Assembly: GCF_041886205.1 (NCBI RefSeq)
Contig: NZ_CP169029.1
Origin: Escherichia coli
GTDB lineage: Bacteria; Pseudomonadota; Gammaproteobacteria; Enterobacterales; Enterobacteriaceae
Length of the DNA stretch: 64,000 nt
Direction: 5' to 3' (one strand)
Part shown: positions 1 to 64,000 of the stretch, piece after piece
How positions within the stretch are numbered: position 1 is the first letter of the stretch
Layout: each line of letters starts with the position of its first letter
Program-made: the position numbers and the translations under genes
The notes under the pieces: generated by a model
Told to the model about the DNA's origin: nothing
The model's database searches: none
The model's input: only the letters and a program-made list of their open reading frames with translations

Positions 1-1
1 A

Positions 2-490
2 AGCCCGCAAATCAAAATTGAAACTCTGGTGCCGGATTTCCGTGGTCGTATGGATCGTGCTCTGGATATTCTGACTGCAACGCCACCAGATGTGTTCAAC
101 CATAACCTGGAAAACGTACCGCGTATTTACCGTCAGGTACGGCCTGGTGCAGATTACAACTGGTCGCTTAAGCTGCTGGAACGCTTTAAAGAAGCGCATC
201 CGGAAATCCCGACCAAGTCTGGTCTGATGGTGGGACTGGGTGAAACCAATGAAGAAATTATTGAGGTAATGCGCGACCTGCGCCGTCATGGTGTGACGAT
301 GTTAACGCTGGGGCAATATTTGCAGCCAAGCCGCCATCACCTGCCGGTTCAACGTTACGTTAGCCCGGATGAGTTCGACGAAATGAAAGCCGAAGCGCTG
401 GCGATGGGCTTTACCCATGCTGCATGCGGTCCGTTTGTCCGCTCTTCTTACCACGCCGATTTGCAGGCGAAAGGGATGGAAGTTAAGTAA
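2..490 (+). CDS. lipA: lipoyl synthase LipA, C-terminal portion (5' end lies outside the window)
   Basis: Frame open to window edge; translation matches LipA C-terminus (...[50 protein letters not shown]). Confidence 0.93.
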
Positions 491-520
491 TCCTGTAATA
501 ATTACTTACATCTGTCTGAT

Positions 521-551
521 AAAAAACCCGCTTTTTGAAGCGGGTTTTTTG
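521..551. terminator. bidirectional intrinsic terminator between lipA and tatE
   Basis: GC hairpin AAACCCGC-tttttgaa-GCGGGTTT flanked by A-run and T-run, between convergent genes. Confidence 0.7.
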
Positions 552-590
552 TATCGAACAAGATATTGAGGGAGCGTCCTGCTCGCCACG

Positions 591-794
591 TCACTCTTTA
601 TGAGAGAGCTTTTCAGCCTGAAGATCAACGTCTGCGCCTTTTTTCGCCGCAGCATCGTCATCATTCATCGCCTTCTTGAACCCTTTAATGGCCGCTCCAA
701 GGTCTCCGCCCAGCGTACGTAACTTCTTAGTCCCAAACAGCAGAACGACCAGCGCCGCAACTACCAGCAGTTTGGTAATACTAATCTCACCCAT
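591..794 (-). CDS. tatE: Sec-independent protein translocase subunit TatE
   Basis: 67-aa [33 protein letters not shown]... matches TatE; ATG start confirmed at 794. Confidence 0.95.
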
Positions 795-922
795 AGATAC
801 CTTCTTGACATATAACCGGCAACAGAACGCGCCTTAAAAACCAGAGAATATTAACGGTCATTCGACGCGCGCACACAATAGCAATCTGTAACAAGGTGAA
901 TCAAGCGCCGAGTAAAAAAACA

Positions 923-1717
923 TCATAATAATTGCGGCGGCGCAAAGCGACGGTTGTTTAAGACGGGCAGTTGCGCGCGCACCTGACGCACACGTTCGGG
1001 CGTCACTTCCGCCATAATGAGTGCAGGCATTTCTGACGCTGCCGCAATGGTGACGCCAAAGGGATCTATAATCCGGCTTTGCCCGATATTTTTGTTCCCG
1101 CACTCCCCCGCCGCCACCATATAACAGGTGGTATCCAGCGCACGAGCGGCAAGCAACGTTGACCAGTGATGCTCTTTGAGTGGCCCGCGAACCCAGGCGG
1201 CAGGAAGTACCAGGATTTCAGCTCCCTGTAATGCCTGTGCCAGCGCCAGCTCTGGAAAGCGTAAGTCATAACAGGTCATCAGACCGACCTTCATCCCCTC
1301 CACCTCGAGTAACGGAGCGATTTCATTACCAGCATCAACATGGCGTGATTCCTGAATGGCAAATGCATCATAGAGATGCAGTTTGGCATAACGGGCGACG
1401 ATGTTTCCTGCCTGTAGCGCCACCAGCATATTCCATGCGCGCCCCGGCGTTGAAGGAACATGAATCGTCAGAATTGTCGTCATCATGTTACGTTTACTTT
1501 CTCGCCGTAAACGTCCGAGGAATTCGCCTTCCAGCAGCTGTGCTGATTTAACCGATAGATCTGCATCATGATCATCGCGCGCCTGCAATGCTTCCGGCAG
1601 GACAAACAGCGATACGTCGTTTTCCGCCGCCTGCGCCATCAACGAGGCACAAATCTCAGCGTTCTTTTCCCACACAGATGTAACAGCAAACTGTCCTGCG
1701 GCAACCAGCATTGCCAC
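923..1717 (-). CDS. ybeM: C-N hydrolase (nitrilase/amidase) family protein YbeM, apparently intact
   Basis: 264-aa uninterrupted ORF with C-N hydrolase-like sequence; start could be 1717 or 1711 (MAMLV/MLV). Confidence 0.85.
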
Positions 1718-1803
1718 CTCCTGTCAGAGTCGTAAAATTCGCCAACGACGATTATTCGGCGTTACACTTATCACTCATACAAATCAAATAGCAGGATTTT
1801 GCA

Positions 1804-2187
1804 GTGTTACAACTTCTTTTAGCAGTTTTTATTGGCGGTGGTACGGGAAGCGTGGCGAGATGGCTGTTAAGTATGCGATTTAACCCACTGCATCAGGCGA
1901 TTCCGTTGGGGACGCTGGCAGCAAACCTGATTGGGGCATTCATCATAGGAATGGGATTCGCCTGGTTCAGCAGGATGACGAACATTGATCCAGTGTGGAA
2001 AGTATTAATCACCACCGGATTTTGTGGCGGTCTAACAACCTTCTCAACATTTTCGGCAGAAGTGGTGTTTTTGTTACAAGAGGGCCGCTTTGGCTGGGCG
2101 TTACTGAACGTTTTCGTCAACCTTCTGGGGTCTTTTGCCATGACCGCACTGGCTTTCTGGCTGTTTTCGGCCTCAACCGCACACTAA
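1804..2187 (+). CDS. crcB: fluoride channel CrcB/FluC
   Basis: 127-aa hydrophobic [26 protein letters not shown]... matches CrcB; GTG start. Confidence 0.93.
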
Positions 2188-2193
2188 AGACCA

Positions 2194-2224
2194 AAAAAAA
2201 CCCGCTGATTAAGCGGGTTTTGAA
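2194..2224. terminator. bidirectional intrinsic terminator between crcB and cspE
   Basis: A-run, hairpin ACCCGCT-gatta-AGCGGGT, T-run; convergent genes on both sides. Confidence 0.7.
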
Positions 2225-2240
2225 TTCTTGCTGACGTATC

Positions 2241-2450
2241 TTACAGAGCGATTACGTTTGCAGCAGAAGGGCCTTTGGCACCGTTAGTGATTTCGAACTC
2301 TACGCGCTGACCTTCAGCAAGAGTTTTAAAACCATTAGTCTGGATTGCAGAGAAGTGTACGAACACGTCTTTGCTGCCGTCTTCCGGAGTAATGAAACCG
2401 AATCCTTTGGACTCATTAAACCACTTAACGTTACCTTTAATCTTAGACAT
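2241..2450 (-). CDS. cspE: cold-shock-domain protein CspE
   Basis: 69-aa [36 protein letters not shown]... ; ORF track start trimmed to ATG at 2450. Confidence 0.95.
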
Positions 2451-2624
2451 CAAAATTACCTTTACATGAAAAATAGACACAAATGCTGTGTCGGTTACCA
2501 GTACACCAATTGTGGTACGCTTTGTCCAGTGCAACTTTACTAAAAAGTGATAAAAGTCGCGTTATTTTTGATGTTACTTATTTTAGTTATTGATTTTAAA
2601 GAAGTTACTAAAACTTCATTTGTC

Positions 2625-3185
2625 TCAAAACTGAAAGCGCATCCAGGCAAAGTAAACATTGCCATTGTTGTAGGTACCCGGAATGTAGGTCATCTGAAAA
2701 GTCACTGGGCCATAACCCACGGAGGCCAATGGCAGTAGAACCGGGAGAGGGATGTAATTCCAGTTATCGCGTGCCGTTACGCCAGCGGTGAATCCCAGAC
2801 CTAAATGAAAATTTTCATCCGCCAGCGGTCGCCAGGTACTTTCCCATCCGTATCCGGCAATCGGTTCCCATTTGTTCCACGAGTCCTTAAATGCCATGGC
2901 ATACAGGCCATGCCAGTTTCCTTTTTCATCCCAACGCGACAGGCCAAAACCGCCACCCCACGGTCGCTCGTTATAGCGATCGGTTTTTTCTTTGTCGTAA
3001 GCGAAACGTGCATGCCAGGTGATGGCAGGAATATATAAATCATAATGTTCAGGCTGTTGCCAGGTTTGTGCAATATTTTCTCTAAACGTTGTCATCCACT
3101 CATCTGCGTTAGCAAAAACTTTACCAACGCTGATTAACTGAATAAAAACAAAGGAAAAGATAGCGACATATTTACTCACGTTCAT
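2625..3185 (-). CDS. pagP: lipid A palmitoyltransferase PagP (CrcA)
   Basis: 186-aa [33 protein letters not shown]... with signal peptide; start trimmed to ATG at 3185. Confidence 0.93.
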
Positions 3186-3670
3186 TTGTGACCATAAAAC
3201 ATTTATCAAAAATCTACTACTAGCATAGCAAAGCTACAATTAACATAACCTTAATAGCCCCAACATAAAGAATAATCTGAATAGCTGCTCTATTTATTTC
3301 CGCTTGTTTAAGTTAAATATTTCCGCGCATCGATTAAAGATGATGCGTCGTTTTCTGCGATGGGAATAGTCAAAAAAGAAAAACCAAGTCTTTTTTGATG
3401 ACAAAATGCAATCAAGGAAATATTTCTTTATTTTTTAATTGGATACAACAATCATCTTAACGAAGTATATAATATATATCGTCAACCCATGCTCATGGTA
3501 GATTATTTTCTGAGCACGCAACCGCAGCTAACACCATTGCGATTAACAAATTTGCATCAATCCCCCATCAATTTACACACATTATTATGTGATAATTGCC
3601 AACCGCTAAATATGCGTTTTGTTATCTACGTATAAAAACAGCAACTTCAATGTGTTAATGGCAGTTTTTC

Positions 3671-3684
3671 TTGATTTTAATCAG
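3671..3684. promoter_or_regulatory. FNR-like box (TTGAT-N4-ATCAG) upstream of dcuC
   Basis: ttgattttaatcag about 95 bp upstream of the dcuC ATG; dcuC is known to be anaerobically induced via FNR; motif match only. Confidence 0.4.
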
Positions 3685-3773
3685 CATTCATCGCCAATTT
3701 ATTGGGCATATTTTTTCCTTAAGTTTTAGGAATTTTTTATTATTTACTTTGGGGCCTGGAGACAGGAAAAATT

Positions 3774-5159
3774 ATGCTGACATTCATTGAACTCCTTATT
3801 GGGGTTGTGGTTATTGTGGGTGTAGCTCGCTACATCATTAAAGGGTATTCCGCCACTGGTGTGTTATTTGTCGGTGGCCTGTTATTGCTGATTATCAGTG
3901 CCATTATGGGGCACAAAGTGTTACCGTCCAGCCAGGCTTCAACAGGCTACAGCGCCACGGATATCGTTGAATACGTTAAAATATTGCTAATGAGCCGCGG
4001 CGGCGACCTCGGCATGATGATTATGATGCTGTGTGGCTTTGCCGCTTACATGACCCATATCGGCGCGAATGATATGGTGGTCAAGCTGGCGTCAAAACCA
4101 TTGCAGTATATTAACTCCCCTTACCTGCTGATGATTGCCGCCTATTTTGTTGCCTGTCTGATGTCACTGGCCGTCTCTTCCGCAACCGGTCTGGGTGTTT
4201 TGCTGATGGCAACCCTGTTTCCGGTGATGGTAAACGTTGGTATCAGTCGTGGGGCAGCAGCTGCCATTTGTGCCTCCCCGGCGGCGATTATTCTCGCACC
4301 GACTTCAGGGGATGTGGTGCTGGCGGCGCAAGCTTCCGAAATGTCACTGATTGACTTCGCCTTCAAAACGACGCTGCCGATCTCAATTGCTGCAATTATC
4401 GGCATGGCGATCGCCCACTTCTTCTGGCAACGTTATCTGGATAAAAAAGAGCACATCTCTCATGAAATGTTAGATGTCAGTGAAATCACCACCACTGCTC
4501 CTGCGTTTTATGCCATTTTGCCGTTCACGCCGATCATCGGCGTACTGATTTTTGACGGCAAATGGGGTCCGCAATTACACATCATCACTATTCTGGTGAT
4601 TTGTATGCTGATTGCCTCCATTCTGGAGTTCCTCCGCAGCTTTAATACCCAGAAAGTTTTCTCTGGTCTGGAAGTGGCTTATCGCGGTATGGCAGATGCA
4701 TTTGCTAACGTGGTGATGCTGCTGGTTGCCGCTGGGGTATTCGCTCAGGGGCTTAGCACCATCGGCTTTATTCAAAGTCTGATTTCTATCGCCACCTCGT
4801 TTGGTTCGGCGAGTATCATCCTGATGCTGGTATTGGTGATCCTGACAATGCTGGCGGCAGTCACGACCGGTTCAGGCAATGCGCCGTTTTATGCGTTTGT
4901 TGAGATGATCCCGAAACTGGCGCACTCTTCCGGCATTAACCCGGCGTATTTGACTATCCCGATGCTGCAGGCGTCAAACCTGGGCCGTACCCTTTCGCCC
5001 GTTTCTGGCGTAGTCGTTGCGGTTGCCGGGATGGCGAAGATCTCGCCGTTTGAAGTCGTAAAACGCACCTCGGTGCCGGTGCTTGTTGGTTTGGTGATTG
5101 TTATCGTTGCTACAGAGCTGATGGTGCCAGGAACGGCAGCAGCGGTCACAGGCAAGTAA
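3774..5159 (+). CDS. dcuC: anaerobic C4-dicarboxylate transporter DcuC
   Basis: 461-aa polytopic membrane ORF matching DcuC over full length. Confidence 0.95.
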   Translation: MLTFIELLIGVVVIVGVARYIIKGYSATGVLFVGGLLLLIISAIMGHKVLPSSQASTGYSATDIVEYVKILLMSRGGDLGMMIMMLCGFAAYMTHIGANDMVVKLASKPLQYINSPYLLMIAAYFVACLMSLAVSSATGLGVLLMATLFPVMVNVGISRGAAAAICASPAAIILAPTSGDVVLAAQASEMSLIDFAFKTTLPISIAAIIGMAIAHFFWQRYLDKKEHISHEMLDVSEITTTAPAFYAILPFTPIIGVLIFDGKWGPQLHIITILVICMLIASILEFLRSFNTQKVFSGLEVAYRGMADAFANVVMLLVAAGVFAQGLSTIGFIQSLISIATSFGSASIILMLVLVILTMLAAVTTGSGNAPFYAFVEMIPKLAHSSGINPAYLTIPMLQASNLGRTLSPVSGVVVAVAGMAKISPFEVVKRTSVPVLVGLVIVIVATELMVPGTAAAVTGK

Positions 5160-5167
5160 ATAGTAAT

Positions 5168-5194
5168 GCCGGAGGCAAGTTTCCTCCGGCTTTA
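5168..5194. terminator. bidirectional intrinsic terminator between dcuC and dpiA
   Basis: hairpin GCCGGAGG-caagttt-CCTCCGGC followed by TTTAT. Confidence 0.7.
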
Positions 5195-5199
5195 TCATG

Positions 5200-5880
5200 T
5201 CACCCACTGTGGTATATGCGTTGCGGTCTGCCAACTTTGCCGTGAGCAATTTCAGCAATAATCAGATGGCGGCTGGCGCAATATTCAAGATAACGCCTGG
5301 CAGTGGTGCGGCTGATGGTCAGTGCCTGCGCCACCGTTTCTGCCGTATGTTGCACACCAGGCTCTTTAAACAGTTTTCGCACCGCGTTTAGCGTCAAGGG
5401 GTCAATGCCGGTCGGCAGTTCGTCTTTAGGTTCACCGCGAGCATAGGCATTAAACATCTCATCAATTTGCTTCTGGCTGGCGCTATCAATACTTTCCAGC
5501 ATATGTTTACGCTGGCGGAAACGGGTTAGCGTTTGCCCCAGCCGTTCATAGGCAATGGGCTTAATGAGATAATCAAATACACCACAACGTACGGCTTCAG
5601 ACACCGTTTCCATATCGCTGGCTGCAGTGGTAAACACCACGTCGCCAGGATAATGCGCCTGCACCAGTTCATGCAGTAAATTAATCCCTCTACCGTCAGG
5701 AAGATAGTTATCGAGCAAGATTAGCCCCGGCTTAAAACGCTCGATCATCATTCGGGCCTGCGCCAGGTTTCCCGCCAGTAATATCTGACTGAATCCGGGA
5801 ATGTGACGAATATATTCCGCATGCATCTCTGCCAGCGGCGTTTCGTCCTCAACGATCAATAGGGTTAATGGAGCTGTCAT
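5200..5880 (-). CDS. dpiA: two-component response regulator DpiA (CitB)
   Basis: 226-aa ORF with receiver domain (LLIVEDE...) and C-terminal HTH; matches DpiA. Confidence 0.94.
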   Translation of the reverse strand: MTAPLTLLIVEDETPLAEMHAEYIRHIPGFSQILLAGNLAQARMMIERFKPGLILLDNYLPDGRGINLLHELVQAHYPGDVVFTTAASDMETVSEAVRCGVFDYLIKPIAYERLGQTLTRFRQRKHMLESIDSASQKQIDEMFNAYARGEPKDELPTGIDPLTLNAVRKLFKEPGVQHTAETVAQALTISRTTARRYLEYCASRHLIIAEIAHGKVGRPQRIYHSG

Positions 5881-7507
5881 TAGGTTTCACTTTCGGAATA
5901 TAGATTGAAAATAAGGTACCGCAGGGATCATTATCTTCGAGTGTGATAACACCACCGCAGCGCGTTACGTAGCTGGCAATCAAGTACAACCCAATGCCAT
6001 GTTCACCGGGCTCGTCAGCACGCGTACTGACCCCCTGCTCAAATATTTTGTCTCGTAGAGACTCTGGAACGCCGCAGCCCTGATCGGCGACTTCAATCAC
6101 CACATCATCGCCTTCATCGCTGAGGAATAATTCAACGATCTTGTTTCCTTCATCGCTACGCAGGCTGGCTTCGAAGGCGTTATCAAGTAAATTGCCCACA
6201 ATGGCGGCAAACTCGGTGCTATCCAGTCCTGGCGGCAGTTGCGAAAGCTGGCTACCGGGGACAATGATCATTTTTAGCCCCAGTTCCCGGGCGCGCTGCA
6301 CTTTACCAAAAAGCAGCCCCGCCACCTGGCGATCGGCAAACGCCTCGCGCAGGCTGTCAATAAGCTGTTGCTGGGCCTGAGACTCCCCCTGCACCATCGC
6401 CAGCACGCGATCATACTCTTTCATCTGCAACAGACCATTGAGCGTCGACATCCAATTGAGATGCTCGTGTCGCAATGTACGAAGGCTCTCAACGTATTGT
6501 TTTATTTGCGTCAGTTGCGCATTGAGGGTGGAAATTTCGTCTTTACTGCGAAAGCTGATAATGGCCCCCAGCAAATCATCACCTGAACGAATAGCTTCCC
6601 GATTGGCAATAACGCTCAGACCGTTAAAGTTAGCCACCACATCCTGACGTTTTTCATCAATCTGTTCGGTAAAGAAATCGGCGGGCCTGACCACTTCAGC
6701 AATGGGTTTACCCAACCATTGCCGTCCGGGGGAGCTCAGCCCCAGCATCTTTCTTGCGTTACGATTGATGGCGGTAATGTAACCATGCGGATCCACCGCA
6801 ATCAGCCCTTCATAAACCGAACTAAACAGCGCCTCTTGCTGACGGACCACGCGTGCGATTTGCTTTGGCTCCATGCCCATCATTTGCCGACGGATATGCG
6901 CTGCCAGGAACCACGACAGCAACATCAGAATCCCTAACAGCACGACAAACACACCTGCCATCGGTAATAAAAACTCAGCCCGCCAGCTATCGATTTTACT
7001 CACCAGGTAGCCAATCGACACCACGCCGATGACTTTTCCATCGTCATCAAAGATTGGCGTTTTGGCGCGCATCGCCATACCCATTGACCCTTTCCCGGTA
7101 ATGAAGTAGCTCTCCCCTTTCTCCAGCGCGCCCTGTTTGGTGAACTGCATAGGATAACCAATTTTCTCCGGATTAGGATGGTAAAGGCGGATCGAGTGCC
7201 GGTCCCCAATCACCACATAATCAAAATCGGTATCTCTTTGTAATTTGTTAGCGATGGTCGCCAGCCGTTTGTAGTCACGCGTTTTCACCGCAGAGATGAC
7301 ACTGTCATTGGAGGCAATAATTTTCGCCTGATTCATTGCCATGTCGCGTACATGAAGCGTTAAATAGTCCTCAAAACTGGCCGTAAAATATTGCGCCAGG
7401 GCTGCAATGACAAATATTGAGAACACCAGAATCAGCAAAAAGATACGCAGCGGAAATGCCAGTCTTTGGAAAAATGCAAACTGTTTATTCTCGTTAAGCT
7501 GCAACAT
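5849..7507 (-). CDS. dpiB: citrate-sensing histidine kinase DpiB (CitA)
   Basis: 552-aa ORF from MLQLNENKQFAFFQRLAFPL...; overlaps dpiA by 32 bp; ORF track start trimmed. Confidence 0.93.
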   Translation of the reverse strand: MLQLNENKQFAFFQRLAFPLRIFLLILVFSIFVIAALAQYFTASFEDYLTLHVRDMAMNQAKIIASNDSVISAVKTRDYKRLATIANKLQRDTDFDYVVIGDRHSIRLYHPNPEKIGYPMQFTKQGALEKGESYFITGKGSMGMAMRAKTPIFDDDGKVIGVVSIGYLVSKIDSWRAEFLLPMAGVFVVLLGILMLLSWFLAAHIRRQMMGMEPKQIARVVRQQEALFSSVYEGLIAVDPHGYITAINRNARKMLGLSSPGRQWLGKPIAEVVRPADFFTEQIDEKRQDVVANFNGLSVIANREAIRSGDDLLGAIISFRSKDEISTLNAQLTQIKQYVESLRTLRHEHLNWMSTLNGLLQMKEYDRVLAMVQGESQAQQQLIDSLREAFADRQVAGLLFGKVQRARELGLKMIIVPGSQLSQLPPGLDSTEFAAIVGNLLDNAFEASLRSDEGNKIVELFLSDEGDDVVIEVADQGCGVPESLRDKIFEQGVSTRADEPGEHGIGLYLIASYVTRCGGVITLEDNDPCGTLFSIYIPKVKPNDSSINPIDR

Positions 7508-7886
7508 TGTTTTCCTTGCGGGTTGTCCCGAGCCTCTTTGACGGATGTAATTAAAATGTTGAATCAAAATACATAGATATTAAATATAATCGTGGCAAAT
7601 TTTATTCATTAAATCAATTAAATCACTTAAACCTGCGGGGCATTTCGTAATTACATTAATTAAAAAACTTAAAACCATTAAATAAATAAAAAACCACTAA
7701 CTCTATGTGAAATAAATCAAAATTTCACGCTGCAATACTCCTTAGGATGTATAGCGAAAGGAGAAAAAGATATACCTCGATCGCCCCCCTTTCTCCCAAG
7801 TGAAAATAAAAGGTTATCAGTTTGCAACATCGAACAACATTCGTTGCAAATCGATAACAACATGCACCTTCAGGATACTATTTATT

Positions 7887-8945
7887 ATGTTCGGCAATGA
7901 TATTTTCACCCGTGTAAAACGTTCAGAAAATAAAAAAATGGCGGAAATCGCCCAATTCCTGCATGAAAATGATTTGAGCGTTGACACCACAGTCGAAGTA
8001 TTTATTACCGTAACCCGCGATGAAAAGCTTATCGCGTGCGGTGGAATTGCCGGAAATATTATTAAATGCGTTGCTATCAGTGAATCCGTTCGCGGTGAAG
8101 GACTGGCGCTGACATTAGCCACTGAATTGATAAACCTCGCCTATGAGCGGCACAGCACGCATCTGTTTATTTATACCAAAACCGAATACGAGGCGCTGTT
8201 CCGCCAGTGCGGTTTTTCCACGCTGACCAGCGTACCCGGCGTGATGGTGCTGATGGAAAACAGCGCCACGCGACTGAAACGCTATGCCGAATCGCTGAAA
8301 AAATTTCGTCATCCAGGGAACAAGATTGGCTGCATTGTGATGAACGCCAATCCCTTTACGAATGGTCACCGTTATCTGATTCAACAAGCTGCGGCACAGT
8401 GCGACTGGTTGCATCTGTTTTTAGTCAAAGAAGATTCTTCACGCTTCCCCTATGAAGACCGGCTGGATCTGGTGTTAAAAGGCACCGCCGATATTCCACG
8501 CCTGACTGTGCATCGCGGCTCCGAATACATCATCTCCCGCGCTACGTTCCCTTGCTACTTCATTAAAGAACAGAGCGTCATTAACCATTGTTACACCGAA
8601 ATTGATCTGAAGATTTTCCGTCAGTACCTCGCTCCCGCGCTGGGTGTAACTCACCGCTTTGTCGGTACTGAACCCTTTTGTCGCGTTACCGCCCAGTACA
8701 ACCAGGATATGCGCTACTGGCTGGAAACGCCGACTATCTCCGCAGCGCCCATCGAACTGGTTGAAATTGAGCGGCTGCGTTACCAGGAGATGCCGATATC
8801 CGCTTCCCGGGTACGTCAACTGCTGGCGAAAAACGATCTCACGGCTATCGCGCCGCTGGTCCCTGCAGTCACGCTGCATTATTTGCAGAACCTGCTTGAG
8901 CACTCCCGCCAGGACGCGGCAGCTCGTCAAAAGACCCCCGCATGA
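7887..8945 (+). CDS. citC: [citrate (pro-3S)-lyase] ligase CitC
   Basis: 352-aa ORF starting MFGNDIFTRVKRSENKKMAEIAQF...; upstream in-frame extension in ORF track rejected. Confidence 0.92.
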   Translation: MFGNDIFTRVKRSENKKMAEIAQFLHENDLSVDTTVEVFITVTRDEKLIACGGIAGNIIKCVAISESVRGEGLALTLATELINLAYERHSTHLFIYTKTEYEALFRQCGFSTLTSVPGVMVLMENSATRLKRYAESLKKFRHPGNKIGCIVMNANPFTNGHRYLIQQAAAQCDWLHLFLVKEDSSRFPYEDRLDLVLKGTADIPRLTVHRGSEYIISRATFPCYFIKEQSVINHCYTEIDLKIFRQYLAPALGVTHRFVGTEPFCRVTAQYNQDMRYWLETPTISAAPIELVEIERLRYQEMPISASRVRQLLAKNDLTAIAPLVPAVTLHYLQNLLEHSRQDAAARQKTPA

Positions 8946-8959
8946 GAAACAGGTGAAAA

Positions 8960-9256
8960 ATGAAAATAAACCAGCCCGCCGTTGCAGGCACCCTTGAGTC
9001 TGGGGATGTGATGATACGCATCGCCCCACTCGATACGCAGGATATCGACCTGCAAATCAACAGCAGCGTTGAGAAACAGTTTGGCGATGCCATTCGCACC
9101 ACCATTCTGGACGTTCTCGCCCGCTACAACGTGCGCGGCGTACAGCTGAATGTCGATGACAAAGGCGCACTGGACTGCATTTTACGTGCACGACTGGAAG
9201 CCCTGCTGGCACGCGCCAGCGGTATCCCGGCTCTGCCATGGGAGGATTGCCAATGA
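8960..9256 (+). CDS. citD: citrate lyase acyl carrier protein (gamma subunit) CitD
   Basis: 98-aa [27 protein letters not shown]... Confidence 0.95.
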
Positions 9257-10161
9257 TTTCCGCTTCGCTGCAACAACGTAAAACTCGCACCCGCCGCAGC
9301 ATGTTGTTTGTGCCTGGTGCCAATGCCGCGATGGTCAGCAACTCCTTCATCTACCCGGCTGATGCCCTGATGTTTGACCTCGAAGACTCCGTGGCATTAC
9401 GTGAAAAAGACACCGCCCGCCGCATGGTTTATCACGCGCTGCAACATCCGCTGTATCGCGATATTGAAACCATTGTGCGTGTAAACGCGCTGGATTCCGA
9501 ATGGGGTGTTAACGACCTGGAAGCCGTCGTTCGCGGTGGTGCGGACGTTGTACGTCTGCCGAAAACCGATACCGCTCAGGATGTTCTGGATATCGAAAAA
9601 GAGATCCTGCGTATAGAAAAAGCCTGTGGTCGTGAACCCGGCAGCACCGGCCTGCTGGCGGCGATTGAATCTCCGCTGGGCATTACCCGCGCAGTAGAAA
9701 TCGCTCACGCTTCCGAGCGTTTGATCGGTATCGCCCTCGGTGCAGAAGACTATGTGCGCAACCTGCGTACAGAACGCTCCCCGGAAGGAACTGAACTGCT
9801 GTTCGCACGCTGTTCCATTTTGCAGGCCGCGCGCTCTGCGGGTATTCAGGCGTTCGATACCGTCTATTCCGACGCTAACAACGAAGCCGGATTCCTGCAA
9901 GAAGCCGCCCACATCAAACAGCTGGGCTTTGACGGCAAATCGCTGATCAACCCGCGTCAGATTGATCTGCTGCACAACCTCTACGCACCGACCCAGAAAG
10001 AAGTGGATCACGCCCGCCGCGTCGTAGAAGCCGCTGAAGCCGCCGCTCGCGAAGGCCTCGGCGTGGTTTCCCTGAACGGCAAGATGGTGGACGGTCCGGT
10101 TATCGATCGCGCCCGTCTGGTGCTCTCCCGTGCAGAACTTTCCGGCATCCGCGAAGAATAA
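9253..10161 (+). CDS. citE: citrate lyase beta subunit (citryl-ACP lyase) CitE
   Basis: 302-aa [30 protein letters not shown]...; ATGA overlap with citD stop. Confidence 0.94.
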
Positions 10162-10171
10162 GGCAATCAAA

Positions 10172-11704
10172 ATGACGCAGAAAATTGAACAATCTCAACG
10201 ACAAGAACGGGTAGCGGCCTGGAATCGTCGCGCTGAATGCGATCTTGCCGCTTTCCAGAACTCACCAAAGCAAACCTACCAGGCTGAAAAAGCGCGCGAT
10301 CGCAAACTGTGCGCCAACCTGGAAGAAGCGATTCGTCGCTCTGGTTTACAGGACGGCATGACGGTTTCCTTCCATCACGCTTTCCGTGGCGGTGACCTGA
10401 CCGTCAATATGGTGATGGACGTCATCGCAAAGATGGGCTTTAAAAACCTGACCCTGGCGTCCAGCTCCCTGAGTGATTGCCATGCGCCGCTGGTAGAACA
10501 CATTCGCCATGGCGTGGTTACCCGCATTTATACCTCCGGCCTGCGTGGTCCACTGGCAGAAGAAATTTCCCGTGGTCTGCTGGCGGAACCGGTGCAAATC
10601 CACTCTCACGGCGGTCGCGTGCATCTGGTACAGAGCGGCGAACTGAATATCGACGTGGCTTTCCTCGGCGTCCCGTCCTGTGATGAATTCGGTAATGCCA
10701 ACGGCTACACCGGTAAAGCCTGCTGCGGCTCCCTCGGCTATGCAATGGTCGATGCCGACAACGCAAAACAGGTCGTAATGCTCACCGAAGAACTGCTGCC
10801 TTATCCGCATAATCCGGCAAGCATTGAGCAAGATCAGGTTGATTTGATCGTCAAAGTTGACCGCGTTGGCGATGCTGCAAAAATCGGCGCTGGCGCGACC
10901 CGTATGACCACTAACCCGCGCGAACTGCTTATTGCCCGTAGCGCTGCGGATGTGATTGTCAACTCTGGCTACTTCAAAGAAGGTTTCTCCATGCAAACCG
11001 GCACCGGCGGCGCATCGCTGGCGGTAACCCGTTTCCTGGAAGACAAAATGCGTAGCCGCGATATTCGCGCCGACTTCGCCCTCGGCGGTATTACTGCAAC
11101 GATGGTTGACCTACACGAAAAAGGTCTGATCCGCAAACTGCTGGATGTGCAGAGCTTTGACAGCCACGCTGCGCAATCGCTGGCCCGTAACCCCAATCAC
11201 ATCGAAATCAGCGCCAACCAGTACGCTAACTGGGGTTCGAAAGGCGCATCGGTTGATCGTCTCGACGTGGTAGTACTGAGCGCGCTGGAAATTGACACGC
11301 AGTTCAACGTTAACGTGCTGACCGGTTCTGACGGCGTACTGCGTGGCGCTTCCGGTGGTCACTGCGATACCGCGATTGCCTCTGCGCTTTCCATCATCGT
11401 CGCGCCGCTGGTACGCGGTCGTATTCCGACTCTGGTGGATAACGTGCTGACCTGCATCACCCCGGGCTCCAGTGTCGATATTCTGGTCACAGACCACGGT
11501 ATCGCAGTTAACCCGGCACGTCCGGAACTAGCAGAACGTCTGCAGGAAGCGGGCATTAAAGTGGTTTCCATTGAGTGGCTGCGCGAACGTGCGCGTCTGC
11601 TGACCGGTGAACCACAGCCGATTGAATTCACCGACCGCGTCGTTGCCGTTGTGCGTTACCGCGATGGCTCGGTGATCGATGTTGTGCATCAGGTGAAGGA
11701 ATAA
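10172..11704 (+). CDS. citF: citrate lyase alpha subunit (citrate CoA-transferase) CitF
   Basis: 510-aa ORF MTQKIEQSQRQERVAAWNRRAECD... Confidence 0.94.
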   Translation: MTQKIEQSQRQERVAAWNRRAECDLAAFQNSPKQTYQAEKARDRKLCANLEEAIRRSGLQDGMTVSFHHAFRGGDLTVNMVMDVIAKMGFKNLTLASSSLSDCHAPLVEHIRHGVVTRIYTSGLRGPLAEEISRGLLAEPVQIHSHGGRVHLVQSGELNIDVAFLGVPSCDEFGNANGYTGKACCGSLGYAMVDADNAKQVVMLTEELLPYPHNPASIEQDQVDLIVKVDRVGDAAKIGAGATRMTTNPRELLIARSAADVIVNSGYFKEGFSMQTGTGGASLAVTRFLEDKMRSRDIRADFALGGITATMVDLHEKGLIRKLLDVQSFDSHAAQSLARNPNHIEISANQYANWGSKGASVDRLDVVVLSALEIDTQFNVNVLTGSDGVLRGASGGHCDTAIASALSIIVAPLVRGRIPTLVDNVLTCITPGSSVDILVTDHGIAVNPARPELAERLQEAGIKVVSIEWLRERARLLTGEPQPIEFTDRVVAVVRYRDGSVIDVVHQVKE

Positions 11705-11707
11705 GCC

Positions 11708-13112
<1,405 letters not shown>

Positions 13113-13162
13113 TTATTTAAGCACTTGATAAATTTGGAAATATTAATTTTCGGAGAACCCGT

Positions 13163-14626
13163 ATGTCTTTAGCAAAAGATAATATATGGAAACTATTGGC
13201 CCCACTGGTGGTGATGGGTGTCATGTTTCTTATCCCTGTCCCCGACGGTATGCCGCCGCAGGCATGGCATTACTTCGCTGTGTTTGTGGCAATGATTGTC
13301 GGCATGATCCTCGAGCCAATTCCGGCAACAGCGATCAGTTTTATTGCGGTTACTATTTGCGTTATTGGCAGTAATTACCTGCTCTTTGATGCCAAAGAAT
13401 TAGCTGACCCAGCGTTTAATGCGCAAAAACAGGCACTGAAATGGGGTCTGGCTGGTTTTTCCAGCACCACGGTATGGCTGGTATTTGGCGCATTTATTTT
13501 TGCATTAGGGTATGAAGTTTCCGGGTTAGGTCGTCGCATTGCCCTTTTCCTGGTGAAATTCATGGGCAAACGCACGCTGACGTTGGGTTATGCGATTGTC
13601 ATTATCGACATTCTGCTGGCACCGTTTACACCGTCCAACACCGCGCGTACCGGGGGTACGGTTTTTCCGGTCATTAAAAACCTGCCGCCGCTGTTTAAAT
13701 CATTCCCGAACGATCCGTCCGCGCGTCGTATTGGCGGCTATTTAATGTGGATGATGGTCATTAGTACCAGTCTGAGTTCGTCTATGTTTGTCACCGGTGC
13801 GGCACCAAACGTGCTGGGTCTGGAGTTCGTCAGCAAAATTGCCGGTATCCAGATTAGCTGGTTGCAGTGGTTCCTCTGCTTCCTGCCGGTTGGGGTTATC
13901 TTGCTTATCATTGCGCCGTGGCTTTCCTACGTGCTGTACAAACCGGAAATCACACACAGTGAAGAAGTGGCAACCTGGGCGGGTGATGAACTAAAAACCA
14001 TGGGGGCGCTGACACGCAGAGAGTGGACGCTGATTGGCCTTGTATTGCTCAGCTTAGGTTTGTGGGTATTTGGCAGTGAAGTCATTAATGCTACTGCGGT
14101 TGGTCTGCTGGCAGTTTCGCTAATGCTGGCCCTGCACGTTGTGCCGTGGAAAGACATTACCCGTTATAACAGCGCATGGAACACGCTGGTCAACCTGGCA
14201 ACTCTGGTTGTGATGGCTAACGGCCTGACTCGTTCTGGTTTTATTGACTGGTTCGCCGGTACCATGAGTACGCACCTGGAAGGATTCTCACCAAACGCAA
14301 CGGTGATTGTACTGGTTCTGGTGTTCTACTTTGCACACTACCTGTTTGCCAGCCTGTCTGCGCACACCGCAACCATGCTGCCGGTTATTCTGGCCGTCGG
14401 TAAAGGTATTCCGGGCGTACCAATGGAACAACTGTGTATCCTGCTGGTGCTGTCTATCGGTATCATGGGCTGTCTGACGCCGTATGCAACCGGTCCTGGG
14501 GTGATTATTTATGGCTGTGGCTATGTGAAATCAAAAGATTACTGGCGTCTTGGCGCAATCTTCGGGGTGATTTACATCTCTATGTTGCTGTTGGTTGGCT
14601 GGCCGATTCTCGCCATGTGGAACTAA
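13163..14626 (+). CDS. citT: citrate:succinate antiporter CitT
   Basis: 487-aa polytopic membrane ORF MSLAKDNIWKLLAPLVVMGVMFLIP... Confidence 0.94.
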   Translation: MSLAKDNIWKLLAPLVVMGVMFLIPVPDGMPPQAWHYFAVFVAMIVGMILEPIPATAISFIAVTICVIGSNYLLFDAKELADPAFNAQKQALKWGLAGFSSTTVWLVFGAFIFALGYEVSGLGRRIALFLVKFMGKRTLTLGYAIVIIDILLAPFTPSNTARTGGTVFPVIKNLPPLFKSFPNDPSARRIGGYLMWMMVISTSLSSSMFVTGAAPNVLGLEFVSKIAGIQISWLQWFLCFLPVGVILLIIAPWLSYVLYKPEITHSEEVATWAGDELKTMGALTRREWTLIGLVLLSLGLWVFGSEVINATAVGLLAVSLMLALHVVPWKDITRYNSAWNTLVNLATLVVMANGLTRSGFIDWFAGTMSTHLEGFSPNATVIVLVLVFYFAHYLFASLSAHTATMLPVILAVGKGIPGVPMEQLCILLVLSIGIMGCLTPYATGPGVIIYGCGYVKSKDYWRLGAIFGVIYISMLLLVGWPILAMWN

Positions 14627-14658
14627 TACGTTCGCCAAACGCTGAATAAATCATCACG

Positions 14659-14692
14659 TCCGCCAGGTAAGCCCACCTGGCGGGCTTTTTTA
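14659..14692 (+). terminator. intrinsic terminator after citT
   Basis: hairpin AAGCCC-acctggc-GGGCTT followed by TTTTTT. Confidence 0.7.
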
Positions 14693-14739
14693 TGATTTAA
14701 TAGATAGTATTCAGTGTATGTATGAGTTCCACACCCATT

Positions 14740-15546
14740 ATGAAAGCATTCTGGCGTAACGCCGCGTTGCTCGCGGTTTCTCTGCTTCCCTTCTCTTCTG
14801 CCAACGCCGTGGCGTTGCAGGCAAAACAGTATGGCGATTTTGATCGCTATGTCCTTGCCCTCTCCTGGCAAACCGGATTTTGCCAGAGTCAACACGATCG
14901 AAATCGTAACGAACGAGATGAATGTCGCCTGCAAACCGAAACGACCAACAAAGCTGATTTTCTGACCGTACATGGTCTGTGGCCAGGATTGCCTAAATCG
15001 GTTGCTGCCCGTGGTGTTGATGAACGCCGCTGGATGCGCTTCGGTTGCGCTACTCGCCCAATCCCAAATCTGCCAGAAGCGCGCGCCAGCCGGATGTGTT
15101 CATCGCCGGAAACCGGGTTATCACTGGAAACGGCAGCTAAACTAAGTGAAGTCATGCCAGGAGCTGGCGGACGTTCCTGCCTGGAACGCTACGAATATGC
15201 CAAACACGGTGCCTGCTTTGGTTTTGATCCGGACGCATACTTCGGTACGATGGTACGCCTGAATCAAGAAATTAAAGAGAGCGAAGCCGGAAAATTCCTT
15301 GCGGATAATTACGGTAAAACAGTGAGCCGCCGTGACTTTAACGCCGCCTTTGCCAAAAGCTGGGGAAAAGAGAACGTGAAAGCAGTTAAGCTAACGTGCC
15401 AGGGTAACCCTGCGTATTTGACTGAAATTCAGATCTCGATCAAAGCTGACGCCATCAACGCTCCGCTTTCTGCAAACTCATTCTTGCCACAACCACACCC
15501 AGGCAACTGTGGCAAAACCTTTGTGATTGATAAAGTGGGTTATTAA
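14740..15546 (+). CDS. rna: periplasmic ribonuclease I
   Basis: 268-aa ORF MKAFWRNAALLAVSLLPFSSANA... with signal peptide; start trimmed to ATG at 14740. Confidence 0.93.
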   Translation: MKAFWRNAALLAVSLLPFSSANAVALQAKQYGDFDRYVLALSWQTGFCQSQHDRNRNERDECRLQTETTNKADFLTVHGLWPGLPKSVAARGVDERRWMRFGCATRPIPNLPEARASRMCSSPETGLSLETAAKLSEVMPGAGGRSCLERYEYAKHGACFGFDPDAYFGTMVRLNQEIKESEAGKFLADNYGKTVSRRDFNAAFAKSWGKENVKAVKLTCQGNPAYLTEIQISIKADAINAPLSANSFLPQPHPGNCGKTFVIDKVGY

Positions 15547-15693
15547 TCATCTGATTTACAAAACACGCTAATTCGTCTTCCATAAACTATGACGATTAAG
15601 AATTATACATAATGCGCTGCATTGAGGAATTCCCTGAATGTGACGCAAATCACTTCAAAGAGTGAGCAACAGTCAGTATCATCATGTGAGTTA

Positions 15694-15727
15694 AACCCTC
15701 GCCGCCAGACGGTGAGGGTTTTCTTTT
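15694..15727 (+). terminator. candidate intrinsic terminator/attenuator in rna-rnk spacer
   Basis: imperfect hairpin AACCCTCGCC-gccagac-GGTGAGGGTT followed by TTCTTTT; lies 150 bp after rna stop. Confidence 0.4.
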
Positions 15728-15775
15728 GGGTATGTTTATCTGCGACACTCGCAGTACCGACGACATGGAGTAAAA

Positions 15776-16186
15776 ATGTCCAGACCAACTATCATCATTA
15801 ACGACCTGGATGCCGAACGCATCGATATTCTGCTGGAGCAACCCGCCTATGCTGGTTTGCCAATCGCCGACGCGTTAAACGCAGAGTTGGATCGCGCCCA
15901 AATGTGTTCGCCAGAAGAGATGCCACACGACGTGGTGACAATGAACAGCCGGGTTAAATTCCGCAATCTTAGCGATGGCGAAGTGCGTGTGCGCACGCTG
16001 GTGTATCCGGCAAAAATGACCGATAGCAATACTCAGCTTTCCGTTATGGCTCCGGTAGGTGCCGCACTGCTGGGACTGCGCGTTGGCGATTCCATTCACT
16101 GGGAACTTCCGGGCGGCGTTGCAACCCACCTTGAAGTGCTGGAACTCGAATACCAGCCAGAAGCTGCTGGCGACTACCTGCTTTAA
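15776..16186 (+). CDS. rnk: regulator of nucleoside diphosphate kinase Rnk (GreA/GreB-like)
   Basis: 136-aa [32 protein letters not shown]... Confidence 0.93.
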
Positions 16187-16323
16187 TCCCATCTGCACAA
16201 GCGATAACTCGCTTTGCCCAGAGGATGCACTCGCATCCTCTTTACGCAAAATCAGCAATTTTTCCTGGTTCTCACTGTTCACTTTTGCTGCAAAATTATT
16301 CCGTTTCGTTTGTGGGAATAACC

Positions 16324-16413
16324 ATGGCAGAAGCATTTTACATCCTGATAGGATTCCTGATTATGGCGGCGATTATCGTCATGGCTGCCCTTTACCTCGA
16401 AAACCACTCGTGA
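16324..16413 (+). CDS. candidate small membrane protein (29 aa), not a call I can tie to a known gene
   Basis: ATG with GGGA Shine-Dalgarno 6 nt upstream; MAEAFYILIGFLIMAAIIVMAALYLENHS is one predicted TM helix; ends 3 bp before the convergent ybdR stop. Confidence 0.3.
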   Translation: MAEAFYILIGFLIMAAIIVMAALYLENHS

Positions 16414-16416
16414 CGT

Positions 16417-17655
16417 TCATATTGTTCCCCCCGGCATCGCATTCACCAGACCTGAAACCGCCTTCTGCGCTGCCTCTGCGCTTTGTGCACCGGGTACCAG
16501 AATCACCTTACGGCACTCCTCTTCACGTTTTTCGAAAATCTCATATCCCCGGGCGGCCTCTTCAAACGGCATATAGTGGGTAACAATTTCTTCTGGTTTC
16601 AGTAATCCTTTCTCAATTAACGGTAATAATTCTCCCAGCCATGCGTGAACGTGGGTCTGTCCCATTTTAAACGTCAACCCTTTATCAAAGGCGTCGCCAA
16701 ACAGGAAACCGTGAATAAATCCAGCGTAGACGCCCGGTACGCTAACAATGCCGCCACGCCTGACCGCCGCAATACACTGGCGCAACGCTTTACCGCTGCT
16801 GCCCTCCAGTTTCAGGTTAGTCAGCACCGTTTCCGTGGTGCTGCCTTTCGCTTCAAAACCGACGGCGTCTATTACTGCATCCACGCCCCGGTGACCTGCC
16901 GTTTGTTCAATAATTGACTGTGCCGGATCGCTATCTTCATCAAAATTAATCGGGATCGCGCCGTAGCGGTCAGCGGCGAAACGCAAGCGGTAGGGATGAT
17001 GATCAACAACAAAAATCTGTTCCGCACCGAGCAACCGTGCACAGGCGATTGTCAACAATCCCACTGGACCGGCACCATAGACTGCAACGCTTGAACCTTG
17101 TTGGATCTGCGCATTTTTTGCTGCCTGCCACGCCGTTGGCAAAATATCAGAAAGGAAAAGGGCTTTATCATCTGAAAGCAAAGGCGGTACTTTAAACGGC
17201 CCCACATTCCCTTTAGGGACGCGGACATATTCCGCCTGCCCGCCAGGAACGCCACCATACAGGTGACTATAACCAAACAATGCCGCGGGAGCTGGTATCT
17301 GTTTTTTATTGAGCGCAGCGCCTTTACCCGCATTGGTATTTTCGCAGGCGGCATATTGCTGCAATCGACAGAAAAAACAGTCGCCACAAGCAATGGCGAA
17401 CGGAATTACCACCCGGTCGCCTTTTTGCAAATTTTTTACGTCCTTTCCGGTTTCAACGACTTCCCCCATAAATTCATGACCAAAAATATCGCCATGTTTA
17501 ACCTGGGGTATTTTGCCTCGATAAAGGTGGAGGTCAGAGCCACAGATCGCCGTTGCCGTAATACGCAGAATTATATCATCTGCCTGTTCAATGCCCGGAT
17601 CGGGAACATTTTCTACCTGAACGTGATGTGGGCCGTGATAAGTCAATGCTTTCAT
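16417..17655 (-). CDS. ybdR: Zn-dependent alcohol dehydrogenase-like oxidoreductase YbdR
   Basis: 412-aa [23 protein letters not shown]... with MDR/GroES-like ADH signatures ([15 protein letters not shown]). Confidence 0.92.
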
Positions 17656-17875
17656 GCAACCTCCAGAGACAGTTCAAAAAAGAGTCAGTCTTTAAGGGTA
17701 GCTATCACAGCGGGAAAACGGGCGGTACCGCAGGATTTGGGAGAATTCCTGGTGTTCAGTGAGAATATATTCATCACAGAAACAGTTCGTAAGGAAAAAG
17801 AACCAGACAAATATCAGGGATAAATATTATAATCATGGCGAATGATTTGTTCATGATTAACAGGGAGAAAGGGTT

Positions 17876-18304
17876 ATGTATAAGACAATCATTATGCCAG
17901 TTGATGTATTTGAAATGGAATTGAGCGACAAAGCTGTTCGCCACGCTGAATTCCTCGCCCAGGATGACGGAGTTATTCATCTACTTCACGTACTACCCGG
18001 GTCAGCCAGCCTGAGCCTGCACCGTTTTGCCGCTGATGTGCGTCGTTTTGAAGAGCATCTGCAACATGAAGCAGAAGAACGTCTGCAAACGATGGTCAGC
18101 CACTTCACCATCGATCCTTCCCGCATTAAACAACATGTCCGTTTTGGTAGCGTGCGGGATGAAGTCAATGAGTTGGCAGAAGAACTGGGTGCTGATGTTG
18201 TTGTTATCGGTTCTCGCAACCCATCGATTTCGACCCATCTGTTAGGTTCTAACGCCTCGAGCGTGATCCGCCACGCCAATCTGCCGGTGCTGGTTGTGCG
18301 TTAA
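17876..18304 (+). CDS. uspG: universal stress protein UspG (YbdQ)
   Basis: 142-aa [29 protein letters not shown]... Confidence 0.94.
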
Positions 18305-18367
18305 TTGCCAGAATAAGTATCCAGCCCTGCCCGGAGCCATCCCGGCGGGGCTTTTTAATGCCATAAA

Positions 18368-18395
18368 AAAGCCGCCAGGTTTGACCCCGGCGGCT
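18368..18395 (-). terminator. intrinsic terminator after ahpF
   Basis: on minus strand: GCCGCC-ggggtcaaacct-GGCGGC followed by TTTTTT, 30 bp past ahpF stop. Confidence 0.6.
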
Positions 18396-18424
18396 AAGCA
18401 ATTGCAGGTGAATCTTACTTCTTC

Positions 18425-19990
18425 TTATGCAGTTTTGGTGCGAATCAGGTAGTCAAAAGCACTCAGAGAGGCTTTGGCACCTTCGCCAGTAGCGATGATA
18501 ATCTGCTTGTACGGAACCGTCGTACAGTCACCCGCTGCGAACACGCCTTTGACGTTGGTTTCGCATTTCGCATCAATGATAATCTCACCCATGCGGTTAC
18601 GTTCGACTGCGCCTTCCAGCCAGTTGGTGTTCGGCAGCAGACCAATCTGGACGAAAATACCAGCCAGTTCGATGTTGTGAATATCGCCGCTGATACGATC
18701 TCGATATTCCAGACCAACGACTTTGCTGCCGTCGCCTTTCACTTCCGTGGTTTGCGCATTCAGAATAATATCGACGTTTTTCAGGCTGCGCAGTTTGTCC
18801 TGCAGAACCTGGTCGGCTTTCATTTCTGGCGCAAATTCCAGCAGAGTTACGTGCTCAACGATACCCGCCAGGTCGATTGCCGCTTCCACGCCGGAGTTAC
18901 CGCCGCCGATAACCGCTACGCGTTTGCCTTTAAACAGCGGACCGTCGCAGTGCGGGCAGTAGGTCACGCCTTTGGTGCGATACTGATCTTCGCCCGGAAC
19001 GTTCATGTTGCGCCATTTTGCACCGGTCGCCACGATAATGCTGCGTGCTTTCAGTACCGCGCCAGAAGCTGTTTCAATCTGATGCAGACCACCTTCAACC
19101 GCTGCCGGGATCAGTTTGCTGGCGCTCTGGCTGTCGATCACATCAACGTCGTATTCATCAACGTGAACTTTCAGTGCCCCTGCCAGTTTCTGGCCTTCGG
19201 TCTTCGGTACAGAAATGTAGTTTTCGATATCAACGGTATCGAGGATCTGACCACCAAAACGTTCGCCCATCAGACCGGTACGGATACCTTTACGTGCGGA
19301 GTAAATTGCTGCCGCTGCACCCGCCGGGCCGGAACCAACGATTAATACGTCATAAGCGTCACGCTTGTTCAGCTCTTCTGCCGCACGTTTTTCCGCGCCA
19401 GTATCAATTTTGGCGACGATTTCAGTCAACGTCATGCGGCCCTGACCAAACTCTTTCCCGTTTACGAACACTGCCGGAACGCCCATCACGTTGCGATCGG
19501 TGATTTCGTTCTGGAAGGTGCCGCCGTCAATTGCAGTGTGCTTGATGCGCGGATTCAGTACGCTCATCAGGTTCAGCGCCTGCACCACGTCCGGGCAATT
19601 GTGGCAAGAGAGCGAGTAATAGGTTTCGAATTCAAAATCACCGTCAATATGGCGAATCTGCTCCAGCAGAGACTGCGCTTCTTTCGACGGATGACCACCG
19701 GTCCACAGCAGCGCCAGTACCAGCGAGGTGAACTCGTGGCCCAGCGGGGAGCCTGCAAAACGTGGCCCCTGGTTGGAACCTGGGTTGGTGATCAGGAAAG
19801 ACGGCTTACGCACCGGCAAGCTGTTATCTTCTTTAAAGGTGACTTTGTCTGACAGTTCTGCGATTTCAGCCAACAGTTCCTTGATTTCTGCCGATTTAGC
19901 GCTGTCATCCAGCGTGGCAATTAACTCAACAGGCTTGGTCAATTTCTCAAGGTAAGCCTTGAGTTGAGTTTTCATATTTGTGTCGAGCAT
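18425..19990 (-). CDS. ahpF: alkyl hydroperoxide reductase subunit F
   Basis: 521-aa [29 protein letters not shown]...; CxxC and FAD/NAD motifs; start trimmed to ATG at 19990. Confidence 0.95.
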
Positions 19991-20014
19991 GTTTATCTCC
20001 TGGGCTTTAAACAT

Positions 20015-20098
20015 CATCATGCAAGCGGCCTCTGCGGCTACCTGGATGCAGCTTGCATCATGGTGCGGGGAAGAAAATCGGGTGCCGCAGCACCCGAT
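20015..20098 (-). promoter_or_regulatory. two stem-loops in the ahpC-ahpF spacer (partial terminator after ahpC; hairpin in ahpF leader)
   Basis: 20077-20098 ATCGGGTGC-cgca-GCACCCGAT followed by U-rich tract on minus strand; 20015-20062 12-bp inverted repeat CATCATGCAAGC/GCTTGCATCATG. Confidence 0.45.
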
Positions 20099-20118
20099 TA
20101 ATTACGCGATTGCGGAAC

Positions 20119-20682
20119 TTAGATTTTACCAACCAGGTCCAGAGACGGAGCCAGAGTTGCTTCACCTTCTTTCCATTTAGCCGGGCAAACTTCACCTGGG
20201 TGAGAAGCTACGTACTGTGCTGCTTTGATTTTACGCAGCAGGTCAGACGCGTCACGGCCAATGCCTTCAGCGGTAACTTCGATTGCCTGGATGATACCCT
20301 GCGGGTCAACAACGAAGGTCGCACGGTCAGCCAGACCTTCATCTTCACGCATGTTGTCGAAGTTACGGGTCAGGGCGCCAGTCGGGTCGCCGATCATCGC
20401 ATATTTGATTTTAGCGATGGTTTCAGAGCTGCTGTGCCATGCTTTGTGGGTGAAGTGAGTATCGGTAGATACTGCGTATACGTCTACGCCCAGTTTCTGC
20501 AGTTCTTCGTAGTGGTCAGCAACGTCACCCAGTTCGGTCGGGCATACGAAAGTAAAATCAGCCGGGTAGAAGAAGAAGACGCTCCAGCGGCCTTCGGTAT
20601 CTTTTTCGGTGATTTCGATGAATTCGCCGTTTTTGAATGCCTGGTTTTTAAAAGGTTTAATTTTGGTGTTAATCAAGGACAT
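20119..20682 (-). CDS. ahpC: alkyl hydroperoxide reductase subunit C (peroxiredoxin)
   Basis: 187-aa [31 protein letters not shown]... with FVCPTE peroxidatic Cys motif. Confidence 0.96.
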
Positions 20683-21053
20683 CTATACTTCCTCCGTGTT
20701 TTCGATGAGATGTAAGGTAACCAATTTTTGCCGATTCGGCTAATGCGTTTCCATTATCAAATCGATAAGTTTTACCTTACAACCTTCGTAAGACAACTTT
20801 GTGAACTTTGCACCGCCAGCGGCGATAAAAAGTAAAATGGCCCCCTTTCCAGGTGACCGTGTAATCTGAACTACCCTTTGGTATCTTCAGCGCCTGCCTG
20901 CAGGCTGAGGTGTTGCCCTTACAAATGCAACAACGACATGGATTACAACACCCTCATAAACAAAGGGCAATCACCTGATCTAAGCTCTTACCTATGACAG
21001 TGATAGGTTATGCCTTTTACTCGACTTTTGCACTGACTGAAAAGGACAAATTA

Positions 21054-21800
21054 ATGTTAAAAAAGATACTTTTACTGGCTCTGCTTCCTGCAATCGCCTT
21101 CGCAGAGGAACTTCCTGCTCCAGTAAAAGCGATTGAAAAACAGGGCATTACAATCATCAAAACGTTCGATGCCCCCGGAGGAATGAAAGGTTATCTCGGA
21201 AAGTATCAGGATATGGGCGTCACCATCTACCTGACTCCAGATGGTAAGCACGCTATCTCTGGTTACATGTACAACGAGAAAGGTGAAAACCTGAGTAACA
21301 CACTTATCGAAAAAGAAATTTACGCACCAGCCGGACGCGAAATGTGGCAACGGATGGAACAATCCCACTGGCTCCTCGACGGTAAAAAAGACGCGCCGGT
21401 CATTGTCTACGTCTTCGCCGATCCGTTCTGCCCATATTGTAAACAGTTCTGGCAGCAGGCGCGCCCGTGGGTAGATTCTGGCAAAGTGCAGTTGAGAACA
21501 TTGTTGGTTGGGGTTATCAAACCAGAAAGTCCGGCGACAGCCGCGGCAATTCTTGCCTCCAAAGATCCCGCAAAAACCTGGCAAGAATATGAAGCCTCTG
21601 GTGGCAAGCTTAAGCTAAACGTGCCTGCAAACGTAAGTACTGAGCAAATGAAAGTGTTAAGCGATAACGAGCAACTCATGGACGATCTGGGGGCAAATGT
21701 CACACCCGCTATCTATTACATGAGTAAGGAAAATACGTTGCAACAAGCCGTGGGGTTGCCCGATCAGAAAACGCTTAATATCATTATGGGAAATAAATAA
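21054..21800 (+). CDS. dsbG: periplasmic disulfide isomerase/chaperone DsbG
   Basis: 248-aa [23 protein letters not shown]... with CPYC active site; divergent from ahpC. Confidence 0.93.
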
Positions 21801-22007
21801 AAGATAATTCATGGATGGTTGAAATATACCCCTGCTTTTCAACCATCCTTAAAACGCATGAATTGCTCGCTCTGTGCCAGATGGCTGTGCTATTTTAGAA
21901 AAACTTAATCCTGAGTTAAGCAAAAAAACATAATCAATAAAAATATATACGCAAAAACATTGATTAAGTGAATACTTCATGGAAGAAAAATATAACCGGA
22001 GTACTGT

Positions 22008-22910
22008 ATGGCCAATCTCTACGACCTGAAAAAGTTCGACTTAAATCTTCTTGTCATCTTTGAGTGCATTTATAAACACTTAAGCATAAGCAAGGCTGCT
22101 GAGTCATTATATATCACTCCATCAGCAGTGAGTCAGTCGTTACAACGCTTACGTGCGCAATTTAATGACCCTTTATTCATTCGCTCAGGAAAAGGTATCA
22201 CGCCAACTACGACAGGGTTAAATTTACACAATCACCTTGAGAAAAACCTCAGAGGTCTAGAGCAAACAATCAATCTTGTTAATAAATCGGAAGTAAAGAA
22301 AAATTTTATTATCTACGGTCCTCAGCTCATCTCCTGTTCTCATAACCGCATGCTGATCCGCTGCCTACGGCAAGATACCTCGGTCGAGATTGAGTGCCAT
22401 GACACACTTATTTCAGCCGAGAATGCTGAAGAACTGTTGGTTCATCGCAAAGCCGATCTGGTGATCACTCAAATGCCAGTGATCAGTCGTTCCGTCATTT
22501 GTATGCCATTGCATACGATTCGTAATACCCTAATTTGTAGTAATAAACATCCCCGGATTACAGATACCAGTACTTACGAACAAATTATGGAAGAAGAGTT
22601 CACCCAATTAATTTCCAAATCATCGGGGCTTGATGACATTCAAATGGAAATAGACGAGAGGTTTATAAATCGTAAAATTGCCTTTCGTGGCTCCTCTTTA
22701 TTGGCGATCATAAATAGCATTGCGATTACAGATTTGCTAGGAATAGTTCCCTTTGAACTTTATGAATCCCACCAAGAATCTCTTAATTTAAAGGAAATAA
22801 AACTAGAGCACCCCCTACCCTTGGTTAAGCTTTACATTTGTTACAACAAGACTTCTCTAAACAACCTGGCATTCTCACGATTCATTGACAGATTGAATGA
22901 TAATTCTTGA
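22008..22910 (+). CDS. ybdO: LysR-family transcriptional regulator YbdO
   Basis: 300-aa ORF with N-terminal LysR HTH (SISKAAESLYITPSAVSQSLQRLR); markedly AT-rich coding sequence. Confidence 0.9.
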   Translation: MANLYDLKKFDLNLLVIFECIYKHLSISKAAESLYITPSAVSQSLQRLRAQFNDPLFIRSGKGITPTTTGLNLHNHLEKNLRGLEQTINLVNKSEVKKNFIIYGPQLISCSHNRMLIRCLRQDTSVEIECHDTLISAENAEELLVHRKADLVITQMPVISRSVICMPLHTIRNTLICSNKHPRITDTSTYEQIMEEEFTQLISKSSGLDDIQMEIDERFINRKIAFRGSSLLAIINSIAITDLLGIVPFELYESHQESLNLKEIKLEHPLPLVKLYICYNKTSLNNLAFSRFIDRLNDNS

Positions 22911-23055
22911 TATATAGATTCAGAGAGAGGCTACATCCTTTCATTTCTATTCATTTCATCAATAAAAAATAAAATACTCTACCTTACAGGACTTACTTTA
23001 TAATTAACGACCTTATCTCACTGATCACCCTGTAACGTTCAGAGAGCGTCTTTAG

Positions 23056-24277
23056 ATGTCTATTTATAAAATTCCTCTTCCACTCAATATTCTGGAAGCT
23101 GCACGAGAGCGTATTACCTGGACACTCAATACCCTACCCCGCGTTTGTGTCTCATTTTCTGGCGGCAAAGACTCTGGTTTAATGCTGCATCTGACAGCCG
23201 ACCTTGCCCGACAAATGGGCAAAAAAATCTGCGTTTTGTTTATCGACTGGGAAGCGCAGTTCTCATGCACTATCAACTATGTTCAGTCACTACGCGAGTT
23301 TTACGCCGATGTCATCGAAGAGTTTTACTGGGTTGCGCTCCCGCTTACGACGCAAAATTCCCTTTCACAATACCAACCCGAATGGCAGTGCTGGGAACCT
23401 GATGTCGAATGGGTGCGTCAGCCCCCGCAAGATGCGATAACCGATCCTGACTTTTTCTCCTTTTACCAGCCAGGCATGACCTTCGAACAATTTGTACGTG
23501 AGTTTGCCGAATGGTTTTCACAAAAACGTCCGGCGGCGATGATGATCGGCATCCGTGCGGATGAGTCCTACAATCGTTTTGTCGCCATCGCCAGTTTAAA
23601 TAAACAACGTTTTGCCGACGATAAACCCTGGACTACAGCCGCGCCAGGCGGTCATAGCTGGTACATATACCCCATCTACGACTGGAAAGTCGCCGATATC
23701 TGGACCTGGTATGCTAAAAATCAAAGCCTCTGTAACCCACTGTATAATCTGATGTATCAGGCAGGTGTCCCTCTGCGTCATATGCGAACTTGCGAACCTT
23801 TTGGCCCGGAGCAACGGCAAGGATTATGGCTCTATCACGTCATCGAACCGGATCGCTGGGCGGCCATGTGCGCACGAGCCAGCGGAGTAAAAAGTGGCGG
23901 CATTTACGCCGGACATGACAACCATTTTTTATGGACATCGTAAAATCCTCAAGCCGGAACATTTAGACTGGCAGGAGTATGCATTATTGCTACTCAGCAG
24001 CATGCCGGTGAAAACAGCTGAACATTACCGTAATAAAATCGCCATTTATTTGCACTGGTATCAGAAAAAAGGCATCGAGGTTCCACAAACCCAACAAGGG
24101 GACATTGGCGCGAAAGATATCCCCTCCTGGCGGCGAATATGCAAAGTTTTACTCAACAACGATTACTGGTGCCGGGCATTATCATTTAGCCCCACAAAAG
24201 CGAAGAATTATCAGCGTTATAACGAACGGATAAAAGGAAAACGTCAGGAATGGGGGATACTATGCAACAACGATTAA
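23056..24277 (+). pseudogene. ybdN: ybdN (PAPS reductase-like protein) disrupted by a +1 frameshift
   Basis: frame-1 ORF 23056-23943 (295 aa) and frame-2 ORF continuing to 24277 overlap at 23894-23943 around a T6 run (23926-23931); joining them with one base removed gives 406 codons. Confidence 0.75.
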
Positions 24278-24879
24278 CGCAGGATTTAACCCAATTTCTC
24301 GCCAGCTTGCCGGAAGACGATCGCATCAAAGCGATTAATGAAATCCGCATGGCGATCCATCAGGTAAGTCCTTTTCGGGAAGAGCCGGTGGATTGTGTTT
24401 TGTGGGTCAAAAATGATCAGCTTGTGCCAAATGATTACAACCCAAACAACGTGGCACCGCCCGAGAAAAAATTGCTGAAAAAATCCATTGAAACTAATGG
24501 TTTTACCCAACCCATTGTGGTGACCAACACGACAGCCAATTCACTTGAAATCGTTGATGGTTTTCACCGCCATGAAATCGGTAAAGGATCATCATCATTA
24601 AAACTACGCTTAAAAGGTTATTTACCGGTGACCTGCCTGGAGGGGACGCGTAATCAGCGCATCGCCGCGACTATTCGTCATAATCGCGCTCGTGGACGCC
24701 ATCAAATCACCGCCATGTCGGAAATCGTCCGTGAACTTAGCCAGTTGGGATGGGACGATAATAAAATTGGCAAAGAGCTGGGAATGGACAGCGATGAAGT
24801 GCTGCGCCTGAAGCAAATTAACGGCCTGCAAGAGTTGTTTGCCGACCGTCAATATTCCCGCGCCTGGACGGTTAAATAG
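24250..24879 (+). CDS. ybdM: ParB/sulfiredoxin-like domain protein YbdM
   Basis: 209-aa ORF MGDTMQQRLTQDLTQFLASLPEDDRIKAINE...; overlaps ybdN 3' end by 28 bp. Confidence 0.88.
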   Translation: MGDTMQQRLTQDLTQFLASLPEDDRIKAINEIRMAIHQVSPFREEPVDCVLWVKNDQLVPNDYNPNNVAPPEKKLLKKSIETNGFTQPIVVTNTTANSLEIVDGFHRHEIGKGSSSLKLRLKGYLPVTCLEGTRNQRIAATIRHNRARGRHQITAMSEIVRELSQLGWDDNKIGKELGMDSDEVLRLKQINGLQELFADRQYSRAWTVK

Positions 24880-26040
24880 CTAAAGCTGGCGCAGGCGTTC
24901 AGCTGCTGCCAGCAACGTCGATTCCTTCTTGGCAAAACAGAGACGAATCAGTTTATGTGGGAAGGGATCGGCGCAAAACACCGATAGCGGAATCGCCGCT
25001 ACGCCGTGCTCCTGCGTCAGCCACTGGCAAAACTCAACATCATCCAGGGTAGATACGGCGCTGTAATCCACCAGCAAAAAGTATGTGCCTTCGCACGGTA
25101 AAATCTCCAGCCGACTTTCATTTAAGGCATTTACCAGAATATCGCGCTTCTGGCGATAAAAGTCCGGTAACGCAAGATAATGCTCAGGTTCGGCACGTAG
25201 CATATCCGCAAGCGCCAGCTGTGCCGGGGTATTCACCGAAAAGGTCAGATACTGATGTACCTTGCGAATTTCGGCACTGATGGGCGCTGGCGCAACGCAA
25301 TAACCCACTTTCCAGCCGGTCATATGATAGGTCTTGCCAAACGATGACACCGCCACCGCCCGCTCACGCAACTGCGGATGCGCCAGCACACTGGCATGGC
25401 CCTGTTGTGAAAAGTTGATGTGCTCGTAGACTTCATCGCTAATGACAAAAATCTCGTGCCCGGCGATCGCCTGGCACAAAGCGGCGAAATCAGCCTGCTG
25501 CCAGACAGTTGCACTGGGGTTATGCGGAGTGTTGAGGATCACCAGTCGGGTGCGCTCGCTTAACAATGCGGCAAATTCCTGCCAGTCAACGCGAAAATGC
25601 GGTGGTTGCAGTGCCATACGCTTCACTATTCCCCCAGAAAGCGCGATGGCGGGGGCGTAACTGTCATAGCTGGGATCAAAACAAATCACTTCATCGCCAT
25701 TGCGCACCAATGCGGTAATCGCCGCGTATAACGCCTCCGTCGCCCCTGCCGTTACGGTGATATCGCTGTCGGCATCCGGTTGATAGCCATATAGACGTTC
25801 CGTTTTCTGAGCAATCGCCTCGCTCAAGGCCTGCACACCGCTCATGGGCGCGTATTGGTTTGCCCCCTGGGCAACGTGGTACGCCAGTCGCTCTTGTAAA
25901 TAGCGCGGACCATCAAAATCAGGAAAGCCTTGCGAAAGGTTAATCGCCTGGTGTTGCTGCGCCAGCGCGCTCATCTGGGTGAAAATAGTGGTGCCAAGTT
26001 GTGGAAGTTTGCTTTGTGGAATCAGAGGGTTATTTGTCAT
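24880..26040 (-). CDS. ybdL: PLP-dependent methionine aminotransferase YbdL
   Basis: 386-aa ORF MTNNPLIPQSKLPQLGTTIFTQMSALA... aminotransferase class I fold. Confidence 0.93.
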   Translation of the reverse strand: MTNNPLIPQSKLPQLGTTIFTQMSALAQQHQAINLSQGFPDFDGPRYLQERLAYHVAQGANQYAPMSGVQALSEAIAQKTERLYGYQPDADSDITVTAGATEALYAAITALVRNGDEVICFDPSYDSYAPAIALSGGIVKRMALQPPHFRVDWQEFAALLSERTRLVILNTPHNPSATVWQQADFAALCQAIAGHEIFVISDEVYEHINFSQQGHASVLAHPQLRERAVAVSSFGKTYHMTGWKVGYCVAPAPISAEIRKVHQYLTFSVNTPAQLALADMLRAEPEHYLALPDFYRQKRDILVNALNESRLEILPCEGTYFLLVDYSAVSTLDDVEFCQWLTQEHGVAAIPLSVFCADPFPHKLIRLCFAKKESTLLAAAERLRQL

Positions 26041-26148
26041 TTTTATTGTACCTAACGAGGTTGCGTGTTGAAGGCACTATAACACGATGCTAGTATTTGG
26101 CAATCAAGACGTTTAGATGTCTAAATAAAACAATAAGGACAACACAAC

Positions 26149-27237
26149 ATGCCTCACAATCCTATCCGCGTGGTCGTCGGCCCGGCTAACTACTTTTCAC
26201 ATCCAGGAAGTTTCAATCACCTGCACGATTTTTTCACTGATGAACAGCTTTCTCGCGCGGTGTGGATCTACGGCGAACGCGCCATTGCTGCGGCGCAAAC
26301 CAAACTTCCGCCAGCGTTTGAACTGCCAGGGGCAAAGCATATTTTGTTTCGCGGTCATTGCAGCGAAAGCGATGTACAACAACTGGCGGCTGAGTCCGGT
26401 GACGATCGCAGCGTGGTGATTGGCGTCGGCGGCGGCGCACTGCTCGACACCGCGAAAGCCCTCGCCCGCCGTCTCGGTCTGCCATTTGTTGCCGCTCCGA
26501 CGATCGCCGCCACCTGCGCCGCCTGGACACCGCTCTCCGTCTGGTATAACGATGCCGGACAGGCCCTGCATTATGAGATTTTCGACGACGCCAATTTTAT
26601 GGTGCTGGTGGAACCAGAGATTATCCTCAATGCGCCGCAACAATATCTGCTGGCGGGGATCGGTGACACGCTGGCGAAATGGTATGAAGCGGTGGTGCTG
26701 GCTCCGCAACCAGAAACATTGCCGCTAACCGTGCGGCTGGGGATCAATAATGCGCAGGCCATTCGCGACGTCTTGTTAAACAGTAGCGAACAGGCGCTTG
26801 CCGATCAGCAAAATCAGCAGTTAACGCAATCATTTTGCGATGTGGTGGATGCGATTATCGCCGGAGGTGGAATGGTCGGTGGTCTGGGCGATCGTTTTAC
26901 TCGCGTTGCAGCGGCTCATGCCGTGCATAACGGTCTGACTGTGCTGCCGCAAACCGAGAAATTTCTCCACGGCACCAAAGTCGCTTATGGCATTCTGGTA
27001 CAAAGCGCCTTGCTGGGTCAGGATGATGTGCTGACGCAATTAACCGGGGCGTATCAGCGTTTTCATCTGCCGACCACGCTGGCGGAGCTGGAAGTGGATA
27101 TCAATAATCAGGCGGAGATCGACAAAGTGATTGCCCACACCTTGCGCCCGGTGGAGTCCATTCATTACCTGCCAGTCACGCTGACACCAGATACGTTGCG
27201 TGCAGCGTTCGAAAAAGTGGAATCGTTTAAAGCCTGA
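26149..27237 (+). CDS. ybdH: iron-containing alcohol dehydrogenase family protein YbdH (hydroxycarboxylate dehydrogenase)
   Basis: 362-aa ORF MPHNPIRVVVGPANYFSHPGSFNHL... Confidence 0.92.
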   Translation: MPHNPIRVVVGPANYFSHPGSFNHLHDFFTDEQLSRAVWIYGERAIAAAQTKLPPAFELPGAKHILFRGHCSESDVQQLAAESGDDRSVVIGVGGGALLDTAKALARRLGLPFVAAPTIAATCAAWTPLSVWYNDAGQALHYEIFDDANFMVLVEPEIILNAPQQYLLAGIGDTLAKWYEAVVLAPQPETLPLTVRLGINNAQAIRDVLLNSSEQALADQQNQQLTQSFCDVVDAIIAGGGMVGGLGDRFTRVAAAHAVHNGLTVLPQTEKFLHGTKVAYGILVQSALLGQDDVLTQLTGAYQRFHLPTTLAELEVDINNQAEIDKVIAHTLRPVESIHYLPVTLTPDTLRAAFEKVESFKA

Positions 27238-27246
27238 CGTGCAAAT

Positions 27247-27444
27247 TTAGCAGCAGCGCGCGCCGCCTTTTCCACCGTAGCGCGCGTCCTGCCGCTCACG
27301 GAAAAACTCTTCGTAGGTCATCGGCGTTTGATCGGGATGGTTTACCCGCATATGTTCGACATAGTTGTCGTAATCAGGCATACCAATCATCAGCTTCGCC
27401 GCCTGACCTAAATATTTTCCGGCTTTTGCCAGTGAATCAAACAT
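27247..27444 (-). CDS. ybdD: small protein YbdD (DUF466), cotranscribed with cstA
   Basis: 65-aa [34 protein letters not shown]... Confidence 0.9.
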
Positions 27445-27477
27445 TAATACCTCCGGTAATCAGGTTGCCAGGAGAGT

Positions 27478-27511
27478 GCCGGATGCGGCGTGAACGCCTT
27501 ATCCGGCCTAC
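27478..27511. repeat. REP (repetitive extragenic palindrome) element in cstA-ybdD spacer
   Basis: GCCGGATGCGGCGTGAACGCCTTATCCGGCCTAC, canonical REP sequence. Confidence 0.85.
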
Positions 27512-27530
27512 AAATGCTATCAACGTGCTC

Positions 27531-27610
27531 GGTCAGTCCCCTCGCCCCACCGGGGAGAGGGTTAGGGTGAGGGGAAACCCTCGGCGCCATGCCAACATTC
27601 GCCAACATTC
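27531..27610. repeat. GC-rich imperfect palindrome followed by a 10-bp direct tandem repeat (GCCAACATTC x2)
   Basis: tcccctcgccccaccggggagagggttagggtgagggg... then gccaacattcgccaacattc at 27591-27610. Confidence 0.6.
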
Positions 27611-27625
27611 CCCCTCACTCTGACT

Positions 27626-29731
27626 TTAGTGCGCGCCTTTTGCCTGCGCCACGATCTCCTCGACATTTTCCGGCATTGGCTCATACGGCGTTTCTTTCGC
27701 CGTTGGCTTCGGCTCTTTCAATGCCGCCAGTGCCGTCTTAATCGAGAACAGCGCCAGAACCACCACGACCACCATAAAGAAGATGGTTAACCCGGCATCC
27801 AGACGGTTGTTGAACACCAGTTGCGCCAGCTGTGACTCAGTATACTGCGACGGAATATTGCCGCTGTCGATCATTGCCTGGAACTTATTAGCAATGGCCA
27901 GGAAGCCGACTTTCGCATCCGGGCTAAACGCTTTCTGCCAGCCTGCGGTCAGAGTACAAATCAGCAGCCAGGCCGTTGGTACCAGCGCCACCCAGGCGTA
28001 ACGTTGACGTTTCATCTTGAACAACACCACGGCACAGAGCATCAACGCCATCCCTGCCAGCATCTGGTTGGCAATACCAAACAGCGGCCACAGAGTGTTA
28101 ATACCGCCCAGCGGATCGACCACACCCTGATGGAGGAAGTAGCCCCACGCCAGTACGCACAGCGCCGTTGCCAGCAGGTTAGCAGGCAGTGAATCGGTCC
28201 GTTTCAGGCCCGGAGACACCACGCCCAGCAGATCCTGCAACATAAAGCGCGCAGCACGCGTACCTGCATCCACCGCCGTCAGAATAAACAGTGCTTCAAA
28301 CAAAATGGCGAAGTGATACCAGAACGCCACATCCATCATGCCGCCCAGCGCGCCGTGCAGAATGTAGGCCATCCCCACCGCCAGCGTCGGCGCACCGCCC
28401 GCACGGGAAATGATCGACTGTTCACCCACTTCGCTGGCAATCTGGTTTAGCGTATCCGGGGTAATCGCAAAGCCCCAGCTACTCACCACCTGCGCGGCAG
28501 AAGCGACCACATCCGCCGTCCCTGCCGGAGCCAGCACCGCCATCGGGCTGTTCATGGCGAAGTACACACCCGGATCGATGATACAGGCGGAAACCAGCGC
28601 CATAATCGCTACGAAGGATTCCATCAACATCCCGCCGTAGCCGATAAAGCACGCCTGCCCTTCGTTCGCCAGCATCTTCGGCGTGGTGCCGGAAGAGATC
28701 AGCGCATGGAAGCCAGACACCGCGCCACAGGCGATGGTGATAAACAGGAACGGGAACAGGTTACCGGTCCATACCGGGCCAGTGCCATCGACAAATTTGG
28801 TCAGCGCAGGCATGGTCAGCGTCGGGCGCATAATCAAAATGCCTACCGCCAGACCGACGATAGTCCCGATTTTCAGGAAGGTAGAAAGGTAGTCACGCGG
28901 AGCCAGCAGCAACCACACCGGCAGCACCGCCGCCACAAAACCGTAACCCACCAGCATCCAGGTCAGCTGCACGCCGGTAAAGTCAAAGTACGGTGCCCAG
29001 GTCGGGCTTTCTGCCACCCAGCCGCCAGAGATAATGGCGAAAATCAGGAATACCAGACCGATGACCGACACTTCACCAATACGCCCCGGACGCAGATAGC
29101 GCAGGTAGATCCCCATAAACAGCGCCAGCGGAATGGTGAACGCAACGGTATACGTTCCCCACGGGCTATGAGTCAGGGCTTTCACCACGATCATCGCCAA
29201 CACAGCAAGGATAATGACCATGATCATAAAGCAGGCCACCAGCGCTATCACCCCGGCGGTTGGCCCCATCTCTTCTTTGACCAGCTCACCCAGCGAACGA
29301 CCGTCACGGCGCGTAGAAACAAACAGCACCATGAAATCCTGCACCGCACCGGCGAGAACCACCCCGGCGAGCAGCCAGATCATCCCCGGCAGGTAACCCA
29401 TTTGCGCTGCCAGCACCGGCCCAACCAGCGGACCTGCTCCGGCAATGGCCGCAAAATGGTGACCGAACAGCACTTTCTTGTCCGTCGGCACATAGTCCAG
29501 CCCGTCGTTATGGCGCACCGCTGGCGTCATACGCGTCGGGTCAACCGCCAGCACATTTTTGGCGATATACAGCCCATAAAAACGGTAAGCGATCAGATAG
29601 ATACAGACCGACGCCACCACAATCCACAGCGCGTTGATCTGTTCCCCACGATTTAAAGCAATGTATCCCAGAGCAAATGCTCCCATTACAGAGAGCACTG
29701 TCCAGACGAGGTATTTCCCTGATTTGTTCAT
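27626..29731 (-). CDS. cstA: carbon starvation protein A (peptide/pyruvate transporter) CstA
   Basis: 701-aa polytopic membrane ORF MNKSGKYLVWTVLSVMGAFALGYIAL... Confidence 0.95.
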   Translation of the reverse strand: MNKSGKYLVWTVLSVMGAFALGYIALNRGEQINALWIVVASVCIYLIAYRFYGLYIAKNVLAVDPTRMTPAVRHNDGLDYVPTDKKVLFGHHFAAIAGAGPLVGPVLAAQMGYLPGMIWLLAGVVLAGAVQDFMVLFVSTRRDGRSLGELVKEEMGPTAGVIALVACFMIMVIILAVLAMIVVKALTHSPWGTYTVAFTIPLALFMGIYLRYLRPGRIGEVSVIGLVFLIFAIISGGWVAESPTWAPYFDFTGVQLTWMLVGYGFVAAVLPVWLLLAPRDYLSTFLKIGTIVGLAVGILIMRPTLTMPALTKFVDGTGPVWTGNLFPFLFITIACGAVSGFHALISSGTTPKMLANEGQACFIGYGGMLMESFVAIMALVSACIIDPGVYFAMNSPMAVLAPAGTADVVASAAQVVSSWGFAITPDTLNQIASEVGEQSIISRAGGAPTLAVGMAYILHGALGGMMDVAFWYHFAILFEALFILTAVDAGTRAARFMLQDLLGVVSPGLKRTDSLPANLLATALCVLAWGYFLHQGVVDPLGGINTLWPLFGIANQMLAGMALMLCAVVLFKMKRQRYAWVALVPTAWLLICTLTAGWQKAFSPDAKVGFLAIANKFQAMIDSGNIPSQYTESQLAQLVFNNRLDAGLTIFFMVVVVVLALFSIKTALAALKEPKPTAKETPYEPMPENVEEIVAQAKGAH

Positions 29732-29852
29732 AGTTGTTATCCGTGTGCGTGTCCATAGAGATGTTACATTTTGTTTCTATAACATCTTTGTACGATTTAA
29801 CAACACGGCAACCATGTAAATCGGAGTTGAAACCAATATTTAACTTAACAAT

Positions 29853-29868
29853 GTTAACTCGATCACTC
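29853..29868. promoter_or_regulatory. CRP-like box upstream of cstA
   Basis: TGTTA-actcga-TCACT resembles TGTGA-N6-TCACA; cstA is known to be cAMP-CRP dependent; motif match only. Confidence 0.35.
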
Positions 29869-29911
29869 CATTAACCGAGTTTTCCTGCAATCTCATTTAA
29901 TTCTGTCGGGC

Positions 29912-31073
<1,162 letters not shown>

Positions 31074-31074
<1 letters not shown>

Positions 31075-31931
31075 TATTTCACCTCGCGGGAGAGTAGCTT
31101 CCACCAGGCGTCGATGGTCGGGTTTTTCGCCAGCATGACAAAGTCGATATCGCCATGCACTTTGCGCCAGCGCGCCGCCAGCGCCATCATGCGCACCGAA
31201 TCCAGACCGTAGTCGATCAGGTTGTCGTCATCGAACGGTTCATCGGACTCGTCCAGCAACGGCAGGATAACCTCACGCAGCGCCGCTTTGCTGGCGGGGA
31301 CAGGTGCTGGCAGTAATTCTTCAGTCATCACCACCCGGCCAGACCGTCCGGCCACATATTTCAGCGACATCAAATGCTCGTCACGGCTGAAATCGGCCAG
31401 CGCATCCGCCACCATAAACGGTTTAATATCGCGCATAAATGCGTCGGTTGCGGTAGTCATACAGCCAATGTGGGCATATACCCCGGTAATAATCAGCTGG
31501 TTACGTCCACTCTCTTTGAGCATTTGCTCCAGCGGAGAACGATGAAACGCGCTGTAGCGCCACTTCACCAGCACCGTGTCGTCGGCATCTGGCGTCAGGC
31601 GATCCACCACCTTTTGCTGTTCCGGCGAACGGGTCAGGCCCGGCCCCCACATATCATTCAACAGCGCCCGATCTTCATCACTCTGCTCTTTCGGCTGGGC
31701 GGTGTAATAAACCGGGATATTGTGCTGTTTGCAGTAGTCGCGTAGCGCAGCAATATTCGCGATCACCTGCGCCATCATCGGGCAGTTCTCGCCCCAGAAG
31801 CTGATAAAATAGTCCTGCATATCATGGATTAACAACGCGGCACGTTGCGGTTCAAAGGCCCAGTCGACTTTATTCTTAGGGATATCGTGAGACTCCGGCA
31901 GTGCGTAAGCCTGTAATTTTGGAATAGCCAT
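31074..31931 (-). CDS. entB: isochorismatase / aryl carrier protein EntB
   Basis: 285-aa ORF MAIPKLQAYALPESHDIPKNKVDWAF... Confidence 0.95.
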
Positions 31932-31944
31932 CGTGTTCTCTCCT

Positions 31945-33555
31945 TCAGGCTGATGCGCGTGACACCAGCCACTGACGTAATTGTTTTTTATCGACTTTCC
32001 CGACCGCCGTCAGCGGAAGTGAATCTACACACTCCACGCGATCCGGTAATTTAAATTCGGCAATACCCTGTTCACGCAGGAAACGACGCACCTGCACCGC
32101 GCGCAGCGGCTCTTTTACCACCAGATAAGCGCAGCTTTTTTCGCCCATCAGCTCATCTTCCATGCTCACCAGTGCGGCATAGATCACTGCCGGATGGCGC
32201 AGTAACAGGTTTTCGATCTCTTCGGCAGCGATCTTCTCGCCGCCACGGTTAATCTGATCTTTCTCGCGCCCCTGCACGGTGATGTAACCGTCGGGATCAA
32301 TAGAGATGAGATCGCCGGAACAGTAAAAACCGTTGGCATCAAAGGCACTGGCATTGTGCTGCGGGCTTTTGTAATAACCCCGAAAGGTATACGGCCCGCG
32401 CGTCATCAGGCGTCCGACTTCCCCTTGCGGCAGTGGATTTCCTTCGGCATCGGCAACCCATACTTCGTCATCCGGACACATCGGGTAACCCTGGGTATGG
32501 ATAATTTTCTCCGCGCTATCATCAAGACGGGTGTAGTTCACCAGCCCTTCCGCCATGCCAAACACCTGCTGCAATTGGCAGCCAATCTCAGCGGGAATAC
32601 GCGTCGCAAGCGTGGCAGAAAGGCGTGCGCCGCCGACCTGTAACAGTTTCAGCGAGGCAAGCTGCGCCTGGCTTTCGCCTTCGGTCAGCGCCTGCAACCA
32701 CAGGCTGACTGCCGGCGGCACCAGCGCGGTAACGTTCACCTGATGTTTTGCAATCAATGGGAAGCAAAGCGTGGCGCTGGGATCGGCCGCCAGAACAACC
32801 GTTCCTCCGGCAAGAAAGACGCCCAGCGATCCTGGCGAACTCATGGCGTAGTTATGAGCCGCCGGGATCGCGCACAGGTAGCGTGTCTGTTGTGTGAACT
32901 GACAAATCTCGACGCTACGACGCACGCTGTAGTAGTAGTCGTTATGAGTGCGCGGGATTAGTTTCGGTGTGCCGGTGGTGCCGCCGGAAAGCTGGAAATA
33001 GGCCACTTCATCAGCAGGTGACGGCGTGGCAGTAAAGTCCTCAGCCGGATGGTTAATCGCATCCTGCAAGTTATGCTCACCGCTGTCGTTGTGCAGTTGC
33101 ACCACGCGAATGGAGGAGTGCTCTGCAACAAATGTATTGAGGAAATCATCTCCGCTAAATAGCGCATGTTGGCGATCGGCAATCAGTAACGCCGGTTTAA
33201 TCTGGCTGGCGTATGCGTTCAGTTCACTACGCTGATGGCTGAACAGCGCCAGCACCGGCGCGACGCCCAGTTTCAGCAGCGCGAAAAAGGTAATGTAAAG
33301 TTCAGCGACGTTACCCAGTTGTACCAGCGCGGTTTCACCGGGTTTAATGCCCTGACGGCGCAAACTACAGGCGAGGTTATCCGCCGCCTGATTCAGCTCC
33401 CGGTAACTCAACTGCCGCTCGCCGTCGATAACCGCGATGCTGTCACTCGCAGCATGTCGTGTCAGAATGTCAGTCAATGGCAAATCCTGCCAGTAGCCTT
33501 TTTCCCGATAGCGACGGGCAAACTCTTCCGGCCAGCGGGTAAATGGAATGCTCAT
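31945..33555 (-). CDS. entE: 2,3-dihydroxybenzoate-AMP ligase EntE
   Basis: 536-aa adenylation-domain [28 protein letters not shown]... Confidence 0.95.
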
Positions 33556-33564
33556 CCTCGCTCC

Positions 33565-34740
33565 TTAATGCAATCCAAAAACGTTCAACATGGTAGAAAG
33601 TTTGACGCCTGTTTCGCGCCACTCACCCAACGGTGACGACGCAGGCACAATCCCCGCTCCGGCAAACAGACGCACCTGATTTTCCCGCAGCTTCGCGCAG
33701 CGGATGGTCACCACCCATTCGCCGTTACCTTCGCTGTCACACCAACCCACGATGCCGCCAAACAGTTCGCGGTCGAACGGCTCCAGTTCAGCAATAATCT
33801 GGGTCGCGGCCTGATGCGGGAAACCGCTCAGCGCGGGGGTCGGATGCAGCAGACAGGCCAGAGTCAGTGCGTTTTCTTGCGAATTCGCTTTACCTTCAAA
33901 GGGAGTTGCGAGATGCCACAGCGTCGGCGTGGTAATCAATTGTGGAGAGGAGGGAACGTGTAACTCACTACTGCGTTCGCGCAGTACCTCTTTCATCGCC
34001 TGAGTCACCAGTTCATGTTCATGGCGATCTTTTTCTGACGCCAGCAGACGATTACCCGCTTCGCGATCGAGCACTTCATCCGGCTGACGACGCGCGGAAC
34101 CGGCTAACGGAATGGAGCTAAAACGCTCGCCGTCTTTACGTAGCAGCAGTTCCGGGCTGGCCCCCAGCAGCACTCCACCATCAGCCAGCGGGACATGGAA
34201 GTTGTAACTAACCGGGTTTTGCGCAATCAACCGTTCCAGCAATACGCCACTATCAATGGCGGCGTCAGTGGTGATATCAATCAACCGTGACAACACCACT
34301 TTGTCGACCTGCGGCGTGGCGGTAAGTGCGGCAGCGCGAGCAACCATCTGTTCAAACGTGGTTTTTTGCGGAATTGCCTGGCGTTCCACCACGTTCAGCG
34401 ACTGGCTGCGGGTGAAACGGCGGGCGGAAGCTTGTTTTTCCTGACGGGAGAACGACTGCCAGGATTCAGGAATATACAGCGACGAAGGCTGACGTGGATC
34501 GAAGGGAATCGCCCCGACCATCACCGGATTTTTGATACCCTGCGCTTTGGCATCGGCAAACAGCGCGGCGAGTTTTTGCTGGAAGGGACTGTCGGGCGAA
34601 TCCCCGTTCACAGCCGGTTCATCGAAGCGGGCGAAACATCCTGACGTCGTAAAACTGCGGTACGGCGACATAAAGAAAAAGCGATTGGGCGCAAGTGTTG
34701 CCATGGTCTGCTGTACTTCCTCAGCCAGTGACGTATCCAT
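33565..34740 (-). CDS. entC: isochorismate synthase EntC
   Basis: 391-aa [30 protein letters not shown]...; start trimmed to ATG at 34740. Confidence 0.94.
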
Positions 34741-34751
34741 ATCATCCTCCA

Positions 34752-34790
34752 CAAAATGATAAAGGCTTTAATAATGATTATCATTTATAT
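34752..34790. promoter_or_regulatory. Fur box(es) in entC promoter region
   Basis: aaatgataaaggctttaATAATGATTATCATTTAT matches the GATAATGATAATCATTATC iron box. Confidence 0.7.
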
Positions 34791-34882
34791 TTTCGGTCGC
34801 TAACCTAAAAGCAAACGCGCACTATGTCAACTCTTGAGGTAACGCAATCTGCAACTCGGGGTTGCATCTGGTTGTGGTTACA

Positions 34883-34905
34883 ATGAAAATGAGAAGCATT
34901 AACTT
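34883..34905. promoter_or_regulatory. Fur box in fepB promoter region
   Basis: atgaaaatgagaagcattaac, partial iron-box match upstream of fepB. Confidence 0.5.
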
Positions 34906-34928
34906 CATTAATAACAGGAAGCTGATTT

Positions 34929-35885
34929 GTGAGACTCGCCCCGCTCTACCGCAACGCCCTTCTATTAACAGGACTTTTGCTTTCAGGAATATCCGCAGTT
35001 CAGGCCGCCGACTGGCCGCGTCAGATTACTGACAGCCGTGGCACTCATACCCTGGAAAGCCAGCCGCAGCGTATTGTTTCCACCAGCGTCACCCTGACCG
35101 GCTCACTGCTGGCGATTGATGCTCCGGTGATCGCCAGCGGCGCGACCACGCCAAATAACCGCGTCGCGGATAACCAGGGCTTTTTACGCCAGTGGAGCAA
35201 GGTGGCGAAAGAACGCAAACTGCAACGGCTCTATATCGGCGAACCGAGCGCCGAAGCCGTTGCCGCGCAAATGCCGGATCTGATTTTAATTAGCGCAACC
35301 GGCGGGGATTCGGCGCTGGCACTGTATGATCAGCTTTCCACCATCGCCCCGACATTAATCATCAATTACGACGACAAAAGCTGGCAGGCGCTGTTAACGC
35401 AACTTGGCGAAATTACCGGGCATGAGAAACAAGCGGCAGAGCGGATTGCACAGTTTGATAAGCAACTGGCAGCGGCGAAAGAGCAAATCAAATTACCGCC
35501 GCAGCCGGTCACTGCCATTGTCTATACCGCCGCTGCACACAGTGCCAATCTCTGGACGCCGGAATCAGCACAAGGGCAGATGCTGGAACAACTCGGCTTT
35601 ACGCTGGCGAAGTTGCCCGCAGGGTTAAATGCCAGCCAAAGCCAGGGTAAACGCCATGACATCATTCAGCTTGGTGGGGAAAATCTGGCTGCGGGGTTAA
35701 ATGGCGAGTCACTATTCCTGTTCGCCGGTGATCAGAAAGATGCCGATGCTATTTATGCTAATCCGCTGCTCGCGCACCTGCCTGCAGTACAAAACAAGCA
35801 GGTTTATGCGCTGGGAACCGAGACGTTCCGACTGGATTACTACAGCGCCATGCAAGTGCTGGAACGACTTAAGGCGCTGTTTTAA
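34929..35885 (+). CDS. fepB: periplasmic ferric-enterobactin binding protein FepB
   Basis: 318-aa ORF (GTG start) [29 protein letters not shown]... with signal peptide. Confidence 0.93.
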
Positions 35886-35888
35886 GCA

Positions 35889-37139
35889 TTAACTGTCGGA
35901 CGCTGTCACCTGCGGCGGCGTCTGGCGAAAACGTCGCAACTCCACCAGCACCAGCAACAACAACACGCCGATAATCAACAAACCAAAACCGCTCGCGCTT
36001 GCAGAAGCAACCGGTGTCATCATCGCTCCCAGACCGCCTAACAGCGCCGCACCTATGGCATCGCCCGTCACGTTTTGCGCCGTCCACAAACCGTTAATCC
36101 GCCCTAACATCGCTTCCGGGGTTTGCGTTTGCAGCATTGTGTATTGCAGCAACGAGCTGACCGCACTCAACCAGCCGAACAGCGCCAGACAAACCACGCC
36201 TAAAATCCACATCGGCATCAGGCCAAACAGACCAATGGCGAGGAACGATCCCAGCGTGGAGAGCAGCATCAATAACCCTGGTCGCGCGCTATGTGCCAGC
36301 TTCCCGCTGGTTAACGCGCCAATAGCCGCACCGAGCGGGATCGCCGCATAGAGAAAACCAATCTGTGCCGCCGACATCTGCCAGTTGTCAGCCAGCGCCG
36401 GATACAGTACCCGCACCGCGCTCGCCATCGTCAATAAACCACCCAGCAACGCAATCCCTCCTACCAGCGGGCTGGCGAGCAGAAAACGAAATCCTGCCAG
36501 TAATGATTTCAACGGATGCTCGCGCGGCTGCGGTGGCGGTGGCAACGCCGGAAGGCTTAACAACGGTAGCAAGGTAATAAACGTGCCCGCCGCCGCCAGC
36601 CCGTAGTTCCAGGCTACGCCGCCGGTCGCCAGCAATAAACCGCCAATCATGGGCGAAATCACCGACCCCAGACGCACAGTCAACATGGTGATCGCCCCGG
36701 CCTGCATTAAGTTTTCACGCCCTACCAGTGCAGGTGTCGCCGCCAGTAGCGCCGTAACGCCAAGTGATGCGAAAAAACCATCCCATAAACCAAGTAAATA
36801 GATTGCCAGCAATGACGGTTCAGGCAGAAGTGCATTAAGGCACAGTCCAATGAAGCCAATGCCACAGGTGCCGCGCGCCAGCAAAATCACTTTTTTGCGT
36901 TCATAGCGATCCGCCAGCACACCGCCGACCATCAGGCCAACAAACATCGCGCCGCCGGTCAGCGTCACCGAAAGCCCCACCTGCCAGGTGGAATGTGTCA
37001 TCATCTGGATCTGCACTGGCACCGCGACGCCGAGCAAACCCAGAGAAACAATAGAGATGAAACGAGCGAGGAATACTGCGCGAAACGCCGGGTGCGTTTT
37101 CAACAGGCTGAGGTTAAGCAGCCAGGATTGTTTATTCAT
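35889..37139 (-). CDS. entS: enterobactin exporter EntS (MFS)
   Basis: 416-aa [33 protein letters not shown]... Confidence 0.94.
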
Positions 37140-37212
37140 TACAATGCCTTGCCATCAAATATTTTAAATACCTATTCTTAGGCTGCACATGCTAACATAT
37201 CCAAATAAGATC

Positions 37213-37237
37213 GATAACGATAATTAATTTCATTATC
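37213..37237. promoter_or_regulatory. Fur box in divergent entS/fepD promoter region
   Basis: GATAACGATAATTAATTTCATTATC, strong iron-box match. Confidence 0.7.
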
Positions 37238-37249
37238 ATGGAAGTTCGT

Positions 37250-38254
37250 ATGTCTGGTTCTGTTGCCGTGACACGCGCCATTGCCGTGCCCGGATTGCTG
37301 TTATTACTGATTATCGCGACGGCATTAAGTCTGCTCATTGGGGCAAAATCACTCCCCGCTTCCGTAGTGCTGGAGGCGCTCTCCGGCACCTGCCAGAGCG
37401 CCGACTGCACCATCGTGCTTGACGCGCGACTGCCGCGCACCCTTGCCGGTTTACTGGCAGGCGGCGCGCTTGGGCTTGCCGGAGCGTTAATGCAAACCCT
37501 CACCCGAAACCCACTTGCCGACCCCGGCTTGCTTGGCGTGAACGCCGGAGCCAGCTTTGCCATTGTGCTGGGTGCGGCGCTGTTTGGTTACTCTTCCGCA
37601 CAGGAACAACTGGCGATGGCCTTCGCCGGGGCGCTGGTGGCCTCGTTGATTGTTGCCTTTACCGGCAGCCAGGGCGGCGGGCAGTTAAGTCCGGTGCGTT
37701 TAACCCTGGCGGGCGTGGCGCTGGCGGCGGTGCTGGAAGGGCTGACCAGCGGCATCGCCCTGCTTAATCCTGACGTCTACGATCAACTGCGTTTCTGGCA
37801 AGCCGGTTCGCTGGATATTCGCAATCTACATACCTTAACAGTGGTGCTGATCCCGGTGCTGATCGCCGGAGCAACTGCGCTATTACTGAGTCGCGCGCTG
37901 AACAGTTTGAGCCTCGGCAGTGACACCGCGACGGCGCTGGGCAGTCGCGTGGCGCGCACACAGTTGATTGGTCTGCTGGCGATTACCGTGCTTTGTGGTA
38001 GTGCGACGGCGGTAGTTGGCCCGATTGCCTTTATTGGCCTGATGATGCCGCATATGGCTCGCTGGCTGGTGGGTGCCGATCATCGCTGGTCGCTGCCCGT
38101 CACGCTACTCGCCACCCCTGCCCTGCTGCTGTTTGCCGATATCATCGGGCGGGTGATTGTGCCCGGCGAGTTGCGCGTTTCTGTGGTCAGTGCGTTTATT
38201 GGTGCACCGGTGCTGATTTTCCTCGTGCGACGTAAAACGCGAGGTGGTGCATGA
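37250..38254 (+). CDS. fepD: ferric-enterobactin ABC transporter permease FepD
   Basis: 334-aa ORF MSGSVAVTRAIAVPGLLLLLIIATAL...; alternative in-frame ATG at 37238. Confidence 0.92.
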   Translation: MSGSVAVTRAIAVPGLLLLLIIATALSLLIGAKSLPASVVLEALSGTCQSADCTIVLDARLPRTLAGLLAGGALGLAGALMQTLTRNPLADPGLLGVNAGASFAIVLGAALFGYSSAQEQLAMAFAGALVASLIVAFTGSQGGGQLSPVRLTLAGVALAAVLEGLTSGIALLNPDVYDQLRFWQAGSLDIRNLHTLTVVLIPVLIAGATALLLSRALNSLSLGSDTATALGSRVARTQLIGLLAITVLCGSATAVVGPIAFIGLMMPHMARWLVGADHRWSLPVTLLATPALLLFADIIGRVIVPGELRVSVVSAFIGAPVLIFLVRRKTRGGA

Positions 38255-39243
38255 TTTACGTCTCTCGCCGATTACTCATCACCTGTTTGCTGCTGATTTC
38301 CGCCTGTGTGGTTGCAGGTATCTGGGGATTACGCAGCGGTGCCGTCACGCTGGAAACCTCGCAGGTATTCGCCGCGCTGATGGGCGATGCGCCGCGCAGT
38401 ATGACGATGGTGGTCACCGAATGGCGTTTACCACGCGTGCTGATGGCGCTGCTGATTGGCGCGGCGCTGGGCGTCAGCGGCGCGATTTTTCAGTCGCTGA
38501 TGCGTAACCCGCTCGGCAGCCCTGACGTAATGGGCTTTAACACCGGGGCGTGGAGCGGCGTGCTGGTGGCGATGGTGCTGTTTGGTCAGGATCTGACGGC
38601 TATCGCGCTGGCAGCAATGGCGGGCGGCATTGTCACCTCGCTGTTGGTCTGGCTGCTCGCCTGGCGTAACGGCATCGACACCTTTCGGTTGATTATTATC
38701 GGCATCGGCGTTCGCGCCATGCTGGTGGCCTTTAATACCTGGCTGTTGCTGAAAGCGTCTTTAGAAACGGCGCTAACAGCGGGTTTGTGGAATGCCGGAT
38801 CGCTCAACGGCCTGACGTGGGCAAAAACCTCGCCTTCCGCACCCATCATTATATTGATGCTCATTGCCGCCGCCTTGCTGGTACGCCGGATGCGCTTGCT
38901 GGAAATGGGCGATGATACCGCGTGTGCGCTGGGCGTCAGCGTCGAACGTTCGCGTCTGTTAATGATGCTGGTTGCAGTGGTGCTTACCGCTGCGGCAACA
39001 GCGCTTGCCGGGCCGATTTCCTTTATTGCTTTAGTCGCGCCGCACATTGCCCGACGCATTAGCGGCACCGCTCGCTGGGGGCTGACCCAGGCGGCGCTGT
39101 GCGGGGCGCTGTTACTGCTGGCGGCCGATCTCTGCGCCCAACAACTGTTTATGCCGTATCAACTTCCGGTTGGCGTCGTTACCGTCAGCCTCGGCGGTAT
39201 TTACCTTATCGTCTTGTTAATTCAGGAGTCTCGCAAAAAATGA
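38251..39243 (+). CDS. fepG: ferric-enterobactin ABC transporter permease FepG
   Basis: 330-aa ORF MIYVSRRLLITCLLLISACVVAGIWG...; 4-bp overlap with fepD. Confidence 0.94.
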   Translation: MIYVSRRLLITCLLLISACVVAGIWGLRSGAVTLETSQVFAALMGDAPRSMTMVVTEWRLPRVLMALLIGAALGVSGAIFQSLMRNPLGSPDVMGFNTGAWSGVLVAMVLFGQDLTAIALAAMAGGIVTSLLVWLLAWRNGIDTFRLIIIGIGVRAMLVAFNTWLLLKASLETALTAGLWNAGSLNGLTWAKTSPSAPIIILMLIAAALLVRRMRLLEMGDDTACALGVSVERSRLLMMLVAVVLTAAATALAGPISFIALVAPHIARRISGTARWGLTQAALCGALLLLAADLCAQQLFMPYQLPVGVVTVSLGGIYLIVLLIQESRKK

Positions 39244-40055
39244 CCGAATCAGTAGCCCGTTTGCGCGGCGAACAGTTAACCCTCGGATATGGCAAATATA
39301 CCGTTGCGGAGAATCTGACTGTAGAAATACCTGATGGTCACTTCACAGCAATTATCGGGCCAAATGGCTGCGGTAAATCCACTTTACTGCGTACTTTAAG
39401 CCGCCTGATGACGCCTGCTCACGGGCATGTCTGGCTGGATGGCGAGCACATTCAACATTACGCCAGTAAAGAGGTCGCTCGCCGGATTGGTCTGTTGGCG
39501 CAAAATGCTACCACGCCGGGCGATATCACCGTGCAGGAACTGGTGGCGCGTGGGCGTTATCCGCATCAACCGCTGTTTACCCGCTGGCGCAAAGAGGATG
39601 AAGAAGCGGTAACGAAAGCGATGCAGGCCACGGGAATAACTCATCTGGCAGATCAAAGCGTGGATACCCTTTCCGGTGGGCAACGCCAGCGAGCGTGGAT
39701 CGCGATGGTGCTGGCCCAGGAAACGGCAATTATGCTGCTCGACGAACCCACGACCTGGCTGGATATCAGTCATCAGATTGATCTACTGGAACTGTTAAGC
39801 GAACTGAACCGCGAGAAAGGCTATACCCTGGCGGCTGTGTTGCACGATCTTAATCAGGCCTGTCGTTACGCCAGCCATTTGATTGCGTTGCGGGAAGGGA
39901 AAATTGTTGCTCAGGGAGCGCCGAAGGAAATTGTCACTGCCGAACTGATCGAGCGCATTTATGGTCTGCGCTGCATGATTATTGACGATCCGGTTGCCGG
40001 AACGCCGCTCGTGGTGCCGCTCGGACGAACGGCACCTTCAACCGCAAAGATTTAA
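39240..40055 (+). CDS. fepC: ferric-enterobactin ABC transporter ATP-binding protein FepC
   Basis: 271-aa ORF MTESVARLRGEQLTLGYG... with Walker A GPNGCGKST; ORF track extension rejected. Confidence 0.94.
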   Translation: MTESVARLRGEQLTLGYGKYTVAENLTVEIPDGHFTAIIGPNGCGKSTLLRTLSRLMTPAHGHVWLDGEHIQHYASKEVARRIGLLAQNATTPGDITVQELVARGRYPHQPLFTRWRKEDEEAVTKAMQATGITHLADQSVDTLSGGQRQRAWIAMVLAQETAIMLLDEPTTWLDISHQIDLLELLSELNREKGYTLAAVLHDLNQACRYASHLIALREGKIVAQGAPKEIVTAELIERIYGLRCMIIDDPVAGTPLVVPLGRTAPSTAKI

Positions 40056-41185
40056 ACTAAGTGGTCTGCCATCATGGCATCCTGTTTTCTGGATGCCATC
40101 GCATGGCGCAACAGCACGCCACCACAAGCCACCATCCCGCCGATCAACGCGGAAAGGATTACAATAATCGCCTTACCCGGACCGTCTTTTTTCACTGGCA
40201 ATGACGGGCTTAACTGATATTTAAACGGCGTAAAGTTCACATCGTTGACATTTGCTTTTGTTAATTGCTCGACAAGATACTGCCGATTACGTAATTCACC
40301 ATTCAGTTCCGCAACGTCAGTGACCGCTTTTTCAATTTCCAGTTTGCGTTCAATACCGTCTGCGCCGAGAGAAATAGAGAATTCGGGGTCATCTTTAACG
40401 GCCTGACCATTGCTATAAACGGGCTTTTTAATTCCTGCCGCGTTGGCAATGTCGAGTGAATAATTGAGGCGCTGAATGTTTGCATCAAGTTGGTTTTTCG
40501 TTTTAATGCGATCCTGGGCCAGTTTTTCTTTTTCAAACTGGGTTTTGATTTCCAGTTTATTACGGACGTTTTCTAGCGACTCTTTCACCACCAACGCAGA
40601 GATATAATCGATATACCCGCTCAAAACGGTCTGCGCCTCTTCACTGGTTGGCGCGGTAAAACTTAGCGTCCAGGAGGTATACAGTGACGGTTCATCTTTT
40701 TTCTTACTGGCATTGTCATCAACCGCTTTCATTTTTTCGCTCAATGCGACAATTGCGCGATGCAAATCCAGTTCGTCGATTTTCGCCTCTTTTAATTGGT
40801 CCATCACATAAGGTGATGAACGCAGGTACTCTTCCAGCAAGCTAACAGACTGAAACTTCTTGATAAAAAGGTTAAATGCACCGCCACGGTCGATATTAAC
40901 ATCGAGATCAAGAACGCGGAGTTTGGTAAAGGTTTTCTCCAGGTCCTGCCACTGAATGGCTTCGGCGGGAGTAATGACGGCTGAGCTGGTCCATTTTTGC
41001 GGCAGGATGAAAGAGATCAGTAAACCTGCGCAGGCAAATGCAAAAACGACCGCCATGATCGTTTTTTTTGCCCGCCATAAAACGTCGATTAGATTAAGTA
41101 AATCAATTTCATTACTACTGGGCGACGCCAGAGGATACTCGGGAAAATGAGCGTCACTTCCCTGTTTAATATTCAGTGATGACAT
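40052..41185 (-). CDS. fepE: polysaccharide co-polymerase family protein FepE
   Basis: 377-aa ORF MSSLNIKQGSDAHFPEYPLASPSSNEIDLL...; start trimmed to ATG at 41185. Confidence 0.92.
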   Translation of the reverse strand: MSSLNIKQGSDAHFPEYPLASPSSNEIDLLNLIDVLWRAKKTIMAVVFAFACAGLLISFILPQKWTSSAVITPAEAIQWQDLEKTFTKLRVLDLDVNIDRGGAFNLFIKKFQSVSLLEEYLRSSPYVMDQLKEAKIDELDLHRAIVALSEKMKAVDDNASKKKDEPSLYTSWTLSFTAPTSEEAQTVLSGYIDYISALVVKESLENVRNKLEIKTQFEKEKLAQDRIKTKNQLDANIQRLNYSLDIANAAGIKKPVYSNGQAVKDDPEFSISLGADGIERKLEIEKAVTDVAELNGELRNRQYLVEQLTKANVNDVNFTPFKYQLSPSLPVKKDGPGKAIIVILSALIGGMVACGGVLLRHAMASRKQDAMMADHLV

Positions 41186-41350
41186 GGGTATAACCTGAAA
41201 ATGAGTCCAATAGGGGGAAATCTCCACGGCGCTCACTTTACCAGTTGGTGAGAATTATCCGAAGCTGAAGTTTGTAAATTCCTTCCACTGAATGCAACAT
41301 TCACTCTATTTAAGAGAAATGACCAACAAACATATAAATTAAATAAATGA

Positions 41351-41383
41351 TTAACCCATAATTATTTCCTGTAATTATGGGTT
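41351..41383 (-). terminator. AT-rich perfect hairpin just downstream of entF stop
   Basis: TAACCCATAATTA-tttcctg-TAATTATGGGTTA; 13-bp perfect stem. Confidence 0.45.
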
Positions 41384-41399
41384 AATAGATAATATTAAT

Positions 41400-44300
41400 T
41401 TACCTGTTTAGCGTTGCGCGAATAATCGGCCCAATTTTTTCAAACGCCCCTGGAGAGATAATATCCACATGCGCACAATCTGTACGATAAATATCCAGCC
41501 CGGCTATCCACGGCGACCAGGCGCGTTCGGGACTCATACCTTCCTGAAGCGTGCGTTCAGCAACAAACAGCGTCGCTTTACCGTCAAACGGTACGCTATG
41601 AGCAGTCGTCAGCAGGCGCACAGCATCAGCGTAGTTGCCTTCAATGGTGGTAAACAACTCCGTTGAAGTACTTCCCTGCTGTGCCGCCAGGAAGGCCTCG
41701 CGTTCGCGGTTAATCTCCGCCAGCACTTCCGGGTCCAGGCCATTAGCCTCTTTTTCCTGCCAGTTTTGCGTTTCTGGCGGCCAGGTATCCAGCAAGCCAA
41801 GAAATGCCACCTGTTCGCCACGGGCACGCAGTCGCGCCGCAATACCCTGCGCCAGCGTACCGCCCAGCGAATAACCCAGCAGGTAATAAGGGCCGTGCGG
41901 TTGATGCTCAAGTAACGTTGCCAGATGCGCTTCGCAGACTTCATCCAGATTTGCCGCCGTCTGCATGGGGCCATTGGGGCGCGGTGACTGAATGCCGATA
42001 ATCGACCATTGTGGATCGAGATAACGCGAGAGCACGCTGAACTGCCAGGCAAAACCGGACGCAGGATGGAAACAAAACAGCGTCGGGCCATTACCTTCAC
42101 GCAACGGCAGAATGGTTTCGAATCCCATGCGCCGGGAGCTGTCTTCTTCAGCATCAATAATCGTTGCCAGTTTGGCGACGGTTGATGCGACCATCACCTG
42201 CCCCGGCGTCACCTGACGAGCAAACTGTCGACTTAACTGCGCTGCCAGTTTCATTGCCAGTAGCGAATGACCACCAAGCGCGAAGAAATCAGCATCGGCA
42301 TCCTGCACGTCACAACCCAGTAACGACGAGAATGCCGCGGCGATAATCGTTTCACTGCCCGCTTTCGGCGCACGCCTTGGCGCTTGTGCCTTCAGTTCAG
42401 GCAACGGCAAGGCTTTGCGATCCAGCTTGCCGTTGGCGCTAAGAGGTAACTGTGGAAGTTGCAGCAGAACCACTGGCACCATATGTGGTGGCAATGTTTC
42501 ACGAAGCTGCGCCTGCAATGCGCTGGTATCCAACGGCAGGCCCGATTGCGACACCAGATAGCCCACCAATTGACGCGCATCACCACCGGTGGCAGCCGCC
42601 TGGTTAATCACACAGGCGTGGGTAACGGCTTGTTCGACATCCGGCAGCGCCTGCATCACGCGATCGATTTCGCCCAGTTCAATACGCTGCCCGCGAATTT
42701 TTAGCTGATCGTCACTGCGCCCGAGGTACTCCACCGCGCCGTTATCCAGCCAGCGGGCAACGTCTCCGGTACGGTACATCCGTTCACCAGGAGCAAAAGG
42801 ATCGGCAATAAAGCGGCTGGCGGTCAGATCGGGTCGTCCAAGATACCCCTGCGCCAGTTGAATACCGGTGAGATAGAGATCTCCCGCCACACCCGGCGGC
42901 ACCGGATGCATCATCGCATCAAGAATACGCAGGCCCGTGTTCCACACCGGATAACCAATCGGCACACTGCTGCCGCGCACCTGTGCCAGTTCCTCGCCAA
43001 AAGCCGGATACCAGCTGACATCTACCGCCGCTTCCGTCGGGCCATATAGATTATGCAACGGCGCGCCAGTTAACTGTTGCCATTCGCGGCATAAATCAGC
43101 CGGTAAGGCCTCACCACTACAGAAAACCTGTTTCAACGTCGCGCAACTCTGGCGAGCGGTTTGCGGCGTCAGCGAGGCAACAAATGCCGCCAGCATCGAC
43201 GGCACAAAGTGCGTGGTCGTTACGCCATATTCGGCAAAGAATTGCTGCATAGCGAGCGGGTCGCGGTGCGCTTCCGGTTCAGCCATCACCAGTTTTGCCC
43301 CTGCGATAAACGGCCAGAAAAACTCCCACACCGAGACATCAAAACTGCACGGCGTTTTTTGGGCAACGACATCTTCGCCTGTAAGCGGGTAGTGATTTTG
43401 CATCCATAACAGGCGGTTAACGATAGCCGTCTGCCCGACCATTACCCCTTTCGGCCTGCCGGTGGAGCCAGAGGTAAAGATGATATAAGCCGTGTGGTGC
43501 GGTTGTGAAAGTTGCAGCGGCGCACTGCCCTGGGGGGTAAGCGGGGCGTTATAGCAAAGGCTTGTTAAATTGGGAACATCGCTAAAGCGCGGCAGTTGAT
43601 CGTCGGTGGTAATTAACAGCGACGGACGCGCATCTTCCAGCATCATTTTCAGGCGATCGTCCGGATAGCCGGTATCCAGCGGTAGCCAGGCCGCGCCAGC
43701 TTCAACTATTGCATGGAGTGCCAGGGTCAAAAAGACCGAGCGCGGTAGTGCCACCGCCACGCTGTCCCCTGGTTTAACGCCGCGCTCACGCAGCAGATTC
43801 GCCAGCGCCACCACCTGCTCGCGCATTTCCCGATAGCTGAACAGGTAACGCGCATCTGCCAGCGCCGGAGCATCCGGTGTTTTTGCCGCTTGTTCTGCCA
43901 CCAGCGCGCTCAGCGTGGTTTCTGGAATCTCAACCTGAGTGGCGTTGATCTGCGCCAGCTGCGCATACTCACCTGGCAGCATAATATCGACATCGCCGCA
44001 CAACAGCGCCGGATCCGCGGCGAACTGGGCAATCAGCATTTTCAGGCGTTCAGCATGCTGGATTAACGTTGGCTCATCGTAACGCTGTTTATTGGCGAGG
44101 ATCTCAATACTCAAATCACCGTGTTCATCCGGGAACAGGGCCAGTTCAAGGTCATTAACCGGACCGGTTGCCAGGGTATGGGTTTGCGCCTGAACACCAG
44201 GAATATCCAGTTGGTAATCAAATACCTTAATATTGAGTACCGGACCAAACAGCGGTTCATCACCTGCCGCTCGCCCGCTGTCACGGACAATTTGTTCGGC

Positions 44301-45281
44301 ATCGTAACGTTGATGGCGACGCATTTTTTTCAGTTGAGCCGCCAGTCGGGTTGCCAGTTCCGGCAGCGTTTCTTGCGCCGCAATGTGAATACCCAACGGT
44401 AAAACGTTGAGCACGGGTCCGCTAGCCGTCAGCGCCGCCGAGCCCAGTCGACGCATAAAGATAAATCCGGCGGCATAGTCCATGCGATTGCACAATCGCC
44501 CCAGCCACAAGGCTGCCAGCGCAAGGGCTAAATCGGTACGCTGCACACCTGAAAGTTGCGTAGCCAGCTGGCGGAATTCCCCGTCGGTAAATTCCAGTTT
44601 CAGGCGCAGAATATCTGCCGAAGCGCTGCGCCCCGCTAAAGGTGCCGGAGAAAGTGACGCGGGCGGCGGCAGTTGACGACGCTGTTCTGCCCAGAATGCC
44701 GCATCACGCTGCCAGGCTTCGCTTTCGCGGTATTGCTGGTACTCTTCCACTACATCAGCGAAAGGCGTAAACGGCGAAGCAGGCGTTGGTTCGCCACGCA
44801 GCCATGTGCAGTAAATATTGGCGATCTGGCGAGTAATGGCCGGGAAACTGAAGCCATCGACCAGCAAATGGTGATAACGCTGATACCAGTACCAGCGGTT
44901 ATCCGCAACATGTATCAGCTGATGAAAGACCAGTGGTTTACCGCTATCGACGCGCAAATCTTGTTGCAAATCCGCCAGCATTAATGCCTGCGCAGTACCG
45001 TGCGGATCAATATTGGTTCGCAGGTCGATAATTTCTGGCAGTTCGAATATCAGCGCATCATCGACCCACTGCCAGACTTCGCCGTTATCTTCCGTAAAAC
45101 GCATCCGCAACGTATCTGCTTGCGCTAGTCCGGCAACCACCGCGCGGGCCAGTAATGGCGCATCAACCTCTCCGGTTAACTCAACGTAATGCGCTACGCT
45201 CCAGGCGGAGGGTAAATCCGACAGTTTTTCTGCCATCCAGATGCCGGGCTGTGCGGCGACCAAAGGTAAATGCTGGCTCAT
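41400..45281 (-). CDS. entF: enterobactin non-ribosomal peptide synthetase EntF (C-A-PCP-TE)
   Basis: 1293-aa ORF MSQHLPLVAAQPGIWMAEKLSDLPSAW... with NRPS core motifs. Confidence 0.96.
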   Translation of the reverse strand: MSQHLPLVAAQPGIWMAEKLSDLPSAWSVAHYVELTGEVDAPLLARAVVAGLAQADTLRMRFTEDNGEVWQWVDDALIFELPEIIDLRTNIDPHGTAQALMLADLQQDLRVDSGKPLVFHQLIHVADNRWYWYQRYHHLLVDGFSFPAITRQIANIYCTWLRGEPTPASPFTPFADVVEEYQQYRESEAWQRDAAFWAEQRRQLPPPASLSPAPLAGRSASADILRLKLEFTDGEFRQLATQLSGVQRTDLALALAALWLGRLCNRMDYAAGFIFMRRLGSAALTASGPVLNVLPLGIHIAAQETLPELATRLAAQLKKMRRHQRYDAEQIVRDSGRAAGDEPLFGPVLNIKVFDYQLDIPGVQAQTHTLATGPVNDLELALFPDEHGDLSIEILANKQRYDEPTLIQHAERLKMLIAQFAADPALLCGDVDIMLPGEYAQLAQINATQVEIPETTLSALVAEQAAKTPDAPALADARYLFSYREMREQVVALANLLRERGVKPGDSVAVALPRSVFLTLALHAIVEAGAAWLPLDTGYPDDRLKMMLEDARPSLLITTDDQLPRFSDVPNLTSLCYNAPLTPQGSAPLQLSQPHHTAYIIFTSGSTGRPKGVMVGQTAIVNRLLWMQNHYPLTGEDVVAQKTPCSFDVSVWEFFWPFIAGAKLVMAEPEAHRDPLAMQQFFAEYGVTTTHFVPSMLAAFVASLTPQTARQSCATLKQVFCSGEALPADLCREWQQLTGAPLHNLYGPTEAAVDVSWYPAFGEELAQVRGSSVPIGYPVWNTGLRILDAMMHPVPPGVAGDLYLTGIQLAQGYLGRPDLTASRFIADPFAPGERMYRTGDVARWLDNGAVEYLGRSDDQLKIRGQRIELGEIDRVMQALPDVEQAVTHACVINQAAATGGDARQLVGYLVSQSGLPLDTSALQAQLRETLPPHMVPVVLLQLPQLPLSANGKLDRKALPLPELKAQAPRRAPKAGSETIIAAAFSSLLGCDVQDADADFFALGGHSLLAMKLAAQLSRQFARQVTPGQVMVASTVAKLATIIDAEEDSSRRMGFETILPLREGNGPTLFCFHPASGFAWQFSVLSRYLDPQWSIIGIQSPRPNGPMQTAANLDEVCEAHLATLLEHQPHGPYYLLGYSLGGTLAQGIAARLRARGEQVAFLGLLDTWPPETQNWQEKEANGLDPEVLAEINREREAFLAAQQGSTSTELFTTIEGNYADAVRLLTTAHSVPFDGKATLFVAERTLQEGMSPERAWSPWIAGLDIYRTDCAHVDIISPGAFEKIGPIIRATLNR

Positions 45282-45496
45282 TGCGCCTCCTGCAACTGGG
45301 TGAAATTCGCCGGTGTCAGAGTACGCCAGTGGGCTTCAAGCCACTGCTGGCAGGACTCTTGTGACTGCGGCTGACACACAATGTCCCAGCCTGCCGGTAA
45401 GGCGCATTGTTGCGGCCACAGACTGAATTGCCCCTGCGCATTGCGCAAAATGTAAAACGCTCCCTGTGGATCATCGAAGGGATTACTGAATGCCAT
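45278..45496 (-). CDS. ybdZ: MbtH-like protein YbdZ
   Basis: 72-aa ORF MAFSNPFDDPQGAFYILRNAQGQFSLWP...; 4-bp overlap with entF start. Confidence 0.93.
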   Translation of the reverse strand: MAFSNPFDDPQGAFYILRNAQGQFSLWPQQCALPAGWDIVCQPQSQESCQQWLEAHWRTLTPANFTQLQEAQ

Positions 45497-45498
45497 AT

Positions 45499-46701
45499 TC
45501 AACTCCTGTCATGGAAAAGTGGTTGCCAGAGGTCGATTAGCCCCTGCATCAAGCCACCGCGCCAACAAAGCGCATCATGTCCGCCGTCAACCTGACGCCA
45601 GAAAATGGATTCTTTTATGGGGTGTAATTGCGCATACAGCGCCTGATTGGCCCGCATAATCATCGGCTCGCGAATACCCGCTTCCAGCACAATGCGCAGA
45701 CCTTCGGCGCTAACTTCACCAGCTTTAAGCTTTTCAAGTAACACGCCCTCTTGCTGCCCGCCCCGATGCGGCCACCAGTACGATCCTGACTGGCTTAATA
45801 CACAACCAAAACGTTCAGGCCAGTGCAGTCCGGCATACAGCGCGGAAAGTCCACCAAAACTCTGCCCGGCAACCACGGTGCGATCGGCGCGATCGCTAAA
45901 AGGGGCAATAGCTTTCACCAGGGGTAATAACTCTTGCTGTACTGCGAGCCAGAAATCCGCATTACACGGCAGTTCGTGAGCGCGGTGCGTGGTGTCGATA
46001 GCGTCGATCAACACATACACGGCGGGAGGAAGTTGCTGACGATGGGTCAGCGAAGTCAGCACAGGCCAGACGGGCATACTTTGCGCCCAAAATTCGCCAT
46101 CGAGCAAAACTGCCAGCGGACGTTCTTCTGCTGTTACATCGCCGGTGGTAAAAATCCATACACGCCGTGAATTTTTCAACCGTTCACTTTTCCAGATAAT
46201 TTCTTTGGCTGCTATTTCTGGCGCTTGCGGACAATCCCATCCCGGTTGCAGAGGCGCTTGCGGCATTTCGAGTGCAGAAACAGCGTGCCCTCGCCCGCCT
46301 TTCCAGCTTTGTGGATTCAGCGGATCGGCTATTGCCTGGGGTAATAGTTTTCGCCAGCCTTCACGTAATTCGAGGCGATCGGGGGATGGTGCAGAAAAAA
46401 TGTCATCGCGTTCGGTGGGAATAAAGCAGTAGCTGCCGCGCCAGTTGGCATTGAGTTGTGTCGTCCACTGCCAGACATCAGTACCTGCAATTCGCTGCAT
46501 CGACTGGGGCTGGCTGTTCTGATGATGATCGGTCACACCAGTGATGTAGATCCATACGCGCTTTATCGTCGAGTATTCTTCAGAACCTTGGGGATCACGC
46601 CACCAGAAAGTGACCTCAAACATTTCGTCATTCAGACGCTGCCATTCCGGGCCATGTTTCGACTGCCACCAGCTCTCACTTCCTACTTTTAACGCCGTCA
46701 C
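45499..46701 (-). CDS. fes: ferric enterobactin esterase Fes
   Basis: 400-aa ORF (GTG start) MTALKVGSESWWQSKHGPEWQRLNDEMF... Confidence 0.92.
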   Translation of the reverse strand: MTALKVGSESWWQSKHGPEWQRLNDEMFEVTFWWRDPQGSEEYSTIKRVWIYITGVTDHHQNSQPQSMQRIAGTDVWQWTTQLNANWRGSYCFIPTERDDIFSAPSPDRLELREGWRKLLPQAIADPLNPQSWKGGRGHAVSALEMPQAPLQPGWDCPQAPEIAAKEIIWKSERLKNSRRVWIFTTGDVTAEERPLAVLLDGEFWAQSMPVWPVLTSLTHRQQLPPAVYVLIDAIDTTHRAHELPCNADFWLAVQQELLPLVKAIAPFSDRADRTVVAGQSFGGLSALYAGLHWPERFGCVLSQSGSYWWPHRGGQQEGVLLEKLKAGEVSAEGLRIVLEAGIREPMIMRANQALYAQLHPIKESIFWRQVDGGHDALCWRGGLMQGLIDLWQPLFHDRS

Positions 46702-46719
46702 ACCATAACCCCATGTTTA

Positions 46720-46790
46720 CTGTGCAATTTTTCATTGATTGCAGAAATATATTGATAATATTATTGATAACTATTTGCATTTGCAATAGC
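46720..46790. promoter_or_regulatory. Fur-regulated divergent fes/fepA promoter region
   Basis: attGATAATATTATTGATAACTatttgcatttgcaatagc contains overlapping iron boxes. Confidence 0.7.
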
Positions 46791-46943
46791 GTAATGGCGC
46801 GCCGTGGGAAGCGCGGACATTTATTAACCAACTGCACTGCGTGTCTTTCAGGATCAAAGGTTTTCGCGGTAGCGGGATGCGTCGTGTTGAGGACGACCAT
46901 GCCCGACAGTTGCAATTCGTGGCAAAAATGCAGGAATAAAACA

Positions 46944-49184
46944 ATGAACAAGAAGATTCATTCCCTGGCCTTGTTGGTCAATCTGGGGATTTATGGGGTA
47001 GCGCAGGCACAAGAGCCGACCGATACTCCTGTTTCACATGACGATACCATTGTCGTTACCGCCGCCGAGCAGAACTTACAGGCGCCTGGCGTTTCGACCA
47101 TCACCGCAGATGAAATCCGCAAAAACCCCGTTGCCCGCGATGTGTCGGAGATCATCCGTACCATGCCAGGCGTTAACCTGACCGGTAACTCCACCAGTGG
47201 TCAGCGTGGGAATAACCGACAGATTGATATTCGCGGTATGGGTCCGGAAAACACGCTGATTTTGATTGACGGCAAACCGGTCAGCAGCCGTAACTCGGTG
47301 CGTCAGGGCTGGCGTGGCGAGCGCGATACCCGTGGTGATACTTCCTGGGTGCCGCCTGAAATGATTGAACGTATTGAAGTTCTGCGTGGTCCGGCAGCAG
47401 CGCGTTATGGCAACGGCGCGGCGGGTGGCGTAGTTAACATCATTACCAAAAAAGGCAGCGGTGAGTGGCACGGTTCCTGGGACGCTTATTTCAATGCGCC
47501 AGAACATAAAGAGGAAGGTGCCACTAAACGCACCAACTTCAGCCTGACCGGTCCGCTGGGCGACGAATTCAGCTTCCGCTTGTATGGCAACCTCGACAAA
47601 ACCCAGGCTGACGCGTGGGATATCAACCAGGGCCATCAGTCCGCGCGTGCTGGAACGTATGCCACGACGTTACCAGCCGGGCGCGAAGGGGTGATCAACA
47701 AAGATATTAATGGTGTCATTCGTTGGGATTTCGCACCTATGCAGTCACTCGAACTGGAAGCGGGCTACAGCCGCCAAGGTAACCTGTATGCGGGCGATAC
47801 CCAGAACACCAATTCTGACGCTTACACTCGCTCGAAATATGGCGATGAAACCAACCGCCTGTATCGCCAGAACTACGCGCTGACCTGGAACGGTGGCTGG
47901 GATAACGGCGTGACCACCAGCAACTGGGTGCAGTACGAACACACCCGTAACTCGCGTATTCCGGAAGGTCTGGCAGGCGGTACCGAAGGGAAATTTAACG
48001 AAAAAGCGACACAGGATTTCGTCGATATCGATCTCGATGACGTGATGCTGCACAGCGAAGTTAACCTGCCGATTGATTTCCTCGTTAACCAGACGCTGAC
48101 GCTGGGTACGGAGTGGAATCAGCAGCGGATGAAGGACTTAAGTTCCAACACCCAGGCGCTGACCGGAACGAATACCGGTGGCGCTATTGATGGCGTGAGT
48201 GCCACCGACCGTAGCCCGTATTCAAAAGCAGAAATTTTCTCGCTGTTTGCCGAAAACAACATGGAGCTGACTGACAGCACCATCGTAACGCCGGGGCTGC
48301 GTTTCGATCATCACAGTATTGTCGGCAATAACTGGAGCCCGGCGCTCAACATATCGCAAGGTTTAGGCGATGACTTCACGCTGAAAATGGGCATTGCCCG
48401 CGCCTATAAAGCGCCGAGCCTGTACCAGACTAACCCGAACTACATTCTCTACAGTAAAGGTCAGGGCTGCTATGCCAGCGCGGGCGGCTGCTATCTGCAA
48501 GGTAACGATGACCTGAAAGCAGAAACCAGCATCAACAAAGAGATTGGTCTGGAGTTCAAGCGCGACGGCTGGCTGGCGGGCGTCACCTGGTTCCGTAACG
48601 ATTATCGCAATAAGATTGAAGCGGGCTATGTGGCTGTAGGGCAAAACGCAGTCGGCACCGATCTCTATCAGTGGGATAACGTGCCGAAAGCGGTGGTTGA
48701 AGGTCTGGAAGGATCGTTAAACGTACCGGTTAGCGAAACGGTGATGTGGACTAATAACATCACTTATATGCTGAAGAGTGAAAACAAAACCACGGGCGAC
48801 CGTTTGTCGATCATCCCGGAGTATACGTTGAACTCAACGCTGAGCTGGCAGGCACGGGAAGATTTGTCGATGCAAACGACCTTCACCTGGTACGGCAAGC
48901 AGCAGCCGAAGAAGTACAACTATAAAGGTCAGCCAGCAGTTGGCCCGGAAACCAAAGAAATCAGTCCGTACAGCATTGTTGGCCTGAGCGCGACCTGGGA
49001 TGTGACGAAGAACGTCAGTCTGATCGGCGGCGTGGACAACCTGTTCGACAAACGTTTGTGGCGTGCGGGTAATGCCCAGACCACGGGCGATTTGGCAGGA
49101 GCCAACTATATCGCGGGTGCCGGGGCGTATACCTATAACGAGCCGGGACGTACGTGGTACATGAGCGTTAATACTCACTTCTGA
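46944..49184 (+). CDS. fepA: TonB-dependent ferric enterobactin outer membrane receptor FepA
   Basis: 746-aa ORF MNKKIHSLALLVNLGIYGVAQAQEPTD... ending in C-terminal F; 77-codon upstream extension in ORF track rejected. Confidence 0.95.
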   Translation: MNKKIHSLALLVNLGIYGVAQAQEPTDTPVSHDDTIVVTAAEQNLQAPGVSTITADEIRKNPVARDVSEIIRTMPGVNLTGNSTSGQRGNNRQIDIRGMGPENTLILIDGKPVSSRNSVRQGWRGERDTRGDTSWVPPEMIERIEVLRGPAAARYGNGAAGGVVNIITKKGSGEWHGSWDAYFNAPEHKEEGATKRTNFSLTGPLGDEFSFRLYGNLDKTQADAWDINQGHQSARAGTYATTLPAGREGVINKDINGVIRWDFAPMQSLELEAGYSRQGNLYAGDTQNTNSDAYTRSKYGDETNRLYRQNYALTWNGGWDNGVTTSNWVQYEHTRNSRIPEGLAGGTEGKFNEKATQDFVDIDLDDVMLHSEVNLPIDFLVNQTLTLGTEWNQQRMKDLSSNTQALTGTNTGGAIDGVSATDRSPYSKAEIFSLFAENNMELTDSTIVTPGLRFDHHSIVGNNWSPALNISQGLGDDFTLKMGIARAYKAPSLYQTNPNYILYSKGQGCYASAGGCYLQGNDDLKAETSINKEIGLEFKRDGWLAGVTWFRNDYRNKIEAGYVAVGQNAVGTDLYQWDNVPKAVVEGLEGSLNVPVSETVMWTNNITYMLKSENKTTGDRLSIIPEYTLNSTLSWQAREDLSMQTTFTWYGKQQPKKYNYKGQPAVGPETKEISPYSIVGLSATWDVTKNVSLIGGVDNLFDKRLWRAGNAQTTGDLAGANYIAGAGAYTYNEPGRTWYMSVNTHF

Positions 49185-49223
49185 TGCTAACGTCAGATTG
49201 TTGACAAAGTGCGCGTCGTTCAT

Positions 49224-49324
49224 GCCGGATGCGGCGTGAACGCCTTATCAGGCCTACAAAAATCTTGTCAATTCAATATATTGCAGGATCACGTAGGCCT
49301 GATAAGCGTAGCGCATCAGGCAGT
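49224..49324. repeat. BIME: two REP elements in inverted orientation between fepA and entD
   Basis: GCCGGATGCGGCGTGAACGCCTTATCAGGCCTAC at 49224-49257 and GTAGGCCTGATAAGCGTAGCGCATCAGGCAG at 49294-49324. Confidence 0.85.
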
Positions 49325-49358
49325 TTTGCGTTTGTCATCAGTCTCTAATATGGTCGAC

Positions 49359-49979
49359 ATGAAAACTACGCATACCACCCTCCCCTTTGCCGGAAATACG
49401 CTGCATTTTGTTGAGTTCGATCCGGCGAGTTTTTGTGAGCAGGATTTACTCTGGCTGCCACACTACGCGCAACTGCAACACGCTGGACGGAAGCGCAAAG
49501 CCGAACATTTAGCCGGACGAGTCGCCGCCGTTCATGCTTTACGAGAGTATGGTTTGAAAGGCACACCTGCAATTGGTCGTCATCGCCAGCCTGTCTGGCC
49601 TGCGGAGGTATACGGCAGTATTAGCCACTGCGGGGCTACGGCATTGGCCGTGGTATCCCGTCAACCGATTGGTATTGATATCGAAGAAATTTTTTCTGCG
49701 CAAACAGCGACCGAATTGACAGACAACATTATTACACCAGCAGAACACGAGCGACTCGCAGACTGCGGTTTAGCCTTTTCTCTGGCGCTGACACTGGCAT
49801 TTTCCGCCAAAGAGAGCGCATTTAAGGCAAGTGAGATCCAAACTGATGCAGGTTTTCTGGACTATCAGATAATTAGCTGGAATAAACAGCAGGTCATCAT
49901 TCATCGTGAGAATGAGATATTTGCTGTGCACTGGCAGATAAAAGAGAAAATAGTCATAACTCTGTGCCAACACGATTAA
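49359..49979 (+). CDS. entD: enterobactin synthase phosphopantetheinyl transferase EntD
   Basis: 206-aa ORF MKTTHTTLPFAGNTLHFVEFDPASF...; ATG confirmed at 49359. Confidence 0.92.
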   Translation: MKTTHTTLPFAGNTLHFVEFDPASFCEQDLLWLPHYAQLQHAGRKRKAEHLAGRVAAVHALREYGLKGTPAIGRHRQPVWPAEVYGSISHCGATALAVVSRQPIGIDIEEIFSAQTATELTDNIITPAEHERLADCGLAFSLALTLAFSAKESAFKASEIQTDAGFLDYQIISWNKQQVIIHRENEIFAVHWQIKEKIVITLCQHD

Positions 49980-49998
49980 TTGACCACATCTGGTACGA

Positions 49999-50089
49999 TT
50001 CGCCCGCAGCCATCACTGACCGCGGGCGAAAGTGTAAAGCAGGTGCCTTACCACCCTGACCTGACAACCGGATATGCGGGGATTACTCC
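49999..50089 (-). repeat. hok mRNA 3'-end segment, copy 1 (contains hairpin CGCCCGC-N14-GCGGGCG), cut off from hokE by IS186-A
   Basis: 91-bp block about 98% identical to 51849-51941; ends in the IS186 target duplication. Confidence 0.7.
50080..50089. repeat. 10-bp target-site duplication of IS186-A (GGATTACTCC; second copy 51429-51438)
   Basis: identical decamer directly abutting both IS186-A ends. Confidence 0.85.
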
Positions 50090-51428
50090 CATAAGCGCTA
50101 ACTTAAGGGTTGAACCATCTGAAGAATGCGACGCCTCGGTGCCTCGTTAAGACGATGCCTCGCGTTCTTCAATTGCGTTTTGTAGGCTGTCAGGGATACT
50201 GTCCCACGAATGGCCACCTGTAAGCTCCAGATGACCATTTTTGTTATTCTCCACAACGAGTTAGTTCTTCTTTTCGGATCCGGCACTTCTGGGGGGGAAA
50301 TCCAGCGATGGCTGGATTATGTCGTCAATTAAAAATGCGGCGAGTAGATTAGCAAATATCCACGCTTTCGCGAGTTCAGGTTCCTTTGCACGCAAAGCAT
50401 CCAGGTGCAGCAAACTTTTGAGCCGCTTAAAAGCCAGTTCAATTTGCCATCGCAGACGGTAACAATCAGCCACTTGCTCTGCTGAATATTCATCTTCCGG
50501 TAATGATGTTAGCAATAGCACATGGCCCGCTGCTTCCAGCGTTTCCGCCTGAACTACTCGTCCTTTTCGACGATTCTCGCTGAGCAGTCGGGTTTTACTG
50601 ATTAATGCTTTTTCGGGAGGAAGTGATACGGCAATGAGACGTGCCGGAAAGGGAGCTCCGGCTTTTTTATTACCTGAATTGCCTATCATTACAGTGGTTT
50701 CACCGTTCTTACCGCAATCCAGCCCGCGCAGAAAACCCATCATGTCAAAGCGCATTCCTTCTGCAGTTAACCAGCGCAATCCTCGCCAGTGAACCCGGAC
50801 GATATAATCAGCTTCTCCAAAAGCAAGTGAGCGGATACATTCGGGACGCGAACCGAATCCCCGGTCAGCAATGCGTATCTCGTCTGCCGTTTGCGCAAAT
50901 CGGTCCAGCCGTTCAGCGTCTCTGCTGTCGGTTAGCTCAAAATCAGTGAACTGACAGGTATGAGGATCATATCCCATATGTAGTCGCCATTCAGCGCTGC
51001 CGCCCCCGGGCGCACTGATTGCTGTTCCATCGACAAGACGCAATCTCTTTCCGCTTGTACAACCCGTAACTGCGGCGCGTACAGCAAGTGTTTGTGCGGC
51101 AAGTATGCCAAACCAGTCGGCGGCATTCCGCAGCCGCTTCAGGAGAGCCACGTCAGATAATGTTGCAACGTCATGGAGCTGAGCCCATGCAGTGACTTCA
51201 CGTAATGACATCCCCCCGGGGCCGTAAGCCAGCCCCAGACGTAGCAGAGTTGCAGCATCACGAATTTCGCGGCGGCGGGTTAGAGCCCCGGCATTACGTG
51301 CCGAAGTATCCAGTTCTTCGGGCTTACCAATATGGGCCAGAATTGCTGACCAGTTATCGTGAGAGTAATTCATCGGCACGTTAAATCATATCAGGCGTAA
51401 TACCACAACCCTTAAGTTAGCGCTTATG
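50090..51428 (-). mobile_element. IS186 (IS4 family) copy A
   Basis: 1339 bp; perfect 23-bp terminal inverted repeats CATAAGCGCTAACTTAAGGGTTG at 50090-50112 and 51406-51428; encodes InsL. Confidence 0.95.
50261..51373 (-). CDS. insL: IS186 transposase InsL
   Basis: 370-aa ORF MNYSHDNWSAILAHIGKPEELDTSARNAG... Confidence 0.95.
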   Translation of the reverse strand: MNYSHDNWSAILAHIGKPEELDTSARNAGALTRRREIRDAATLLRLGLAYGPGGMSLREVTAWAQLHDVATLSDVALLKRLRNAADWFGILAAQTLAVRAAVTGCTSGKRLRLVDGTAISAPGGGSAEWRLHMGYDPHTCQFTDFELTDSRDAERLDRFAQTADEIRIADRGFGSRPECIRSLAFGEADYIVRVHWRGLRWLTAEGMRFDMMGFLRGLDCGKNGETTVMIGNSGNKKAGAPFPARLIAVSLPPEKALISKTRLLSENRRKGRVVQAETLEAAGHVLLLTSLPEDEYSAEQVADCYRLRWQIELAFKRLKSLLHLDALRAKEPELAKAWIFANLLAAFLIDDIIQPSLDFPPRSAGSEKKN

Positions 51429-51449
51429 GGATTACTCCCCGCACAGCGG

Positions 51450-51602
51450 CTACTTCTTCGGTTCGTAAGCGAGAACAGCCTTAAACTCAATATTACGTTC
51501 CTTTACCGTAAACTCACACAACGAGTCTCCGACCAGAAGCGTAAATCCCAGCACCGTCAAACACAGCACTATGACTGCCACAAGGGCATATTTCGTCAGC
51601 AT
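51450..51602 (-). CDS. hokE: Hok-family type I toxin HokE (an in-frame upstream mok extension runs to 51701)
   Basis: 50-aa [53 protein letters not shown]; ATG at 51602. Confidence 0.9.
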
Positions 51603-51848
51603 GTTTATATTGCCTCCATGCGAAGAAGGGACTACCATCCGAGTTGTTGAGGTTCGGAGTGGCAGCCCCAGGATTGATAGAAATTTCTCCTGGGGCTTCA
51701 TCTTTCCAGACCTCAGAGTTAACCTGAAACCGGAAAGCTTCAGGCACCCGCCGTTATCTTACCCTTCCTTAGCAAAATAGCTGTTTATTTATACAGTGAG
51801 TCCTGTTTCGGACTTCTGTCAGCAAAACTCATCATTGCTCTTAAAACG

Positions 51849-51941
51849 AAATCGCCCGCAGCCATCACTGACCGCGGGCGAAAGTGTAAAGCAGGTGCCT
51901 TACCATCCTGACCTGACAACCGGATATGCGGGGATTGCTCC
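51849..51941 (-). repeat. hok mRNA 3'-end segment, copy 2, cut off from the second hok copy by IS186-B
   Basis: near-identical to 49999-50089 (2 SNPs). Confidence 0.7.
51932..51941. repeat. 10-bp target-site duplication of IS186-B (GGATTGCTCC; second copy 53281-53290)
   Basis: identical decamer abutting both ends of IS186-B; differs by one base from the IS186-A duplication. Confidence 0.85.
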
Positions 51942-53280
51942 CATAAGCGCTAACTTAAGGGTTGTGGTATTACGCCTGATATGATTTAACGTGCCGATGA
52001 ATTACTCTCACGATAACTGGTCAGCAATTCTGGCCCATATTGGTAAGCCCGAAGAACTGGATACTTCGGCACGTAATGCCGGGGCTCTAACCCGCCGCCG
52101 CGAAATTCGTGATGCTGCAACTCTGCTACGTCTGGGGCTGGCTTACGGCCCCGGGGGGATGTCATTACGTGAAGTCACTGCATGGGCTCAGCTCCATGAC
52201 GTTGCAACATTATCTGACGTGGCTCTCCTGAAGCGGCTGCGGAATGCCGCCGACTGGTTTGGCATACTTGCCGCACAAACACTTGCTGTACGCGCCGCAG
52301 TTACGGGTTGTACAAGCGGAAAGAGATTGCGTCTTGTCGATGGAACAGCAATCAGTGCGCCCGGGGGCGGCAGCGCTGAATGGCGACTACATATGGGATA
52401 TGATCCTCATACCTGTCAGTTCACTGATTTTGAGCTAACCGACAGCAGAGACGCTGAACGGCTGGACCGATTTGCGCAAACGGCAGACGAGATACGCATT
52501 GCTGACCGGGGATTCGGTTCGCGTCCCGAATGTATCCGCTCACTTGCTTTTGGAGAAGCTGATTATATCGTCCGGGTTCACTGGCGAGGATTGCGCTGGT
52601 TAACTGCAGAAGGAATGCGCTTTGACATGATGGGTTTTCTGCGCGGGCTGGATTGCGGTAAGAACGGTGAAACCACTGTAATGATAGGCAATTCAGGTAA
52701 TAAAAAAGCCGGAGCTCCCTTTCCGGCACGTCTCATTGCCGTATCACTTCCTCCCGAAAAAGCATTAATCAGTAAAACCCGACTGCTCAGCGAGAATCGT
52801 CGAAAAGGACGAGTAGTTCAGGCGGAAACGCTGGAAGCAGCGGGCCATGTGCTATTGCTAACATCATTACCGGAAGATGAATATTCAGCAGAGCAAGTGG
52901 CTGATTGTTACCGTCTGCGATGGCAAATTGAACTGGCTTTTAAGCGGCTCAAAAGTTTGCTGCACCTGGATGCTTTGCGTGCAAAGGAACCTGAACTCGC
53001 GAAAGCGTGGATATTTGCTAATCTACTCGCCGCATTTTTAATTGACGACATAATCCAGCCATCGCTGGATTTCCCCCCCAGAAGTGCCGGATCCGAAAAG
53101 AAGAACTAACTCGTTGTGGAGAATAACAAAAATGGTCATCTGGAGCTTACAGGTGGCCATTCGTGGGACAGTATCCCTGACAGCCTACAAAACGCAATTG
53201 AAGAACGCGAGGCATCGTCTTAACGAGGCACCGAGGCGTCGCATTCTTCAGATGGTTCAACCCTTAAGTTAGCGCTTATG
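51942..53280 (+). mobile_element. IS186 (IS4 family) copy B, inverted relative to copy A
   Basis: 1339 bp; same 23-bp terminal inverted repeats at 51942-51964 and 53258-53280; encoded protein identical to copy A. Confidence 0.95.
51997..53109 (+). CDS. insL: IS186 transposase InsL
   Basis: 370-aa ORF identical to the copy-A transposase. Confidence 0.95.
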   Translation: MNYSHDNWSAILAHIGKPEELDTSARNAGALTRRREIRDAATLLRLGLAYGPGGMSLREVTAWAQLHDVATLSDVALLKRLRNAADWFGILAAQTLAVRAAVTGCTSGKRLRLVDGTAISAPGGGSAEWRLHMGYDPHTCQFTDFELTDSRDAERLDRFAQTADEIRIADRGFGSRPECIRSLAFGEADYIVRVHWRGLRWLTAEGMRFDMMGFLRGLDCGKNGETTVMIGNSGNKKAGAPFPARLIAVSLPPEKALISKTRLLSENRRKGRVVQAETLEAAGHVLLLTSLPEDEYSAEQVADCYRLRWQIELAFKRLKSLLHLDALRAKEPELAKAWIFANLLAAFLIDDIIQPSLDFPPRSAGSEKKN

Positions 53281-53301
53281 GGATTGCTCCCCGCACAACG
53301 G

Positions 53302-53454
53302 CTACTTCTTCGGTTCGTAAGCGAGAACAGCCTTAAACTCAATATTACGTTCCTTCACCGTAAACTCACACAGCGAGTCGCCGACCAGAAGCGTAAATCC
53401 CAGCACCGTTAAACACAGTACTATGACTGCCGCAAGGGCATATTTCGTCAGCAT
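53302..53454 (-). CDS. second Hok-family toxin paralog (ORF intact; mok leader interrupted by IS150)
   Basis: 50-aa [53 protein letters not shown], one substitution versus HokE. Confidence 0.75.
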
Positions 53455-53551
53455 GTTTATATTGCCTCCATGCGAAGAAGGGACTACCATCCAAATTGTT
53501 CAGGTTTGGGTAGGTAGCCCTAGGGTGTACTGACCCCAAAAAGTTGGACAG

Positions 53552-54403
53552 TTAAACACGAGGCATATAGGTCTGATTCCGATATTCAATTGGAGTCAGA
53601 CCTTTTAATTTCAGGCTAATTCTTCTGCTGTTGTAGTATTCAATATATTCCGTAACAGCATCCTTCAGTTCGCTTATATTACTGAACTCATCAAGATAAA
53701 AACACTCCGACTTTAAGGTTCCAAAGAAACACTCCACCACAGCATTATCCAGACAATTGCCTTTTCTGGACATGCTTTGTTTAATACCATGTTCTTTAAG
53801 GATATTTTGATATCTTCTCATACGATACTGCCATCCCTGGTCAGAGTGCAGAACAGGATGCTCGTGAGGATTAAGCTTTTTGAATGCCTGATCGAGCATA
53901 TTCTCAACCATGTTCATCACTGGTCTTTCCGAAAGGCTGTAAGAAATAACTTCATTGTTGAAGAGATCTATTACTGGAGACAAATACAGCTTGCGCCCAT
54001 TGACTGCAAATTCAGTAACATCGGTAACCCACTTCTCGTTTGGCCGCGTAGCCTTGAAATCTCTTTGGAGAACATTGGGGGCGGTTTGCCCTACCTCTCT
54101 TCTGTAAGAGCGGTATCGCTTGACCTTAATCGCTGCCTTAAGTGAGAGGGTTCCCATCAGGCGCTGAACAGCTTTATGGTTAATCTGTTTCCCTTCTCGA
54201 TGAAGAGACAGCGTTACCCTACGGTATCCGTATCGGCCTCTATTCTCATGATAAATCTCACCAATACGCTTTTTAACGCCCGCATACTTGTCAGGCTTGC
54301 TGAGAGCCTTTAGATGGTAATAAAACGTACTGCGCGGTATCTCCGCAGCCCTGAGAAGCTCATCAAGAGGATAAAACTGCCTTAGCTCGTTGAGTACTTT
54401 CAC
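53552..54403 (-). CDS. insK: IS150 transposase OrfB (InsB; catalytic DDE domain)
   Basis: 283-aa [33 protein letters not shown]... Confidence 0.9.
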
Positions 54404-54921
54404 TTTTTCGTGGGATGAGCTAAGGCTTTCAGCTTTTTTAGATACACAAGCCGCGTTTCAAGAAATCGAACTTGCCTTTCAAGATCCTCAATGCGTCGGT
54501 CTTTTGACAGCTCCAATGCTGATGCCGCTTTTTCTGGATCAACTGATATTGCAATGTTTCTTTTGGTGCCAATCTTGAGCGCGCGTAAACCAGCTTCTCC
54601 GCGATCTTCATAAACCTTCAGCCACCTGGCTACAGAACCACTACCAGCAAGCATAAAGTGAGCAGCAGCCTGATTAAGGGACATGTGCTGCTCGATCACA
54701 GCTTTCACGACCTTAATACGCAACTCTGGATCAGCACTAACGCCTTTAGGTTTGGGAATTAAACCTTTTTCTCCATGTTTTTCATAGAGGGCAACCCATG
54801 TCCTGACCTGGGTTCGGGGGACACCAAAACGTGCCGAGATGATCCTGTAACCATCATCAGTTGTGAAGTAGTGATTCACGACTTCAAGGCGCTTTTCAAA
54901 AGGGTATTTTGGCTTTGACAT
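54400..54921 (-). CDS. insJ: IS150 OrfA (InsA; HTH DNA-binding)
   Basis: 173-aa ORF MSKPKYPFEKRLEVVNHYFTTDDGYRIISARF... Confidence 0.9.
   Translation of the reverse strand: MSKPKYPFEKRLEVVNHYFTTDDGYRIISARFGVPRTQVRTWVALYEKHGEKGLIPKPKGVSADPELRIKVVKAVIEQHMSLNQAAAHFMLAGSGSVARWLKVYEDRGEAGLRALKIGTKRNIAISVDPEKAASALELSKDRRIEDLERQVRFLETRLVYLKKLKALAHPTKK
54433..54439 (-). promoter_or_regulatory. programmed -1 ribosomal frameshift heptamer (A AAA AAG) joining IS150 orfA to orfB
   Basis: CTAAAAAAG near the end of orfA in the orfA/orfB overlap, as described for IS3-family elements. Confidence 0.6.
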
Positions 54922-55331
54922 ATTAGGGGCTATTCCATTTCATCGTCCAACAAAATGGGTGCAGTACAGGGTTGATAGAAATATCTCCTGGGGCTTCATC
55001 TTTCCAGACCTCAGAGTAAACCTGAAACCGGAAAGCTTCAGGCACCCGCCGTTATCTTACCCTTCCTCAACAAAATAGCTGTTTATTTATACAGTAAATC
55101 CTGTTTCGGACTTCTCACTCCTCATTTAATCAACTGAAGCTGAACCCGTTTTTTCTGCATGCCTCAATCGTCAAAATTCTTCGCCGCCAGCCAGCTAAGA
55201 CGCAACTGGTCACATTGCAAAAGTAGCCAAATTACTTCAGTCACCATCACCAAAAAAAAGAAACATTCCAGAACTTCCGCATCTCGCCCAGCCGCTCCCA
55301 CTTCTATACTGAATGGAAAACGCCAACATAA

Positions 55332-56459
<1,128 letters not shown>

Positions 56460-56524
56460 GCCGGGAATTGCCTTACAGAAGAATATCCCTGACAATGGTG
56501 TTTTAACTTACATTTAACAATGTT

Positions 56525-56773
56525 ATGAAACACCCTTTAGAAACCTTGACTACCGCAGCAGGCATTTTGCTGATGGCTTTCCTCTCTTGCCTGCTGCTGC
56601 CCGCCCCCGCACTGGGGCTGACGCTGGCACAAAAACTGGTGACCATGTTCCATCTGATGGATCTTAGCCAGCTTTACACTTTATTGTTTTGTCTGTGGTT
56701 TTTAGTGCTGGGCGCTATTGAGTATTTTGTTCTGCGCTTTATCTGGCGACGCTGGTTCTCGCTGGCGGATTAA
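56525..56773 (+). CDS. ybdJ: small inner-membrane protein YbdJ
   Basis: 82-aa [33 protein letters not shown]... Confidence 0.85.
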
Positions 56774-56837
56774 ACGTCGAATATCGCCGTACTTCGCGGC
56801 ATACTTTGCTTATTCTCCTTCGCCTAAAGGAACGTTT

Positions 56838-57206
56838 ATGGATAAGCAATCACTGCACGAAACGGCGAAACGCCTAGCCCTTGAGTTACCCTTTGTCGAG
56901 CTTTGCTGGCCTTTTGGCCCGGAGTTCGATGTTTTTAAAATTGGCGGCAAAATTTTTATGCTGTCGTCGGAGCTGCGCGGCGTCCCCTTTATCAATCTGA
57001 AGTCCGATCCACAAAAATCCCTGTTAAATCAGCAGATATACCCGAGCATTAAGCCAGGGTATCACATGAATAAAAAGCACTGGATTTCGGTGTATCCCGG
57101 CGAGGAAATCTCCGAAGCGTTACTTCGCGATCTGATCAACGATTCGTGGAATCTGGTGGTTGATGGTCTGGCTAAACGCGATCAAAAAAGAGTGCGTCCA
57201 GGCTAA
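56838..57206 (+). CDS. ybdF: uncharacterised protein YbdF
   Basis: 122-aa [33 protein letters not shown]...; ATG at 56838. Confidence 0.88.
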
Positions 57207-57299
57207 AGCGGAAATCTATAGCGCATTTTTCTCGCTTACCATTTCTCGTTGAACCTTGTAATCTGCTGGCACGCAAAATTACTTTCACATGGAGTCTTT

Positions 57300-57953
57300 A
57301 TGGATATCATTTCTGTCGCCTTAAAGCGTCATTCCACTAAGGCATTTGATGCCAGTAAAAAACTTACCCCGGAACAGGCCGAGCAGATCAAAACTCTCCT
57401 GCAATACAGCCCATCCAGCACCAACTCCCAGCCGTGGCATTTTATTGTTGCCAGCACGGAAGAAGGTAAAGCGCGTGTTGCCAAATCCGCTGCCGGTAAT
57501 TATGTGTTCAACGAACGTAAAATACTTGATGCCTCGCACGTCGTGGTGTTCTGTGCAAAAACCGCGATGGACGATGCCTGGCTGAAGCTGGTTGTTGACC
57601 AGGAAGATGCTGATGGCCGCTTTGCCACGCCGGAAGCGAAAGCCGCGAACGATAAAGGTCGCAAGTTCTTCGCTGATATGCACCGTAAAGATCTGCATGA
57701 TGATGCAGAGTGGATGGCAAAACAGGTTTATCTCAACGTCGGTAACTTCCTGCTCGGCGTGGCGGCTCTGGGTCTGGACGCGGTACCCATCGAAGGTTTT
57801 GACGCCGCCATCCTCGATGCAGAATTTGGTCTGAAAGAGAAAGGCTACACCAGTCTGGTGGTTGTTCCGGTAGGTCATCACAGCGTTGAAGATTTTAACG
57901 CTACGCTGCCGAAATCACGTCTGCCGCAAAACATCACCTTAACCGAAGTGTAA
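57300..57953 (+). CDS. nfsB: oxygen-insensitive NAD(P)H nitroreductase NfsB
   Basis: 217-aa [34 protein letters not shown]... Confidence 0.95.
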
Positions 57954-58012
57954 TTCTCTCTTGCCGGGCATCTGCCCGGCTATTTCCCCTCAGATTCTCC
58001 TGATTTGCATAA

Positions 58013-59308
<1,296 letters not shown>

Positions 59309-59310
59309 TT

Positions 59311-59358
59311 AAAAAAACCGCTCTCATCGAATGGATGAGAGCGGACATCGTTTTGTCG
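59311..59358. terminator. bidirectional intrinsic terminator between ybdG and pheP
   Basis: A-run, hairpin CCGCTCTCATC-gaatg-GATGAGAGCGG, T-rich tail. Confidence 0.7.
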
Positions 59359-59375
59359 GATGTAGCGTGAATGCC

Positions 59376-60752
59376 TTATTTCCGACGCAGCGTTTTAAAT
59401 GCCACAAACAGGAATACAATCCACACCGGCAGCAGGATCGCTGACAAGCGCATATCATCCATCGTGCACATCAGCAGCAAAATCATGCCGAGGAAGGCAA
59501 TGCAAAGATAGTTGCCGAACGGATAGAGCAGCGCCTTAAACTGTGTTTCACGCCCCTGACGTCGCATCGCTGCACGAAAACGCAGATGCGCCAGGCAGAT
59601 CATAATCCAGTTCAACAGCAGCGTTGCTACCACCAGCGCCATCAGCAGACCAAACGCTTTTTGCGGCAGCAGATAGTTGATTAATACCACCAGCGAAGTG
59701 ATCGCTCCGGAAAGCATCAGCGAATTAATCGGCACACCGCGACGGCTGACGCGAGTCAAAAACTTCGGCGCATTACCCTGCACAGAAAGGCCAAACAGCA
59801 TGCGGCTGTTAGAGTAAACCCCGCTGTTATACACTGACAGCGATGCTACCAGAATGACAAAGTTCAGCGCAGAAGCTACCACGTTGCTGTCGAGATTATG
59901 GAAAATCATCACAAACGGGCTACTGTTGGATTTCACTTCCACCCACGGATAGAGCGCCAGTAAAACCACCAGTGAGCCGATGTAAAACAGCAGGATGCGA
60001 TACACCACCTGATTTACCGCTTTTGGAATGCTTTTTTCCGGATCGCGCGCTTCAGCGGCAGTAATCCCAATCAGCTCCAGACCGCCGAAGGAGAACATAA
60101 TTACCGCCAGCGACAAAATCAGCCCATTCCAGCCGGTGGCAAAGAAACCACCGTAGCGCCAGAGGTTGTCGATACTGGCTTTCTCGCCGCCGTGACCAGA
60201 AAACATCAGCCACAGGCCAAAGCCGATCATACCGATGATCGCCAGCACTTTAATCAGCGCAAACCAGAACTCGGTTTCACCATATAAGCGCACGTTCACC
60301 AGGTTAACGGCGTTGATGATAATAAAGAAGGCGGCAGCCCAAATCCACGTTGGAACATCCGGGAACCAGTACTGCATATAGATGCCCGCAGCGGTCAGCT
60401 CTGCCATTCCCACCAGCACGAACATTACCCAGTAGTTCCAGCCAGAGAGGAAGCCCGCAAACGGTCCCCAGTATTTATAGGCAAAGTGGGCAAATGAACC
60501 GGATACCGGCTCTTCGACCACCATCTCGCCAAGCTGGCGCATAATCAGGAAAGCGATGATCCCGGCGACGCCGTAGCCCAGCAATACAGCCGGACCCGCC
60601 ATCTGAATCGCCGGACCAATGCCAAGAAACAGACCAGTACCAATTGCGCCACCCAGCGCAATCAGTTGAATATGACGGTTATGTAATCCGCGATGAAGCG
60701 TCGGCTCTTGATTCGACGCAGTATCTTCCGATACGGTTGACGCGTTTTTCAC
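59376..60752 (-). CDS. pheP: phenylalanine-specific permease PheP (APC family)
   Basis: 458-aa ORF (GTG start) MKNASTVSEDTASNQEPTLHRGLHNRHIQLIALGG... Confidence 0.94.
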   Translation of the reverse strand: MKNASTVSEDTASNQEPTLHRGLHNRHIQLIALGGAIGTGLFLGIGPAIQMAGPAVLLGYGVAGIIAFLIMRQLGEMVVEEPVSGSFAHFAYKYWGPFAGFLSGWNYWVMFVLVGMAELTAAGIYMQYWFPDVPTWIWAAAFFIIINAVNLVNVRLYGETEFWFALIKVLAIIGMIGFGLWLMFSGHGGEKASIDNLWRYGGFFATGWNGLILSLAVIMFSFGGLELIGITAAEARDPEKSIPKAVNQVVYRILLFYIGSLVVLLALYPWVEVKSNSSPFVMIFHNLDSNVVASALNFVILVASLSVYNSGVYSNSRMLFGLSVQGNAPKFLTRVSRRGVPINSLMLSGAITSLVVLINYLLPQKAFGLLMALVVATLLLNWIMICLAHLRFRAAMRRQGRETQFKALLYPFGNYLCIAFLGMILLLMCTMDDMRLSAILLPVWIVFLFVAFKTLRRK

Positions 60753-60853
60753 GCCTTTCCCCTGTGTGTCTTTTTTGTTGAGGGGCACCTTTTAACATTT
60801 AGTGCCCATCGTCGCAAGACACAATCCACACGGTTAAACGGGGTATCCTGCTT

Positions 60854-63800
60854 TTATTTCCGTACCCGATGTCGGTGCAGCCACATCAGCTTATACGCCG
60901 CCGGGATAATAAACAGCGACAGCAAAGGTGCGGTGATCATGCCGCCAATCATCGGTGCGGCAATCCGGCTCATCACCTCTGAACCAGCCCCCGTTCCCCA
61001 CAGAATCGGCAGCAGACCGGCGATAATCACCGCCACCGTCATCGCTTTCGGGCGCACGCGCAGTACCGCGCCGTGATACAACGCCTCATCCAGCTTCTGC
61101 TCACTGAATGTTTGCGGATTATTCAACGACGGCTCGGCCTCTATGGCGTGACGTAAATACATCAGCATCACCACGCCAAATTCGGCAGCGACCCCGGCAA
61201 GGGCAATAAAACCGGTGCCCGTTGCCACAGAAAGATGAAAGCCCATCCACCACAGCAACCAGATGCCGCCCACCAGCGCAAACGGTACGCTGCTGATAAT
61301 CAGCAACGCTTCGCCCACCCGACGGAATGCCAGATACAACAGCACGAAGATGATCATCAGTGTCATCGGCACCATGAGTTTCAGCTTATGGTTGGCGCGC
61401 TCCAGTAGCTCGAACTGCCCGGAGAATGCCACGCTGGTGCCCGGTTTTAACTGCACTTTTTCAGCTATCGCTTTTTGCAAATCGTGAACCACCGACACCA
61501 TGTCACGATCGCGGGCATCGATATAAATCCAGCTCGTCGGGCGCGCATTCTCGGTTTTCAGCATCGACGGTCCGGTAGAGACTTTAATGTCGGCCACGTC
61601 TGCCAGGGTGATTTGCTGCTTCATCGGCGTCAGGATCGGCAGCTGGCGCAGTGCCTGCGGACTATCGCGCCAGCTTTGCGGATAACGCAGATTAATTGGA
61701 TAACGGGCAATCCCTTCCACCGTTTCGCCAACCATCGCCCCGCCCACCGCAGAAGTCACAAACAACTGCACATCCGCCACCGTCATACCGTAACGTGCGG
61801 CTTTTTCACGGTTAATCTCAACGTTGATATAGCGCCCACCTTCCAGCCGCTCGGCAAGCGCAGAAGCTACGCCTGGCACCGTTCGCGCCACTTCTTCAAT
61901 TTGCTCCGCCATCGCGTCGATATCCGCCAGCACAGTGCCGGAAACTTTAATGCCGATGGGGCTTTTAATGCCGGTTGAGAGCATATCGATACGGTTACGA
62001 ATTGGCGGCACCCACAGATTCGCCAGCCCCGGCAGACGCACGGTGTTATCCAGTTCCTCAATGATTTTGTCCATCGTCATGCCTGGCCGCCACTGCTCCT
62101 GCGGCTTAAGCTGGATGGTCGTTTCTACCATCTCCAGCGGAGCAGAATCGGTGGCGGTTTCCGCTTTCCCGGTTTTGCCAAATACCCGCGCCACTTCAGG
62201 TACGCTCATAATTAGCTTGTCGGTTTTTTGCAGCATACTCGCCGCCTCTGCTGCGGAAATCCCCGGCAGCGTCGATGGCATATACAACAAGTCGCCTTCA
62301 TTGATCTGCGGTAAAAATTCCCCGCCAACTTTATTGAGCGGCCAGAGAACCGTCAGCACCGAAAGCGCCGCCACCAGCAGCGTGGTTTTCGGCCAGTGCA
62401 GTACTTTCAGCAACAGCGGATGATAAACACGAATCAAAAAGCGATTGAGCGGGTTACTGCTTTCCGGCGGAATTTTGCCACGGATCCAGTAGCCCATCAG
62501 GATCGGGATCACTACGATCGCCAGCAGCGCCGCACCCGCCATCGCATACGTTTTGGTGAACGCCAACGGGCCAAACAGACGCCCTTCCTGCCCTTCCAGG
62601 GTGAAGATCGGGATAAACGACAACGTGATAATCAGCAGACTGATAAATAGCGCCGGCCCCACTTCAACAGACGCATCGGTGATCACCTGCCAGCGCGTTT
62701 TATTATCCAGCGTGGCGTCAGGATGCTGGTGCTGCCACTCTTCCAGCCGTTTATGTGCATTTTCGATCATGACGATAGCGGCATCGACCATCGCCCCGAC
62801 GGCAATCGCAATGCCGCCCAACGACATAATATTGGCATTCAGTCCCTGGAAGTGCATGACAATAAAAGCAATACACAACCCCAGCGGCAACGAAATAATC
62901 GCCACCAGCGCCGAGCGCACATGCCAGAGAAACAGCGCACAGACTACCGCCACCACAATAAACTCTTCCAGCAACTTGCCGCTGAGGTTGTCGATGGCGC
63001 GGTCAATGAGCTGGCTGCGATCGTATGTTGTAACTATCTCCACGCCTTCCGGCAGACTACTTTTCAGCGTTTCCAGTTTGTCCTTCACGGAGGCGATCAC
63101 TTCTCGGGCGTTTTTGCCGGAGCGCAGGATCACCACCCCGCCCGCCACTTCACCTTCGCCATTCAGTTCGGCAATGCCCCGGCGCATCTCCGGGCCAATC
63201 TGGACCTTCGCAACATCACGCAGATAAACGGGCACGCCATTTTCACTGGCTTTTAAAACGATGTGATTAAAGTCGTCGAGCGTTTGCAGATAGCCGCTGG
63301 CGCGCACCATATATTCCGCTTCCGCCAGTTCGATCGACGAACCGCCCGCTTCCTGGTTTGAAGCATCCAGCGCGCTTTTTACTTCGGCGAGACTGATGCC
63401 ATATTGCGCCAGGCGCTGGGGATCGATAATCACCTGATACTCTTTCACCACACCGCCCACCGACGCCACTTCCGCAACGTCAGGGATGGTTTTCAGCTCA
63501 TATTTGAGAAACCAGTCCTGCAATGAGCGTAAATCGGCAAGATCGTGCTTACCGCTGCGATCCACCAGTGCATATTCATAGATCCAGCCAACACCCGTGG
63601 CATCTGGCCCCAGCTCGGCGCTGACTCCCGCAGGCAGCTTACCCTGTACCTGGTTGAGGTACTCCAGCACCCGCGAGCGCGCCCAGTATGGATCGGTGCC
63701 ATCTTCGAAAATGACATACACATAAGAGTCGCCAAACTGTGAGAAACCGCGCACAGTCTTCGCGCCAGGCACCGACAACATCGTGGTGGTTAGCGGATAA

Positions 63801-63997
63801 GTCACCTGATTTTCAACGATTTGCGGTGCCTGACCGGGATAGCTGGTTTTAATAATCACCTGTACATCGGAGAGATCCGGCAGCGCATCCACTGGCGTGT
63901 TAATGATGGTCCAGGTGCCCCAGATACTCAGAAACAACGCGCCCATCAGTACCAGAAAACGGTTCGCCACCGAGCGACGAATAATCCATTCAATCAT
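60854..63997 (-). CDS. cusA: Cu(I)/Ag(I) efflux RND transporter CusA
   Basis: 1047-aa [32 protein letters not shown]...; complete, start 3 bp from window edge. Confidence 0.96.
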
Positions 63998-64000
63998 TGG

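Follow-up and report, generated by a model that had tools for sequence, protein, structure and literature searches.

Why is ybeM a single open gene in one Escherichia coli genome when the reference strain MG1655 carries it as a pseudogene? The question was raised by a window of 64,000 nt of E. coli DNA (contig NZ_CP169029.1), which is the whole stretch analyzed here. It is very probable that window 923-1711 holds a functional ybeM allele encoding a 262-aa cytoplasmic C-N hydrolase amidase, the bacterial counterpart of Nit1, and that its lineage never gained the deletion found in K-12 and in a related natural lineage. From the sequence we infer that YbeM is expressed and enzymatically active. 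A whole-word literature search for 'ybeM' returned only peripheral mentions, none of which bears on the finding of an intact gene: NsrR ChIP peaks nearby, over-expressed out-of-frame ybeM fragments that lead to filamentation, and a GWAS of conjugation.

In the list of open reading frames, ybeM occupies window 923..1717 on the minus strand as a single uninterrupted ORF, 264 aa from a GTG and without an internal stop. The first-pass annotation had accordingly described an intact gene of 264 codons. Its coordinates and length agree with the ORF list, but the start probably does not stand, as 264 codons is the length of the maximal ORF and 262 codons is likelier. The start is most likely the ATG at 1711, which gives a CDS at 923..1711 (minus strand) of 262 codons and a TGA stop. 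This choice was made because the in-frame GTG responsible for the longer ORF (1715..1717, minus strand) overlaps the Shine-Dalgarno sequence, and because PGAP and the MG1655 annotation both use the ATG at 1711. The ATG is preceded, at a distance of 5 nt, by the Shine-Dalgarno-like AGGAGG at 1717..1722 (minus strand). In the sequence itself, the first G of the GTG (1717-1715) is also a base of this motif (1722-1717), whose function is presumed. In genomes with DNA identical to that of the window, PGAP places a 789-nt CDS (WP_001490911.1) from this ATG, and the MG1655 record begins ybeM at the same one. It is thus unlikely that the GTG is a genuine start. A simple scan for promoters and terminators found nothing beyond shuffled expectation and no strong minus-strand sigma-70 promoter for ybeM. 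When window 1-4000 was scanned with Rfam, no RNA family turned up between ybeM and crcB. Further along, the cspE leader and coding region (window 2193-2635, minus strand) matches the cspA thermoregulator RF01766 with 123.9 bits against a gathering score of 78, which is taken to reflect the paralogy of cspA and cspE.

With the frame settled, the window can be compared with the reference. In MG1655, ybeM is annotated as the pseudogene b4581 with a length of 788 nt. Pairwise alignment of the reverse complement of window 850-1800 with MG1655 gives 940 identical positions out of 951, with 10 substitutions and one gap, where the window reads GGACGTTTAC and MG1655 reads GGAC-TTTAC. The base in question is the G of codon 67 (CGT, Arg67; C on the plus strand), nt 200 of the CDS at window position 1512 (minus strand), which is present in the window and absent from MG1655 and from 860 complete genomes. 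As a result of this deletion, the MG1655 frame stops after 75 residues, keeping E40 and losing K110 and C147. Once the base is restored, MG1655 differs from the window by 10 nt and four residues (V33A, V37A, Q43L and H124R). The two loci are orthologous with identical flanks, although b4581, unlike the window gene, lacks the G at codon 67 and carries V33A and V37A. Since the G is present at 1512, the window does not have the K-12-type pseudogene allele. The statement in the first-pass annotation that ybeM is frameshifted in MG1655 is therefore borne out by both the b4581 entry and the single-base deletion in the alignment. The opposite possibility, that the reference gene is equally intact and identical, fails on that deletion and the accompanying substitutions. 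The ybeM of the window seems unusual only because the K-12 reference has lost one base.

The family to which the protein belongs is evident from profile searches. YbeM matches the Pfam family CN_hydrolase (PF00795) with an E-value of 2.2e-40 and 139 bits against a gathering cut-off of 23.2, and the match is full-length, spanning residues 5-247 of the protein and positions 2-255 of the 256 in the profile. It also scores above the cut-off of the curated NCBIfam model for de_GSH_amidase, NF033621 (448.5 bits vs. 355), in an alignment that runs end to end from protein residues 5-263 to profile positions 2-260 of 260. Both matches add to the ORF list and PGAP in supporting the CDS. With such an E-value for CN_hydrolase and with the region found in 5,424 of 5,426 complete E. 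coli genomes, the intact ORF is beyond chance. The gene lies between tatE and crcB in the neighborhood lipA-tatE-ybeM-crcB-cspE-pagP-dcuC, as it does in MG1655, REL606, H10407 and O157, and RefSeq genomes with this synteny give its product the name 'deaminated glutathione amidase'.

Among solved structures, the nearest to YbeM is the Nit domain of C. elegans NitFhit (1ems, E 9e-30), followed by yeast Nit2 (4h5u, E 9e-27), which we take to be the yeast orthologue of Nit1, and then by mouse Nit2 (2w1v, E 2.6e-22). E40, K110, C147 and E121 of YbeM align with E54, K127, C169 and E143 of NitFhit, respectively. We take the first three of these NitFhit residues to be the catalytic triad and E143 to be a conserved second glutamate, roles that reportedly go back to work by Pace and colleagues in 2000. 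In the window, the predicted catalytic glutamate Glu40 is encoded at 1592..1594 (in a motif LPE that starts at residue 38), the predicted catalytic lysine Lys110 at 1382..1384 (AKLH from residue 109) and the predicted nucleophile Cys147 at 1271..1273 (TCYD from residue 146), all on the minus strand. YbeM and the eukaryotic Nit1 proteins (1ems and 4h5u) thus belong to a common fold family with an aligned Glu-Lys-Cys triad and second Glu, while being distant in sequence. The fusion to Fhit seen in NitFhit is absent from YbeM, as are the insertions of yeast Nit2, which leaves YbeM shorter. The omega-amidase Nit2 (2w1v) has the superfamily and catalytic chemistry in common with YbeM at a lower level of similarity.

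The name given to the protein in RefSeq derives from a model match and not from an assay of this sequence. Together with the presence of Nit2-type proteins among the solved relatives (2w1v), this could mean that YbeM is a C-N hydrolase with some other substrate, either an omega-amidase of the Nit2/YafV kind or else a nitrilase, and that 'dGSH amidase' has merely been transferred by homology. Such a reading is extremely unlikely. The Nit1-type structures (1ems and yeast Nit2) outscore mouse Nit2, and the models of other C-N hydrolase enzymes are all well under their own cut-offs, e.g., 61.6 bits against 249 for the amidohydrolase PRK10438, which places YbeM outside that branch. Moreover, a study by Peracchi and colleagues (PNAS 114:E3233, 2017) reportedly found E. 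coli Nit1 homologues to be efficient dGSH amidases.

If YbeM is a deaminated glutathione amidase, as we favor, its role would be one of metabolite repair or salvage. The substrate would be deaminated glutathione (dGSH, 2-oxoglutaryl-cysteinylglycine), which arises as a by-product when transaminases act on glutathione. By analogy with the family, Cys147 would act as the nucleophile on the amide carbonyl of dGSH, with Glu40, Lys110 and Glu121 probably assisting. A thioester intermediate would then form, and its hydrolysis would yield 2-oxoglutarate and cysteinylglycine. The same hydrolysis of deaminated glutathione is the proposed reaction of eukaryotic Nit1, which is described as a salvage enzyme for this compound in a review that cites the 2017 study (PMC7041631). 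According to that review, mice, yeast, cell lines and Arabidopsis come to no harm when Nit1 is lost. This fits the tolerated loss of ybeM in E. coli.

How widespread this loss is can be seen across the species. A 71-nt probe from MG1655 that bridges the deletion finds an exact match in 860 of the 5,424 complete genomes with the region, and the others align with a gap or mismatches. The K-12 deletion is therefore absent from ~84% of complete E. coli genomes, and intact ybeM is the majority state and the species norm. An intact gene for one and the same protein, WP_000959109.1, is present in REL606 (E. coli B), ETEC H10407 and an O157:H7 strain. It matches that of the window in locus, length (262 aa, 789-nt CDS), synteny and product name, with 6-8 of 789 nt differing between these alleles and the window. 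The pN/pS ratio among five intact alleles is 0-0.16, which is consistent with purifying selection.

The deletion itself is not confined to the laboratory. When 10 of the exact matches to the deletion probe were sampled, eight were natural isolates. In two natural isolates with the deletion, one from human stool in Mozambique and one from river water in Japan, ybeM is annotated as 'frameshifted', and their alleles, once repaired, are the intact allele of ETEC H10407. MG1655 has two missense changes beyond the H10407 allele, V33A and V37A. This haplotype has an exact probe match in 365 genomes, of which four were sampled and all four were K-12 laboratory strains, so it looks K-12-specific. Because wild isolates carry the deletion on the H10407-type allele, and V33A and V37A are limited to laboratory strains among those sampled, the deletion is a natural polymorphism older than K-12, present in roughly 500 non-K-12 genomes, and not a laboratory artifact. 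After the deletion, K-12 ybeM gained two non-synonymous changes and no synonymous ones, a pattern as expected for a dead gene, albeit with tiny numbers.

A different kind of disruption is found in UTME-9 (H100, NZ_CP157110.1), where dcuC, pagP, cspE, crcB, ybeM, tatE, lipA and ybeF are all flagged as frameshifted. As every neighboring gene is affected together with ybeM, we took this disrupted copy as an assembly error and rejected it; the frameshifts almost certainly represent uncorrected long-read indel error. Errors of this type call for caution with pseudogene counts in the collection of complete genomes.

An open frame does not by itself mean a working enzyme, and the allele of the window has changes of its own. 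Its protein (WP_001490911.1) differs from the common WP_000959109.1 at two residues, L43Q and R124H. Codon 43 (1583..1585, minus strand) is CAG for Gln, among the alleles compared, only in the window and in identical DNA, and Leu is found in the five other intact alleles of the comparison. R124H is also found in the allele of a B2 urinary isolate. L43Q lies three residues past Glu40, and R124H three residues past Glu121. These substitutions could impair or change the activity, making ybeM a decayed gene with an intact ORF, either a cryptic pseudogene or one with a shifted substrate range. L43Q does occur in the window alone among the six alleles compared, the DNA of the ybeM region is found in only 6-7 of 5,424 genomes, and loss of the enzyme is evidently tolerated, given the frameshift in 860 genomes and the harmless loss of Nit1 in other organisms (PMC7041631). 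Nevertheless, we consider decay very unlikely. All four catalytic residues are intact, the NF033621 score is far over its cut-off, and pN/pS between the window and the other alleles is 0.09-0.22. The substitutions do not look damaging either, because NitFhit has a polar residue, Asp57, opposite position 43, so that a polar residue there is acceptable, and because R124H is common to the B2 strain, whose protein is annotated with the same product. From the sequence comparison there is no reason to expect that L43Q or R124H causes a loss of function, and a functional allele remains the preferred reading.

If an intact ybeM is the norm, what does it reveal about the origin of the window? The first-pass annotation had suggested that the window does not come from the MG1655 reference, and this holds: in addition to the 10 substitutions and the indel in 951 nt, the window is 98.4-98.8% identical to MG1655 in the parts compared, save for the hokE/entD-fepA segment at about 97%, and the hokE locus is different. 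The extra IS elements noted there were also found. In MG1655, one IS186B alone comes after sokE-hokE, while the window has an IS150 (about 53526-54968) and two inverted copies of IS186/IS421 (50075-51443 and 51927-53295) that are 99.6% identical to each other. Segments of hokE/sokE are duplicated at 51406-51817 and 53258-53526, and 54967-55115 repeats 51669-51817. The full arrangement of the hokE region (window 50000-55115) occurs in only three of 5,426 complete genomes, on different backbones. E. coli B was considered as a source and rejected, as REL606 reaches only about 98.7% identity across the region that both have and differs at 6 nt in ybeM. The window is instead a rare haplotype. Only six complete genomes match its 951-nt ybeM region at 100% identity and one at 99.9%, and window 1-25000 reaches at least 99% identity in only 10 of 5,425 genomes, with most of the species near 98%. 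The closest complete genome is that of the wild isolate wlxctx60, which came from Japanese black bear feces. Against the window it shows 10 mismatches in 1-50,329 and one in 53,258-64,000, and its insertion sequences at hokE are arranged differently. The exact source of the window is thus absent from the 5,426 complete RefSeq genomes.

The window also appears to have a pseudogene of its own alongside the intact ybeM. At 23056-24277 (plus strand), ybdN is broken into two ORFs, of 295 aa and 127 aa, that overlap, and the near-identical wlxctx60 has ybdN annotated as 'frameshifted'.

The value of ybeM as a strain marker can now be weighed. The first-pass annotation had proposed the gene as a marker and not a novelty, and it is indeed no novelty, being a named enzyme in a known place. 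As a marker, however, the intact copy is weak, since ~84% of genomes are without the K-12 deletion, and its presence therefore rules out no more than K-12 and a single natural lineage. What discriminates is the set of window-specific substitutions (L43Q) together with the haplotype as a whole.

The biological weight of the finding is thus slight, and its value is one of provenance: the window is neither a K-12 derivative nor E. coli B. Speculatively, the rare Gln43/His124 YbeM might have an altered activity or substrate preference, and more broadly the deletion common to ~16% of complete genomes, many wild isolates among them, could mean that in a single successful lineage the loss of dGSH repair was adaptive and not neutral, although we think both very unlikely. 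Where K-12 is used as the 'wild type', it should be kept in mind that its ybeM frameshift is a natural allele, to which two missense changes were added later.

Follow-up and report, generated by a model that had tools for sequence, protein, structure and literature searches.

The interval between the divergently transcribed genes pagP and dcuC is very probably an ordinary divergent control region that has already been characterised, and its main elements are published. It lies in a window of 64,000 nucleotides of Escherichia coli DNA. The original prediction had offered two readings of the interval, an unannotated small transcript ended by a hairpin or extended regulatory DNA. The latter is supported by an FNR box that is conserved and bound in ChIP, by a PhoP-type pagP promoter under a sigma70 ChIP peak, and by a conserved distal block. 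The hairpin (3325-3348) appears to be a fortuitous inverted repeat rather than a terminator or a part of an RNA gene.

The spacer and its features

The segment 3150-3830 of the window is 100% identical to E. coli strain LHM10-1 and was found in 5413 of 5426 complete genomes. The orientation of the window is reversed relative to K-12. In MG1655 (NC_000913.3), the spacer corresponds to 655,969-656,556 and contains zero annotated features. Published coordinates (x) were converted to window positions as 3774 − (x − 655,968) for U00096.3 and as 3774 − (x − 655,191) for U00096.2.

That the spacer is AT-rich was correctly recognised at the outset. Its G+C content compares with 51.8% for the window and falls into the lowest 0.1% of 588-nt windows, which makes it the most AT-rich stretch of this length in the 64 kb. 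The length of 564 bp given at first has to be replaced by the RefSeq value of 588 bp, because a longer TTG-initiated ORF (ending at 3209) had been taken as pagP. The spacer was also thought to be longer than a divergent promoter requires, but its length is not special when compared with relatives. We fetched pagP loci from 80 species, in 46 of which dcuC is divergent and adjacent to pagP. Together with the window, 47 spacers were compared, and their lengths in other Enterobacteriaceae range from 281 to 1024 bp. The coordinates of all features are given in Table 1.

Small protein genes were considered as well and rejected, because strains do not preserve the five ORFs (35-48 aa). The ORF of 48 aa lacks its ATG in four haplotypes, and two haplotypes carry a frameshift in it. 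Among the ORFs with a TTG start, two acquire stop codons and the remaining two coincide in part with the conserved dcuC promoter.

Table 1. Features of the pagP-dcuC interval in window coordinates
Feature	Position	Strand or direction	Basis and remarks
pagP (crcA) CDS	2625-3185	−	ATG start at 3185; ORF list and RefSeq annotation of identical or near-identical records
pagP-dcuC divergent spacer	3186-3773		588 bp, 32.1% G+C
Predicted pagP −10, TATGCT	3222-3227	−	Salmonella-like geometry and sigma70 ChIP; predicted start ~3216, leader ~30 nt
Candidate PhoP box, TATTAA-GGTTA-TGTTAA	3240-3256	−	Position, conserved upstream half-site, literature
Partly conserved block AAAGAATAATCTGAATA (AATCAGAAT in other genera)	3267-3283		Alignment
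Hypervariable core within E. coli	3301-3500		Divergence vs O157, ST131 and K-12
"Orphan hairpin"	3325-3355	+	Stem 3325-3332/3341-3348, 8-nt loop, then CGTTTTC (3349-3355)
Inverted repeat TCAAAAAAGA / TCTTTTTTGA, almost all A/T	3370-3398		Weak, −8.8 kcal/mol, z −1.7; polymorphic among strains
Predicted promoter ATGACA-17-AATTAT (Shimada 2014)	3399-3427 in K-12	towards dcuC	−10 altered in the window's strain
Predicted promoter TTAAGA-17-TAAAAA (Shimada 2014)	3460->3432	towards pagP	In-vitro RpoD gSELEX prediction
Distal conserved block ATTAACA-N6-CATCA	3542-3560		Conservation 0.7-0.9 across 47 species
FNR binding site TTGATTTTAATCAG	3671-3684	+	Consensus match, published ChIP, conservation
Conserved TTTATTNGGCA(C/T)ATT	3698-3712	+	Conservation; contains predicted dcuC −10 CATATT (3707-3712)
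Inverted repeat GCATATTTTTTCCT (3706-3719) / AGGAAAAATTATGC (3764-3777)	3706-3777	+	Duplex −17.1 kcal/mol, z −4.8
dcuC CDS	3774-5159	+	ORF list and RefSeq annotation

Promoters of dcuC and pagP

The FNR box has one mismatch to TTGAT-N4-ATCAA, and its position had been predicted exactly. Six one-mismatch matches are present in the window vs 2.7 expected, which is not significant by sequence alone. The significance of the box therefore comes from conservation and published ChIP data and not from the motif match. In 46 of the 47 enterobacterial spacers it is kept with no more than one change, and it always lies 92-106 bp from the dcuC ATG, whatever the length of the spacer. Myers 2013 (PMC3688515, supplementary file 6) lists a bound motif, CTGATTAAAATCAA, at 655,281 (U00096.2) with 12.38 bits. 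This motif is the reverse complement of the FNR box and maps to 3684-3671 of the window. The FNR ChIP summits of that study at 655,298 and 655,340 (U00096.2) convert to 3667 and 3625; these are literature coordinates mapped to the window and not a new experiment. Hence, the FNR ChIP check that had been proposed for this region was already published, with a positive result. In the same work, dcuC belongs to category 1, the directly FNR-activated operons, and its aerobic/anaerobic ratio is 0.05, i.e., expression is ~20-fold higher anaerobically. FNR-dependent anaerobic induction of dcuC is documented there, with Zientz 1999 as cited by these authors. No enrichment of H-NS, Fis, or IHF was seen at the FNR motif itself (Myers 2013, PMC3688515).

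Downstream of the box, a −10-like hexamer CA(T/C)ATT is conserved, with 32 bp between its centre and that of the FNR box. Such a spacing is expected when FNR sits at −41.5, as in class II promoters. Judged from the sequence, the geometry of the dcuC promoter fits class II FNR activation, with a predicted start near 3719. The dcuC entry of Myers 2013 (PMC3688515) carries the remark "TSS not in peak region." With known class II FNR promoters, dcuC shares the near-consensus site 32 bp upstream of the −10-like element, the in vivo occupancy by FNR, and the FNR-dependent anaerobic induction. It differs from them in that the −41.5 position is a predicted one and in that one half-site ends in G (ATCAG); this G is itself conserved across genera.

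The 14-nt inverted repeat at 3706-3719/3764-3777 would pair the −10/start region of dcuC with the ribosome-binding site and the AUG. It is kept in two other Escherichia species with different bases and is absent from other genera. Only RNAs with a start farther upstream than the FNR-dependent promoter would contain it.

On the pagP side, the cross-genus alignment reveals a conserved half-site T(A/G)TTAAG (3256->3250, pagP strand), which is followed after 23 nt by TATGCT (3227->3222). The Salmonella pagP promoter has the same geometry, in which 23 nt separate the −10 element from a box that ends in TGTTAAG, and S1 mapping gave a single start close to the gene (Zwir 2012). The candidate PhoP box TATTAAGGTTATGTTAA (3256->3240) matches (T/G)GTTTA-N5-(T/G)GTTTA at 9 of 12 positions, which is no better than in shuffled sequences. 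As the motif match alone is at chance level, the assignment is based on position, conservation, and literature. In E. coli, the PhoP site of crcA was reported 32 bp from the start vs 44 bp in Salmonella (Harari 2010), and the distance of 32 bp fits the candidate box together with a start near 3216. The sigma70 ChIP peak at 655,742 (U00096.2; Myers 2013) maps to 3223, on the −10 hexamer of pagP. A PhoP-type sigma70 promoter would thus occupy about 3215-3256, within which the exact PhoP box is a prediction.

This arrangement resembles architecture IV of the Salmonella pagP promoter (Zwir 2012), since the gene is orthologous, under PhoP control, and preceded by a T(G/A)TTAA half-site 23 nt upstream of the −10 element. 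There are two differences. The reported E. coli box is one helical turn closer to the start, and the second, distal PhoP box of Salmonella is without an alignable counterpart in the E. coli spacer. Further upstream, the block at 3267-3283 contains an RcsB-box-like match (11 of 14 positions) with a score not above shuffles (P 0.18); an RcsB-like site here is an inference only.

The hairpin and possible transcripts of the spacer

The arms of the predicted stem exist, but they had been placed at about 3337-3363, some 10 nt off, and the loop is GATTAAAGAT and not gattaaa, with CGTTTTC as the tail. It was correct that no plus-strand gene lies upstream, as pagP is read from the minus strand. In its best fold, the hairpin has an 8-bp stem, GCGCATCG/TGATGCGT, with four G-C and two G-U pairs. 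In a six-pair version, CGCATC (3326-3331) pairs with GATGCG (3342-3347) and encloses the 10-nt loop. The tail CGUUUUCUGC offers four U after a two-base gap and passes only a lenient rule of 5 T in 8; an uninterrupted U-tract directly after the stem is not present.

With a ΔG of −9.7 kcal/mol for the hairpin and −11.3 kcal/mol for its 43-nt context (z −1.15), the structure has chance-level stability, and 29 of 200 shuffles fold as well. Terminator-like sites number 45 in the first 20 kb vs 24 in shuffles, and about 0.7 are expected per 588 bp. Among the 45, the hairpin ranks 14th, and many better ones lie inside genes, several of them in pagP and dcuC. Like an intrinsic terminator, it is a short stem-loop with a T-containing tail on the plus strand. 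Unlike one, it combines a weak stem and an interrupted U-tract with the lack of an upstream transcription unit, of a mapped 3' end, and of conservation or covariation. The real terminators nearby (5168-5190 and 2197-2221) have 7-8 G-C-rich pairs and longer T-runs.

Variation among strains affects the stem directly. Of 5376 genomes, 3254 (~60%) have the identical 43-mer, and the other 2122 (~40%) carry at least one change in it. In eight sampled haplotypes, stem substitutions are found in the 3' (right) arm only, and none is compensated. No pair is altered on both sides, and three of the eight pairs can no longer form in 3-5 of the 7 distinct sequences. Imposing the hairpin on the O157-type allele shifts its ΔG from −9.7 to +0.9 kcal/mol. 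None of the sampled strains shows a change in the left arm or the T-run. For E. whittamii and Escherichia sp. E1V33, the two other species of the genus whose spacer was recovered, no alignment of the region could be made, and other genera lack it.

In the complete Term-seq and Rho tables of Adams 2021, neither pagP nor dcuC nor coordinates 655,9xx-656,4xx are listed, and hence no 3' end is reported at the hairpin. This argument is weaker than the others because the cultures (LB and M63) were aerobic and the region is largely silent there. An Rfam scan of 2200-4200 by E-value gave only chance-level matches in the spacer (E 1.7-3.4, far below gathering scores). The sole real match in 2200-4200 was a cspA-type leader upstream of cspE. 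At standard scan thresholds, no plus-strand promoter was found in the spacer; relaxed criteria yielded only weak candidates with 8 of 12 matches, e.g., TCTACT-16-TACAAT at 3213-3240 (plus). In view of its chance-level stability, its uncompensated disruption, and the negative results in sister species, Rfam, and Term-seq, the proposal of an unannotated small transcript ended by the hairpin is not supported.

Three other readings assign the hairpin a role. In the first, a minus-strand transcript would run through the spacer to pagP, either as a long leader or as an sRNA similar to Ssr31, starting for example from TTAAGA-17-TAAAAA, and the hairpin would be a leader structure. The only small RNA that the literature claims for the pagP/dcuC spacer is Ssr31 of Shigella flexneri 2a 301, a 295-nt prediction from promoter plus terminator that has the orientation of pagP and was positive in RT-PCR (Wang 2016). 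The spacer is the same and the organism is a close relative; Ssr31, however, runs opposite to the terminator orientation of the hairpin and is a prediction without northern blot, RACE, or function. The strand specificity of the RT-PCR is unstated, and read-through or DNA carry-over would be detected equally. The start mentioned above is predicted from the RpoD gSELEX peak (Shimada 2014), and other weak promoter-like pairs exist on the minus strand, but these promoters were called in vitro or in silico within AT-rich sequence. The single Salmonella start near the gene also speaks against a long leader, no other part of the spacer is as polymorphic as this sequence, and no U-run follows the hairpin on the minus strand. 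We therefore consider such a transcript improbable.

The inverted repeat could also act as DNA, if a dimeric pagP regulator uses it as its operator or if it belongs to a nucleation site for H-NS. It lies ~110-130 bp upstream of the predicted pagP start, a distance reminiscent of the second footprinted PhoP box of Salmonella at 126 bp, and neither its left arm nor an adjoining direct repeat TATTTCCGC (3295 and 3318) varies among the strains sampled. A palindromic site should keep both arms, whereas here the left arm alone is conserved. The region is not alignable with the Salmonella site. The H-NS high-affinity motif TCGATAAATT is not enriched in the spacer and is not matched by the hairpin loop within 2 mismatches, and known motifs are at chance level, all of which makes this role very unlikely.

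We give the least credence, close to none, to the hairpin as intrinsic terminator of a plus-strand sRNA of ~110 nt, which would diverge from the pagP promoter (e.g., from TACAAT at 3235-3240) only in lineages that keep the stem (K-12 and the window's strain): stem plus CGTTTTC passes a simple terminator scan, the weak promoter pair named above lies upstream on the same strand, the stem is intact in 60% of genomes, and left arm and T-run do not vary among the sampled strains, but only four U are consecutive, the z-score is unremarkable, O157-type alleles destroy the stem without compensatory change, other Escherichia species have no counterpart, and Term-seq 3' end, Rfam match, and standard-threshold promoter are all missing.

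Silencing and hypervariability in the middle of the spacer

Published genetics account for the long AT-rich stretch upstream of pagP. In an hns mutant, pagP is derepressed 18-fold, and its induction in biofilms needs SlyA, for which three similar sites were noted in the promoter region (Chalabaev 2014). It further depends on RcsB and GadE (Szczesny 2018). By gSELEX, the spacer was flagged as an H-NS site, and two further promoters in it were predicted from an in-vitro RpoD peak (Shimada 2014; Table 1). RpoN and NtrC gSELEX peaks were also reported in the spacer.

The AT-rich and fast-evolving middle of ~400 bp would most likely be the platform for H-NS silencing of pagP. SlyA and RcsB/GadE would counter-silence the gene; the genetics are published. 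Long AT-rich upstream DNA, derepression in hns, and SlyA-dependent induction are shared with known systems of H-NS silencing and SlyA counter-silencing.

Motif scans gave little beyond the elements described. Consensus scans for PhoP, ArcA, RcsB, RcsAB, and the GAD box were no better in the spacer than in shuffled sequence, and pattern scans for SlyA, IHF, and NarL had zero matches. A sigma54 motif was sought to explain the RpoN peak, and the best site agreed at 7 of 11 positions, none being convincing. Only an EvgA-like palindrome at 3715-3732 stood out vs shuffles (P ~0.01), and it is poorly conserved. A regulator probably binds the distal block near 3542-3560. Its minus strand shows a direct repeat resembling an ArcA site, TGATG-N6-TGTTAAT with 11-bp spacing, and on this resemblance it may be the ArcA site that was predicted in the dcuC/crcA spacer, without ChIP binding (Park 2013).

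Among E. coli strains, polymorphism in the spacer core (3301-3500) is 5-10 times that of the flanks. Compared with O157, ST131, or K-12, the window's strain has 14-21 differences per 100 nt in the core vs 0-5 (rarely 8-11) in the surrounding 7 kb; the AT-rich citC-dpiB spacer lies within these low-divergence 7 kb. Third codon positions of pagP differ by 0-8% in the same strain pairs. At least five core haplotypes differ mutually at 18-34 of 201 positions (9-17%). The variable arm of the hairpin sits on the edge of the core, and the candidate small-RNA interval lies in or beside these most polymorphic 200 bp of the neighbourhood.

Introgression was considered as a source of the core and rejected, as no E. 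coli allele stands out as closer to the sequence of E. whittamii or Escherichia sp. E1V33. The polymorphism may stem from relaxed constraint together with local hypermutability, from old recombining alleles, or from selection. A more specific idea is that the core is kept as several old, deeply divergent alleles, with the hairpin as an allele-specific feature, and forms a regulatory polymorphism of pagP silencing or of spurious upstream transcription into pagP/dcuC. We regard this idea as doubtful.

The literature already covers the FNR site, the dependence of dcuC on FNR, and the control of pagP by PhoP, H-NS, SlyA, and RcsB. The negative result is useful in itself: a terminator-like hairpin in AT-rich, fast-evolving intergenic DNA should not be taken for a hidden RNA gene unless conservation or 3'-end data support it. 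The sharp local excess of polymorphism in the core is the one point that might repay further work. If selection maintains it, this would tie natural variation of a silenced promoter region to the remodelling of lipid A. If the core alleles tune the silencing of pagP, the palmitoylation of lipid A and hence innate immune recognition would be affected.

Length and variation of the pagP-dcuC spacer

The divergent spacer between pagP (minus strand) and dcuC (plus strand) had been given as 564 bp in the original prediction. Its annotated length is 588 bp, as RefSeq and K-12 place the pagP start at the ATG ending at 3185. The shorter value comes from the longest pagP ORF, whose TTG start codon ends at 3209. 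The region upstream of pagP contains two short direct repeats (see table), and the TATTTCCGC pair does not vary among the strains sampled.

Positions 3301-3500 carry a sharp local excess of polymorphism, with 14-21 differences per 100 nt among E. coli strains. The surrounding 7 kb, including the AT-rich citC-dpiB spacer, shows 0-5 differences per 100 nt and rarely 8-11. This core occurs in at least five haplotypes, with 18-34 differences over 201 positions; in the comparison with other Escherichia species, no haplotype was clearly closer. In strain MINF_8D (locus record L092, 2501-2620 in its own coordinates), an IS1 element abuts the spacer within the loop of the spacer hairpin, and the junction corresponds to 3335/3336 of the window. 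This locus is without dcuC, dpiA, and dpiB; citC comes next after IS1.

The spacer alleles also differ between records labelled O157:H7. Identity to the window is 97.5% for TR01 and 94.0% for 7386WT across 3150-3830, and 87.5% for strain 9.1_Anguil across 3280-3440. These differences suggest either that the locus has recombined or that the records are not labelled uniformly.

Features around pagP and dcuC

Feature coordinates in the window
Feature	Position	Strand	Details
ybeM (deaminated glutathione amidase)	923-1717	minus	intact in the window and in strain LHM10-1
Rfam cspA thermoregulator match	2200-2635	minus	111.6 bits (gathering score 78); spans cspE and its leader
Direct repeat ATAACCTTAATAGC/ATAATCTGAATAGC	3245-3258, 3272-3285		27-bp spacing; upstream of pagP
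Direct repeat TATTTCCGC, two copies	3295-3303, 3318-3326		23-bp spacing; upstream of pagP
ATTAACA-N6-CATCA	3542-3560		FNR box lies about 130 bp downstream
14-nt inverted repeat	3706-3719, 3764-3777		-17.1 kcal/mol, z -4.8
Near-palindrome TTCCTTAAGTTTTAGGAA	3715-3732		at the predicted dcuC start

The cspA thermoregulator is an already known family. Unlike the window copy, ybeM of K-12 strains is a pseudogene by frameshift.

Candidate regulatory elements upstream of dcuC

The ATTAACA-N6-CATCA block is conserved across genera. Its minus-strand sequence resembles an ArcA-type direct repeat.

At the predicted dcuC start, the near-palindrome matches 13 of the 16 positions of an EvgA-type consensus (P about 0.01 against shuffles). 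It is poorly conserved beyond E. coli.

The 14-nt inverted repeat is kept, with partly different bases, in E. whittamii and Escherichia sp. E1V33, and is absent from the other genera compared. By its complementarity, the -10/start region of dcuC would pair with the Shine-Dalgarno sequence and the AUG. Such pairing could silence the translation of transcripts that begin upstream of the FNR promoter.

Follow-up and report, generated by a model that had tools for sequence, protein, structure and literature searches.

Identification of a 29-codon frame downstream of rnk in Escherichia coli as yldA, and the homology of its product to the EnvZ activator YoaI

The short spacer between rnk and ybdR in Escherichia coli raises the question of whether an open reading frame of only 29 codons is a real gene and, if it is, what its product might do. 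The frame lies in a stretch of 64,000 nucleotides of E. coli DNA (the window) and was picked out in an earlier note made from the letters alone. It runs on the plus strand at 16324–16413, exactly as that note had it, from an ATG at 16324–16326 to a TGA at 16411–16413, and its translation is MAEAFYILIGFLIMAAIIVMAALYLENHS (29 aa). The upstream neighbour rnk (nucleoside diphosphate kinase regulator, 15776–16186, plus strand) is constant, and its stop codon ends at 16186. On the other side ybdR (zinc-dependent alcohol dehydrogenase, 16417–17655, minus strand) is convergent with the frame and has its stop codon at 16417–16419. Both neighbours are supported by an ORF and by annotation. The 230-bp length of the rnk–ybdR spacer and the 3 bp between the two convergent stop codons had both been read correctly. 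The GGGA reported 6 nt 5′ of the ATG is likewise present (16314–16317, plus strand), and as judged from its letters it is only a weak Shine-Dalgarno-like match. A frame of this size is unremarkable in itself, as a stretch of 2.3 kb contains 40 ORFs of 20 aa or more. It is set above chance by its conservation and not by its length.

The earlier note could give the small ORF no name. In RefSeq, a locus with 100 % identity shows the gene order rnk, yldA (90 bp), ybdR on the opposite strand and uspG, and the product at the matching position is named “small membrane protein YldA”. Residues 1–29 of 29 are covered both by the NCBIfam equivalog model for YldA (NF041476; 52.8 bits with a cut-off of 45) and by the Pfam model for YldA-like proteins (PF23689; 69.8 bits with a cut-off of 27), and the exact window protein carries the name YldA in the public protein collection. 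The frame also has the position of yldA, directly 3′ of rnk and on the same strand, as is likewise seen in 34 species loci. With the coding signature described below added to the annotation and the two models, the frame is almost certainly the genuine, already annotated and detected gene yldA.

Synthesis of the K-12 protein has been shown with a chromosomal C-terminal SPA tag and immunoblotting (VanOrsdel 2018, PMC6001520, Table 1). Tagging at the native locus, which the earlier note had suggested as a check, was thus already published, and the protein had been detected. The same table lists YldA as a protein of 29 aa encoded between ybdR and rnk at 643330–643419 of the MG1655 sequence NC_000913.3. 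K-12 YldA (MAEAFYILIGFLIMAAIIVMAVLYLENHS) and the window protein have the same length and the same rnk–ybdR position and agree in 28 of 29 residues. The sole substitution is V22A, and the SPA-tag detection therefore applies to the K-12 protein and not to the V22A variant. Codon 22 of the window (16387–16389, plus strand) is GCC for Ala, where K-12 and 35 of 36 compared copies have Val. The variant (P0002) is a minority allele, found on 451 contigs in the protein collection. The earlier description of a translated single-helix inner-membrane protein is accordingly supported: translation is borne out by the K-12 tag, while membrane insertion is a prediction from hydropathy, with a mean Kyte-Doolittle value of 2.6 for residues 4–25 and a top 19-residue window of 2.84. 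The case shows that a true gene of 29 codons can be recovered by a reader who has nothing but the sequence. Annotation and detection of yldA date back to 2018 or earlier, so that nothing is added to the gene catalogue.

Conservation was followed in 80 loci around rnk, with one genome per enterobacterial species, in which small ORFs were scanned by phmmer and then with an HMM. An ATG-initiated ORF of 29 codons follows rnk on the same strand in 34 of these loci, from the genera Escherichia, Citrobacter, Enterobacter, Lelliottia, Leclercia, Kosakonia, Phytobacter and Pseudenterobacter. The distance from rnk to its start is 126–147 nt in 32 of these loci (137 nt in the window), and the remaining two have distances of 230 and 310 nt. 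The 34 loci, the window and a second E. coli allele (allele 2, see below) gave 36 distinct nucleotide sequences for comparison. All 36 start with ATG, have exactly 29 codons and contain zero indels, and the spacer 5′ of the frame varies freely in length between 126 and 310 nt. A G-rich element (GGGGA, GGAA or AGGTG) is found 6–8 nt 5′ of the ATG in most of them.

The entropies at codon positions 1, 2 and 3 across the 36 copies are 0.66, 0.49 and 1.18, respectively. Pooled pN/pS is 0.385 for the whole gene, 0.475 for codons 2–14 and 0.278 for codons 15–29. The gene is under purifying selection as a protein, and the conservation and synonymous-substitution analysis that the earlier note had proposed came out in its favour, with the frame kept, no indels, an excess of variation at third positions and a low pN/pS.

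The consensus of the family is M-x-E-x-L-x-I-T-L-x-F-L-I-x-x-A-I-I-V-x-A-V-L-Y-L-E-R-H-W. Residues M1, E3, A21, L25 and E26 are invariant, the last of these being encoded by GAA at 16399–16401 (plus strand) in the window, and I7, A16, V19, V22, L23 and Y24 are near-invariant. The N-terminal half of the helix varies among hydrophobic residues; in the C-terminal half, all faces are fixed. Two longer versions of the frame were considered and rejected. An in-frame ORF of 62 aa (16225–16413, plus strand) would start at an ATG inside the hairpin that follows rnk, and it is unconserved, the spacer not being held to multiples of three. A form of 33 aa from the GTG at 16312 (16312–16413, plus strand; MGITM..., P0013) is known from old annotations only and is not conserved in other species.

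The gene is missing next to rnk in 46 of the 80 species loci, and the presence of ybdR varies independently of it, since all four combinations are found. Both genes are present in 12 loci, and yldA occurs without ybdR in 22, one of these incomplete. Ten loci, for example of the Salmonella, E. cloacae and E. hormaechei types, have ybdR without yldA, and 36 have neither gene (for example Kluyvera, most Kosakonia and the C. freundii group). Scars of deletion can be seen in Enterobacter. In E. cloacae DSM 26481 (locus L033, 3473–3511) only the 3′ half and last codons of the frame are left (..VAAVLSLKRHR*), and in E. hormaechei subsp. hoffmannii (locus L040, 3480–3556) the leader with its G-rich motif is joined to the ybdR 3′ flank and no ORF remains. 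The gene was thus deleted independently in Enterobacter lineages. Because of these deletions and the absence from 46 of 80 loci, any role of yldA must be accessory.

Within E. coli the gene occurs in two forms. A megablast search with 16150–16450 (301 bp) as query found the region in 5422 of 5426 complete genomes, only 16 of these 5422 having at least 99 % identity over the query. Haplotype 1 has the order rnk-yldA-ybdR-uspG, is the one seen in the window and was found in 3602 complete genomes. Haplotype 2 was found in 1818 genomes; it has no ybdR and carries yldA allele 2 (MSEALGITAFYIFIAAIIVAAVLYLEQRW) 123 nt upstream of uspG. One or the other haplotype thus matches in 5420 of the 5426 genomes; these counts are nucleotide matches and not ORF checks, and among sampled rows with a match across the gene, yldA was annotated in 31 of 32.

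The two alleles both have 29 codons and are 53 % identical in nucleotides and 48 % identical in residues, the shared residues being M1, E3, A4, I7, A15–V19, A21 and L23–E26. Allele 2 is the form seen in E. albertii, E. marmotae and further Escherichia lineages; allele 1 is closest to the forms of C. amalonaticus and C. sedlakii. Similarity between the haplotypes ends just past the rnk hairpin, at base 98 of the query (16247 of the window), and the hairpin marks the left edge of the variable segment that contains yldA. The whole dimorphic segment reaches from the rnk hairpin to the uspG promoter, corresponding to 16247–17875 of the window and 3598–3892 of locus L002; it may stem from a horizontal replacement or from an old polymorphism. 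The pattern of presence and absence and the two E. coli alleles provide ready-made comparison strains.

As for function, no experiments on the role, partner, topology or localisation of YldA were found in the accessible literature. A lead comes from YoaI (K-12 b1788, 34 aa), which like YldA consists of a single hydrophobic helix. With the NCBIfam model for YoaI (NF041475, cut-off 45), the window YldA scores 17.5 bits and allele 2 scores 30 bits (E 4e-7), both below the cut-off, and in the reciprocal comparison K-12 YoaI gives a weak match to the YldA model (E 0.035). A YldA HMM built here gives YoaI 18.6 bits. Of 20,000 full shuffles none came up to this score, and of 20,000 core-only shuffles, in which the polar ends were kept and the hydrophobic core was permuted, 4 did.

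Using hhalign, 33 YldA sequences were aligned with 17 YoaI sequences, the latter from 23 representatives of a full-library phmmer search with YoaI. The alignment has 96.7 % probability, an E value of 4e-10 and 27 ungapped columns, with YldA residues 2–28 on YoaI residues 7–33, so that a YoaI residue n pairs with residue n-5 of YldA. The real score of 39.2 was reached by 0 of 600 column shuffles, which gave 8.7 ± 2.3 (maximum 19.7) when full and 16.1 ± 3.5 (maximum 26.6) when restricted to the core. Comparisons between profiles of transmembrane helices can overstate relatedness, and the shuffle controls argue against that for this pair. From this profile-level homology, we conclude that YldA and YoaI are paralogs.

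The conserved positions of the two families coincide. The invariant YoaI residues E8, L10, I12, F16, S26, V27 and E31 fall on the conserved YldA positions E3, L5, I7, F/Y11, A21, V22 and E26. At the positions aligned with S26, V27 and E31, YldA has an invariant Ala21, a near-invariant Val22 (Ala in the window) and an invariant Glu26. The two proteins have in common the pattern E-x-L-x-I-T ... F ... V-x-(S/A)-V-L-x-L-E-R. They differ in that YoaI has five extra N-terminal residues (MNDxM) and a Ser-rich stretch, both lacking in YldA, and in that the Ser26 that is invariant in YoaI is replaced by Ala in YldA. YldA is not an ortholog of YoaI, as it stays below the cut-off of the YoaI model, has no MNDxM at its N-terminus and is encoded at a different, unrelated locus. 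The YldA family of Pfam does not include YoaI, the words “YldA”, “paralog” and “homolog” are absent from the main text of the YoaI paper (PMC11429745), and among the papers mentioning YldA in the literature searched none discusses YoaI. The link between the two proteins appears not to have been made before.

Overexpression of YoaI prolongs the lag phase. The protein resides in the membrane, binds EnvZ and activates it (Vellappan et al., PMC11429745). Residues S26, V27 and E31 are invariant among 57 YoaI orthologs, and E31 lies in the predicted cytoplasmic tail; with the substitution E31A or E31Q, the binding of EnvZ and the activation of the reporter are both lost, and membrane levels are unaffected (PMC11429745). 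Control by PhoB, the response to Mg2+ and the binding of EnvZ are features of YoaI, and none of them is known for YldA.

From these data a model for YldA can be proposed, which is drawn entirely by analogy with one paralog, YoaI. YldA consists of one hydrophobic helix (about residues 4–25), flanked by a few acidic N-terminal residues (Glu3) and by a polar tail, also short, at the C-terminus. The tail is Glu26-Asn-His-Ser in the window and Glu-Arg-His-Trp in most genera. The protein might insert in the inner membrane with the N-terminus out and the C-terminal tail in the cytoplasm, as predicted for YoaI; the positive-inside rule does not settle this orientation from the end charges of E. coli allele 1 (Glu3 at one end, Glu26 and no Arg at the other). 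The N-terminal half of the helix, which varies, could serve only as an anchor, and the conserved C-terminal half (A16-I-I-V-x-A-V-L-Y-L-E26) could bind a larger inner-membrane protein and alter its activity. Glu26 may then make an electrostatic contact, like that of YoaI Glu31 with EnvZ. As partner, a sensor kinase would be the leading guess, by analogy only. The Ala that the window protein has at the near-invariant Val22 position is a point against the model.

We give slightly better than even chances to YldA being a single-pass modulator of a larger membrane protein, a role suggested by its likeness to YoaI. That the target is specifically a kinase is doubtful on the same analogy. Equally tentative is a still wider reading, in which YldA and YoaI would form one family of enterobacterial single-pass sensor-kinase tuners acting through a C-terminal V-L-x-L-E motif, with YldA as a second modulator, on EnvZ or on another histidine kinase. 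If this were true, the divergent E. coli yldA alleles, one of them linked to ybdR, would give lineage-specific signalling set-points.

A reasonable alternative to a regulatory role is that YldA is a passive accessory subunit, which stabilises or assembles a membrane complex and is no signalling regulator. Small accessory subunits of this kind are KdpF in KdpABC and CydX in cytochrome bd. A permanent helix-helix contact would fit the conserved half of the helix, and YldA is detected in rich medium without stress. Yet the gene forms no operon with a membrane-complex gene, its neighbours being rnk, ybdR and uspG, and its patchy distribution tracks no complex that could be identified. As YoaI, the sole detectable relative of YldA, is in addition a kinase activator, we consider a passive subunit unlikely.

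A different possibility is that the transcript and not the peptide matters. The hairpin after rnk that the earlier note had described is present at 16220–16241 (plus strand) with the sequence AGAGGATGC-ACTC-GCATCCTCT; it folds as a 9-bp stem with a 4-nt loop and is followed by TTT only. In the terminator scan it was not accepted on the T-run criterion, having three T only. The stem (GAGGATGC...GCATCCTC) is identical in 21 species of several genera, and the loop varies; no covariation was seen (columns 37–59 of the alignment). The hairpin is probably the 3′ end of rnk or a weak terminator. A protein-binding or processing site is also conceivable, because the stem is conserved beyond what a plain terminator needs.

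A scan for sigma-70 promoters found none in the rnk–yldA spacer, the one plus-strand match near it being at 16337–16364 inside the yldA ORF. By eye, only weak -10-like motifs could be seen in the spacer, and these are not common to all lineages. Probably yldA is transcribed either by polymerase that reads through the weak hairpin of rnk or from a non-consensus promoter within the spacer of 137 nt, and in the window the transcript would necessarily overlap the 3′ end of ybdR. Apart from the excludon listing given below, one hint of expression was found in the literature: the gene appears in a table of mRNAs that change with fluoride dose under anaerobiosis, before the heading “Downregulated” (PMC10100675). 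A hairpin that sequesters the Shine-Dalgarno element was considered and rejected: the window folds a 7-bp stem over GGGAA, and this stem is not kept in the 21-species consensus fold.

Further elements lie around the locus. Upstream of rnk, at 15622–15730 (plus strand), lies an rnk_leader (Rfam RF01771; 124 bits with a gathering score of 50), which includes a terminator-like hairpin at 15693–15721. Beyond ybdR, back-to-back promoter-like sites for ybdR (minus strand) and uspG (plus strand) are found at 17804–17853. They have a TATAAT region in common, each agrees with the consensus at 10 of 12 positions, and the part nearer to uspG is conserved in loci without ybdR as well.

If the RNA were the main function, antisense transcription into the 3′ end of ybdR would control ybdR as a convergent excludon, and the peptide would be secondary. 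Indeed, the ybdR-yldA pair is listed with those convergent excludons that occurred in 50 % or more of a set of RNA-seq samples (PMC12288877). The arrangement is also a tight one: the stop codons of the two genes are 2–10 nt apart in 12 other species, and in the same range across all 13 two-gene loci including the window, and no terminator fits between them. However, ybdR is missing from 21 of the 34 yldA-positive species loci (one further locus being incomplete) and from the 1818 E. coli genomes of haplotype 2, and the frame is intact there. Ten species, moreover, have ybdR but no yldA. Control of ybdR would also leave the constraint at the amino-acid level (third-position excess, pN/pS 0.39) unexplained, and we judge an RNA function of this kind to be quite improbable.

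It is more improbable by far that YldA is a membrane-damaging peptide like a type I toxin, restrained by an antisense RNA. The protein is short and very hydrophobic, and where ybdR is present, convergent transcription of this gene overlaps yldA. Against such a toxin, SPA-tagged YldA builds up in ordinary culture when expressed from its native locus, the gene is present in one copy and keeps its synteny across genera, loci without ybdR have no antisense or convergent partner, and the protein resembles YoaI and no toxin family. An Rfam scan in and around the ORF gave no antitoxin RNA or other RNA family. Least of all do we believe in a chance ORF or translational noise. The commonness of such lengths by chance, the weak Shine-Dalgarno match and the absence from many related species might suggest it, but the prospect is negligible: frame, length and start are kept in all 36 copies, which come from 8 genera or more and show a coding signature, next to a spacer that gains indels; no overlapping element that could explain the conservation was found with Rfam or in the consensus fold.

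A genuine translated yldA gene whose product acts as a modulator of a larger membrane protein is thus, as a whole, the best explanation of the data, and we hold it to be rather probable. For a protein of unknown function, the YoaI link provides a specific and cheap test, namely whether YldA binds EnvZ or another kinase in a Glu26-dependent manner.

The proposed modulator would join other small membrane proteins with larger partners, such as MgrB with PhoQ, AcrZ with AcrB and MgtS with MgtA. Sequence similarity of YldA to MgrB, AcrZ or MgtS was not detected in the NCBIfam and Pfam scans, and unlike for YldA, their partners and inducing signals are known. In common with YldA, these proteins are of the same size class, have one transmembrane helix, lack an enzymatic domain and presumably exert their effect through contact with a larger protein of the membrane (PMC12648545 and general knowledge).

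Follow-up and report, generated by a model that had tools for sequence, protein, structure and literature searches.

Among the systems closest to the locus described here, IbrAB has been credited with activating Eib expression (Sandt 2002, as cited in PMC7649339) and is carried by about 8% of marker-free genomes (PMC7649339). The locus itself is the E. coli ybdO-ybdN-ybdM locus known from textbook K-12, and the AT-richness of ybdO, its silencing by H-NS, and the repression of ybdNM by its product, CitR, are already published. ChIP, EMSA, and qRT-PCR have shown that H-NS binds and represses ybdO, promoter included, and the gene has been labelled as horizontally transferred and H-NS-bound (PMC4720273; PMC9141747). 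CitR gives a ChIP-exo peak at citR-ybdNM, and deletion of ybdO de-represses the operon, with ybdN rising by 5.5 and ybdM by 2.5 log2 units (PMC9068703). The cys regulon is also up in this deletion (PMC9068703), which could hint at a link to sulfur or be unrelated; flagellar changes were reported as well (PMC9068703). A 2022 paper terms YbdM "completely uncharacterized," and ybdL-ybdM is among the convergent excludons listed in PMC12288877. We propose, at a probability of roughly 0.55, that the locus combines two evolutionary units joined by regulation: a silenced repressor gene, ybdO, and an old enzyme module, ybdNM, that would act on DNA.

The window analyzed is a stretch of 64,000 nucleotides of E. 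coli DNA (contig NZ_CP169029.1). Our gene calls and coordinates agreed with those of a preliminary description of the locus, with ybdO, ybdN, and ybdM all on the plus strand. The features are as follows:

21801-22007, no strand: dsbG-ybdO spacer, the ybdO promoter region, AT-rich
22008-22910, plus strand: ybdO, gene call
22911-23055, no strand: ybdO-ybdN spacer, the ybdNM promoter/operator region and the part of the locus that diverges most
23056-24277, plus strand: ybdN, gene call, broken by a +1 frameshift
23925-23930, plus strand: T6 homopolymer in ybdN, whose extra T causes the frameshift
24250-24277, plus strand: ybdN/ybdM overlap of 28 nt, or 16 nt with the ybdM start at 24262
24250-24879, plus strand: ybdM, gene call, intact, with an alternative start at 24262
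24383-24682, plus strand: divergent mosaic patch in ybdM, spanning the ParB/Srx domain
24880-26040, minus strand: ybdL, a convergent core gene that abuts ybdM with no spacer and serves as the slot's conserved right-hand border

The preliminary description had treated the three genes as one AT-rich, recently acquired cassette. A scan of GC content and codon usage indicated that ybdO is indeed an outlier, with 39.4% GC and a GC3 of 41.5% against 51.8% GC for the window, the lowest GC of the 53 window CDS (z = -3.0). Its spacers are AT-rich as well (dsbG-ybdO, 32.9% GC; ybdO-ybdN, 33.1%), but taken alone they are not unusual, because four other intergenic regions within the window equal or exceed them in AT. 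In contrast, ybdN (48.0% GC, 8th of the 53 CDS) and ybdM (47.5%, 7th) lie at z of about -1, in the normal range of the window (neighboring dsbG has 47.1%), and their codon-usage distance to the window mean is average. The claim of AT-richness therefore holds for ybdO and its spacers and fails for ybdN and ybdM, and the "AT-rich module" is really an AT-rich ybdO. Judged by the usual marks of H-NS-type foreign DNA, ybdO combines low GC with a patchy distribution, its H-NS occupancy being taken from the literature, whereas ybdN and ybdM show neither the composition nor the patchiness. The view of ybdO as H-NS-silenced and compositionally foreign is thus borne out by its base composition and by the published ChIP, EMSA, and qRT-PCR data (PMC4720273; PMC9141747). 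A promoter and terminator scan of 21600-25200 returned no more sites than shuffled sequence.

Synteny separated the genes further. The slot ahpC-[dsbG]-[ybdO]-ybdN-ybdM-ybdL is shared by 65 species from at least 12 genera of Enterobacteriaceae, and across these loci the identities of YbdN (71-86%) are close to those of its neighbors (YbdL, 82-87%). Within E. coli, ybdNM is present in 5,420 of 5,426 genomes, and both genes are under purifying selection (dN/dS 0.03-0.11). Going by these sequence comparisons, ybdNM did not arrive recently and is a long-resident copy fixed in the chromosome. Gene-neighborhood comparison marked ybdO as a separate evolutionary unit, since it is variably present across Enterobacteriaceae, independently of ybdNM, and its identity between genera is 49-60% against 71-86% for YbdN. 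A single cassette of all three genes, recently inserted between core genes and wholly silenced by H-NS, would fit the strong AT-richness of ybdO and its spacers, the literature label of ybdO as horizontally transferred and H-NS-bound, and the predominance of the YbdN/YbdM family on mobile elements. We nevertheless consider it improbable: ybdN and ybdM are normal for the window in composition and codon usage, ybdO comes and goes on its own and evolves far faster, and the annotation around the locus shows no integrase, tRNA, or repeat borders. The shared position of ybdNM in 65 species, at identities that track those of the neighbors, means that the single-cassette view is largely refuted for this pair.

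The product of ybdO is the LysR-type repressor CitR, of the LeuO/YbeF subgroup. It scored 456.2 bits against a cut-off of 400 with the NCBIfam equivalog NF047710, followed by YbeF (156 bits) and LeuO (103 bits), and carries the Pfam domains HTH_1 and LysR_substrate. The copy in the window is a rare, deeply diverged third allele, found at 99% identity or more over the 1,255-bp region 21801-23055 in 11 of 5,426 genomes. Against other E. coli, ybdO had a dS of 0.8-2.9 with a dN/dS of 0.03-0.09, the dsbG-ybdO spacer was 81-93% identical while the flanks were 97-100% identical, and the ybdO-ybdN spacer was 59-74% identical between E. coli strains. The alleles cross species boundaries (WG5-MOD1, 94%, vs. 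WG5-21AR0807, 80%). Decay of the gene was ruled out as a cause of this divergence by a dN/dS of 0.03-0.085 and an intact reading frame. We found no donor of the window allele among the other Escherichia genomes examined, Citrobacter, or Salmonella. The hyper-divergence may reflect ancient balanced alleles, recombination between species, or a locally raised mutation rate. In the reading we prefer, this AT-rich, H-NS-silenced repressor gene exists within Escherichia as several allele classes that are either very old or imported, and purifying selection keeps them functional. Such extreme, selection-maintained allelic divergence within one species makes ybdO well suited to studies of the evolution of silenced regulators.

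The two genes that CitR represses overlap. The 28-nt overlap of the preliminary description (24250-24277) is present with the annotated ybdM start; most ybdM orthologues have their annotated start at the following ATG (24262), so that the overlap shortens to 16 nt. Almost all 65 enterobacterial loci keep this geometry, and phage versions of the pair overlap too, by 4-95 nt. As the genes are co-transcribed and overlapping, YbdN and YbdM would probably be produced jointly and form a complex. Within ybdM, the patch at 24383-24682 shared 85-88% identity with two E. coli alleles, which match each other at 98.7% there, and 80-87% with all sampled Escherichia alleles; no donor was found in the other Escherichia genomes examined, Citrobacter, or Salmonella.

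In this strain ybdN is frameshifted, as had been noted. Reading the sequence directly, we located one extra T in a homopolymer that is T6 at 23925-23930 and T5 elsewhere; alignment with two other strains displayed it as a single-column insertion, and PGAP annotates the gene as "frameshifted." The lesion is common to the window and a non-identical RefSeq genome, with T6 in wlxctx60. Six of the eight nearest relatives have a ybdN span one base shorter, and strain 6EVA was directly confirmed to have T5 and an intact ybdN, so that this T5-to-T6 slip is seen only in this sub-lineage. Because the closest relatives lack it, the frameshift reads either as a lesion of very recent origin or as a homopolymer error common to both sequences. 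The earlier suggestion that the pair may be inactive here is partly supported; ybdM itself is intact. If real, the one-base slip would truncate the enzyme, and the module would probably be off in this strain.

An intact YbdN orthologue matched PF01507 (PAPS_reduct, 56 bits) and PF11922 (DUF3440, 112 bits), both above cut-off, and in the window these domains are divided between the two ybdN fragments by the frameshift. The domains named in the preliminary description were recovered by Pfam, PAPS_reduct and DUF3440 in YbdN and ParB_N, at borderline score, in YbdM. All NCBIfam models fell far below their cut-offs for both proteins, and a search for domain fusions in longer family members returned no informative extra domains. 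YbdN belongs to the PP-loop ATP pyrophosphatase superfamily, with an SGGxDS loop and an adenine-nucleotide alpha-hydrolase fold. Within its SGGKDS motif, G37, K38, and S40 are invariant and S35, G36, and D39 are at least 90% conserved; D64, E66, S171, and D214 are also invariant, and R167, E170, and R174 nearly so. The helical C-terminal (DUF3440) domain had no confident structural match. Across 58 family members no cysteine is conserved, and the partly conserved C112, C246, C362, and C372 do not co-vary as a hidden metal or persulfide site would. Since the family has no conserved cysteine, PAPS reductase activity or sulfur transfer, which had been suggested for the pair, is unlikely.

These data bear on whether YbdN is a genuine sulfur-assimilation enzyme, the product of an "auxiliary metabolic gene" of the PAPS/APS reductase or sulfurylase-like type, with YbdM unrelated to its chemistry. 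We regard this as very improbable. The annotated product name suggests it, the YbdN fold is similar to APS/PAPS reductases and CysD, and de-repression of ybdNM is accompanied by higher cys regulon expression (PMC9068703). Against it, the CysH models scored far below cut-off (TIGR02057, 34.8 vs. 254.2 bits; NF002537, 34 vs. 154 bits), the linkage of YbdN to genes of DNA metabolism and to a ParB/Srx protein that binds DNA is obligate, and cysH is already present in E. coli. YbdN also lacks the catalytic C-terminal cysteine that CysH carries in an ECGLH motif.

YbdM consists of a ParB/Srx domain, which places it in that fold superfamily, and a C-terminal HTH. ParB_N scored at or just below the Pfam gathering threshold (26.8 and 24.5 bits vs. 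26.3), and the best structural and profile matches were ParB/Srx folds and KorB/ParB HTH domains. The ParB domain also matched families in which ParB is fused to a methyltransferase. Among solved structures, PDB searches with single sequences and with a YbdM profile returned no close relative, only ParB/Noc N-domains at E values of about 1e-5 to 1e-6. YbdM has 27 invariant residues, many of them polar and in the ParB/Srx domain. It does not resemble a partition ParB (TIGR00180, 17.3 vs. 58.45 bits; no nearby parA): it ends after the HTH, and in place of the GERR box it has DGFHR, a sequence nearer to the sulfiredoxin motif.

The fold matches lend themselves to another reading, in which YbdM/IbrB would be a nucleotide-gated ParB-type transcription factor, like VirB or KorB, that loads onto DNA and either lifts or establishes the silencing of AT-rich genes, with YbdN as an accessory maker or sensor of the nucleotide ligand and not a DNA modifier. 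We find this doubtful, if worth keeping in view. YbdM lacks the C-terminal dimerization domain that ParB clamps need as well as the GERR arginine motif, strict co-inheritance with a PP-loop enzyme of invariant catalytic motifs points to the enzyme as central, and the module also occurs beside phage packaging and replication genes.

The kinship of YbdN/YbdM with IbrA/IbrB, suggested in the preliminary description, was supported by several lines of evidence. RefSeq names YbdM "IbrB-like," and full-length PHROG matches were obtained to families 2302, 15645, and 2159, with scores of 260 and 236 bits, the latter for phrog_2159 with YbdM. PF01507 is followed by PF11922, as in IbrA, and ybdM is adjacent and co-oriented and encodes the ParB/Srx domain and HTH of an IbrB-like protein. 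A phage-derived fragment in E. coli O157 encodes a protein 77.5% identical to YbdM. Word-indexed searches mostly gave close enterobacterial orthologues, and the wider family was sampled from a representative library and IMG/VR. Phage records numbered 224 for YbdN and 227 for YbdM, essentially the same set; both genes lay three genes apart or less on the same strand in 69 of 80 IMG/VR loci; and a YbdN homologue was found on 855 plasmids, with DNA homology in 585 plasmid near matches mostly limited to the 1.8-kb pair. In phages, IMG/VR contigs, and plasmids the pair thus moves as one unit; the plasmids include virulence plasmids of Klebsiella, E. coli, and Shigella, where it sits by adhesin and siderophore genes. 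Placement in the leading region of conjugative plasmids, as expected of an anti-defense function, was considered and rejected, as the three plasmid contexts examined instead contained virulence cargo (fimbriae, iro/fec). Carriers among the phages include Flavobacterium phage FCL-2 and cluster B mycobacteriophage. In phages, the neighbors are helicases, exonucleases, methyltransferases, and terminase. One frequent phage neighbor is a conserved protein of about 130 aa, here called X, which occurs alongside an SNF2-like helicase in many phages, matches no Pfam or PHROG family, and is absent from the enterobacterial loci.

Such surroundings raise the question of a minimal phosphorothioation-like system, or another defense or anti-defense system that marks DNA, akin to Dnd, Ssp, or BREX type 4. 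PADLOC matched DndC and BrxP weakly, as did NCBIfam for DndC, and methyltransferase genes adjoin the module in actinophages and Bacillus phages. Phosphorothioation systems, moreover, join DndC, SspD, or BrxP to DndB, of the ParB superfamily, or to the DNA-binding DUF4007/SspB (PMC12839542). We still judge this unlikely, as the DndC/SspD matches are far too low (TIGR03183, 22.2 vs. 290.4 bits; PADLOC DndC, 21.8 bits), YbdN has no conserved cysteine or cluster for persulfide or Fe-S chemistry, and none of the ybdNM neighborhoods examined contained dndA/D/E, sspA/B/C, pglZ, or brxL. The pair is not a defense system catalogued or modeled by PADLOC, whose scan gave only marginal, domain-level matches to DndC, BrxP, and MTase_II.

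Together, these data favor the reading of a silenced repressor joined to an old enzyme module. CitR, as shown by others, represses the adjacent operon, and ybdNM would be the fixed chromosomal copy of an IbrA/IbrB module otherwise found on phages, genomic islands, and virulence plasmids. From their domains, YbdM would bind DNA by means of its HTH together with a ParB/Srx domain that depends on nucleotide, and YbdN would combine a PP-loop domain that activates the alpha-phosphate of ATP, with the PAPS-reductase/FAD-synthase/CysD fold, and a helical C-terminal domain. The likeliest mechanism would be ATP-dependent chemistry other than sulfur transfer, adenylyl transfer or modification, that YbdM directs to DNA; the outcome might be altered expression of otherwise silenced genes, as with IbrAB and the prophage eib genes. 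Domain types and gene neighborhoods suggest DNA as the substrate, and RNA, a small molecule, or protein may be the target instead.

More tentatively, YbdN-YbdM/IbrA-IbrB could be the chromosomal form of a mobile DNA-targeting system that wakes silenced genes through a new covalent DNA mark or through remodeling. Its parts would be the ParB/Srx-HTH protein and a putative cysteine-free PP-loop adenylyltransferase, joined in many phages by X and the SNF2-like helicase. YbdO and ybdNM might then form a heritable on/off switch in which the repressor shuts the modifier off and the modifier blocks the repressor sites. If ybdNM does modify or remodel DNA in this way, it would bear on both virulence regulation and phage biology, and the question is easy to approach in E. 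coli, where deletion of citR de-represses the operon.

Compared with known systems, the proposed switch is analogous in design to the control of Ag43 by OxyR and Dam. As in KorB, VirB, ParB, and Noc, a ParB/Srx N-domain is followed by an HTH in YbdM, which differs in having no C-terminal dimerization domain, ParA/KorA partner, or parS. YbdN departs from FAD synthase, CysD, and CysH in its long insertions rich in conserved Trp, its extra helical domain of about 170 aa, its DNA-binding partner, and its lack of the catalytic Cys. LeuO is AT-rich and H-NS-silenced, as is ybdO; within the LeuO/YbeF subgroup, YbdO forms a distinct equivalog and is known to act directly on the neighboring ybdNM operon. 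The pairs DndC-DndB, SspD-SspB, and BrxP-DUF4007 likewise match a PP-loop enzyme of the PAPS-reductase family to a ParB-superfamily or DNA-binding partner acting on DNA (PMC12839542), with weak HMM similarity to YbdN; YbdN, however, has no conserved cysteines or Fe-S motif, scores far below their cut-offs, lacks DndA/D/E or SspA/C partners, and ends in DUF3440 rather than DUF4007. DpdA-DpdB, which makes 7-deazaguanine modifications in DNA, sets a precedent in which a ParB-like NTPase supplies energy to, or handles DNA for, an enzyme that modifies DNA (PMC10164549, PMC12839542), but its catalytic partner is a TGT-family transglycosylase and not a PP-loop enzyme. IbrA/IbrB of ECOR-9 and STEC islands share the full arrangement, a PAPS_reduct plus DUF3440 protein and then an HTH-bearing ParB-like protein; they are an accessory island copy, whereas ybdNM is fixed in the chromosome of nearly all E. 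coli and many other genera and has a dedicated LysR repressor.

In this segment of an E. coli chromosome, the stretch between dsbG and ybdL had been taken, in the preliminary description, for one AT-rich, horizontally acquired cassette of three genes. Its features are:

21801-22007, dsbG-ybdO spacer
22008-22910, ybdO (= citR), LysR-type regulator
22911-23055, ybdO-ybdN spacer
23056-24277, ybdN, PAPS reductase-like with DUF3440, two ORFs as read
24250-24879, ybdM, ParB/Srx domain with HTH

Base composition upheld the AT-richness for ybdO and its spacers but not for ybdN and ybdM. Against 51.8% GC for the window, ybdO had 39.4% (GC3 41.5%), the lowest of the 53 annotated CDS (z = -3.0), and the spacers on either side had 32.9% (dsbG-ybdO) and 33.1% (ybdO-ybdN), values that four further intergenic regions of the window equal or undercut. 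The GC contents of ybdN (48.0%, 8th lowest of 53) and ybdM (47.5%, 7th lowest) were comparable to that of dsbG (47.1%), and the synonymous codon usage of both was average within the window. It is thus ybdO, rather than the block of three genes, that stands out in composition.

Alignment of three strains gave 72-90% identity for ybdO and 59-74% for the ybdO-ybdN spacer, against 97-100% for the flanks; low-identity windows at ~20111 (ahpF/ahpC gap) and at 27461-27604 (ybdD/cstA gap) were due to REP-like inserts that differ by strain. When the 1,255-bp ybdO region of the window was surveyed in 5,426 genomes, 11 matched it at ≥99% identity, one at 95-99%, 12 at 90-95%, 3,557 at 80-90% (listed records ~86%) and 1,776 at 60-80% (listed records ~76-77%), so that the window carries a rare third allele class. 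Among E. coli ybdO alleles dS reached 0.81-2.9, where ahpC gave 0.008-0.016 and ybdL and hcxA gave 0.12-0.19, yet dN/dS was only 0.03-0.085, which rules out a decaying gene; judged from these ratios, ybdO is functional and constrained. The WG5 allele shared 94% identity with its counterpart in Escherichia sp. MOD1-EC7003 but only 80% with the E. coli 21AR0807 allele, which in turn was 88% identical to the allele of the SCPM-O-B-8794 lineage; by these identities, the allele classes span species boundaries. A second divergent patch was found in the ParB/Srx domain of ybdM (24383-24682, 300 bp), with 80-87% identity to all Escherichia alleles sampled, even though two other E. coli ybdM alleles agree at 98.7% over the same interval. 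This patch looks like a mosaic import from a lineage outside that sample, in which no donor was found, and such mosaicism argues for recombination between alleles that are old or foreign.

The ybdN-ybdM pair itself is a long-standing resident. A single pass over a species-per-genome collection recovered 65 ybdNM loci, from Escherichia, Citrobacter, Salmonella, Enterobacter, Lelliottia, Phytobacter, Kosakonia, Pluralibacter, Pseudocitrobacter, Superficieibacter, Huaxiibacter and Intestinirhabdus. The slot was constant, ahpC (with or without dsbG and ybdO) followed by ybdN-ybdM and ybdL, in all loci with sufficient flank, and the overlap geometry of the pair was unchanged. Across genera, identity to E. 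coli was 71-86% for YbdN and 61-81% for YbdM, similar to the neighbors YbdL (82-87%) and DsbG (69-88%), and dN/dS was 0.03-0.11 for both genes of the pair; synteny, identities and constraint together contradict a recent acquisition. YbdO was 49-60% identical and missing from about 20 loci. ybdO and ybdNM are two distinct evolutionary units.

The 28-nt overlap of ybdN and ybdM holds with the annotated ybdM start; an alternative ATG at 24262, preceded by GGGGGA and chosen in most orthologue annotations (205 aa), would shorten it to 16 nt. At its other end ybdM converges on ybdL with zero spacer, the two stop codons abutting at 24877-24882, which leaves no room for terminators, and the two genes are entered as a convergent 'excludon' in E. 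coli RNA-seq (PMC12288877). The frameshift in ybdN was confirmed as one additional T, T6 at 23925-23930 where other strains have T5. Among 5,426 complete RefSeq E. coli genomes, wlxctx60 (NZ_AP045833.1), the best RefSeq match to the window, alone shares it; of the eight genomes nearest to the window, at 99.7-99.8% identity, six have a span one base shorter, and direct inspection of strain 6EVA showed T5 and an intact ybdN. Although wlxctx60 has a reported identity of 100.0% across 21801-24879, one substitution excepted, it differs from the window at nine positions in the first 50 kb (15054, 17765, 20841, 21772, 23789, 31679, 31964, 44859 and 49024) and in the order of the IS150/IS421/IS1 cluster near hokE (~50.3-53.3 kb); the two are separate assemblies. 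Since both carry T6 yet differ elsewhere, the balance tips somewhat toward a genuine mutation of very recent origin and away from an assembly error, though the two may have a homopolymer error in common.

YbdO passed the NCBIfam CitR equivalog (456 bits, cut-off 400), with YbeF and LeuO as runners-up. In three E. coli strains H-NS occupies ybdO and the DNA upstream of it, where substitutions are unusually many (PMC4720273), and in E. coli K1 it binds the ybdO promoter directly, with repression relieved by pH (PMC9141747); the proposed H-NS silencing was thus prior knowledge for ybdO. CitR has a ChIP-exo peak at citR-ybdNM, and ybdO deletion de-represses ybdN (+5.5 log2) and ybdM (+2.5 log2), with the cys regulon and flagellar genes also up (PMC9068703). 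IS1 or IS5 elements lie in or beside citR/ybdN in several complete genomes of E. coli (H14, H19, H120, H135 and H136), an arrangement that would be expected to disturb repression of ybdNM. Overall, the initial observation was confirmed in part and its interpretation supported in part, and both the locus and its chief properties had been described before. What remains of interest is the chemistry of a widely mobile, nearly universal ybdN-ybdM pair and the unusual allelic history of ybdO.

The term 'cassette' does suit the YbdN/YbdM family, a mobile module elsewhere, but not the chromosomal copy in the window. GenBank phage records matched YbdN in 224 cases and YbdM in 227, essentially one set with an identical host breakdown (Flavobacterium, Mycobacterium, Streptococcus, Arthrobacter, Bacillus and others), and PHROG families of equal architecture scored 260-290 bits (YbdN) and 236 bits (YbdM). 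YbdM relatives occurred in >595 IMG/VR contigs, and in 69 of the best 80 loci a same-strand YbdN relative lay within three genes, in either order. A conserved protein of ~130 aa (here X; motifs YHPYWLWEE, W.YS.EHNL and NR.AW.G) was present in 46 of these 80, joined to the C-terminal end of YbdM in 17 and encoded separately in 29, immediately upstream of the YbdN-homologue gene (viral loci L079, L087, L096, L100, L102, L104-L157); we found no Pfam or PHROG family for X, nor X itself in the enterobacterial chromosomal loci. In phages of Flavobacterium, Lactobacillus and Streptococcus, and in several viral contigs, the gene immediately before the pair encodes an SNF2-like helicase, phrog_62 (L073, 4145-7009; L071, 3833-6789; L075, 3824-6770; and L119, L130, L139, L144 and L145); it holds this upstream position in three phyla. 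Further phage neighbors were other helicases, Cas4/RecE-type exonucleases, RecT, DnaB and methyltransferases. Actinophages and one Bacillus phage have a ParB-PAPS-ParB (plus methyltransferase) block just upstream of terminase, and Flavobacterium phage FCL-2 has helicase, ParB and PAPS genes between large terminase and portal.

A YbdN relative (54-59% identity) was also found in 855 plasmid records from Klebsiella, E. coli, Shigella, Salmonella and Ralstonia, and in most of 585 plasmids DNA homology was confined to the 1.8-kb pair. More than 300 Klebsiella plasmids have the pair, which in a K. pneumoniae IncHI1B/IncFIB virulence plasmid (L159, 8989-10850) is flanked by fecIA and salmochelin iroBCDN; Shigella plasmids keep the ParB-like gene intact beside a truncated partner. 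About 25 IncF plasmids of E. coli, E. fergusonii and Salmonella (such as L158, 8992-12554, and L160, 9001-11989) carry a chaperone-usher fimbrial operon, then an IbrA/IbrB-like pair, then a LysR-type gene whose product is no orthologue of YbdO (25% identity, limited to ~100 residues at the N-terminus, HTH included).

A search of 1.84 billion representatives with YbdN returned only 1,693 clusters with E ≤ 0.001, of which 217 reached E ≤ 1e-30. Across 58 diverse members, G37, K38 and S40 of the SGGKDS PP-loop were invariant and S35, G36 and D39 at least 90% conserved; D64, E66, S171 and D214 were invariant, R167, E170 and R174 nearly so, and numerous tryptophans were conserved. No cysteine was conserved among the 58, and partly conserved cysteines did not co-vary. 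YbdN scored far below the cut-offs for CysH (35 vs 254 bits) and DndC (22 vs 290 bits), lacking the cysteines of each, and its C-terminal helical DUF3440 region had no confident match, apart from marginal Pfam signals for integrase SAM-like domains. The predicted YbdM model (pLDDT 86.1) has an N-terminal helical hairpin, absent from GenBank phage versions, then the ParB/Srx domain and HTH. Aligned by profile with ParB and Noc, YbdM has NPN at the position of the ParB QPR and DGFHR at that of the ParB GERR, and 27 residues, many of them polar, were invariant in 54 sequences, which suggests an active site rather than mere scaffold. ParB-methyltransferase fusion families also match the ParB domain of YbdM; a partition ParB was rejected (17 vs 58 bits, with neither dimerization domain nor ParA/parS context). 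We found no solved structure of a close relative of either protein, and PADLOC returned no system for the pair, which has the IbrA/IbrB architecture.

CitR and H-NS hold the ybdNM operon off, as others have shown. On expression, the two overlapping genes would probably give rise to a complex of YbdN and YbdM, in which YbdM would use a nucleotide and direct the complex to DNA and YbdN would spend ATP through its PP-loop in adenylyl-transfer-type chemistry without sulfur. A 2022 study called YbdM 'completely uncharacterized', with only mild fitness effects, and YbdM protein was up 29-fold in E. coli with a blaCTX-M-15 plasmid (PMC8764527). The main rival is a VirB/KorB-like anti-silencing model. 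IbrAB activates silent prophage eib adhesin genes (Sandt 2002, as cited in PMC7649339), the sole genetic read-out for the family, and this activation, with the virulence-gene contexts of plasmid copies, keeps anti-silencing a credible rival. Three observations point to DNA, which may be covalently modified, as the target: the partner of YbdN is of a DNA-binding type, genes for DNA metabolism and methyltransferases lie nearby, and there are precedents for ParB-superfamily proteins that work with DNA-modifying enzymes, DndB with DndC and DpdB with DpdA.

Follow-up and report, generated by a model that had tools for sequence, protein, structure and literature searches.

Does the split reading frame of ybdN in the stretch of Escherichia coli DNA analysed here (64,000 nt, hereafter the window) reflect a gene that has genuinely been lost, an error made in sequencing or assembling it, or a sequence at which slippage still allows the full-length protein to be made? 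These three readings were left side by side in a preliminary description of the locus, which had proposed that the gene is divided by a +1 frameshift arising from one extra base in a T homopolymer. When the list of open reading frames was set against annotated E. coli genomes, the plus strand of the window was found to carry dsbG-citR-ybdN-ybdM-ybdL, and the citR-ybdN-ybdM-ybdL order of its ORFs is the annotated order in K-12 and in five other genomes, which places the split gene where a YbdN orthologue belongs. The features needed for what follows are these:

22008–22910, plus strand: citR (ybdO), an intact gene for the LysR-type repressor of ybdNM, 300 aa, identified by its ORF and by synteny.
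22964–22969, plus strand: an A6 run between citR and ybdN, shorter by one A than in VE-T9, MB53 and ET201.
23056–24277, plus strand: ybdN (PAPS reductase / DUF3440 family), with 1222 nt against the normal 1221 and read here as a pseudogene.
23056–23943, plus strand: ORF1, ATG start and TAA stop, 295 aa comprising 291 native residues followed by LWTS.
23789, plus strand: a derived C (Ile245 to Thr) that marks the window's sub-branch of the T6 clade.
23879, plus strand: a C (Ala275) common to 6EVA, which is T5 and intact, and to all T6 carriers.
23884–23887, plus strand: GGAG, a putative, fortuitous Shine-Dalgarno-like site for ORF2, 6 nt 5' of the GTG at 23894.
23894–24277, plus strand: ORF2, GTG start, in the +1 frame, 127 codons.
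23925–23930, plus strand: the T6 homopolymer, where the extra nucleotide was inserted; close relatives with an intact gene have T5, and K-12 has TTTCT.
23941–23943, plus strand: the premature TAA in the original ybdN frame.
24250–24879, plus strand: ybdM, intact, encoding an IbrB-like / ParB-like N-terminal domain protein of 209 aa.

As the repressor of ybdNM in K-12, CitR (YbdO) keeps expression of the operon very low except where citR is deleted; this repression was all that we found in the literature on YbdN function (PMC9068703). Both neighbours of ybdN are intact in the window. The citR stretch is identical to that of strain wlxctx60, in which the counterpart protein is WP_000002432.1, and the exact YbdM protein of the window is present on 401 contigs. 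The start of ybdM overlaps the native end of ybdN by 28 nt (24250–24277). A scan of 22850–24400 for promoters and terminators returned no more sites than were found in shuffled sequence.

The ORF list bears out the main points of the proposed frameshift, in that the frame opening at 23056 closes at 23941–23943, a second frame runs on to 24277, and the two overlap solely within 23894–23943, a segment holding a single T6 run. This run lies at 23925–23930, one base to the left of the 23926–23931 originally given for it. When one T is deleted, the result is, as predicted, a 1221-nt ybdN ORF of 406 codons without an internal stop, and 406 aa is indeed the length of YbdN in K-12 MG1655 (b0602, 1221 nt). 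The repaired protein is similar to the K-12 protein along its full length, with 395 of 406 aa identical and 95.0% nucleotide identity, and the reference does not end at the position of the first stop. The two genes also share their locus, the synteny dsbG-citR-ybdN-ybdM-ybdL and their Pfam architecture; they differ in that K-12 encodes Phe291 as TTC and has no T5 run, whereas in the window copy the 1-nt insertion cuts the protein short at residue 291. In alignments with the ybdN of VE-T9, MB53, ET201, 6EVA and AW1.7, T6 versus T5 is the sole length difference within the gene, which upholds a frameshift by a single extra base. The lesion is placed by direct comparison with orthologues and carries no statistical claim, so that chance is not at issue. 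Because T6 interrupts the frame and leads to the stop at 23941–23943, where a functional YbdN would be read without interruption, we class the window copy as a pseudogene of the YbdN family.

The context of the run differs between ybdN alleles. K-12 reads CAT TTC TAT at the lesion site, and one group of ybdN alleles, a minority in E. coli, has TTT for Phe291, giving CAT TTT TAT and with it the T5 run; because K-12 has TTC at this position, the T5 run is itself confined to that minority group.

What is lost from the protein can be read from the domains of the nearest intact allele, on which Pfam was run. As expected of a YbdN orthologue, PAPS_reduct (PF01507; residues 30–234, E 8e-14) is followed there by DUF3440 (PF11922; residues 237–344, E 2e-22, and 352–383). 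Searches of YbdN with NCBIfam and PADLOC gave only weak, sub-threshold PP-loop matches (CysH, CysD, DndC, BrxP), and a PDB search found no close relative. Some database entries for fragments of the two proteins are named 'immunoglobulin-binding regulator' or 'IbrB-like domain-containing protein'; judged by such names and general knowledge, YbdN/YbdM may be comparable to IbrA/IbrB, in which a PAPS-reductase-like protein and a ParB-like protein form the same two-gene architecture.

On the window transcript, ribosomes would read His290-Phe291 and then Leu-Trp-Thr-Ser before halting at the TAA at 23941–23943. The upstream product had been put at 291 residues, a figure that is right for its native part, although the LWTS tail brings the whole to 295 aa. 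This product retains the PP-loop SGGKDS (residues 35–40), PAPS_reduct (30–234) and DUF3440 up to about its 55th residue, and it lacks the C-terminal 115 residues, which make up most of DUF3440. From this truncation we infer that YbdN function is lost. The output of ybdM may be affected as well: because the 306 nt that separate the new stop from the start of ybdM at 24250 would no longer be translated from ybdN, expression of ybdM is probably reduced, through lost translational coupling and possibly Rho polarity.

A more novel alternative is that the T6 allele is not dead at all, being either split, with ORF1 and ORF2 cooperating, or leaky, with a +1 slip of a few percent rebuilding YbdN; we regard this as improbable. 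Were it true, a successful clade with more than 100 sequenced isolates would keep a reduced YbdNM activity. For the split gene, both ORFs would have to be translated and their products to reassemble, with translation of ORF2 keeping ybdM coupled. The sequence offers a plausible ORF2 start, GGAG-N6-GTG, from which the C-terminal part might still be made, and from its residue 12 (Phe291) onwards ORF2 is native C-terminal YbdN, with the rest of DUF3440. It is also unchanged on 117 contigs, and ybdM remains intact. However, the break after residue 291 falls inside the DUF3440 match (237–344) rather than between domains, and so young a clade would leave ORF2 unvaried in any case. Elsewhere, moreover, the operon seems to be dispensable: ybdN is disrupted at codon 119 in other lineages, in one of which ybdM is split as well. 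A functional split gene at this locus is therefore very unlikely.

These other lineages provide several independent cases of ybdN loss. A 118-aa YbdN product occurs on 182 contigs and stems from stops of two kinds at Trp119: TGG to TAG in contig L015 (position 2856), and TGG to TGA in contigs L016 and L017 (both at position 2857). The TAG and TGA stops sit on different haplotypes and thus arose independently. In L017 (SRR35793696), which carries a Trp119 stop, ybdM is also split, into 75 + 120 aa (3694–4322). In a further contig, L018 (ERR474100), ybdN is frameshifted at codon 125 (about position 2873) by a change from C5 to C6. Together these cases show that the CitR-silenced ybdNM operon has been lost repeatedly in natural E. 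coli, and they support the view that it is dispensable in many lineages.

Leaky or programmed +1 recoding would instead restore the native 406 aa from the T6 allele itself, through slippage of tRNA-Phe on CAU UUU UUA or omission of a U by RNA polymerase. After a +1 shift at UUU-U the pairing is again perfect and the native HFYGHRK follows, and UUA, in the A site, is a Leu codon that E. coli uses little. In two respects, the need for a +1 shift and the re-pairing of the P-site codon (UUU to UUU), the T6 site is like prfB-type frameshifting. The 121 nt around the slip site (23900–24020) are also predicted to fold more stably than shuffled sequence (MFE -33.6 kcal/mol, z = -3.0, 1 of 200 shuffles as good), with a predicted long-range helix that pairs 23907–23917 with 24001–24010 and encloses the T run. 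This helix, however, is largely present in intact alleles including that of K-12 and is thus not linked to the frameshift, and an Rfam search around the frameshift found no element. Unlike prfB, moreover, the shift at T6 is not conserved among orthologues, every other ybdN examined being a plain ORF and K-12 being without a T run; the A-site codon is a sense codon and no stop; and the 15 nt upstream of the slip site, GGACAUGACAACCAU, hold no GGAGG-like element that could act as a Shine-Dalgarno-like stimulator. T6 is instead a recent insertion in one clade. Slippage by RNA polymerase fares no better, as appreciable transcriptional slippage needs runs of about 8–9 or more, longer than T6. Nothing suggests programmed recoding at T6, and restoration of YbdN by a +1 shift of either kind is highly doubtful.

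Since a single assembly says little about whether a homopolymer call is right, the T6 allele was followed through public sequence collections. When ybdN was compared by megablast with 5,426 complete E. coli genomes, 5,412 had matches, 5398 of these aligning over at least 80% of the gene, and those examined proved to be single ORFs. The eight closest matches (at least 99% identity) span 1221 nt, with the exception of wlxctx60 at 1222 nt. A search with a 90-nt segment gave 109 genomes at 95% identity or above and 5,283 at 90–95%, with the exact T6 segment in just one of the 5392 RefSeq complete genomes that have the segment, again wlxctx60. Among these RefSeq complete genomes no second origin of T6 was seen, all matches above the level of T5 plus two SNPs spanning 89 nt, wlxctx60 aside. 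The same survey showed ybdN to be unusually divergent for its region, with 8 of the 5412 genomes at 99% identity or above and 3854 at 90–95%, against 95–99% in nearly all genomes for the surrounding 24 kb (region 12000–36000), a difference that suggests old, distinct ybdN allele groups.

This rarity among complete genomes, together with the fact that single-base homopolymer indels are the commonest error of long-read assemblies, is what one would expect if the genome were truly T5, its ybdN intact and the sixth T an artefact of sequencing or assembly. T6 recurs, however, in the complete genome of another strain, in at least three assemblies of SRA runs, in one assembled metagenome and among older GenBank drafts, that of E. 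coli N1 for instance. The complete genome is that of wlxctx60 (NZ_AP045833.1, RefSeq complete, from Japanese black bear faeces), which has an identical T6 and in which ybdN (AC6IW3_RS05620) is flagged 'frameshifted' by PGAP. Over the approximately 61 kb that can be aligned, the window and wlxctx60 differ by 10 substitutions and, at 50.3–53.3 kb, in IS content, and are on that account separate strains, yet there are zero differences in homopolymer length between them. The DNA of T6 was also seen in the assemblies SRR29303307, SRR21143307 and SRR25411868 and in the ENA metagenome scaffold ERZ28646962; with 0, 3, 1 and 8 substitutions, respectively, relative to the window over the stretch compared, these four contigs represent distinct genotypes. 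In ERZ28646962, seven substitutions are clustered within 118 nt of ybdL (equivalent to 25368–25485 in the window), in what looks like a short recombination patch.

The remaining T6 contigs, about 110 beyond the six checked at the DNA level, were surveyed indirectly, by exact protein match. The exact 127-aa ORF2 occurs on 117 public contigs (137 index blocks; NCBI, ENA and Logan), including E. coli N1 (EKI54904.1), and can only exist where the insertion is present, because its first 11 residues cross the T run in the shifted frame. For ORF1, the 295-aa product of the window type was found on 3 Logan contigs and the Ile245 type, as in wlxctx60, on 110 contigs, again including E. coli N1 (EKI54905.1), where the same T6 insertion underlies the split ORFs ECN1_0537/0538. 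Intact T5 sister alleles are present on 158 + 3 contigs; since T5 was called normally on all 161, there is no systematic miscalling at the T run. On the approximately 113–117 contigs that carry it, T6 comes with distinct linked SNPs and is phylogenetically nested. An artefact would be expected in one assembly or technology and without regard to phylogeny, but T6 is linked to a haplotype in RefSeq, GenBank, Logan and ENA alike. This evidence consists of independent assemblies of sequencing runs and so comes close to that of read pile-ups. With six T in independent short-read assemblies on different haplotypes, the proposal of a homopolymer sequencing error is effectively refuted, and a T5 genome behind the T6 call is barely credible.

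A phase-variable contingency locus resembles the present case in that a mononucleotide run sets the frame, and we reject it on finding that the run is short (5–6 nt), that its T6/T5 state follows the SNP tree and that the six T6-clade sequences examined are all T6 and the outgroups all T5, with no ON/OFF mixture. The earlier label of slippage-prone sequence thus holds in the mutational sense, T5 having become T6 once and then been inherited, and finds no evidence in the programmed or phase-variable sense.

We therefore return to a genuine, vertically inherited pseudogene, to which we assign a probability of roughly 0.9, and for which the linked markers supply a history. Both 23879C and A6 at 22964–22969 are common to 6EVA, which has T5, and to all T6 carriers; residue 275 is Ala in 6EVA and the T6 carriers as against Val in the outgroups VE-T9, MB53, ET201, AW1.7 and K-12. 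Because 23879C is shared by a T5 genome and the T6 carriers, the insertion arose on a defined haplotype. The wlxctx60 pseudogene has the same T6 at the same site and on the same haplotype, and is one substitution apart from the window within ybdN: the window has the additional Ile245Thr (23789C), as well as another IS arrangement 27 kb away. This C is found only in the window's twig of the T6 clade, all other genomes compared having T. Judged by these markers, the T6 allele is nested, forming a sub-clade within the 23879C/A6 lineage and containing in turn the 23789C twig. That one substitution, which is non-synonymous, is all that has happened within ybdN in the T6 clade since the insertion, too little divergence for a dN/dS test in so young a clade.

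Other run lengths also vary among these genomes. The A run at 22964–22969, in the citR-ybdN promoter region, is A6 in the window, 6EVA and the T6 carriers and A7 in VE-T9, MB53 and ET201. At 7784–7789, in the intergenic citC-dpiB spacer, the window has C6 where 6EVA has C5, and an intergenic A run beside ybdK (at approximately 55252) is one A shorter than in 6EVA; at both sites wlxctx60 is as the window.

The difference in IS content involves an IS4-family element, named IS421 from the annotation of relatives, of which the window has two inverted copies of 1369 nt, 100% complementary and each with a 372-aa transposase, at 50075–51443 and 51927–53295. The copies bracket a 483-nt segment of hok toxin type, and their flanks are duplicated (51406–51672 / 53258–53524 and 50000–50112 / 51852–51964). 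In wlxctx60 a single copy is present, with IS1A inserted in it; 6EVA lacks the element and carries two hokE genes. IS150 (IS3 family) follows at about 53.5–55 kb, and a short 'hypothetical protein' beside it is annotated as frameshifted in both wlxctx60 and 6EVA (NZ_AP045833.1 1137839–1138056, corresponding to about 54920–55137 in the window).

For the pseudogene of ybdN, we propose that a synonymous change from TTC to TTT at Phe291 likely came first and created a short, slippery T5 run; and that one sub-lineage then gained a single T, probably by slipped-strand mispairing during replication. T6 has since been inherited by all descendants of that sub-lineage, which include wlxctx60, E. coli N1 and the strain of the window as well as more than 100 sequenced isolates. 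The loss is likely to have been neutral or nearly so, because the operon has no assigned function and is normally near-silent under CitR, and neutrality also fits the independent ybdN knock-outs found elsewhere in E. coli. Of the preliminary reading as a genuine, strain-specific pseudogene, the first half stands and the second does not, as the allele is lineage-wide, extending to wlxctx60, E. coli N1 and the approximately 113–117 contigs described above.

The lesion is, in sum, an ordinary, lineage-specific pseudogene, one that PGAP has already annotated in wlxctx60. The split should accordingly be annotated as one ybdN pseudogene and be neither recorded as two genes nor corrected as if it were an assembly error, and T6 together with 23879C provides a clean marker of an E. 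coli sub-lineage. Beyond correct annotation the finding matters little, save that the repeated loss of ybdNM gives a modest hint that E. coli can dispense with this operon.

Follow-up and report, generated by a model that had tools for sequence, protein, structure and literature searches.

The spacer between cstA and ybdD in Escherichia coli is filled with repeats, and the locus raises the question of what these repeats are and whether they act on the cstA message. In the window, by which we mean the whole 64,000-nt stretch of DNA that was analysed, both genes lie on the - strand and are separated by 181 nt (27445-27625; features are collected in Table 1), and the spacer with its flanks matches strains GF4-3 and ET201 at 100% identity and K-12 at 96%. 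CstA-dependent pyruvate uptake needs YbdD (PMC5847655). Naming the repeat is useful because the RefSeq annotation shows no feature within the cstA-ybdD spacer. The original prediction was of a composite repeat consisting of a REP unit, a GC-rich palindromic element and a tandem 10-mer; the population comparison reported here covers 5,426 complete E. coli genomes. The joint explanation that best accounts for the block, and that we regard as likely, is a BoxC copy with a 10-bp duplication inside its flank and the remnant of a partner element, whose counterpart in the mRNA would form a domain serving as a 3′-end barrier.

Three small open reading frames over the block (27426-27623 on the + strand, 27444-27608 and 27562-27684 on the - strand) were considered as genes and dismissed as spurious, since they cross dispersed repeats in a spacer that varies by indels. 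Many database versions of YbdD carry N-terminal extensions into the repeat-filled spacer (71-110 aa, compared with 65 aa), and these entries are probably start-codon annotation artefacts.

Table 1. Features of the cstA-ybdD region, in window coordinates
Feature	Position	Strand	Basis or remark
ybdD	27247-27444	-	65-aa partner of CstA
REP, one unit, GCCGGATGCGGCGTGAACGCCTTATCCGGCCTAC	27478-27511		palindrome arms
BoxC 5′ flank, GCTATCAACGTGCTCGGTCAGTC	27516-27538	+	fits consensus of 14 copies
Equivalent of K-12 RNA 3′ end	27528	-	K-12 632098 (+), mapped onto the window
Y-shaped RNA domain, cstA 3′ region	27532-27624	-	predicted fold
BoxC / TMECO core, type A, one mismatched triplet	27539-27574	+	exact consensus match
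BoxC 3′ flank / pair linker, ending in first 10-mer GCCAACATTC (27591-27600)	27575-27600	+	linker likeness
Second 10-mer, GCCAACATTC	27601-27610	+	local tandem duplication, judged from sequence
Putative remnant G-block of inverted partner BoxC, CCCCTCACTCTGACT (- strand AGTCAGAGTGAGGGG)	27611-27625	-	directly after cstA stop
cstA	27626-29731	-	701 aa, pyruvate/peptide transporter

Identity of the GC-rich element

On the strength of its sequence, the GC-rich string GTCCCCTCGCCCCACCGGGGAGAGGGTTAGGGTGAGGGG at 27536-27574 is almost certainly a copy of the repeat family described under the names BoxC, PIT, TMECO and HPG1. The published TMECO consensus, CCCTCNCCC-N3-6-GGGNGAGGG-N3-GGGNGAGGG (Holder et al., 2015; PMC4666352), is matched exactly at 27539-27573 by regular expression, and the core is made up of CCCTCGCCC (27539-47), CACCG, GGGAGAGGG (27553-61), TTA, GGGTGAGGG (27565-73) and a final G (27574). 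According to the same source, TMECO is the BoxC of the 1990s and the PIT element of Maher's group (Hoyne, Maher 2000), and the same family was reached by way of G-quadruplex prediction, as HPG1, by Kaplan et al. (2016; PMC5100583). The 23-mer GGGGAGAGGGTTAGGGTGAGGGG, the G-rich part of the element, did not occur in any of 100 shuffled versions of the window.

The window core differs by one loop base from no. 23 of the 23 strict TMECO copies tabulated for K-12 (PMC4666352), and it belongs to the commonest K-12 class, 'A mm', with a G mismatch in the first block. It has in common with the family the TTA second loop of type A, the conserved flanks, a strictly intergenic position (here between the cstA stop at 27626 and the ybdD start at 27444), multi-copy dispersal, a tendency to occur in inverted pairs and a location in variable spacers, whereas its first loop, CACCG, is absent among the 23 tabulated K-12 copies. 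The K-12 orthologue is HPGQ 19 (HPG1, midpoint 632058), which lies at a distance of 51 nt from cstA and of 108 nt from ybdD (PMC5100583, Table 1). Its third block is mutated from G to A (GGGTGAGAG), whereas that of the window copy is canonical, and because of this mutation the K-12 cstA copy is missing from Table 1 of Holder et al. Both the BoxC family and the copy at the cstA locus are already published, and the finding is real but ordinary.

The original suggestion of membership in a less familiar repeat family is borne out by the exact core, by the matching flanks and by a search with the 96-nt block, which had matches in 5418 of the 5426 E. coli genomes, with a median of 15 and a maximum of 27 places per genome; the genome-wide search that had been proposed thus shows that the element is not unique. 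Its description as an imperfect GC-rich palindrome is correct as far as it goes, but leaves out the third G-rich block and the flanks, which are conserved. In K-12, TMECO no. 9 adjoins fabI (= envM), which we take to be the locus of the first BoxC description. Bacteria very distant from E. coli contain the core pattern as well, in line with the reports of Holder et al. and Kaplan et al. Among the matches listed were Polaromonas, Xanthomonas, Contendobacter, alphaproteobacterial MAGs and one Bacteroidaceae MAG, and the copies listed there were often many, near-identical and arranged in inverted pairs.

Flanks, tandem 10-mer and a possible partner remnant

Alignment of the flanks of 14 type-A K-12 copies, fetched by their published coordinates, showed that the family extends ~20 nt upstream of the core with the consensus CAAAAAnGnGCnCGGTCGGTC, where the window has ATCAACGTGCTCGGTCAGTC, and ~25 nt downstream (GAACAG-GCCnGCAC...), a pattern that the 3′ flank of the window copy (GAAACC..GCC) fits. 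The BoxC originally described, of ~56 bp, was also longer than the core. The stretch at 27575-27600 resembles both the 3′ flanks of single copies and the linker, gaacag..gcactggtgcgaacatta, that leads from the A core to the inverted B core in K-12 pairs.

The direct repeat of GCCAACATTC at 27591-27610 is perfect, as had been noted originally (TRF period 10, 2.0 copies, 100% match), and the 10-mer is found in the window only at these two adjacent places, with 0.32 occurrences expected anywhere in 64 kb. It does not, as had been thought, abut the cstA stop, from which it is separated by 15 nt (27611-27625); it is the whole block that does so. In the five K-12 inverted pairs, the A core is followed by a linker ending in ...gcgaacatta and by an inverted B core starting with CCCTCACCCC, and in the window the A core is followed by gaaaccctcggcgccat-GCCAACATTC-GCCAACATTC and then by CCCCTCACTCTGAC. 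Comparison of these layouts therefore places the first 10-mer at the gcNaacatt position at the end of the linker, and the second is, to judge from the sequence, a local duplication produced by slippage inside the BoxC 3′ flank.

The 15 nt between the repeat and cstA occupy the place where the inverted type-B core starts in the K-12 pairs, are 82% complementary to 27561-27577 and are invariant in all nine aligned alleles. They look like the leftover of an inverted partner element, the remainder of which would fall in cstA. A search for a second full core on the opposite strand at ~30-60 nt, which would make a complete inverted pair, gave no second regular-expression match, and the window copy differs from the published family in that the partner is cut to a 15-nt block and in the 10-bp tandem duplication of its 3′ flank. 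New points, though small ones, are the explanation of the 10-mer, the inverted-partner remnant, the allele series and the coincidence of a mapped RNA 3′ end with the base of the predicted fold (see below).

REP unit and spacer alleles

The REP unit is present exactly where it was originally placed, with arms (27478-27491 and 27494-27507) that are 86% complementary, and it has the marks of REP membership, being an imperfect palindrome of ~35 bp that ends in GGCCTAC and occurs in many copies, the measure for the family being hundreds. With the spacer as query, partial matches covering the REP part were found at a median of at least 39 places per E. coli genome, and 2635 records contained at least 40 matching pieces. 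A search of Rfam at permissive E-values gave sub-threshold matches only, the best being naRNA4, which is REP-derived, on the REP unit (39.2 bits, compared with a threshold of 59.5 bits), and the rest being at chance level. At several unrelated loci, REP or BIME sequences lie directly beside BoxC (cstA-ybdD, fimH-gntP, frlR-yhfS, pstB-pstA and, in strain 8178, zntA-tusA); either the two repeats share a preference for certain spacers, or one of them draws in the other.

Alignment of nine allele classes showed that the spacer is a modular, polymorphic patchwork, in which REP, BoxC and the 10-mer vary independently. The REP module is present, absent (WP8, ECONIH1) or missing with another small hairpin followed by AUUUGUAUU in its place (S14, AR0077); the BoxC core is present or internally deleted (32A22, S14, AR0077); and the 10-mer occurs in two copies, one copy (APEC102026, 32A22; a form estimated at ~320 genomes) or none (S14, AR0077). 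At least 80% of the block is held by 4070 of the 5426 genomes (~75%), leaving about 25% of E. coli genomes without the full element, and at least 80% of the 679-nt locus by 4230; block and locus coverage together lead to an estimate of ~22% of genomes with the short S14-type spacer and ~3% with intermediate forms. Because they keep the BoxC 5′ flank, together with a degenerate third block, the S14-type alleles are best read as internal-deletion derivatives.

The small hairpin of the REP-less alleles S14 and AR0077, GCCCUCUUAAUUCAGGAGGGC followed by AUUUGUAUU, is seen also in two E. coli-level sequences (95-98% identity) and at one further YbdD homologue locus; on the transcribed strand, upstream of ybdD, it is terminator-like, and its sequence resembles BoxC blocks 1-2. 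These two E. coli-level sequences, reached through YbdD homologues, had been tried as an outgroup and were discarded because of their identity.

Outside E. coli, the cstA-ybdD spacer of Enterobacter asburiae contains a REP-like unit and BoxC blocks 1-2 only, and that of a related genome contains a REP remnant and a full type-B core in the orientation opposite to that of the window copy (sense). The different BoxC type in these Enterobacter-like spacers points to repeated and independent colonisation of the spacer.

Filled and empty sites and the DNA-level interpretation

At fepB-entC, the window (34899-34901) cleanly lacks a 183-bp block of K-12 (624541-624723) that contains an inverted BoxC pair, is bordered by TAA on both sides and has halves forming a long imperfect palindrome; the difference looks like a filled and an empty site. 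At tauD-hemB, the spacer is 67 nt shorter in ~30% of the sampled E. coli rows, and in the short form BoxC and its surroundings are swapped for an unrelated hairpin, GCCGGGTTGGATAACCCGGC, and are not cleanly excised. The alleles at zntA-tusA differ only by the neighbouring BIME. With regard to a MITE-like origin, the evidence thus comprises the one clean site with TAA flanks at fepB-entC, the replacement at tauD-hemB and the cstA alleles formed by internal deletion.

This variability can also be explained at the level of DNA, if the G-rich strand, when single-stranded, forms a triplex or a G-quadruplex that stalls polymerases or promotes recombination, making the element an indel hot spot with no role as RNA. 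Such structures are suggested by the four G-tracts of the core (GGGG-AGA-GGG-TTA-GGG-TGA-GGGG) and its three triplex blocks, and in vitro, by CD and NMR, near-identical oligonucleotides form a triplex (PMC4666352) and switch between a G-quadruplex and a hairpin (PMC5100583). TMECO loci exceed control loci in variability (PMC4666352), with which the variability of the cstA spacer (at least nine alleles and a 10-bp slippage event) agrees, as does the fepB-entC pair missing from the window. However, a triplex was not detected by DMS footprinting in vivo, earlier in vivo tests were without effect (PMC4666352), and the variability might be explained equally well by relaxed constraint in repeat-filled spacers. 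The DNA-level explanation, which is compatible with an RNA barrier, also leaves the RNA 3′ end described below unexplained, and we consider it unlikely, though well worth keeping in mind.

Predicted RNA domain

Because cstA is read from the - strand, its mRNA carries the C-rich complement of the BoxC core. The structure prediction that had been proposed for the block yielded a stable domain on this transcribed strand: RNA covering 27528-27625 (-) has a minimum free energy (MFE) of -52.3 kcal/mol and a z of -3.6, and the same Y-shaped fold is predicted within the whole spacer. The predicted domain is held together by a closing stem, GUCAG/CUGAC (27620-27624/27532-27536), that starts 2 nt past the UAA. 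In hairpin A (27607-27618/27567-27578), the remnant block would be paired with the third BoxC block and the 10-mers would lie in the tolerant apical part, and in hairpin B (27539-27561), BoxC blocks 1 and 2 would be paired with each other. Hairpin A is kept in all nine alleles, including those without BoxC. The K-12 version of the domain, with a z of -0.7, folds no better than shuffles, and compensatory base changes were not demonstrated for the fold.

A mapped RNA 3′ end next to the predicted domain

Term-seq of K-12 places an RNA 3′ end at 632098 (+), listed as 'orphan' with 1686 reads (Adams et al., 2021; PMC7815308, sheet LB 2.0) and detected only in stationary-phase LB. This position is a G 4 nt past the closing stem, 99 nt after the cstA stop and 84 nt before ybdD. 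The end comes from one dataset and one condition, with a low read count, and the other Term-seq tables consulted had no cstA entry. Contrary to a sequence unique in the genome and devoid of stable structure and transcript boundary, which would have spoken against the original prediction, the element is dispersed, the predicted structure is stable and the 3′-end mapping that had been proposed is answered by this published end. It had also been stated that the block lies inside a cstA-ybdD transcript; this is not established, as RegulonDB, quoted by Kaplan et al. (PMC5100583), lists cstA and ybdD as separate single-gene units.

The formation of a 3′ end is not general to BoxC, because it is lacking at other loci: no Term-seq end lies just after the element at the adk, pstA and zntA BoxC loci of K-12, and at ilvC/ppiC the ends lie at the genes' own intrinsic terminator, with none just after BoxC. 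A strong Term-seq end (K-12 624680 (-), 103,563 reads, LB at OD 0.4; PMC7815308) is found just before the fepB-entC BoxC pair. It belongs to a putative fepB leader and lies on the opposite side of the element from that in the cstA case.

A GC-rich stem-loop right after a stop codon with an RNA 3′ end just past it might be taken for the intrinsic (Rho-independent) terminator of cstA. This explanation fails because there is no U-tract, the stem being followed by CCGAGCACGUUGAUAGC. Moreover, a terminator scan of 27100-27900 found no sites, reporter tests of PIT elements detected no terminator activity (PMC4666352), and a promoter consensus scan found no promoter-like site in the spacer for ybdD, which CstA needs. 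We therefore regard an intrinsic terminator as very improbable.

A more serious alternative is that the block was left behind by a selfish or formerly mobile repeat and is neutral, copies of BoxC and REP accumulating where a spacer tolerates them, and that the 3′ end is incidental, as it might be to any stable hairpin. The presence/absence polymorphism of each module, the occurrence of REP beside BoxC at several other loci, the Enterobacter-like spacer with the other BoxC type in opposite orientation, the one clean filled/empty site at fepB-entC and the lack of the full element in about a quarter of E. coli would all agree with such an origin. However, hairpin A is kept right after the stop codon in all alleles examined, no transposase or mobility mechanism is known, matches of the 96-nt block on plasmids number 29/75,300, and the 'empty' allele at tauD-hemB is a replacement with no clean excision. 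Neutral debris is a possible explanation, but one towards which we do not lean.

Proposed role as a 3′-end barrier

The explanation that we favour in its place is a barrier in the mRNA, as summarized in the following model. In the cstA mRNA, the C-rich complement of the core would pair both internally and with the remnant block, forming the very stable Y-shaped domain. Transcription would first end further downstream, in a diffuse or Rho-dependent manner, and the domain would then act like a REP stabiliser and block 3′-to-5′ exonucleases. This would leave an mRNA of cstA alone whose 3′ end is defined, and ybdD message, made from read-through, might be less abundant than that of cstA.

The model follows the finding that stem-loops shield RNA ends from PNPase and RNase II after downstream, Rho-dependent termination (Dar and Sorek, PMC6061677). 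A REP-like barrier is favoured because the 3′ end just past the stem matches the signature described by Dar and Sorek, and the absence of a U-tract and of a terminator consensus fits stem-loop-protected, Rho-dependent ends of this kind (PMC6061677). By analogy, the cstA end would resemble such protected ends in having a stable structure, no U-tract and an end a few nt past the stem. The Rho termination regions found in the Adams dataset do not include the cstA site, where the only one listed is antisense (631994). We regard a barrier effect at the cstA locus as a tentative proposal that falls slightly short of being probable. The original suggestion that the block could affect mRNA stability is plausible in that the stable fold and the Term-seq end lend it some support.

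REP/BIME stabilisers, such as that of malE-malF (Newbury et al., 1987, cited in PMC6061677), are likewise transcribed palindromic repeats between co-oriented genes, and likewise have a stable stem-loop without a U-tract and a steady-state 3′ end just downstream, although they differ from BoxC in sequence family. Neither promoter nor terminator activity was found for BoxC/PIT elements (Hoyne and Maher, summarised in PMC4666352). The full element is dispensable, because alleles without BoxC keep only hairpin A and ybdD is still intact in them. We know of no RAYT-type transposase or binding protein for BoxC. Liang, Rudd and Deutscher (2015) are reported to have shown that terminating ribosomes can be stalled by REPs lying no more than ~15 nt from a stop codon, and by analogy a stalling of ribosomes at the cstA stop is conceivable, the structure being predicted to start 2 nt past it.

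Significance

As things stand, the importance of the finding is small and consists in the correct name given to an unannotated repeat. It is an improbable extension of the barrier model that BoxC copies transcribed in the C-rich orientation are REP-like modules for 3′ ends and mRNA stability, and that the copy at cstA determines how much cstA message there is relative to ybdD message in stationary phase. The locus could be a handy test case for BoxC, offering natural alleles with and without each module, gene products that cooperate and a mapped 3′ end at the base of the fold. If the extension were true, the spacer alleles would lead to heritable differences in CstA-YbdD pyruvate uptake among E. 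coli lineages, and a BoxC element would for the first time have a function ascribed to it.
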